Shown piece by piece: positions 1 through 32,000 of a stretch of 32,000 bases of DNA. Position 1 is the first letter of the stretch; the number at the start of each line of letters is the position of its first letter. Origin of the DNA: Candidatus Harpocratesius repetitus. Lineage in GTDB: Archaea > Asgardarchaeota > Lokiarchaeia > Sigyniarchaeales > Promethearchaeaceae. Under the pieces are notes generated by a model, which did no database searches, was not told the origin of the DNA, and saw only the letters and a list, made by a program, of their open reading frames with translations. The translations under genes and the position numbers were made by a program. The DNA lies in the NCBI GenBank assembly GCA_021498095.1, contig JAIZWK010000001.1, positions 2,850,001 to 2,882,000 of the forward strand. The letters are read 5' to 3'.

Positions 1-60
1 CAGTCACTAATAATATAAATGCCACTACTTTATCGTCTCGACTCATTTTTTTCTCTCCAT
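1..60 (-). CDS. 5' end of a probable membrane/secreted protein running off the window edge (partial)
   Basis: ATG at 60 (alternative ATG at 45) reads MERKKMSRDDKVVAFILLVT: a charged N-terminus followed by the start of a hydrophobic stretch. Only 20 codons are visible. Confidence 0.4.
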
Positions 61-228
61 TAATATTTCTACATTTTTACATACTTTCATAAGTAAATAA
101 CGTTCTATCTTTACTTACAGTAACTTTGAATAAAAAAAGATTTCGTTTTTCGATAAAATTAAAGATCCAGAGATCAATATTTTTTATTTCTTTGATAATA
201 GAATCGGTGATTTATGATTAATCAAGAT

Positions 229-705
229 TTAATCTTGAGGAATTACAATCATAAATTTACATCGATCTGTCTTTCCTTGCAATCGACATTCTAATTCTTG
301 TGCAAAACAGTGCTTACCAGTCATTTTTTCTACCAGACCAGCATATAATCCTGCTTCAAAAGAGCAAAATCCTTGTGGAATTGCCATTCTAGGAATCTCT
401 ATATCTTTACATGAATTGCATTCATCTAATTCAAATGTAATATGTTCTTTATTTTCTTCCAACACGTAGAATGTACCTAGGTGATATTGCCGCGAAATTT
501 TCTCTAGTGCAGGAATAAGTGGTTCATGAGGTAATTCATCTGCATGTAGAGCACCTCCTAATTCATGCCCCATAAAATAGTAGATTGCATCTAACTGATT
601 ACCTAAGGCATAAAGTGCCCCAATCTTTAAATTCCCTATATCCTTTCCTTTTTGCAAATCTTTTTTCATTTTTTGTAACATTTCTTCTAATAACATTCGA
701 TTCAT
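229..705 (-). CDS. V4R (4-vinyl reductase) domain protein
   Basis: 158 aa with V4R-type motifs FELDECNSC, FCSFEAGLYAG and AQELECRLQG..RCKF (three-Cys metal site). A GGAGG Shine-Dalgarno-like sequence lies just upstream on the minus strand (about 715-719). Confidence 0.85.
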   Translation of the reverse strand: MNRMLLEEMLQKMKKDLQKGKDIGNLKIGALYALGNQLDAIYYFMGHELGGALHADELPHEPLIPALEKISRQYHLGTFYVLEENKEHITFELDECNSCKDIEIPRMAIPQGFCSFEAGLYAGLVEKMTGKHCFAQELECRLQGKTDRCKFMIVIPQD

Positions 706-872
706 GATTTAACCCCTCCTAATAAGTAAAGAATTCTTATTTTTCTGCTAAATTTTCGTTATTTGTAATATTTGTGTTATTTTTTTCTCTTATTACTATT
801 TATCTGAACTCTATGCATACAGTATGATTTAATTCTGTTCATAATGATTATCTATTCCTTTTTATAACCTTT

Positions 873-923
873 CTATGATATTTTTATGACATTATTATGA
901 CATTATTATGACATTATTATGAC
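873..923. repeat. 11-bp tandem repeat TTATGACATTA (3.6 perfect copies plus one degenerate copy)
   Basis: Perfect units at 884-894, 895-905 and 906-916, a partial unit at 917-923, and an 8/11 match at 873-883. Intergenic between thioredoxin and V4R. Confidence 0.9.
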
Positions 924-965
924 CAATTAATTATTTATTTGTAGATTCTTTTTCTAAATCTCCTT

Positions 966-1295
966 TTAGTTGTTTTCTGATTCAGAGTCTAAAGATTCTA
1001 ATGGATCAATCTCTTCTTCTTCAAAAGATACTGAAGAGATAAATCCTTGCAAAATTGCATCTGTTAGTTCATTCTTGTCAATTATTACTGATAATCGAAT
1101 ATCCCCAATAATAATAGTAGGAACTGAAATTACTTTATATTTCTCCGCCATAGTTAGATCAGATGCAATATCAACTTTTTTTATCCGTAGCTTATTTCCA
1201 AACAAGCTTACATTGATATCATTTAACATCCGCTCAACATTTTTACATGGAGCACAATATGGACTGGAAAAATATAATATCAACGGATAAGCCAT
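966..1295 (-). CDS. thioredoxin-family protein
   Basis: SPYCAPCK (CxxC), KVDI and the cis-Pro motif VISVPTIII; acidic C-terminal tail. Confidence 0.88.
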   Translation of the reverse strand: MAYPLILYFSSPYCAPCKNVERMLNDINVSLFGNKLRIKKVDIASDLTMAEKYKVISVPTIIIGDIRLSVIIDKNELTDAILQGFISSVSFEEEEIDPLESLDSESENN

Positions 1296-1704
1296 AATCT
1301 AATTGTCCCTCTACTCAATATTCGATCTAATTACTAAATTTTTGGTTTTTTCGCGGCAGCTCCATGATTTTCAATAAAATCCTGGTAAAATCCTTACTTT
1401 TTCTTGTTCCTTTATCTGTAAAATCTTGTCAATCAATTTCTGTTCTATCAGGTTCTACCACTTAAAAAATTCAAAGATATTATACATTTAATTCGCAAAC
1501 GATTTGCATCTTTATATTCGCTTTTTTCTTTCGATTATTATGATTTTCATCAATTTGATCAATGATCAATTAATTCAGAAAACCATATAATTAAAAAAAT
1601 ATTGATTGTTTTATCAATCCATTAAAAAAAAAATTAAGCATAGACAGATTCTATCGCATATCTTCAACTTCAATTCTTTTTATTCATTATTATTATTTAA
1701 TTAT

Positions 1705-2277
1705 TTAACCCTTATCTAGTGCTTGTTCAACTAAAACATCGATAATAGCATTAAATGCATCATGAACATGTTTGCCTGTTTTTGCGGAAGTCATATACAT
1801 ACCTAAAAATTTCCTTTTTTCTACTATTTCTTTGATTTTGCTGTCATCATATGTACTTTCATCAATTAAATCTGATTTATTCGCAAATACAACCATTGGT
1901 AATTCCCCACAGTAATTTTGGAAATCATCAACCCAATCATTTATGGCATACATTGTTTCTTCCCGTGTCAAATCGTAGACTACGATACAAGCCTTTGCAC
2001 CATTATAGAAGGTGGGACGCATAAATTTAAATTGATCTTGACCCGCTATATCCCACAAAAATAGTCTTGCTCGTACTTTTTCACCATTTGGTCGATTGAT
2101 TATGGTTTCGTATCGGCTGAATTGTGCGCCGAGGGTTTTAATATAATCTTTATTGAAAGAGCCTTGCGTGAATCGTTTTATGAGCGATGTTTTACCTGCG
2201 GCACCTGCTCCGATTACGCAAAGTTTGAATATAAAGTCATTACTGAATTCTTCTTCATTTTCTGTCATGGTAGTCAC
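1705..2277 (-). CDS. Rab-like small GTPase (Ras superfamily)
   Basis: G1 GAGAAGKT, G2 YIKTLG, G3 WDIAGQ, G4 NKSD, G5 TSAK; no C-terminal Cys/CAAX. Confidence 0.93.
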   Translation of the reverse strand: MTTMTENEEEFSNDFIFKLCVIGAGAAGKTSLIKRFTQGSFNKDYIKTLGAQFSRYETIINRPNGEKVRARLFLWDIAGQDQFKFMRPTFYNGAKACIVVYDLTREETMYAINDWVDDFQNYCGELPMVVFANKSDLIDESTYDDSKIKEIVEKRKFLGMYMTSAKTGKHVHDAFNAIIDVLVEQALDKG

Positions 2278-2443
2278 GAATTCTGCTCTGTAATAAGGTT
2301 GTTTTTAGTTCTTAAAAAAGGTTCGGAATAAGATGCCATGCAAAAATCAAGAGCAGATAATAATATATCGAATTAAAATAAAAGAAAAAATGGTACATCT
2401 TTATTCAATGTACACGTGAAATCAATAAGGTTCATGCATTTTT

Positions 2444-5104
2444 CTATCGCTTATTTCTATTTGTATTAAATAAAATAATTAATAGGCTTATAGAAAGGAT
2501 CCCGAGAAAGATATAGGGAGGGAAAGCAGAAATTGAATCAAGCAGATTCTCGTTTCCTGAGTTATTATCATTATTTTGGTCAGTGTTTGTGCTGGTGTCT
2601 GTATTTGTGGAGTCATCAGTACTATCGTCTGTAGTATCATCTGTAGTATCATCCGTATCAGTAGTGGTTTGGTTTGGGTCTGAATCGATCTGAAACCACC
2701 AAATTTCAGATTTTATCGCAACTATTCCATCATCTACAATGACATACCATGAGTAGTTCGTTTCGTAGGCAAGACCACTCCATAGTATTTCAACTGTTCC
2801 GTTGTTGTCAGTAATGGATACAGCATCAATTAGTGAATCTGAAGTATTGTCATAAAAAGAAACAACAAGGGTTGAATTATCTTCGTCAAAAATCTCAACA
2901 GATAATAATACTTCTGTTTCTGTAAACAATGATCCTGAAATTGGATTTGGAGGTGAGATGATCTGAGGAATTGAATCAGTATAAAATGTCATTAATTGAG
3001 ATGTTATCAAAATATTTCCATCATCCACTTCAATATACCAGTGATACTCTGAATTCCATTCTAAATTTTCCCATAAAAAGGTAGCAATTCCGCTACCATT
3101 CACAATAGTGATATTTCCAAGAATTTGCATATTATCTCCATTAAAGAATGTGATTGTTAAATTATCAAGATCTTCATCATATACTTGAACGCTTAAATTC
3201 ACAGATTTTAATTGTTCTCTGACAAAATTCTCAGGACTAAGAGAGAGAATAATCGGAGATATATTTGTTGACACATTAAAAGACCAAGTATCGCTTTTTC
3301 TAAATGTTTGACCATCAGATACTATTGCATACCAACTAAATGTTTGATTTTTGGTTAGATTTCCCCAGAAAATTGAAGATACATCTCCCGATGCAACATT
3401 CAAATCCCAACCGATGATTTTATTATCGGATGCATTAAAGAATGAGACATTTAGAAGAGAACTATCACTATCTGAGACAATTAAAGATAATTTTGCAGTT
3501 GTATTGTCAATTTCAATACCATTGGCAGGACTTTGAAGAATTGGCACTTCTGGTTTCATAGAACTCCAATATTCCAGCTGGGGATCACCATATAAATTGA
3601 AATCCATTTTATTCATCCAACTATACCCACCCCAAGAATCGCCTCCATCATTTTTTGCTTTAGCAAGTGCTTGTCCTGCAGTTAAATTTTCGGAAAGTAA
3701 ATACTGCATATATGCGTAACCCAAACCGACATTATCTGTATAATAATTATAATTGTCAGGTTCCCATGGGGCACAAGCATACCAACTAACTCGGGAGGAG
3801 GATATTGTTGTAACTGCCACTCCTGACTTCAAAAGTGAGTATCCCAAATTATCACTAATGTCTGGATTCCCATTGTTGCATGATGCTTGATATATAAAGG
3901 CAGGTTGATCATTTTCTACAGAACTCAAATCAGATGATTGTAAAAAGGAAGTCCAAGTCATTTCATCTTTGTCTGGAATTCCATCACCATCATTATCACT
4001 TGACCAGTATTTTCGATAAACACCAGTATCACTTCCATGACCCCACCATAAAATGGCACCATATCCATCATTTATCTCATTTATCACATTTTCACGGGTT
4101 AAGGGAAGATCGTAATGAAAAGCAGATTCTGGAACAGGATCTAGTCCATCTCTTTCATATAAAACCGTATCGTTCATATTTAAACTTTCAAGGAAGTTAT
4201 TCCACATATATTCTGGCAGATCACGACCATCAGCTCGGTCATAATCAGTTATGTCATCTTCATCATCATAGTTTGATATTGCCATTGGTTCTAAGATCTT
4301 GTATTTTTCCATCCCAGCGTTGTTGTGATGATAAATTGTTTTATTTAAGATGAAATCTAAAGAAGAATAATCATTATCATAAACAGGAATCCTTCCAACA
4401 TAAATTTCTGCTTTAAAATCTACACCTGCATCTTCAGGGTTATCATAATGACCGTATCCGAATTCTCCATAGTATTGATCATTATCTGAATCCCAGTTTC
4501 CTGTCAGATCAGCGTAAAAATAGTCTGTAGGAGATTGTTCATATTGATAATCTTCTCCAGTTCCGTTATTCAGAGGCCAGCACATCATCATTGGAATATC
4601 ACCAATAGTTTCTTCAGAGTTGGGAATATCATCGTCATCGGGGTCGGGATTACCAATTAAAAGGGAATATTGAATATTCTCTTCTTCATAATGGTCTTTT
4701 AACCAATTTCTGATATTTATACTTCGGTTTTTTCCCGTATCAAAACCAAAATCATCTTCAGTGATAACGATTACATTAAAGCCTAAAGATTGCTTATATT
4801 GAACGAAATCATCCAAAAGCAGACTATTTTGTTGAATTTCATTGGTAGTAATAATAACGTATGATGAAGTAGGTTTGTCAAAATAGGAATCTGAAGATGC
4901 CTGTGGTAATCTAGGAATAGATTTTCCAAATATAATTTGATTATTCGTTATCAAACTTGGATTTTCAATAGTTATTTTTGCTTTAGTTGAATCTTCCATA
5001 TTTAGATTGTTTGGTCTTTGAAAAGGCAAAACAACAATTATTCCGCTAAGAATAATTATTAATAAAGCAGGCAGATATTTTTTTAATTTCTCTTTATTTA
5101 ACAT
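2444..5104 (-). CDS. C25-family (gingipain-like) cysteine peptidase with three C-terminal beta-rich repeats and a C-terminal membrane anchor
   Basis: N-terminal hydrophobic signal; C25 motifs YSLLIGNP, TDYFYADL, IYVGRIPV, WWGHGS (catalytic His), QASCNNG (catalytic Cys) and FNLYGDP; then three ~95-aa repeats, a T/D/N-rich linker and a TM helix with a basic tail. Confidence 0.88.
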   Translation of the reverse strand: MLNKEKLKKYLPALLIIILSGIIVVLPFQRPNNLNMEDSTKAKITIENPSLITNNQIIFGKSIPRLPQASSDSYFDKPTSSYVIITTNEIQQNSLLLDDFVQYKQSLGFNVIVITEDDFGFDTGKNRSINIRNWLKDHYEEENIQYSLLIGNPDPDDDDIPNSEETIGDIPMMMCWPLNNGTGEDYQYEQSPTDYFYADLTGNWDSDNDQYYGEFGYGHYDNPEDAGVDFKAEIYVGRIPVYDNDYSSLDFILNKTIYHHNNAGMEKYKILEPMAISNYDDEDDITDYDRADGRDLPEYMWNNFLESLNMNDTVLYERDGLDPVPESAFHYDLPLTRENVINEINDGYGAILWWGHGSDTGVYRKYWSSDNDGDGIPDKDEMTWTSFLQSSDLSSVENDQPAFIYQASCNNGNPDISDNLGYSLLKSGVAVTTISSSRVSWYACAPWEPDNYNYYTDNVGLGYAYMQYLLSENLTAGQALAKAKNDGGDSWGGYSWMNKMDFNLYGDPQLEYWSSMKPEVPILQSPANGIEIDNTTAKLSLIVSDSDSSLLNVSFFNASDNKIIGWDLNVASGDVSSIFWGNLTKNQTFSWYAIVSDGQTFRKSDTWSFNVSTNISPIILSLSPENFVREQLKSVNLSVQVYDEDLDNLTITFFNGDNMQILGNITIVNGSGIATFLWENLEWNSEYHWYIEVDDGNILITSQLMTFYTDSIPQIISPPNPISGSLFTETEVLLSVEIFDEDNSTLVVSFYDNTSDSLIDAVSITDNNGTVEILWSGLAYETNYSWYVIVDDGIVAIKSEIWWFQIDSDPNQTTTDTDDTTDDTTDDSTDDSTNTDTSTNTDQNNDNNSGNENLLDSISAFPPYIFLGILSISLLIILFNTNRNKR

Positions 5105-5283
5105 ATTTATCAGATCTGAAAAATTTTAAAATACAATCACTAATTTTTGTATTATTTTTCAAAATTTATATTCTTGCAACAAAAATAATGATTAACACTA
5201 TCACTCTGATTAATATGAGTAGTTTTTTTCAAATTTTTCAAAAATTCAAATTATTTAAATTTGTAATTAACGGTTAATATGAT

Positions 5284-5925
5284 ATGATGCTTTGGTGGAA
5301 GATAATCACAATTTTTCTTATTAGTTATGATTGTATTTATATTCTCTCTCATTTACCATGGGATCTGATTATGTTATGTCGAAAAAGAAAAATCCATTAT
5401 CCGAGCCCACCGTTTAAGAGAATACGTAATGCTTTTTTCTATATTACAGCATCATATCTTTTCCTTTTTTATATATATTTCATTCCAATTATAGCGATTA
5501 ATCAGAAAAAGAATGTATATTCAAATTATCAAATAAATTCCATGTTTTCAAATATAATACGTATTGTAGGAATAATTTTGATGTCGATAGGCTTAATTAT
5601 TGCTATTTTGGGAAGAATTGGGCGAGGTTTCTATTTAAATCAGAAGGAACCAATATTAGCAACTACTTGGGGGCATAGAATAATTAGGCACCCTGAATAC
5701 TTCATGTATATTACCGGTTTCATTGGTTTGCCTTTGGTTACACTGAATTTTTGGCTCTTAATTTTACTTACAGGAATAATTCCTTACTATAGAATTGCGA
5801 AATATGAAGAAATGGGTTTAATTTCGCTTTTTGGGAAAAAATACATATTGTATAAGCAATATGTTGGGATGTTTTTACCAAAATTTAAAGATTTACGGAA
5901 AGATCTTAAATTTATTAAATCCTAA
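5284..5925 (+). CDS. isoprenylcysteine carboxyl methyltransferase / phospholipid methyltransferase (ICMT/PEMT)-family membrane protein
   Basis: Multi-TM protein with L.TTWGHRIIRHPEY followed by EE..L...FGKKY..YK..V.MFLP, typical of this family. Confidence 0.8.
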   Translation: MMLWWKIITIFLISYDCIYILSHLPWDLIMLCRKRKIHYPSPPFKRIRNAFFYITASYLFLFYIYFIPIIAINQKKNVYSNYQINSMFSNIIRIVGIILMSIGLIIAILGRIGRGFYLNQKEPILATTWGHRIIRHPEYFMYITGFIGLPLVTLNFWLLILLTGIIPYYRIAKYEEMGLISLFGKKYILYKQYVGMFLPKFKDLRKDLKFIKS

Positions 5926-6073
5926 ATTCGCTATATCCTAAATAAGACTCTATAAATTAATATTTTCCCAGAAAACAAAAGAAAATAAGAAAATAAGAAA
6001 ACAAAAAAAGATAAAAATATGTAAATTCTTCGACTAAATTATTTCACTCTACGCAACCTATGAATTTATTTTT

Positions 6074-6286
6074 TTATTCTTCCTTATATTTAAATGATAA
6101 TTCGACTTTGGCGCGAAAGAGCACCACTTTATTTTCATCGATGCGAACATCGAGTTTTTTTATTTCTGCCACCCTGATATCATGTAATGATTTGGCGGCC
6201 TTTTCTACAATATTCTTAACTGCATCTTCCCAACTGGTGGTCGACGTGCCTATTAACTCCACAACCTTATATACTGATTGACTCAT
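6074..6286 (-). CDS. dodecin family flavin-binding protein
   Basis: 70 aa, SVYKVVELIGTSTTSWEDAV...FRAKVELSF matches the dodecin consensus. Confidence 0.92.
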   Translation of the reverse strand: MSQSVYKVVELIGTSTTSWEDAVKNIVEKAAKSLHDIRVAEIKKLDVRIDENKVVLFRAKVELSFKYKEE

Positions 6287-6539
6287 TTACGATGCCCCTT
6301 ATTATTATTTTAAATTTCAACTAAAATTTCTCAAGAATTGCAATTTATTTTAGTTATTAATACCAAGGCAACTTTCGATGAATTTATTAAGTAAAATTAG
6401 AGAGAGTAGCAAATGACCAACTATATTTAATGGGAATATTAATTACTTGTTTATCAAAGAAGAAAGTTGCTAAATATTTATATACGAGATTGTGAATAAA
6501 TACCTTTACATTTCTGAAAAAGTTCGTCATATATTTTTC

Positions 6540-7466
6540 TTATAAAGGCATACTTAGATTGTCAATTGCATGCAAATCTTTATCTAATTGATCCGCAATC
6601 AAACGTCCAAATCCTTGATATGCAGGAATATGTTTAATCTTATCTAATCCTGAATATTCAGGTCCAATTTCGATATCATAATAATAAAAATCGACCATTG
6701 GATTGGATTTGGCGATTATATGCATTAAATCGACTTGATTGATTGTTGACTGAACTCTTGCCAAGCCACCTTCACGTGGATTCAAAAACATTTTCATTTG
6801 CTCAATAATATTCACGTGACGGGCTTTTGCAAAATTCATTGAATAATCGACTAAACCAGTTCCGATAACTGTAAATTCAACCTTAGTTCGATTCCAGCCC
6901 AAATTGATACTTTCTGCAAATGCTATCATTAATGGAGTATTTGTAGTACCCAATCCTCCATCAACCCATACGGCGCGGCGCTCCTTATCAACTACAGGTC
7001 CGAAATAATACGGTGCTGCAAATGATCGCATAATGCATTCTTCTAAAGGAAGTTTTCCATCTTCTTCTTCCCATGATTTGAAAAAATGAGTCCGATAATC
7101 GCAGAGATTGATAGATGTGCATAAAAAGCGTGTTTTACAATCTTCCATCTTTAAATTTCCATTAGGAAATAGATTTCTCCACATTCGATTAAAATTTCTT
7201 TTATCATAAATAGGTCGTAATAGACCGATTCCAAATCGTCGATGGAATATTCTTGGAATGTATCGTAAAAAAAGATCATTATATTTTGATACTGGATAAT
7301 TTCCTGTAGCTAATATTCCTCCAGTTATACTTCCCACTGAGGAACCTACAATTAAATCAAAAATTTCACATATTGGTTTATTAAAATGAGTCTCAAATAA
7401 TTCTAACGCAGGAAGTTGAAGTAATCCTCTTAACCCACCACCTTTCAGAACAAGTATACGATGCAT
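6540..7466 (-). CDS. patatin-like phospholipase
   Basis: Oxyanion motif LKGGGLRG, nucleophile elbow GSSVG, SFAAPYYF and catalytic VDGG. Confidence 0.9.
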   Translation of the reverse strand: MHRILVLKGGGLRGLLQLPALELFETHFNKPICEIFDLIVGSSVGSITGGILATGNYPVSKYNDLFLRYIPRIFHRRFGIGLLRPIYDKRNFNRMWRNLFPNGNLKMEDCKTRFLCTSINLCDYRTHFFKSWEEEDGKLPLEECIMRSFAAPYYFGPVVDKERRAVWVDGGLGTTNTPLMIAFAESINLGWNRTKVEFTVIGTGLVDYSMNFAKARHVNIIEQMKMFLNPREGGLARVQSTINQVDLMHIIAKSNPMVDFYYYDIEIGPEYSGLDKIKHIPAYQGFGRLIADQLDKDLHAIDNLSMPL

Positions 7467-8253
7467 TAGTTGATCCTCGATATTCTCTAAATTAGTTATC
7501 CTATTAAATAATTCTATTTAATTGATAAAGATTATTCAGTAATGATAAGTTTTTTAAAAAAAAATGGAACATTAGAGGATCGATTTGCTTGTGCTCTCAA
7601 TTTTTCTTATTTATCTTGTATTTTCAGCCACAATAGAGTAATATCCGAATCAGCCGATTGTTTTGAGAGATAAAAATGAAAACTTTGAGATTTTACTTTA
7701 TTATATCCATAAAATACTTCAATTAGAATCTCACTCTTAACTCCAACAGGAATTATCTCATCTTCTCTTGATACTGTAGATATAATGGTTACAATTATAG
7801 ATTCCCAACCAGCAATTACAATAGGATATGTAAGTAATAATTACACATATCCTTCCTCAGTAAATTTCTCATAATTCATGAAATTTGTCAAAAGCCTCTA
7901 AAATCATTCTTTTTTGAAAAAATTTTTTTTTATGAGGTTATAGGAGGTTATAGCAAAATTCGAAAAATTGAAGAAAATTCGGAAATCTTGCATCATTTAT
8001 CCATAAACTCCAAATCTATCCCAATTTTAAATTTGTCGAAACATCGTTTAAGAAAAAAATATATAATTAAGTCAATAATTCAAAGAAAAATGATGGAAAT
8101 GTGAAATTCTTGACCGCATTTAATGTTTTAAAAATGCCAACTCAAATAGTAATTGGATGCGCTGGAATATTGTCGAGAATATTGGTCCAAAAGATAGAAT
8201 TTGATTAAGATAAAAAAAATTGCTAGAGCATCTTATAATATCACTTCTATTTA

Positions 8254-9120
8254 TCATTGATTTGAAAATATTCTTGATAACAGTTCAAAAAAGGTATTAT
8301 ACGCAGTCTTCTCAATCCAAGGTTTATGTCCACAATTTAGAATTACAGAAACAGTAATATCTTTATGAATACGTTTTAGTGGTTCGACAACTCCAGTTAA
8401 AGGATGTGGATCATAATCTCCATGAATTATATTAATTGGGCAATGAATGGATTTACCTAATTCAATTAATTTTCCTCTTTTTCTAAAATTTTGAACTGTG
8501 TTTAAAGCATCAGTGAAAAAAGAAGTTCGATCTATAGGAAAATTCACCACATGAAAAGAATAACCCAAATCTTACTGTTCTTTTTCAGACATCGCATCAA
8601 AATGATCTGCAACTTCACAAATATTACCCAGTTTAGAGATCAATCTCTCCCGTTCTGATATAGATGAAGCGTTTCTGATAATTTCTCCAAATTTTGAATA
8701 AAATTGGCGCTGAGATACATTTATACGAGAGCGTCGTGTGTCTTGCAATTTGTAATAATATTGCTCTTCAAGAGGACCTGTTCCAATTAATATTAACCGA
8801 GATAATAATGACGAATATGCAGGTTCAGCTGCAATAAATTAAGCCAACCAAGCACCCCAAGAAAATCCAACTAATACTACAGGTGTTTGAGCAGTCTTAT
8901 TGATAATTTCAAACAATTCGGCTAATTGACCTTTTAATGTCGGTTGTGTTTGAAAGGTTTCAATACATCCACGAAATTGAGCGATATAAGAGGCAACTGA
9001 CTCCATTTCTCCCCAAGCTCCCGGTCCACCGTGAAGAACAATTACAGAATATGGCGATTTTCCGTGTAATCTATAATTATTATTTCGTTGTAATGAAGAA
9101 GAATTCAATTCCACTCGCAT
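8254..9120 (-). pseudogene. alpha/beta hydrolase interrupted by two in-frame TAA stops
   Basis: ORFs 8839-9120 and 8254-8568 are in the same frame, and the intervening codons translate cleanly (GFSWGAWLA*FIAAEPAYSSLLSRLILIGTGP...MSEKEQ*DLGYSF). Stops are at 8839-8841 and 8572-8574. HGGPG, GxSxG, HGDYD and CGHKPW motifs are intact. Confidence 0.85.
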
Positions 9121-9154
9121 TCAATAACCTAATCTCTTAGTTAATTTAAATAAT

Positions 9155-10312
9155 TTAAATTTTCTTGCCCAATAATCGTTTGATTAGCATTAGCACCATT
9201 TTTGCATTCCCAACTCTATTTCGAAACATATTCAAATAAAGTTGGGTTGGATTAACTGGAGGTTCCTTTGTGTGTTCCTTATGCTTTAATTGTATCGCTT
9301 GAGGTTTGCATGTTGAAGTGCAAAGCCCACATCCAATACATCTGGTTAGATCTACATGAGCTTTCTTTTCAATCAGAGTAATTGCATCCATTTGACAACG
9401 TTTAACACAAATACCACATCCAATGCATTCATCTTCATTAACTACAGCATAATAATTAGAACTAAAGTATTGAGCAGGATTGTCGAGTGGCTTGGCAGAA
9501 GTTAAAACCTCACAACAACAACCGCAGCAAAGACAAATACAAAATGGTTTCTGAGAATTTGAAGGTTGAACTACCAAGCCTTCTTTTTCTGCCAAAGCTA
9601 AGATTTCAGATAATTCATTCTTATCTATATACCTACCCCAACCTAAATCATGAAAATTTTTAGCCGCACTACCAATAATGATGCACCATTCTCTTCGATC
9701 AGTTACTTTACAAGGTTTTCCAATTACATCATGACCTTGTTTGCAAACACAATTGGCGACTAATATTTGTTCTTCCAAATTTTCAACGATTTTTCGTATA
9801 TCATCATAAGGTAAAATGGGAAGATCACGTAAAACACTGTGTTCTGTTGGAACAGGTCGTAATTGCTGGGGATCACTTTTAAGGACTTCATCGCGAAATG
9901 CCTCATCCAAATATTGCTGAAAATCTTGAATAAAAGATTTATTTAATTTATTTACTTGAAATTCAAACATTCCAATTGCCAGCATAATAATTGAATATAT
10001 TTTGATACCTTTTCTGGTTATATGCTGAACAATAGAACCTTTTTTTGCCATATTCTCCAAAATATTTTCTAAATCTGTTTTAGAATTTACAATATTCCTT
10101 TTCTTGATACGCATATATATAGTATCTGCAGTCTCTGGCAAATAACTTAAATCAATAGCAATTGCTGCTTCTTGAGGGGTGAAAAGATGCTTCAAAATAC
10201 GGATTTCAACACCAGATTCTGTTTTTGGATATCCAATCGGCAATTGATCAAGTCGTTTTCGAAGCTTGAAATACACTTGATTATCAATTTTAGAAAGGGA
10301 TTGAGCACTCAT
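9155..10312 (-). CDS. 4Fe-4S dicluster domain iron-sulfur protein
   Basis: Two ferredoxin motifs (CIGCGICVKRC, CIGCGLCTSTC) plus CVC and CICLCCGCCC Cys clusters; N-terminal helical/HTH-like region. Confidence 0.85.
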   Translation of the reverse strand: MSAQSLSKIDNQVYFKLRKRLDQLPIGYPKTESGVEIRILKHLFTPQEAAIAIDLSYLPETADTIYMRIKKRNIVNSKTDLENILENMAKKGSIVQHITRKGIKIYSIIMLAIGMFEFQVNKLNKSFIQDFQQYLDEAFRDEVLKSDPQQLRPVPTEHSVLRDLPILPYDDIRKIVENLEEQILVANCVCKQGHDVIGKPCKVTDRREWCIIIGSAAKNFHDLGWGRYIDKNELSEILALAEKEGLVVQPSNSQKPFCICLCCGCCCEVLTSAKPLDNPAQYFSSNYYAVVNEDECIGCGICVKRCQMDAITLIEKKAHVDLTRCIGCGLCTSTCKPQAIQLKHKEHTKEPPVNPTQLYLNMFRNRVGNAKMVLMLIKRLLGKKI

Positions 10313-10610
10313 TTCAAATATTTTCCTTTTATCTTCAATTCAAATAAAAGTATTTAAAAGATTGTTTTAATATTGATGATTAAAATTATTAATCTTCCGA
10401 TTATCATGAAAAAAATATACAAAAATTGAAATCTTTAAAAGAAATTAAAATTATATTGAAAAAAGTCTTGATAATTCAGATATATCCATTATTTTGTTCA
10501 TTATCTTTCAATCACTTGTTAAACTCTGCAATTTTTAATAAATTTCTGGACTTCATTTAATATTATTTTTCAACGGAGAATTTTTAACTCTATTCTCCTA
10601 GTAACTTCAC

Positions 10611-11132
10611 ATGGTTGTGTTAGAAACATCCATCCAATTTCGAGGGCGAATGTTAGTTGAGAAGCAATATCCTGCTAATAAAGGAGGAAAATTTATTCAG
10701 AGTGATTTTCGAGATTTGATGTTCTCTTCATTGTCTGATTTTGCCACACATGTGTTTGATGAAGATCTTAAAGGCGTTACGATGGGTAATTATCACATTT
10801 TCAGAATTTCTCGCCCTCTACAATCAAACAATGATTTAAATAACAAAACTAACAAAAATAATTCAGAATCCAAATTAAAAAATGAAGAACCACCATTCGA
10901 AGAAGAAAATGATGAAATTATATCAATATATACAATTGCAGATAAAAAAACCAATCATAAAGTTATCCTTGAATGTATGAATACTGCTTTAGAGCAATTT
11001 TTAAATCGATACTCACTATTTGATATAAGGAATTTTAAAATCGATCATTTCAAATCCTTTGAAGAACGATTAATGAGTATTTTTGGAGATTTAGTGTATA
11101 CTACCGAAGATCGACTACGTTCTATATTTTAA
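10611..11132 (+). CDS. putative longin-like domain protein
   Basis: The residue pattern fits beta-beta-alpha-beta-beta-beta-alpha-alpha (VVLETSIQF/GRMLVEKQY, helix DLMFSSLSDFATHVF, VTMGNYHIFRIS, ISIYTIAD, helices ILECMNTALEQFLNRY and FKSFEERLMSIF). Fold inferred, not searched. Confidence 0.55.
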   Translation: MVVLETSIQFRGRMLVEKQYPANKGGKFIQSDFRDLMFSSLSDFATHVFDEDLKGVTMGNYHIFRISRPLQSNNDLNNKTNKNNSESKLKNEEPPFEEENDEIISIYTIADKKTNHKVILECMNTALEQFLNRYSLFDIRNFKIDHFKSFEERLMSIFGDLVYTTEDRLRSIF

Positions 11133-11330
11133 AATTTAAATACTAAATGATTAAAATACATTTCATCGTTTTTTTAAGTGATTTTACAAATTCAACCACT
11201 TATTTTCACCATCATTGTGTGGAATGAAAAGAATTAATAGGTTCTGAACCCAAATCATTTTAAGGTGTTTTCACACAATAATAACTATAGAGTTCTTGCT
11301 CCATTCTAAAAAAAAAAGGGATCGAATATT

Positions 11331-11861
11331 ATGGTTGACTTTGTGCTCAAAATTGTTTTATTAGGTGAAGGCGGTGTAGGAAAAACCTCTCTCGTCTACC
11401 GATATATCGAAAATAGATTCAGTCAAGATTTCAAATCCACATTAGGTGTCAATCTTTTAAAAAAAAAAGTAGCACTTGAAGATGAATTCGCAGGAAAATC
11501 AGCCTCAATTCAACTTTGGGATCTCGGTGGACAATCCGCATATCGAAAGTTAAGAAAGTTGTATTTAGAAGGTTCGCAAGGTGCTTTAGTCGTCTTTGAT
11601 GTCACATCACAAGCTAGCTTCGATGCTTTAGAAGATTGGATAGAATCATTGATAGAAATTCGGGGAAAAGAAGTACCCATGATTATAATTGGAAATAAAA
11701 TTGATCTTGAATCAGATAGGGTAATAAGCGAGGAGCAGGCTCTGGAATATGCAAAGAAATATAATACAGATGTTCTTTTTACTTCTGCAGCAACTGGTGA
11801 GAAAGTAGAAGATTCTTTTAAGGATCTGATAATGACAATTGTGCGCAAGATTTCAACATAA
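11331..11861 (+). CDS. Rab-like small GTPase (Ras superfamily)
   Basis: G1 GEGGVGKT, G2 FKSTLG, G3 WDLGGQ, G4 GNKID, G5 TSAA; no CAAX. Confidence 0.93.
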   Translation: MVDFVLKIVLLGEGGVGKTSLVYRYIENRFSQDFKSTLGVNLLKKKVALEDEFAGKSASIQLWDLGGQSAYRKLRKLYLEGSQGALVVFDVTSQASFDALEDWIESLIEIRGKEVPMIIIGNKIDLESDRVISEEQALEYAKKYNTDVLFTSAATGEKVEDSFKDLIMTIVRKIST

Positions 11862-12011
11862 TTTTTTCAATTTTGACTTCTTTTTAATTATTAAAAGCGA
11901 ATATAAAGAATTTTTGGATTCGTTTTCTTAACTTTTATACAACTCAATATGTTCCTATAAGTTTGCATTCATTTTCCTTAATATTCAATTATAATGAGTT
12001 ATTAATATTTT

Positions 12012-13304
12012 ATGTATATGAAAAGAACACCCAATTCTCAGCGAATTTTATTCTTTTTGTCCTCTTTAGCGTGGATAGGTGATTTTTGTAATTCAATGCT
12101 TGATATCTTGTTTATTTTTTATGCTGTGCAGTTAGGTTTTGAACCCGGTCCCATTGGGTTAATTTCTTCAATCTATGGTATTATTTATCTTATTACACCC
12201 GCACTTTTTGGAAAATTAATTGATAAACTCCCCCACCGCCAAAGTTTACTTATAGCAACCTCAGGACAAGCAGGAATTTCAATCATATACATATTTTTAA
12301 TTAATATGACTCCAGCACCTTCAAAAATTTTATTTTGGATTTTAGCAGGACAAGCATTTAGAGCTACAGCTTACGCTTTTTACTGGCCAACGATTGAAGT
12401 GTTATATTCTGAAACTGCACATGGTGATGAACGAAAACACGAACGTTATATTAGCTTCTTTTGTATTGCATGGTCTTTAGGGGCAGCTCTGGGAACGTCA
12501 TTTGCAGGCATTTTTGGAGAATGGATATTAATAAGTGGATTTATTATTACTTCAATAATTTATTTAATTGGATTTGGAATTGTTTATTGGGGTTTATCGA
12601 GCAGAAAAAGCGTGATCATAGAAAAAAGTAATAGTATCCAACAAAATGACAAAAAAAGGATTAGTAATTCAACTATAGAAATAAAAAAGCCAATATATTT
12701 TAATCCCACTCACCAAAATCTTTCAAAAACATCTATTACAACGGATTCAAGTCGAATGATCTGGCAAACTTTGATAGGCACTTTAGTCTTTGCAATTATT
12801 TCAAAAGGGATCTTAGCTTATGTTCCTAATTATGCAGTCATTCCTGAAGGCTTGGGATTGTCTAAATTAATTTCTGGGCAAATTGCATTTGCTTTTGGAA
12901 TCGGTCGTTTTCTGGGTTTCATAATGGGCCAGTTTATAACTAATTCATTCCGTAAATTAAGCCAAAATATGGGATTTGTGAGTATTTTTATGATTAGTGT
13001 AGCATTTAGCAGAAATTCTTGGTTATTGATTATAGAGCTTTTTATTATTGGATATGTGACAGGACGCATCTATTATATTGCCTTAGAGTTATTGATGAAA
13101 TATGTTACTCATGGAAAAGGTTCGAAAGCAGGATTATTTGAAAGTATAGTTGGATTGGGTTCGGGAATTTCACCTTTTATAGCGGGATGGTTGGCAGAAT
13201 GGAATTTGATTGCTCCTTTTTTCTTTTTCAGTCTAGTTGCGGGAATGGGATTTGTTTATTTAGTATTCCAAAGGAATTCCCAAAGATTTGACAAATCTCT
13301 CTAA
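12012..13304 (+). CDS. MFS transporter
   Basis: About 12 hydrophobic segments in two halves with a central hydrophilic loop; motif A-like GKLIDKLPHR. Confidence 0.85.
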   Translation: MYMKRTPNSQRILFFLSSLAWIGDFCNSMLDILFIFYAVQLGFEPGPIGLISSIYGIIYLITPALFGKLIDKLPHRQSLLIATSGQAGISIIYIFLINMTPAPSKILFWILAGQAFRATAYAFYWPTIEVLYSETAHGDERKHERYISFFCIAWSLGAALGTSFAGIFGEWILISGFIITSIIYLIGFGIVYWGLSSRKSVIIEKSNSIQQNDKKRISNSTIEIKKPIYFNPTHQNLSKTSITTDSSRMIWQTLIGTLVFAIISKGILAYVPNYAVIPEGLGLSKLISGQIAFAFGIGRFLGFIMGQFITNSFRKLSQNMGFVSIFMISVAFSRNSWLLIIELFIIGYVTGRIYYIALELLMKYVTHGKGSKAGLFESIVGLGSGISPFIAGWLAEWNLIAPFFFFSLVAGMGFVYLVFQRNSQRFDKSL

Positions 13305-13365
13305 TAATAATAAATAAAAAATGGTTAGAATAATCTTTTTTTTCTAAAAATAGTATAGTGATACT

Positions 13366-13974
13366 TCAGTGATTTCTTTTATCGAATTTATTTAAAATTC
13401 GAATCGAACTATAATAGAGTAATGCTTCAAAGAGACGATTTCCATTCTTTGGTATCTTTCCCATTAATCGATTTCTATAAGCATCAACAGTATTTCCATA
13501 TAAATTACCAAGGGTAATCATCCAGCAAGATGCGATGATTTGCTTCGCCCGATGCATCCCATAATACCGAATCAATTCTAATAAAGATTTTCTACTTGGG
13601 TTTTCATGTGATTCAGCAAAATGCTGGGCAAATGCCAAAGCAGGAAATTCTTCGTGATCAGCACAAGATAAATCTTTATCTAATAATTGTTGGATTTCTT
13701 GTTCTTCACATCCACTTTCAATTGCTACCTGCATGTGAAAATAAGAGCAATATGGACAATCATTCACTGAAGTAACCGCTAGAAGAATCCGTTCTTGAAA
13801 TTTCCGAGAAATTTTTGGATGAATCAGCAATTCTCGAAAACAAGAAAGGTGCTTTAATACTCGAGCAATTAAATTGAAATTTTCTTTCCAATTTAAGCTT
13901 CTTTTTGTAAATCCTCTTTTTGCTAGAGTCAATGTAGAATGATGTAAAATTTCAACCGAATCCATTAATAACAT
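13366..13974 (-). CDS. carboxymuconolactone decarboxylase / AhpD-like protein
   Basis: ERILLAVTSVNDCPYCSYFH (AhpD CxxC-H motif). The ATG at 13974 (or 13965) is preferred over the TTG at 14034. Confidence 0.82.
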   Translation of the reverse strand: MLLMDSVEILHHSTLTLAKRGFTKRSLNWKENFNLIARVLKHLSCFRELLIHPKISRKFQERILLAVTSVNDCPYCSYFHMQVAIESGCEEQEIQQLLDKDLSCADHEEFPALAFAQHFAESHENPSRKSLLELIRYYGMHRAKQIIASCWMITLGNLYGNTVDAYRNRLMGKIPKNGNRLFEALLYYSSIRILNKFDKRNH

Positions 13975-14154
13975 GAATACCAAGCGGAATTTAAAGATAT
14001 TGGATAGAAATATTAAAATATTTAAGTAAACCAATCTTAGTTAAAGAGGAAAAAAGAAAATACTAAAAGAATAGAGGAAATGATAAATAGAAAAAATGAA
14101 ACAAAAAAAGAATCACAAAAAAAAATATGATCATTAAAAGATGAACATTGAAAA

Positions 14155-14442
14155 TTATAATAATTTTTCAATCTCATTAATTTTGTTCCAAATCTCGACC
14201 CCTTTTTCGGTTAGGTAAATTACCTTATTGTTATCCTTATCCAGTTTATACGCAATGATATCATGTTTCAGTAAATCATTTTTGACTCGAAAGTAGATAT
14301 TTGGGTAAGAATTCGAATCAACGAGACGCTTGAAAAAATCAGATTGTAATACTTCACAATTGGGATAATCTGCTAAAATTTCAAGCGTTTCGGAAAATCC
14401 TCTGCGCCTAAATAATCTAAAAAACTTTGTATTGTTCGACAT
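14155..14442 (-). CDS. winged helix-turn-helix DNA-binding protein
   Basis: 95 aa ending in the wing motif VIYLTEKGVEIWNKI typical of MarR/ArsR-like archaeal wHTH proteins. Confidence 0.7.
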   Translation of the reverse strand: MSNNTKFFRLFRRRGFSETLEILADYPNCEVLQSDFFKRLVDSNSYPNIYFRVKNDLLKHDIIAYKLDKDNNKVIYLTEKGVEIWNKINEIEKLL

Positions 14443-14714
14443 GTCTAATCCCCATTTGTATTTTTGGGAATAACCAATATATACAATTAAGATATAAGAT
14501 TTATTGATTAGTAAAAAACCGAATACTATTTAAAAATTTGGAAGGGTAGAAAATCTATCATAGCAATGAAGAAATTTTAGCACCCATATGGGAAATAGAA
14601 CAAATTATATATTTTTATTAAAATTTTCAACCAAAAATATAGTTTTCATATTTTTCAATTGTTTTAATTTTTGCGAAAATTTCAAAATAATTGCAGTATT
14701 ACGTGAATTCGATC

Positions 14715-16256
14715 ATGGATATTGAATTTGCCATAATCGGATCAGGAATTGCTGGTTGTAAACTTGCTTATTATATTTCACAGATTGCTTCATGTGTGCT
14801 AATTGAGAAAGAGAATCAAATAAAACCTTATTCAAAAGCCAAGATAATTTGTAAACATTCTTGGAAATGGTATTCTGAGCTTAATTTTGAAGACATGGCT
14901 TCTTCAAAAATTCCATTTTTTCCCCATTGGAAAACAATTTATGCAAGCCGAAATCGGGAAGTATTCATAGATGGAAATGAATTTGGGGAACAATTAGGAG
15001 TAGTTATTAACGAATTTGATATTCGAGATTGGTATTTACGAAATTCAAATCAAAAAAACTTGAAAATTTTTTGGAATACAGAATGTATTGACATTCAACA
15101 ACTTACAACTGAAAAAGAGAAAAGAAAGTCAAATAATAAAAAGGACAAAAAGAAAAAATGGCAATTGATTCTAAAAAATAATTCTCCAAATTCAACAAAT
15201 GAATTAATTTCTTCCCAGAGTATTTTCAATATGCAGGAAAATCTGCAGAAAATTGAAGCCAATTGCATTATTCTTGCCACAGGTTCATCAGGGTTAACTT
15301 CACCAAAGTTAGATTTATCAAATTTATCAAATTTATCAAATTTATCAAATTTATCAAATTTATCAAATTTATCAAATTCATCAAATTCATCAAATTCATC
15401 AAATTCATCAAATTCATCAAATTCATCAAATTCCCTGCATAAAATTTTAGGTTTTACAAAACCTCAATCGTTTAATACGATAGTTTGTACTTTTTACGCC
15501 CCAAAAGAAGTATTGGATCGAAATCTGCCAATGCAGTATTTGTATCGTTTGCATCCTCAAATCAGTAAGAGTGGAATGCTTTTTATAAATCGTTTTATTG
15601 ATTTTTTTGATATTGGATTTGTAGATGAGAGACCATATTCAGAAATGTCAGAAAAATTCTTGAGAATTTTAAAAAATTACGCACCAATACAACCCTTTTT
15701 GCAACAAGTTACACCAAATCCCAGTGAGTTATCCAATCAAGATTTTTTTTTTGGGACTACAAGTATAGGTAGAATTCCTTCATTAGTTCAAGATGGGGCA
15801 GCTGTTGTTGGTGATGCGGGTGGATTGCTATATTCAATGTATTTTGAAGGAACTATTGGAATTGGTGCCTCAACTACTATTTTAACTGAAGTTTTAAAAG
15901 AAATATTTAATAAAGGTGAATCTTATTCAGAGCAAAATCTAAAAGAGTATGAAAAACAACTTGAAATATCAATTGGAAAGCGATATTTGACCGCAGGAAA
16001 GATGGCAAGGGAACTTTTTTTTCTTTTCGGAGAAACACCTCCTTTTTCTATCTGGGATACATATTTGCAAAACATCGAAGATATTCAAAAAGTGCGGAAG
16101 AATATTCATCATGCTTATGTATACCCGCATCTAGATAAATATCCAATCGACAATGATTTATGGGTTGGAGAGAAACTCTTTCAACGATTACCAGCTGCTA
16201 AAAAATTTGTACTTCTACCTAAATTTCTTGAATTCAAGTTAAAGTATTCTTTTTAA
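14715..16256 (+). CDS. FAD-dependent oxidoreductase, geranylgeranyl reductase-like family
   Basis: Rossmann motif AIIGSGIAG...LIEK, ANCIILATG and VVGDAGG. The ATG at 14715 is preferred over the TTG at 14691. Contains low-complexity insertions. Confidence 0.78.
   Translation: MDIEFAIIGSGIAGCKLAYYISQIASCVLIEKENQIKPYSKAKIICKHSWKWYSELNFEDMASSKIPFFPHWKTIYASRNREVFIDGNEFGEQLGVVINEFDIRDWYLRNSNQKNLKIFWNTECIDIQQLTTEKEKRKSNNKKDKKKKWQLILKNNSPNSTNELISSQSIFNMQENLQKIEANCIILATGSSGLTSPKLDLSNLSNLSNLSNLSNLSNLSNSSNSSNSSNSSNSSNSSNSLHKILGFTKPQSFNTIVCTFYAPKEVLDRNLPMQYLYRLHPQISKSGMLFINRFIDFFDIGFVDERPYSEMSEKFLRILKNYAPIQPFLQQVTPNPSELSNQDFFFGTTSIGRIPSLVQDGAAVVGDAGGLLYSMYFEGTIGIGASTTILTEVLKEIFNKGESYSEQNLKEYEKQLEISIGKRYLTAGKMARELFFLFGETPPFSIWDTYLQNIEDIQKVRKNIHHAYVYPHLDKYPIDNDLWVGEKLFQRLPAAKKFVLLPKFLEFKLKYSF
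15315..15431 (+). repeat. in-frame 9-bp tandem repeat: (TTATCAAAT)x7 then (TCATCAAAT)x6, encoding (LSN)7(SSN)6
   Basis: Units were counted directly: 15315-15377 and 15378-15431, 117 bp in total, frame preserved. Confidence 0.97.
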
Positions 16257-16426
16257 GAAAATCTAAATAAATAAGGGAGTGTAGCAGAATAATATGAAGA
16301 TTTGAGAAACAGATATATTTTTTATTTACTAGAGATAGAAAAATGAATGGATAGCAAATTCTATCTATCAACGTTCTTTCATTGCTACATATAATATAGA
16401 ATAGAATATTTTTTCAATTGTGTTTT

Positions 16427-16855
16427 TCATAAACGATATAAATAACCATCAAAATCACTATCAACAGCAAGGATATTTAAAATTCCATTCTCACGACAAA
16501 TCGCAATATTAGTTGCATCAACAAAACTCAAATATTTATTTTTATTTTTGGCTTTCTGATTATGAATGAAGAAAATCTTCCAAGCTAATGAATTAATATG
16601 TTGACTGGATTCATAAATTCGTATAAACTTCTTTTTACCATAAATTAATTCCCAAAATGCTTTCAAAGTTGTTGGATTATTGTGTGTGCGTAATAAAATA
16701 ATTGTTGCTGTCTCAGAAATTACATATGATGAAGTAAATATTAATCCATACTTTCCTGAACTTATTTTTCTAAAATTTTTTTTACATAAATTATGATTTA
16801 TATCTTTTTTATGTAATAATCCCAAAAAAAAACCAGTATCTAAAAACACTCCCAT
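16427..16855 (-). CDS. vapC: PIN-domain ribonuclease toxin (VapC family)
   Basis: VFLDTG, YVISET, LSFVDAT and LAVDSDFD carry the conserved PIN acidic residues. Confidence 0.9.
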   Translation of the reverse strand: MGVFLDTGFFLGLLHKKDINHNLCKKNFRKISSGKYGLIFTSSYVISETATIILLRTHNNPTTLKAFWELIYGKKKFIRIYESSQHINSLAWKIFFIHNQKAKNKNKYLSFVDATNIAICRENGILNILAVDSDFDGYLYRL

Positions 16856-16864
16856 TAAAAAGAC

Positions 16865-17149
16865 CTACATGCAATAAATATCTTTATCAATTTCGTTAGC
16901 AGATGAAAGAGATAAATCATATGGAACTTCATCGAATTTTTCAATTTCATTAATAATTTCTTCTGCTAATTGAGGAGTCAATTTGGGCATGTTAGAAGCT
17001 CGAATTATTAGCTCATCAAAATTATCTTGAGCAAATTCAATGCATAAATCCACGATCTCTTGTTGAGTAAATCTTTTTCCAATTTGAAGAGTTAATTTTG
17101 CCTGAAGTTGATCGATTATTTCTTTATTTGTTGTTTTAATTACTGCCAT
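16865..17149 (-). CDS. putative antitoxin (VapB-like)
   Basis: 94-aa protein 9 nt upstream of vapC on the same strand, with an acidic C-terminus; assigned mainly by position. Confidence 0.7.
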   Translation of the reverse strand: MAVIKTTNKEIIDQLQAKLTLQIGKRFTQQEIVDLCIEFAQDNFDELIIRASNMPKLTPQLAEEIINEIEKFDEVPYDLSLSSANEIDKDIYCM

Positions 17150-17152
17150 GAG

Positions 17153-17186
17153 GTAACTTAGTAACTATTAATTATTAAATATAATC
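17153..17186 (-). promoter_or_regulatory. candidate TATA box and operator repeat for the TA operon
   Basis: Minus-strand TTATATTTAA about 30 nt upstream of the ATG. A GTAACT direct repeat (17153-17158, 17161-17166) lies between the TATA box and the start codon. Confidence 0.35.
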
Positions 17187-17398
17187 TAATGATTAATCTA
17201 ATTCTGTCTTCTTTAAAATTTTCTGTTAGCAATTTTTCAATTCAGTAAAAGACAAAAGCAAATTTTTATCTATTCAGAGGAAGAAAATTATATAAATCTT
17301 TTTTGCAATTCAATTTGCTACTCCATGAATCTTTGTTAAATTATAAGTAAAAAAATGGAATTAGCAAATAACAAAAAAAAAAATACAAGTGATACTGT

Positions 17399-18889
17399 AT
17401 GACTGAAGAAAACGTTGATAATCGGGTAGTAACAGAAGAACTCCTTTTTCGTCCAAGGATGAAGCCAAATACACCAGGAAAGCTTAAATATGGTCGAACT
17501 TTCCTAATTGGTTTGGCCTTTTTCTGTTCTTCCTTAGCTTGGAATTATTATAATTTTATTATGCCGATTTTGCTGAAAGATTATTATAAAAGCATGGGAA
17601 TCGTACAAGGTATTGATACTTCTATTGGTATTGTCATGATTTTGGATAATATAATAGCAATATTACTGCTTCCAATTTTTGGTGCATTATCAGATAAAAC
17701 TAGATCAAAGTTTGGTAAACGAATGCCATATATTATAATTGGAACAACATCAGCAATAATTGCTTTTTCTGTTATCGGATTGCTATCCCATAATAGAGGA
17801 GTCGCAGCTTTTGTTGGATTTATTGCCGTTGTGATGTGGTTTAACTTTTCAATGGCATTTTTCCGCAGCGCAAGCGTCTCTCTTATGCCAGATTTGACCG
17901 ATCCAGAAGTACGATCTACAGGTAATGCCATTATTAATTTAATGGGTGCTTTTGCAATGGTTATTGCTTTAGCTGGTCCTACAATAATGAAAATGTTTTT
18001 CGATATTCGGTGGATTCCAGAAGAAAATAAAACTCGAGCCGGAGGTTTTTATTATGTTAGTATTCTTACCGCTTTAGCTTTGTTAATCTTATTTTTAACG
18101 ATTAAGGAAACCCCTACCGGCAAAAAGTTTATGGAAATCGCAGATCATCCTATTGCAGTAGATCCAATTTCCTTGGAATATATTGGTGAAAATGTCGAAG
18201 GCAACGAGAAAAAGGAAACGATATGGCAAAGTTTGAAAGCAATTTTCACCGAAAAAGAAAAAAGTGCAGTATTCATGCTACTCGTAATTTTCACATGGTT
18301 TTTGGGTTATAATGCAATGGATACTTACTATTCTCTTTATGCTACCCAATATATGGGATGGGAAGAAGCAAGTGCCTCACAAGCTTTAATGATTGCTCCA
18401 GTAACAATGATCATTACGGCAGTTTTCTCTGGAAAAATAGCTGAAAAAATTGGTAGAAAACGAACAATATTTATAGGCTTAATTGGACTCAGTATTACCG
18501 TTTTTATCATGATGTTCATGAAATCTTTTCCAATGATAGTATTAATGATCGCAATTATAGGAATTTTTTATGGTATGATTAATATCAATACAATTGTAAT
18601 AATCTGGCAAATGGCACCTAAAGGCAAACTTGGAACTTATACTGGAGCGTATTATTTCTTCAGCCAAATGTCTGCCACCATTGGACCATTAGCTGCAGGA
18701 GCCACCTTTGATTTATATAAGATAATAACACATCCTGTTGAAGGCGCACAATATTTCATGTTATTCCCATATTTGATATTTTGGGAGTTAATTGCGATGA
18801 TTTTTCTAAGTCGAGTTAAAAGAGGAGAAGCCAAAAGCTTTACCAAAAAACAGATTGATGAATTAAGAGATAAATATGAGGAGGACTAA
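17399..18889 (+). CDS. MFS transporter (GPH/SLC45-like sugar-cation symporter type)
   Basis: FGALSDKTRSKFGKRMPYI and GKIAEKIGRKR motifs; about 12 TM segments. Confidence 0.88.
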   Translation: MTEENVDNRVVTEELLFRPRMKPNTPGKLKYGRTFLIGLAFFCSSLAWNYYNFIMPILLKDYYKSMGIVQGIDTSIGIVMILDNIIAILLLPIFGALSDKTRSKFGKRMPYIIIGTTSAIIAFSVIGLLSHNRGVAAFVGFIAVVMWFNFSMAFFRSASVSLMPDLTDPEVRSTGNAIINLMGAFAMVIALAGPTIMKMFFDIRWIPEENKTRAGGFYYVSILTALALLILFLTIKETPTGKKFMEIADHPIAVDPISLEYIGENVEGNEKKETIWQSLKAIFTEKEKSAVFMLLVIFTWFLGYNAMDTYYSLYATQYMGWEEASASQALMIAPVTMIITAVFSGKIAEKIGRKRTIFIGLIGLSITVFIMMFMKSFPMIVLMIAIIGIFYGMININTIVIIWQMAPKGKLGTYTGAYYFFSQMSATIGPLAAGATFDLYKIITHPVEGAQYFMLFPYLIFWELIAMIFLSRVKRGEAKSFTKKQIDELRDKYEED

Positions 18890-18904
18890 AGGAGGTAAAC
18901 AATT

Positions 18905-19633
18905 ATGAAGAAAAATACATATTTTGCCTTGGGAATTATATTAACAATTTGTTTTAACATCACAGTTATGAATGCTTCAGCAGCTACAGAATGGACAGTA
19001 AAACAAGGTGAATACTTAGAATACTCTGTAAAGATCCAAAACGATGGCATTGTAACAGCTGAAGGAACTTTCAATTTGACAATAGGTGCAATCGACACTG
19101 CAGCAGAAACACTACAATATAGCATATCTTCTGATCTAAGCGTAGACACAATCAATTTGGCACAATCTTTAGATGTGACCTCACAGCAAATTAACGAACC
19201 TTATTTATCCTTAACCGCATTCAATGTTATCGCCATATACGATCACAATGCATTTATTATATTCAAGAATGACACAGACCACTATATTAAAGAACTTTCA
19301 GAAGAATACATGGAAACATACGGAGATTTTGATACTTATCGATACGGAATTAAACAGTTATCATATGGATGGGAAATAAAACTTTGGAATATTCCAAGTA
19401 ATGTTAATACTTATTTCAAAATACAATACGATAAAGATGGCATTCTCACAACGTTTGAAAACAGCACACTTTCATCTGATGGAAAAGAAACCGGAGTAAA
19501 AATAAGCCTTTTGAAATATTCAGGTGCCTCTGGGGGAATACCAGGTTATTCCGGATGGTTTATTGCTGGATTTTCTTTGATCACCTTTGGAACTTTAGCA
19601 ATTGTTGTGATAAAGAAGCAGAAATCTAAATAA
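18905..19633 (+). CDS. secreted/surface protein with C-terminal IPGY-TM-basic (Loki-CTERM-like) sorting signal
   Basis: Signal peptide MKKNTYFALGIILTICFNITVMNASA; C-terminus GGIPGYSGWFIAGFSLITFGTLAIVVIKKQKSK; GGAGG Shine-Dalgarno-like sequence upstream. Confidence 0.75.
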   Translation: MKKNTYFALGIILTICFNITVMNASAATEWTVKQGEYLEYSVKIQNDGIVTAEGTFNLTIGAIDTAAETLQYSISSDLSVDTINLAQSLDVTSQQINEPYLSLTAFNVIAIYDHNAFIIFKNDTDHYIKELSEEYMETYGDFDTYRYGIKQLSYGWEIKLWNIPSNVNTYFKIQYDKDGILTTFENSTLSSDGKETGVKISLLKYSGASGGIPGYSGWFIAGFSLITFGTLAIVVIKKQKSK

Positions 19634-19637
19634 TTTA

Positions 19638-19790
19638 GAAAAAGTGCTTTTTTTTGTTTTTTATATCTATTTCTCTTTTTTCGATTTTTTTAAAAATAAA
19701 ATTATAGAAAATGAAAGAGAAATATGAATAGGAAATATGTAGAAGAATAAGGAAAAAAATGAAGAAAAAGGAAATAAACGAAAATTATAT
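19638..19790. terminator. U-rich tracts between convergent genes
   Basis: T runs on the + strand just after 19633 and A-rich runs (T on the - strand) just after the aminopeptidase stop, consistent with archaeal U-tract termination. Confidence 0.4.
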
Positions 19791-19792
19791 CC

Positions 19793-20902
19793 TTAGATTA
19801 ACCATTTTCCTGCTTGATAAATCACTTTTCCATCAGCAATTACTTTTGAATCAGAGGATTTCATATCTTTCAATATATCCCAATGAATGGCACAATCTTG
19901 ATTTTCACTTTTTGTTTCGGGAAATCCCATTCCCAATGCCATGTGTAATGTACCACCTATCTTTTCATCAAAAAGCATATTTTTAGTGAATTTTTGTATG
20001 CCATAGTTAGTTCCAATTGCAAATTCGCCAACTTTATCAGCATTTTTAATTTTTAGAATAGTATCCAGTAATTCCTGCCCTTCTTCAGCAGTGGCATGAA
20101 CGACTTTACCATCTTTAAATTCTAAATATATATTCTTGATTTCTTTTCCTTGATAAATTCCAGGATATGTAAACCGAATATGTCCATTAATGGATGTTTC
20201 AATAGGACTGGTAAATATTTCCCCATCTGGCAGATTCTCATGACCACAGCAATTAATCCAAGGTCTATTTTTAACTGAAAGTGTTAAATCGGTATCTTCA
20301 CCAAGAACATGAATTTGATCAAATGTATTTAAGATTTGGACTTTTTTATCTTGTTCTGCTTCCACTTGTTTCCAATAAGCAGCCGGATCTGATTCACCAA
20401 GCTTTAGTGCATTATATACAAATTCTTTATAAGATTCAGTATCCATCTTAGCTTCTTGTGCCATGCTGTCACAAGGATAAGGAACAATTACCCACTTTAA
20501 CTCCTTTTTAGCGACCCTTTCTTGATATGTACGCATTAATTCAGGAAATTCTGGATTATGTTGAATCATATTCAGCTTCTCAGGATTAATTAACGCCATT
20601 TTCTGTCTATTGTAATCTGCAAAAATCTGAATTCGTTTCTGAAATTGCTTAACAATCAATTTTGAAATAGGATCAATGAATTTAAGCTGTTCATCAGTTC
20701 CAAATTTTAATTTTGCCACGTGAATTCCCTTAATTTCAGAAATCGCATATGGATGGGCACCTTTCTTAATACATTCGATGTAAATTGCGCGAATTAAATC
20801 GTTGGCAACTTCAGAACCTTCAATTGAAACTAAATCACCTGGTTGGACATCAAGGGCATAGTTAACAGTTAACTGAGCCAATTTTTCATTAAAATCGTTC
20901 AT
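19793..20902 (-). CDS. M29 family aminopeptidase (thermophilic metalloprotease, AmpS/AmpT-like)
   Basis: NLPDGEIFTSP, GEFAIGTN, FDEKIGGTLHMALG and AIHWD motifs. Confidence 0.93.
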   Translation of the reverse strand: MNDFNEKLAQLTVNYALDVQPGDLVSIEGSEVANDLIRAIYIECIKKGAHPYAISEIKGIHVAKLKFGTDEQLKFIDPISKLIVKQFQKRIQIFADYNRQKMALINPEKLNMIQHNPEFPELMRTYQERVAKKELKWVIVPYPCDSMAQEAKMDTESYKEFVYNALKLGESDPAAYWKQVEAEQDKKVQILNTFDQIHVLGEDTDLTLSVKNRPWINCCGHENLPDGEIFTSPIETSINGHIRFTYPGIYQGKEIKNIYLEFKDGKVVHATAEEGQELLDTILKIKNADKVGEFAIGTNYGIQKFTKNMLFDEKIGGTLHMALGMGFPETKSENQDCAIHWDILKDMKSSDSKVIADGKVIYQAGKWLI

Positions 20903-21131
20903 AATACATACCTTGCAATATTTTTAGAAAAAAAATATAGTAAGTATTTAAAGTGTGTATCATTTATAAAATTATGTATTAATGATATGTAATTGAATAA
21001 TAAAATCAAAAAGAATTAAGCTCGTCTATATTGAAGTTAATTTTTAATAAAATAGAAGCGATAAAGAAAATAGATGAAATATTAGAAAATAAAAACGAAC
21101 TTTTTTAGGAAACCATTAGTTATTTTTTTTT

Positions 21132-21614
21132 ATGCCAACACGACGAGTGAAAGTTCCTATAAATAAAAAAGCTAAAGGGGAATCTTTTTCGAAAGAATTA
21201 GAAAAATCAGGACGTTATATGATCGGAATTACATTAGAAAGCTTAAAAACTGTTGGAAAATACGATCTAATGAATAGGACAAATGAATTTTATTTTAGAG
21301 TTGATTCAAAAGGTGTCCTTCACACGCGAGTACCAAATAAAGGATGTATTGAATTACGAGAGAACCAAGCGTTTCTTGGAAAATCAGATAAATTAACTTT
21401 GTGGAGCGAATTTGTTAAATTTAAAAAAGATGAAGAGAGAGTTGTAGAAGTTGAAATTCAAATGCGAGAGGAGGATCCAGGAAAAGATCAAATTTTAGCT
21501 AAGAAAACTTTTACAATCAAATGTCCTTCAGCAACAAAATATGAAATTTTGCAGAGTAAGGATGGTTTAACAAAAGCAAAATTAAAGATTTATGCAAAAA
21601 AAACACTATATTAA
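21132..21614 (+). CDS. hypothetical soluble basic protein, possible C2-like beta-sandwich
   Basis: Beta-rich pattern with C2-like loops KYDLMNRTNEFYF and MREEDPGKDQIL; no signal peptide. Followed by a 13-T tract at 21644-21656. Confidence 0.5.
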   Translation: MPTRRVKVPINKKAKGESFSKELEKSGRYMIGITLESLKTVGKYDLMNRTNEFYFRVDSKGVLHTRVPNKGCIELRENQAFLGKSDKLTLWSEFVKFKKDEERVVEVEIQMREEDPGKDQILAKKTFTIKCPSATKYEILQSKDGLTKAKLKIYAKKTLY

Positions 21615-21963
21615 GGTTAAATTTAATTGTTTTCATTCTATTATTTTTTTTTTTTTCCAAATTAATCTTTGAGGTTCTTGCAACTTCTTTATTTTTGTTT
21701 GAATTACAATTTCTATTCTTTCTGCTCTGACAATAATCCATTGTTATATTTAAATACCTAATATTTTAAAAAAAAATTATAATAATTTCAATAAAAAAAT
21801 AAAAGAAAAATAGAACAAAATTGAAATGAAAACAACCGTATGTGGCAAAAGGCGCAAACTTTTTAATATTTCAAATAAATGTCTACCCAAATGAATAAGT
21901 TCGATTCTACCTAATTCCACAAGATGGAAACGAATTTATTTGTAATAATAGAATGTAATTACA

Positions 21964-22515
21964 ATGAAACAATTAGATCTTGGAAAAATACATTTTTATT
22001 ATGGAATGGGAACAGGAAAAACATCCATTGCTATGGGTCGAATTGTCCGCTGCTTAGGGCATAATTTACGCCCAATTCTAGTCCAATTCTTGAAGAAACA
22101 CGATCCATCGTCTTCAAAAGGCTTTTTTTATGGAGAATATATTACTTTCACAGAACGTTTACAAATTCCTGTAATACAATTTGGTAATTATAGTTTTGTC
22201 AAAACCCCTGCACAGATTGAAGCAAATCGCAAATTAGCTGCAGATGCCTTAAAAAAAACTCAAGAAATTCTAAAATCTACAGATTATGACTTGATAGTTC
22301 TTGATGAAATTGGTTCAATGGTAGAATTGGGCTTATATTCTGAAGATGATATTATTTTAGTTTTAAAAGACCGAAATCAAAAAGCAGAAATTATTATGAC
22401 CGGACACAAACCCCTTGAAAAGATTATAGATATGGCTGATTATGTGACATATTTGCAAGAAATAAAACACCCTTTTCAAAAAGGAGTACAAGCTCGAAAG
22501 GGAGTTGAATTTTAA
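21964..22515 (+). CDS. cobO: cob(I)yrinic acid a,c-diamide / cob(I)alamin adenosyltransferase (CobO/BtuR/CobA type)
   Basis: YYGMGTGKTSIAMG P-loop, VQFLK, DLIVLDEI, EIIMTG and KHPFQKGVQARKGVEF. Confidence 0.92.
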   Translation: MKQLDLGKIHFYYGMGTGKTSIAMGRIVRCLGHNLRPILVQFLKKHDPSSSKGFFYGEYITFTERLQIPVIQFGNYSFVKTPAQIEANRKLAADALKKTQEILKSTDYDLIVLDEIGSMVELGLYSEDDIILVLKDRNQKAEIIMTGHKPLEKIIDMADYVTYLQEIKHPFQKGVQARKGVEF

Positions 22516-22730
22516 ACTTAATTAGAAGAAAATGAGAACTTATATTCAAAACCGACATAATTTATTTAATGGACTATCATCAAAAAATAGATAGATAGGA
22601 AAAAAATACATGAATTCAGCAATACAGAACTAATAACGTAATCTAAAGTAGAATTAATTAAATATATAATCCAACAAAAAATAAAACGTAAAACAAGATA
22701 ATAATCAGATACAAAAAAGAAGTGTTTAAT

Positions 22731-24443
22731 ATGACAGAAAATACGAAAGAATCGCTCAATAAAAAAATCTTAGAAGAGACTGAGCGTTGGATTAACACCA
22801 CAGTTGCACAATCTTTAAAAAAAGTGCCAGAGCGAAAGAGAAATTTCAAAACATTATCAAATATTCCAGTAAAAGCTTTGTACACACCAGTAGATATTGG
22901 GAATCTAGATTATTTTGATGATTTAGGTTTTCCTGGTGAATATCCTTATTTAAGAGGTGCACAAGCTACCAGCTATCGAGCACGGTTTTGGACTATGCGT
23001 CAATTTGCTGGTCTTGGAACAGCGAAGGAAACCAATCAAAGATTTAAGTATTTAATCCAAAATGGGCAAACAGGTTTGTCGGTTGCCTTTCATCTTCCAA
23101 CAATTTATGGTTATGAATCGGGATCACCAATGAGTGCAGGTGAAATCGGCAAAGAAGGTGTTGCAATTGATACATTAGCGGATATGGAGGTTGTTTTTGA
23201 TGGAATTGATCTTAGCAAAATCTCCACCTCAATGACTATTAACGCACCAGCATCAATACTTCTCGCAATGTATATTGCAGTAGGAGAAAAGAAAGGAGTT
23301 CCTATGGAAAAACTAACAGGAACCATACAGAATGATATTTTAAAGGAGTATCAAGCTCAAAAATCGTATATTTTTCCTCCTGAACCTTCCATGCGCTTGA
23401 TTGTGGATACTATTGAGTTTTGCACTAATCATGTACCAAAATGGAATACAATCAGTATTAGTGGATATCACATTCGAGAAGCAGGTTCGACAGCAGTTCA
23501 AGAGTTAGCGTTTACTTTGGCAAATGGATTCGCTTATGTTGAAGCAGGAATGGCTCGAGGGTTAAATGTTGATGATTTTGCACCCCGTCTATCCTTCTTT
23601 TTCAATGCTCATAACAATTTCTTTGAAGAAATCGCAAAATATCGAGCAGCTCGACGTATTTGGGCGAGACATATGAAAGAGATATATCATGCAAAAGATC
23701 CACGCTCATGGCGTTTACGATTCCATACACAAACTGCTGGTGTTTCACTAACAGCACAAGAACCTTATAACAACATTATTCGAGTTACATTACAGGCACT
23801 AGCAGCAGTATTAGGAGGAACACAATCACTTCACACAAACTCATTTGATGAAGCATTAGCTCTTCCATCTGAAGAAGCAGTTAAAATAGCTTTGCGAACC
23901 CAACAAATTATTGCACATGAATCAGGAGCAGCTGATGTTATTGATCCTCTTGGTGGTTCATACTATGTTGAATGGTTGACTAATCAAATGGAGGCCGAAG
24001 CAGAAAAATATTTTGAACATATCAAGAAATTAGGAAATGGATCAATGCTCCAAGGTGCTTATGTTGGTATAAAGAATAATTTTTATCAACGTGAAATCGC
24101 AAATGCTTCATACCAATATCAAAAAGAGATAGAAACTAAAGAACTTGTGCAAGTGAGTGTTAATGAATTCAAAATTGAGGAAGAACTAGATAAAAAACCG
24201 GAAATTCTTAAAATTTCTGAACATGTTGCTGAAAAACAGATACAAAATCTTCAAAAAGTAAAAAGTGAGCGTGATAATGCTCGAGCTCAAGAATGTTTAC
24301 AAACCTTACGTGAAAAAGCAAAGACTAATGAAAATCTAATGCCATATATTTTAGATGCGGTTAAAGCTTACTGCTCAGTTGGAGAAATTGTGGATGTATT
24401 TCGAGAAGTCTTTGGTGTTTATCGTGAGGATTCAATTTTTTAA
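22731..24443 (+). CDS. B12-dependent acyl-CoA mutase, large (substrate-binding) subunit; methylmalonyl-CoA mutase family with isobutyryl-CoA mutase-type residues
   Basis: [50 protein letters not shown] and [12 protein letters not shown]. The ATG at 22731 is preferred over the GTG at 22722. Confidence 0.93.
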
Positions 24444-24472
24444 AATTCTATAAAAAAGAAAGTTGTGATTAT

Positions 24473-24868
24473 ATGGAACGTAAAATACGATTAATAGTGG
24501 CTAAACCAGGTTTAGATGGACATGATCGAGGAGCAAAAGTGATTGCTCGTGGGCTCCGAGATGCTGGTTTTGAAGTAATTTATACAGGATTGCATCAAAC
24601 TCCAGATGATATTGTGCAGAGCGTGATACAAGAAGATCCCGATGCGCTTTTACTATCAATTCTCTCTGGGGCTCACCCAGTTTTGTTTCCTGAAATAACC
24701 AAAAAATTACATGAAAATGGTGTTGATGATGTGTTGGTTTTGGGGGGTGGAATAATTCCTGAAGAAGATGTTCCAGCTCTGAAAGAAGCAGGAGTTAGTG
24801 AAGTATTTGGACCAGGAACGAAGATTCAAGAAATTGCAGATTATATTCGCGCTAATTTAAAGCGATAA
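24473..24868 (+). CDS. acyl-CoA mutase small, cobalamin-binding subunit
   Basis: [15 protein letters not shown] (DxHxxG), LSILSGAH and GGGIIP. Confidence 0.94.
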
Positions 24869-24968
24869 AAAGATTTTCAAGCTTAAGTTAATTTCTTTTT
24901 TTACTATATATTTACAAGTGAAAAATTTTTTCTTTCAGTGTTTATGCGACATTTACGGAGTTTAAAAG

Positions 24969-26015
24969 ATGCAAATGCAATATTCTGATGATCTCATTCA
25001 ATCTTACATAGATTTAATAAAACAGAAAGAAGACTCAGTCAAAAAAAAGAGAGCGTTAGCGCGATTAATAACTTTAATTGAAAATGGTGGTCCAGAAATC
25101 GCGCAGAAGATCATTCCTCAAATTTACAATTTAACAGGGCATGCAAAAATCATCGGTATTACCGGCGCACCTGGTTCCGGCAAATCTACTCTAACCTCCC
25201 AAATAGCAGATCATTACTTGGAGCAAGGATTAAAAGTTAGCGTTATAGCTGTTGACCCTACATCTCCATTCAGCGGAGGTGCTCTTTTGGGAGATCGAAT
25301 TCGAATGAAGAAAAATTTTACAAATCCACGATTTTTCATTCGATCCATGGCAAATCGGGGCCAATTAGGAGGTTTAGCCATGGCCACTAAAGATGTTATT
25401 CATGTTTTAGATGCATATCACAGCGATATTATTATTATCGAAACGGTAGGCGTTGGGCAATCAGAAATTGATATTTTTAAGAGTGCTCATACTACTTTAG
25501 TAATTACACCCCCAGGATTAGGAGATGAAATTCAAGCAATTAAAGCAGGTTTAATGGAAATAACGGATATATTCGTGGTAAACAAAATGGATAGAGACGG
25601 AGCGGACAAACGCGTAGCAGAGTTGCAAACAATGCTAGATTTCGCAGAAAATATTGAAATTAAAAATGATCAAACCCAAGCAAAAGTTGTTCGTTGTGAT
25701 GGATGGCGACCTCCTGTGATAAAAACAAACGGAGTAACTGGAGAAAATGTCCCTCTATTATTGGAGAATATTAAAAAACATCAAGAATTCTTGAATCAAA
25801 CAGGATTTATAAAAAAAAGATTGCAATTTAGATATAAACACTATATAGTTGAAATTTTGAAATATTTTTTGGTTAAAAATGTTGAAGAAATTGTTTTTAC
25901 AAATGAGAAAATTAACGAATTCATCGAGAAGATTTTAAGTCATGAACAAGGTGCTGATCCCTATTCAATATCTGGTGCAATCATGGAAATATTTCGGGAT
26001 CGCTATTTTTCATAA
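24969..26015 (+). CDS. meaB: MeaB/ArgK family metallochaperone GTPase
   Basis: GITGAPGSGKST, AVDPTSPFSGGALLGDRIRM, FIRSMANRG, ETVGVGQSE and VNKMD. Confidence 0.94.
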   Translation: MQMQYSDDLIQSYIDLIKQKEDSVKKKRALARLITLIENGGPEIAQKIIPQIYNLTGHAKIIGITGAPGSGKSTLTSQIADHYLEQGLKVSVIAVDPTSPFSGGALLGDRIRMKKNFTNPRFFIRSMANRGQLGGLAMATKDVIHVLDAYHSDIIIIETVGVGQSEIDIFKSAHTTLVITPPGLGDEIQAIKAGLMEITDIFVVNKMDRDGADKRVAELQTMLDFAENIEIKNDQTQAKVVRCDGWRPPVIKTNGVTGENVPLLLENIKKHQEFLNQTGFIKKRLQFRYKHYIVEILKYFLVKNVEEIVFTNEKINEFIEKILSHEQGADPYSISGAIMEIFRDRYFS

Positions 26016-26040
26016 TTTGGGAATAAGGAAATGAAATAGA

Positions 26041-26805
26041 ATGCAAAAACAACTGCTTGTGTACGGAGGTGGAAAATTTGGGTCTCATGTTTTTGAAAAA
26101 TTCCATGAAACATTCCGTTTGTTTATTATTGATAATGATCCGAATTGTTCTGCGAGCAGTTTACCAATTTCAAAAGATTATAGTACTAATTGGAACCATA
26201 TTCGAGATCAAATCAATCATACCAAAGATTCACTTTTCATTTTAGGAGATATTGAAATAGTTATGCATTTTTTGGAAGAAATTCCATTTGAATACCTAAT
26301 TCCAGTTGTTCCAATCCATGTTATGAAAGAAATAATACTTAAATCCCTAAACAATTGGTTTCCAGAAATAAACTTTAAAAATGGGACAATACCTCCTATT
26401 CCACCTGATCTAATTCCCAAAGAGTTACAAATATTTTCAGAAAACTCTTATACAATCTTTTTTTCTTATGCAAAATGGGAAGAAAAATGCCCAATTAATT
26501 GTTCTGGTCCATTAGGTTATTGTCCAATCCACAAACGATTAAAACCAATTTCTATTACCGATCTTTGCCGCACAGCTTGGCCAAATCCCTCAAATTTCTT
26601 ATTTGAAAGTTACCAATTAGCTCCAGGAATTGGAGGAATTCCTTCTACAGAGATAAGGAAAAAATTAGGTAAATTACGAAATTTATGTGAAAAAGAATTT
26701 AATAATCCCAGAGGAGTAAAATCTGCAAAAATTTCAGAAGAAATTCTTGTATGCACTACATGTAATTGTCATGGAGTCGCTTCTGGTCTCACTTATGTAA
26801 AATAG
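26041..26805 (+). CDS. hypothetical protein with an N-terminal Rossmann GxGxxG motif and Cys-rich putative metal sites
   Basis: LLVYGGGKFG...FIID; CPINCSGPLGYC; SYQLAPGIGG; CTTCNCHGV. Confidence 0.65.
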   Translation: MQKQLLVYGGGKFGSHVFEKFHETFRLFIIDNDPNCSASSLPISKDYSTNWNHIRDQINHTKDSLFILGDIEIVMHFLEEIPFEYLIPVVPIHVMKEIILKSLNNWFPEINFKNGTIPPIPPDLIPKELQIFSENSYTIFFSYAKWEEKCPINCSGPLGYCPIHKRLKPISITDLCRTAWPNPSNFLFESYQLAPGIGGIPSTEIRKKLGKLRNLCEKEFNNPRGVKSAKISEEILVCTTCNCHGVASGLTYVK

Positions 26806-26865
26806 AAAAAGGACTTTAAAAAAAATAACCAAAATAAGTATTGCGTTAAAATTAGCACTTTTTTC

Positions 26866-27318
26866 TTAATAATTCGGCATTCTTCGTTTATTATGATATT
26901 CATCTTCAATAGTAGCAATATAAGTTCGTTGATCTTGCAGATCTCTAATTATTTCATTAAGATGATAGTATACTTGTTTTTGAATATTATCGGTATGATC
27001 TCCTGCATGCATAAATCGAGTGATTTTGACAATTAATTTGGCACTTTCTTTATATTTTTTATTAACATTTGGCAATTCACGAGATGTATTCACATTATAA
27101 TAATAATCTACTGCATTTGATATGTTCTGAATATTTATTGCCAGCATTTTCGCTTTCAATGGGCTGTTAAGACATTTTTCGAGATTATTCTTAATTTGTT
27201 CAAGATTTTTATTCAATTTTGCGCGTTTTGCTTCATATTCTGCTTGAGAAAATTTATGGGAAACTTTATCATCATTATTCTTTTTGTTATTACTTCTTAT
27301 CATATGATTTTGAACCAT
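26866..27318 (-). CDS. hypothetical helical protein
   Basis: 150-aa ORF with a GGAGG Shine-Dalgarno-like sequence upstream (about 27329-27333); no recognisable motif. Confidence 0.6.
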   Translation of the reverse strand: MVQNHMIRSNNKKNNDDKVSHKFSQAEYEAKRAKLNKNLEQIKNNLEKCLNSPLKAKMLAINIQNISNAVDYYYNVNTSRELPNVNKKYKESAKLIVKITRFMHAGDHTDNIQKQVYYHLNEIIRDLQDQRTYIATIEDEYHNKRRMPNY

Positions 27319-27597
27319 TTTAATTATACCTCCAAAATAAATTTAAATATTTTTCTGGAAAATATTCGAATGAAAGTCGCTTCAGGTATCAAGCAAATCT
27401 ATGATTCTAAGGAAATATCTGCATTTCTGAAGTGTATTAAAAATATCGAAAAGTTTTTTCTTATTTCATACTTAGAAATTCAATTGACTAGATCGATCAA
27501 TTTTACTTATCAATTTCACCGAGTACATGCATATTAATATTTGCTTTTTTGGTATAATATTATTTGAAGACATTTTTTTTTTAATAGAAAAAGTGTA

Positions 27598-30006
27598 TTA
27601 ACTTACTTCTAACATAGACCAAATGGTAGACGCAAGTAAAATATTTCCATTATAGAACCATTTTAACCCAATTGAGAATAATAACCAATTGATTTGTTGT
27701 GAAATACCCATAAATTCTTCTATAAAATAAAAACTACTAAATTGTTCAAAGAAATTAATCATATTAGGTGAAGGAAGATTAATAAATTCCGCAACAAGCG
27801 ATGCATTGATATTTTTAACAATTTCGGGTATTTCAGCACGATTATTCATCAATCTGATAGCATTTAAGAAAAAAATGTACGTTTCTATAGATGAGAATTG
27901 AAAAGAACCTAGATAATCATCCCAATTATTTGTAATTTGAGCAAATTGTAAATGTGAAAGAAGTATATTCTGAGGTATAATAGATTCATGTGGATTTCCT
28001 GTCAAATATATTTGAATTGCAGGTAATATTTCTCCAAATTTTGCTCGTCTAGATATTAACGGATTTCGTGGAATCATTAGAACTTGAGGCCCACCTTTTG
28101 GATTGTCATAGACATAGAATTGGTGGGGAATATGAGCAAACTTATAATAATATAATGAATTTAGAGGAAGGTTAATTCCATGATTGTATAGAAACTTTAT
28201 CTCTACTTGATTCAATACTTTTCCCTCATTATGTTTCTTCAAATAAACGTAAATTTGTTTTAAAGAGCGTGATTGAGCATAATTTTGGGAAAATTCTTCT
28301 ATTGCTGAAGTAGAAATAATTTGAGTCTGTTCAGGATCAATTTTAAGTGTTGATTCATAAGATGTAAACCATGTTGAATCAATTAATGCACTTGCAGATT
28401 TTGTCTTTGAAGTGGGAGAATCTGTTATTTGCAGTAGTGGATCTCTTTGAATTGCTTTTTCAAGATCAAAAGAAACATCTGGTTTTGATATTTTTTTCTC
28501 TTCACTAAAAAAAATATTTAGTTGTTTTTTGAATTTTAAATTTGGTGCATTATCATCTTGTTCTGTTTTTGTACTAAAAGTTAAATTCTCAAAATATTTC
28601 TCTTTTTTCATCTGTTCAATTTTCTGCCAATTGATCTTAGGTTTAAGTTGTTCAATCTCTTTTGCGATTTTATATGTATTTTTTTCACTATTCATTTCAT
28701 AACTAAGTAAATGCATTTCTTCTAATAATAGGAACTTTAATTCGTAATCTTGAGCTTTTTCTGCATTTATAATAGATTTAGACAATAATTTATAACGCAA
28801 TTTGCTTAGCGATATTATTTCCATATTTATTTTTTTTAATTTTTTTATATTTTCTCCTTTTTGATAGAAATATTTTGCTTCATTCAATAATGATAATTTC
28901 TGAGCGATTTCTGAAATAGAATCATTAGAGAGTTTCGTAGCTTGAAATTGAAGTTGATCTCCACGTTTCTCATTGAATTTTTTTAATCGACTTGAAATCC
29001 TGGAGATTTCTTTTTTAGCATTTATATCTTCAAAAATGTGTTTTGCTTTCTCATAATCATCTAATGTTTTTTGTGGATCGCATTTCAATTCAGATTTATA
29101 TGCTCGATCTTCAAACCACCGACCAAGTAAAATCGCAGCATTAAGATATTTCGATTTGGCCATCTTTTTTTTAGATTCATCTTTTATTACATGATATTTG
29201 GTGAAAGCAGCTTTATATTTTTGCAAACTTGAGTAATAATCTTGCTGTTGCTCTAATAATTCTCCTTGATGAAGATCGATCTCAGCTAGTTTTTCTGTTA
29301 GTTTTAATTCAAATTTATAAAATTGAATCTCTAATTTCTTAGAATTTTTAATCATTTTTAAAATACTTTTTAATTTCTGCCAATAATCCAAAGCTTGAAT
29401 TATATTTTCTTTCATTAACATGCGATTTAATTGTTCTATAAAATAATTGGCAATTTCCTTAAAAATAAATTGTTGAATTTTAACAAATTCATCTTCATTT
29501 GGAATAAAGTATTTTTTTAATTGTGGTATTTTTAAAAAAAAATCAATGTAAAGAGATGAAACATAACCAAATAAATTGAGAATTTCGTAGAAATGACGTT
29601 CTAAATGTCGTCTTTTCAACTCTACACTTTGAATCGTCGACAATACCTTAAAAACCCATGTTTCAAAAAGATTAAAAGATTTTTTATAACTATGGTTTAA
29701 AGTCTTATCCGAAGAAGGTGAATATTGATAAAGTGAGTTTTGTAAATCTAATAAATTGATAAAATTGATGCTTGTTCGAATTTCATTGTTATCTTGAAGA
29801 GATTTCTCCGCCTTAACTAATTGCTTATCAAAAAGTATTTTTAAGCAGAGCAGAAAATAGTGTTCAACATCATTTTTATCATTTAAAGAAAGAATTCCGA
29901 TATTTCGTTTTAAATAATAGAGGTACTTTAAAGCTGGCTGATATTGTCCACTTTTTAAAAGACTAACTGCTTTTGAGACCGTAATTTGTGGAGGAGTTCC
30001 AGCCAT
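27598..30006 (-). CDS. large hypothetical protein with TPR/alpha-solenoid-like N-terminal region
   Basis: 802 aa; repeated helical pairs such as GELLEQQQDYYSSLQKYKAAFTKY and KTLDDYEKAKHIFEDI; a low-complexity linker, then a distinct C-terminal globular region. Confidence 0.65.
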   Translation of the reverse strand: MAGTPPQITVSKAVSLLKSGQYQPALKYLYYLKRNIGILSLNDKNDVEHYFLLCLKILFDKQLVKAEKSLQDNNEIRTSINFINLLDLQNSLYQYSPSSDKTLNHSYKKSFNLFETWVFKVLSTIQSVELKRRHLERHFYEILNLFGYVSSLYIDFFLKIPQLKKYFIPNEDEFVKIQQFIFKEIANYFIEQLNRMLMKENIIQALDYWQKLKSILKMIKNSKKLEIQFYKFELKLTEKLAEIDLHQGELLEQQQDYYSSLQKYKAAFTKYHVIKDESKKKMAKSKYLNAAILLGRWFEDRAYKSELKCDPQKTLDDYEKAKHIFEDINAKKEISRISSRLKKFNEKRGDQLQFQATKLSNDSISEIAQKLSLLNEAKYFYQKGENIKKLKKINMEIISLSKLRYKLLSKSIINAEKAQDYELKFLLLEEMHLLSYEMNSEKNTYKIAKEIEQLKPKINWQKIEQMKKEKYFENLTFSTKTEQDDNAPNLKFKKQLNIFFSEEKKISKPDVSFDLEKAIQRDPLLQITDSPTSKTKSASALIDSTWFTSYESTLKIDPEQTQIISTSAIEEFSQNYAQSRSLKQIYVYLKKHNEGKVLNQVEIKFLYNHGINLPLNSLYYYKFAHIPHQFYVYDNPKGGPQVLMIPRNPLISRRAKFGEILPAIQIYLTGNPHESIIPQNILLSHLQFAQITNNWDDYLGSFQFSSIETYIFFLNAIRLMNNRAEIPEIVKNINASLVAEFINLPSPNMINFFEQFSSFYFIEEFMGISQQINWLLFSIGLKWFYNGNILLASTIWSMLEVS

Positions 30007-30012
30007 AATTTA

Positions 30013-31116
30013 TTATAAAATTGGCGTAATAAAAATATTTATGCCAGAATCATCATATTGTAATAAATTTGATTGACTTTTGGATTCATCTTCAGGAATT
30101 TTTTGCCAAATTTCAATTTTTTTCCGATTTACAAGTTGTAATAAATAAAGTAATGTTCGAACAATTCCTTCAGGTTCAGGAGATAAAACAAGATATAGAA
30201 AAGAAATAGGTTCATCAGGTTGATATCGTTTTTGGATTGTCTGAAAGAGTTGTTGGATTTGCTCTTCAATTAATGCATGATTTTCTTCTGCTTCTTTCAA
30301 AAAATTTGGTGGTATAATTTGATCTGTTTCAATTCTTATATGGTTTCGTTTATAGTTCTTATTACTAGAGCGAATTTGATATTTTAAAGTTTTAATTAAA
30401 GCATTTCCTAATTCACAAAAATCGACTTTTCGATATACTTTTCTTATGGGTGATGCTAAATATCGATTTCCATTTCGATCTTGTTTAAAGAATGCATTTG
30501 TTGAAGAAAATTTCTTCAATTCAGAATCTCTTTCATGTAAATACTGAGAAATATTTGAGTTAAGATCATAATTATCATTAATTTCAGAAGTTATTGATTC
30601 TCTTTTGCCTAAAATAGCATTTAATCCTACTTTATTAATTAATTCTTCATTTGAATCATCATTTTCGAATTCTTCATCGAAATCATGGAAATCTTCTTCT
30701 GAGACTTCATTTTCTTCTAATATATCTTGTGTATGATGTGAGTCTTGAATAATCGAATCCGATTTTGCATGAATTAACCTAGAGGTTGAATAAAGAACGC
30801 GACCTCCAATACGAAATTTAATTTCACTGTTTTTGTACATTCTCTGTTGAATTTTTTCTAAAGTAGTTTTTATATCAATTTGCCAAGGATTTTGTTTGAT
30901 CATGCTAGAAAACTCATCATTATTTAGTAAAATACCAAGATCTGCAGCTTTTTGAGATATAAGTGAGAAATTTTTGGATAAATGTTTATTTGTACGGGAT
31001 AAATTTTGAGTGCCTTGGGAATCTATTTTATTTGAGACATTTTTTGAAATTCTAATCGAATTATTCAATTTTTCTCCAATATGACTAAGATGATGCTCTG
31101 GTTGTATTATTTCCAT
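30013..31116 (-). CDS. scpA: kleisin, segregation and condensation protein A (ScpA)-like
   Basis: N-kleisin motif NPWQIDI...FRIGGRVLYSTSRLIHAKSD and C-terminal winged-helix motif ISF..L.......IVRTLLYLLQLVNRKKIEIWQ, joined by an acidic linker. Matches the remembered archaeal ScpA consensus (PWDIDI...LR.SGR.L..AS.L...KS; FL.LL.L...G.I.L.Q). Confidence 0.75.
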   Translation of the reverse strand: MEIIQPEHHLSHIGEKLNNSIRISKNVSNKIDSQGTQNLSRTNKHLSKNFSLISQKAADLGILLNNDEFSSMIKQNPWQIDIKTTLEKIQQRMYKNSEIKFRIGGRVLYSTSRLIHAKSDSIIQDSHHTQDILEENEVSEEDFHDFDEEFENDDSNEELINKVGLNAILGKRESITSEINDNYDLNSNISQYLHERDSELKKFSSTNAFFKQDRNGNRYLASPIRKVYRKVDFCELGNALIKTLKYQIRSSNKNYKRNHIRIETDQIIPPNFLKEAEENHALIEEQIQQLFQTIQKRYQPDEPISFLYLVLSPEPEGIVRTLLYLLQLVNRKKIEIWQKIPEDESKSQSNLLQYDDSGINIFITPIL

Positions 31117-31422
31117 AATGAATTTAATCCTTCTGTCTGCAAATCTTTATAATGATTATAGCAATCAAACTAGATAATGGAAAGTTGACTGCTAAAATAC
31201 ATTTAATCCACTATTATGGACATATCATGGAAATATTATTGAAATATTGTGTGAATAATACAATTCAGATAGTATTAATGTTATTAAGAATGCACAATCA
31301 AATTCATTACAAATAGAAATGTTCAAATAATTATTTAAGCGAATAAAATAAAATACTAATAAAACTTATCAACACTAGCTAAATACTTAAGATTAGGATC
31401 ATTTGAAAATAAGTGACGAGTT

Positions 31423-31731
31423 ATGATTGATTCAAAAGCGATTAAAGCAATTATTAATAAATTTATGGCAGACGACCAAACGCGAGCTGTAATCATCTGT
31501 GATTCAGAAGGTTTACCAATTCAATCTTCATTTAGAGGGGAACAAATTGAAAGAACAGAAGAGATTTCGGCATATATTACTGCTTTGATTTCTCGAGGAA
31601 AACAAACCGTTGAAGTTTTAGGAGAAGGAAGATTAAATTTTGTAAGGTTGGAAACTGACAAGGGTGAAGTAATGATTGCACCTCAGGAAGGCTTAATTTT
31701 AATTGTATTACGTAATACAACTGATTACTAA
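31423..31731 (+). CDS. roadblock/LC7 domain protein
   Basis: 102 aa, AVIICDSEGLPI, helix EEISAYITAL, then NFVRLETDKGEVMIAP...LIVL. Confidence 0.88.
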   Translation: MIDSKAIKAIINKFMADDQTRAVIICDSEGLPIQSSFRGEQIERTEEISAYITALISRGKQTVEVLGEGRLNFVRLETDKGEVMIAPQEGLILIVLRNTTDY

Positions 31732-31794
31732 ATCATAATTTTTCTTCTTTTTGAAAACACTAATTTTTTATAGATTTCTAACTAACTGAAATAT

Positions 31795-32000
31795 ATGAAC
31801 ATCGAAGAAATTGGTCCTAAATTATCAGATGTAATGGATGTTGTTCCTGTCTGCGAAGGCTTAATTTTGGCAAAAATTTCTGGAGAAGTGTTAATTGGTC
31901 AAACTCTTATAGAAATGGATCACTCAATCATCGCAAAAAGTTTCAGTAAATTATTTGAAGCGGATTTATCTAATATTGATAAGGGAAACATTCAAGATTT
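31795..32000 (+). CDS. second roadblock/LC7-like protein (partial, runs off window)
   Basis: Not in the ORF track. The ATG at 31795 reads MNIEEIGPKLSDVMDVVPVCEGLILAKISGEVLIGQTLIEMDHSIIAKSFSKLFEADLSNIDKGNIQD, open to the window end, with a roadblock-type helix, beta-hairpin, helix pattern. Confidence 0.7.
   Translation, partial: MNIEEIGPKLSDVMDVVPVCEGLILAKISGEVLIGQTLIEMDHSIIAKSFSKLFEADLSNIDKGNIQD

Follow-up and report, generated by a model that had tools for sequence, protein, structure and literature searches.

A kleisin gene of the ScpA type followed by a gene for a predicted TPR-like solenoid in one family of Lokiarchaeia: a candidate accessory factor of Smc-ScpAB

Prokaryotic Smc-ScpAB, as described in B. 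subtilis and in Pyrococcus/Thermococcus, contains a kleisin, ScpA, with an N-terminal helical domain and a C-terminal winged helix, as well as the KITE subunit ScpB. Eukaryotic cohesin and condensin use HAWKs (Scc3/SA, Pds5, Scc2/NIPBL, CAP-D2, and CAP-G), and MAU2 binds the N-terminus of Scc2/NIPBL. In the eukaryotic complexes, large helical-repeat partners have taken over from the small winged-helix KITE subunits, and to our knowledge no helical-repeat SMC partner has been described in a prokaryote. Studies of archaeal SMC genes have described duplicated three-gene SMC-kleisin-kite operons and reported no helical-repeat partner (Yoshinaga & Inagaki 2021, PMC8665677; van Hooff et al., bioRxiv 10.1101/2024.01.07.573240), and the latter, which was devoted to the question, detected no prokaryotic hawks.

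The locus described here lies in a lokiarchaeial genome and joins a kleisin gene to a gene for an 802-aa protein (hereafter, the partner). Its features within the window, i.e., the whole 32,000-nt stretch of DNA that was analysed, are as follows.

31423..31731, plus strand: Roadblock/LC7 gene, 102 aa (PF03259, E 3.1e-11)
31117..31422, no strand assigned: 306-nt intergenic region separating the divergent scpA and Roadblock genes, presumed promoter region of both
30013..31116, minus strand: scpA, 367-aa ScpA-type kleisin (P0001), from ORF, Pfam, orthologue profile, and co-occurrence
30007..30012, minus strand: 6-nt spacer TAAATT from the scpA stop to the partner ATG, from the junction sequence
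28588..30006, minus strand: partner (P0002) residues 1-473, predicted basic all-alpha TPR-like solenoid, from AF2 and structure searches
28273..28587, minus strand: partner residues 474-578, predicted disordered linker, from pLDDT and linker comparison
27598..28272, minus strand: partner residues 579-802 and stop, predicted compact C-terminal domain, from AF2 and conservation

An earlier note on this DNA had described a 6-nt, same-strand junction between the two genes and a divergent roadblock gene as the upstream neighbour, and both descriptions hold. In the ORF listing, scpA (30013-31116, minus, 367 aa) precedes the partner gene (27598-30006, minus, 802 aa), the junction reads ...ATT TTA TAA / TAAATT / ATG GCT..., and the neighbour is a Roadblock gene by its PF03259 match. 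As the spacer is too short for an intergenic promoter, we infer that scpA and the partner gene are likely co-transcribed.

Profile comparisons indicate that the 367-aa protein, which the earlier note had called ScpA-like, is a true ScpA-type kleisin. Its Pfam matches were all sub-threshold (ScpA, E 1.6e-4, with PF02616 aligned to residues 200-342; CNDH2_C, 0.024, residues 287-347; and Rad21_Rec8_N, 0.032, a weak alignment to residues 73-138), and the single sequence scored 22.2 bits against PF02616, below the gathering cut-off of 24.6. A profile built from 13 orthologues (A2), however, aligned over positions 55-114 with a solved chain of the ScpA N-domain (6ivh_A, E 1.1e-11) and also matched the solved ScpA C-terminal winged-helix chains 4i99_C (1.1e-10) and 5xns_C (5.7e-10), and thus points to an N-terminal helical domain of the SMC-neck-binding type and a C-terminal winged helix of the SMC-head-cap-binding type. 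This profile-level evidence outweighs the sub-cut-off score and marks the protein as a divergent member of PF02616, of which it is the sole match in the genome; names in the public records are "ScpA/B protein" and "Rec8/ScpA/Scc1 kleisin family". Its approximate regions are as follows.

Residues 1-60: variable N-terminal tail
Residues 61-135: N-terminal SMC-neck-binding helical domain
Residues 136-200: acidic middle, from the charge profile
Residues 201-260: basic conserved stretch, from the charge profile
Residues 285-367: C-terminal winged helix

Kleisins of this type are longer at partner-bearing loci (367-408 aa) than in the partner-less sister families sampled (299-328 aa). A kleisin motif, FFxxDRxGxRY, was considered as a partner-specific feature and rejected, as an alignment of ~60 kleisins showed it to be the form that a region shared with partner-less kleisins takes locally.

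The claim that the partner gene stands here "instead of scpB or smc" is correct for the window, in which neither gene is present, and incorrect for the genome, which encodes smc (SMC-A) and scpB together at 1.712-1.716 Mb, 1.16 Mb from scpA. SMC-A passes the TIGR02169 equivalog (828.5 bits, cut-off 729.4), its gene adjoins scpB but no kleisin gene, and each of the other SMC-type loci of the genome has its own kleisin, the genome having three kleisins besides this one. Among 41 related genomes, the window kleisin and an orthologue of the SMC-A hinge are both found in 15 and both missing from 23, and the three discordant genomes are 63-87% complete; across relatives SMC, ScpB, and ScpA co-occur or are lost together. 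By elimination and by this co-occurrence, the 367-aa gene is best read as the canonical scpA, encoding the kleisin of the genome's ordinary Smc-ScpAB. That many relatives have cleanly lost SMC, ScpB, and ScpA together also helps to assign kleisins to SMCs where 3-4 SMC systems coexist.

This locus shares with the described Smc-ScpAB systems both ScpA domains and, elsewhere in the genome, an archaeal-type SMC and ScpB, but differs from them in the separation of scpA from smc-scpB, in its pairing with Roadblock, and in the adjoining ~800-aa TPR-like gene, to which nothing corresponds in Smc-ScpAB loci described so far. Detachment of scpA from smc, with scpA divergently adjoining a Roadblock/LC7 gene, is found in this Asgard order. 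The genome likewise fits the Asgard picture of duplicated operons, with several SMC complexes that each have their own kleisin and kite, except that here the condensin/cohesin-type kleisin has left its operon and become linked with a TPR-like gene. In this genome, as in the further partner-bearing genomes that were checked, an ScpB orthologue lies next to the canonical smc, so the partner does not replace ScpB.

While the Pfam and NCBIfam searches returned no match for the 802-aa sequence, AF2 modelling and structure searches bore out its description as a helical-repeat protein and point to the TPR-like type. In the model, residues 10-473 fold into 19 helices in which long and short helices alternate (pLDDT about 90), and this solenoid has a pI of 9.4 and a net charge of +22. 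The best structural matches of the whole model in Foldseek and VIA-align were generic TPR proteins, with Z no higher than 11.2; consensus-TPR PDB chains matched the partner family at E 2.4e-4, weak Pfam TPR matches were obtained for 4 of the 13 family members, and an ESM Atlas feature search led to TPR or unnamed clusters with scores of 0.81 or below. Residues 1-473 are thus modelled as a TPR-like alpha-solenoid. The model divides the rest of the protein into a disordered linker (residues 473-578, pLDDT below 50), which is poorly conserved and carries a short genus-level motif (LIDSTWF..), and a 224-aa C-terminal domain, which is the most conserved part of the partner and holds 15 of its 20 invariant columns. 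When modelled alone, this domain is a compact helix / beta-hairpin / helical arrangement (pLDDT 89.3, pTM 0.85), and it found no fold relative in Foldseek against the PDB (best E 1.5), in a wide VIA-align search (best Z 4.8), or in the ESM Atlas, where no TM value exceeded 0.35.

The partner family is small: 1.84 billion proteins yielded about 16 representatives, and in a sample of 301 genomes from the whole phylum it is confined to one family of Lokiarchaeia, namely the one that contains Promethearchaeum and Lokiarchaeum. Within that family, the kleisin-partner pair first noticed at this single locus recurs as part of a block, consisting of a divergent Roadblock gene, the kleisin gene, and the partner gene, that is kept in four genera (g1, g5, g6, and g7) and on four further metagenomic contigs. 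In these linked loci, which number 12 or more and include closed genomes matching P. syntrophicum (where the pair is DSAG12_02495 and the next gene downstream) and L. ossiferum, the kleisin gene always comes first and on the same strand, with gaps of 6-120 nt (8-120 nt outside this genome), while partner identity ranges from 22 to 61% and the genes outside the block differ. On this comparison of gene order, the adjacency of kleisin and partner exceeds chance. Conservation is limited to one taxonomic family, however, so that phylogenetic inertia contributes. In outgroup families the divergent Roadblock-kleisin pair is present and the partner is absent, so the partner gene entered downstream of scpA and afterwards retained that position. 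The divergent Roadblock-scpA pairing itself is conserved across the order, and Roadblock protein identity is 80-93% inside the family, against 49-60% for other families. A search for kleisin-partner fusions found none, and no kleisin homologue exceeded 644 aa, a weak negative.

We tentatively favour the reading that the partner serves Smc-ScpAB as a lineage-specific accessory or adaptor factor and acts in addition to ScpB, and would put this at a little below an even chance. The partner is not tied to scpA everywhere, and an independent TPR scaffold with an unrelated role, which was inserted behind scpA in the family ancestor and stays there through a shared promoter with no SMC contact, is a serious possibility, although one we rather doubt. 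TPR scaffolds are abundant and functionally diverse, and the confinement of the partner to one family would fit such an insertion. Three genomes of two genera (g2 and g3; 76-91% complete) are without the SMC-A orthologue, its ScpB, and this kleisin, and yet keep a full-length partner homologue that adjoins Roadblock; partners in these kleisin-less genomes retain all invariant residues of the C-terminal domain. In a further genus (g4), SMC-A and the kleisin are present and a partner-like gene of 738 aa lies elsewhere, with no Roadblock neighbour. Retention in the former and the unlinked state in the latter speak against an obligate kleisin partnership, and survival where SMC-A, ScpB, and the kleisin have been lost implies that the partner has, or acquired, a kleisin-independent function. 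Against an unrelated role, the pair stays together down to 22-30% identity while its flanks reshuffle, and the kleisin-less versions have changed: in g2 and g3 the linker is replaced by a Cys-rich zinc-finger array of 290-370 aa with 39-45 Cys, and divergence is greatest at residues 51-150, 401-450, and 701-800. These changes fit a change of function after SMC loss.

An association with the Roadblock/LC7 protein, a module of the GTPase-regulatory type, with scpA as the bystander, appears improbable. It would account for a Roadblock gene adjoining the block in every linked genome and for its staying the immediate divergent neighbour of the partner at the zinc-finger-type loci from which the kleisin is gone (L025, L026, L027, and L072), where the Roadblock-partner spacers contain no kleisin pseudogene remnants. 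Adjacency in g2 and g3 is, however, what a clean deletion of the kleisin gene is expected to leave behind, two families (f3 and f4) pair Roadblock with the kleisin where no partner homologue is present, so that Roadblock needs no partner, and the partner-like gene of g4 has no Roadblock neighbour.

Like the HAWKs, the partner is a large helical-repeat protein linked, here only genetically, to a condensin/cohesin-type kleisin with a lengthened middle; unlike them, it is predicted to be TPR-like rather than HEAT, gave no HAWK match in Pfam or among the listed structural neighbours, is one gene rather than an A/B pair, coexists with a KITE (ScpB), and occurs in one lokiarchaeial family. Like Scc4/MAU2, it is modelled as a TPR-type superhelix in an SMC context, and it aligns weakly with Scc4; unlike Scc4/MAU2, it has an extra, novel C-terminal domain and is not known to have a ligand of the Scc2/NIPBL type, and its similarity to Scc4/MAU2 is no greater than that to unrelated TPR proteins. 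That the partner is a homologue or evolutionary precursor of the HAWKs or of the Scc4/MAU2 loader subunit is very hard to credit: a large alpha-solenoid is encoded beside a longer-than-usual condensin/cohesin-type kleisin and Scc4 (5w94_C) is in the structural match list (Z 8.7), but Scc4 ranks 31st with an rmsd of 27.8 A, which is background by the tool's own helical-repeat calibration (separase, at Z 8.9, is at the same level), the top neighbours are generic TPR proteins, no HAWK chain is among the matches listed by Foldseek and VIA-align and no HEAT chain among the top ones, Pfam gives no HEAT, Cohesin, or Cnd match, ScpB is retained, and the distribution among the 301 genomes is that of a single family. 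Such a distribution points to a late, lineage-specific addition and not to an intermediate on the way to eukaryotic complexes, and the intermediate proposed in the earlier note is accordingly not supported; these searches showed no specific similarity of the partner to HEAT/HAWK proteins or MAU2.

The ~800-aa gene was added directly downstream of scpA in one family and probably shares its transcript, and under the favoured reading of an accessory factor its product would act alongside ScpB rather than in its place. The predicted architecture of solenoid, linker, and C-terminal domain would suit an adaptor: a TPR solenoid could serve as a platform for binding peptides or proteins, for which the elongated acidic middle of the kleisin is a plausible ligand, while the C-terminal domain may contact another component. 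The role would be analogous to, but not homologous with, that of the eukaryotic helical-repeat SMC partners. A stronger form of this reading, in which the partner is a real fourth subunit or a dedicated regulator of the Asgard Smc-ScpAB ring, with its solenoid gripping the lengthened kleisin beside ScpB, seems to us unlikely on present evidence, although it would amount to an independent, convergent prokaryotic invention of the HAWK design, i.e., a large helical-repeat partner on a kleisin.

The partner is thus a conserved and apparently undescribed candidate accessory gene of Smc-ScpAB; the literature searched contained no mention of the P. syntrophicum locus tags or of a TPR partner of archaeal ScpA. 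This locus supplies no ancestor of the HAWKs, and offers instead a testable, conserved Asgard example of a genetic link between a canonical kleisin and a large solenoid protein in a genome that retains ScpB. The pair is carried by Promethearchaeum syntrophicum and Lokiarchaeum ossiferum, so the fourth-subunit reading is directly testable. If the kleisin and the partner do not bind each other, the locus would be an ordinary scpA beside a family-specific orphan gene; if they do, this would show that a solenoid subunit can join a ring that still contains a KITE.

The kleisin gene and the gene immediately behind it, referred to here as the partner gene, lie on the same strand and are separated by six bases (TAAATT), with a divergent Roadblock/LC7 gene upstream; smc and scpB were sought in the 32,000-nt window and neither is present. 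The features of the locus (window positions) are:

30013..31116, minus strand: kleisin ORF, 367 aa (ORF listing)
27598..30006, minus strand: partner ORF, 802 aa (ORF listing)
31423..31731, plus strand: Roadblock/LC7 gene, divergent, upstream of kleisin (PF03259, E 3.1e-11)

ORF listing, junction sequence and PF03259 match all agree with the description of this locus in the earlier note. A 150-aa ORF without Pfam match (26866-27318, minus strand), on the same strand as the partner and 279 nt downstream, falls outside the conserved block because its conservation (59% identity) is confined to the same genus. Window positions 21964-26805 (plus strand) carry a cluster of cobO and genes for a B12-dependent mutase large subunit, a B12-binding subunit and MeaB, followed by a 254-aa protein without Pfam match; this cluster is unrelated to the kleisin-partner finding.

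By sequence comparison, the 367-aa protein is a kleisin. Searched alone, it matched three kleisin Pfam families just below threshold, arranged from N to C terminus as in a kleisin, namely Rad21_Rec8_N (residues 73-138), SMC_ScpA (residues 200-342; 22.2 bits vs. a cut-off of 24.6) and CNDH2_C (residues 287-347). A2, a profile of 13 kleisin orthologues, matched a ScpA N-terminal domain of solved structure (6ivh_A, E 1.1e-11) as well as SMC-head-bound winged-helix chains from the ScpA C terminus (4i99_C, E 1.1e-10; 5xns_C, E 5.7e-10), and the ScpA-like assignment proposed previously is thus confirmed. Orthologues are named "ScpA/B protein" (Promethearchaeum syntrophicum) or "Rec8/ScpA/Scc1 kleisin family" in public records. 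A kleisin motif that apparently tracked the partner was rejected: partner-less kleisins also have this region, and the motif is its local variant.

The genome, which the names of its homologues assign to the Loki-type Asgard archaea, is a single 4.36-Mb contig with four SMC-type systems (1712176-1716392, 1238999-1243949, 569146-575777 and about 1137563-1140538), including:

1712176-1715796: SMC-A, 1206 aa, followed immediately by ScpB (196 aa), without an adjoining kleisin
1.239 Mb: SMC5/6-like operon of SMC, 268-aa protein and ScpB-like protein
0.569 Mb: long SMC, then 366-aa kleisin (N-domain detected by A2) and 331-aa ScpB-like protein

Only SMC-A passed the archaeal SMC equivalog model TIGR02169 (828.5 vs. 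a cut-off of 729.4 bits), and SMC-A is the only SMC-type system whose kleisin lies elsewhere, none adjoining it; the window kleisin is the sole PF02616 match in the genome. In a set of 41 genomes from the order, 15 have both the kleisin and the SMC-A hinge orthologue and 23 have neither; the three discordant genomes are 63-87% complete. Taken together, these data identify the window gene, with high confidence, as canonical scpA, detached from smc-scpB and encoding the kleisin of an Smc-ScpAB complex that contains KITE. The earlier suggestion that the partner stands in place of scpB therefore does not hold, as ScpB adjoins SMC-A. Since many of the 23 genomes that jointly lack SMC-A, its ScpB and the kleisin are 98-100% complete, repeated loss of canonical condensin seems to be common in the order.

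With regard to the partner, a Pfam and NCBIfam search of the 802-aa protein found no match. The AlphaFold2 model (13-sequence alignment; mean pLDDT 80.5) predicts a solenoid of all-alpha type with about 19 helices (residues 1-473; pLDDT near 90), a disordered segment (473-578) and a compact helix/beta-hairpin/helical domain (579-802). The last, which accounts for 15 of the family's 20 invariant columns, was also modelled alone (pLDDT 89.3, pTM 0.85), and no convincing structural neighbour was found for it (Foldseek best E 1.5, VIA-align best Z 4.8, Atlas TM <=0.35). The solenoid is basic across members (pI 8.8-9.4, net charge +7 to +24), and the kleisin middle region is strongly acidic.

Among 1.84 billion representatives searched by profile, about 16 full-length relatives (750-1129 aa) were found. 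The C-terminal-domain profile detected the partner family in all six sampled genomes of the window's taxonomic family and in none of the other 294 sampled across the phylum; single-genome searches found a homologue in 13 of 13 genomes of the family. A divergent 738-aa member (L084:6730-8946 in genome G005; L071:1882-4098) aligns with the solenoid, and its match to the C-terminal domain is limited to the first two-thirds; it lies among unrelated genes, with a BpsA_C-family gene upstream. A 600-aa protein of genome G021 (L085:6987-8789), from a different family (f3), weakly matches the helical part of the C-terminal domain (domain E about 1e-6) and could be a remote relative or a mere TPR-like resemblance.

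The pair is conserved in related genomes. In four genera of the family (g1, g5, g6 and g7), the partner follows the kleisin in the same orientation after a gap of 6-68 nt; among them are two closed genomes whose kleisins public records name P. syntrophicum and L. ossiferum. Four more metagenomic contigs show Roadblock, divergent kleisin and partner (gaps of 8-120 nt; partner identity 22-31%). Because genes beyond this block differ between genera, retention of the pair does not reflect general colinearity. We tentatively favor the reading that the partner serves Smc-ScpAB as an accessory or adaptor specific to the family, additional to ScpB, and analogous, not homologous, to eukaryotic helical-repeat partners.

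The main rival, a real possibility that we nonetheless rate as doubtful, is that the partner is a TPR scaffold unrelated to the complex that uses the same promoter as scpA. Set beside the conserved pairing are observations which argue that the partnership is not obligate. In the three genomes of genera g2 and g3 (76-91% complete), SMC-A, its ScpB and the kleisin are all missing. These genomes nevertheless retain a partner homologue of 1015-1091 aa in direct divergent orientation to Roadblock, and the spacer between the two genes contains no trace of a kleisin; one metagenomic contig has the same arrangement. These homologues carry a cysteine array (39-45 Cys) in place of the disordered linker, and their divergence from members linked to a kleisin is greatest at residues 51-150, 401-450 and 701-800. 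The Cys-rich insert (290-370 aa in L025:4644-7691, L026:5150-8425, L027:184-3234 and L072:6001-8772) is a zinc-finger array of repeated CxxC...CxxC units without Pfam match. Genus g4 has SMC-A and kleisin, with a divergent 738-aa partner-like gene on another contig, adjoining neither kleisin nor Roadblock, and no fused kleisin-partner form occurs in the protein collection searched.

That the partner is instead linked to the Roadblock protein, next to which it lies in g2 and g3, appears improbable; Roadblock is divergently paired with the kleisin also in families without the partner. Conservation of the Roadblock gene within the family is unusually high, at 80-93% identity compared with 33-57% for the kleisin. 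The Roadblock/LC7-scpA pairing spans the whole order (window 31423-31731, plus strand; L060:7166-7450; L059:6349-6633; L029:5449-5757; L028:9616-9924), and we know of no description of it.

While the helical-repeat reading of the 802-aa protein was upheld by the solenoid model, by structural neighbours that are generic TPR proteins (BF2334, RapI, Pins/LGN and APC subunits; Z <=11.2) and by weak TPR signals at the sequence level, the proposed likeness to HAWK or MAU2 was not, and homology to either is very improbable, given that Scc4 ranks 31st (Z 8.7, rmsd 27.8 A; background for helical repeats by the tool's calibration) and no HAWK protein is among the neighbours listed.

A dedicated study of how SMC complexes evolved reported that Asgard archaea have several SMC-kleisin-kite operons and found no hawks among prokaryotes, with no mention of the kleisin-partner pairing (bioRxiv 10.1101/2024.01.07.573240); a preprint placing condensin-like HEAT/ARM solenoids among Asgard-eukaryote structural clusters contains nothing on TPR proteins beside kleisins (10.64898/2026.10.28.762692). 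In our literature searches, we did not encounter any account of the kleisin-partner pair.

The most parsimonious history is that Roadblock and scpA were divergently paired in the ancestor of the order, and that the partner was inserted behind scpA in the ancestor of the family and then retained. Under the favored accessory reading, the partner would join a KITE-containing Smc-ScpAB complex as an added factor, with ScpB kept.
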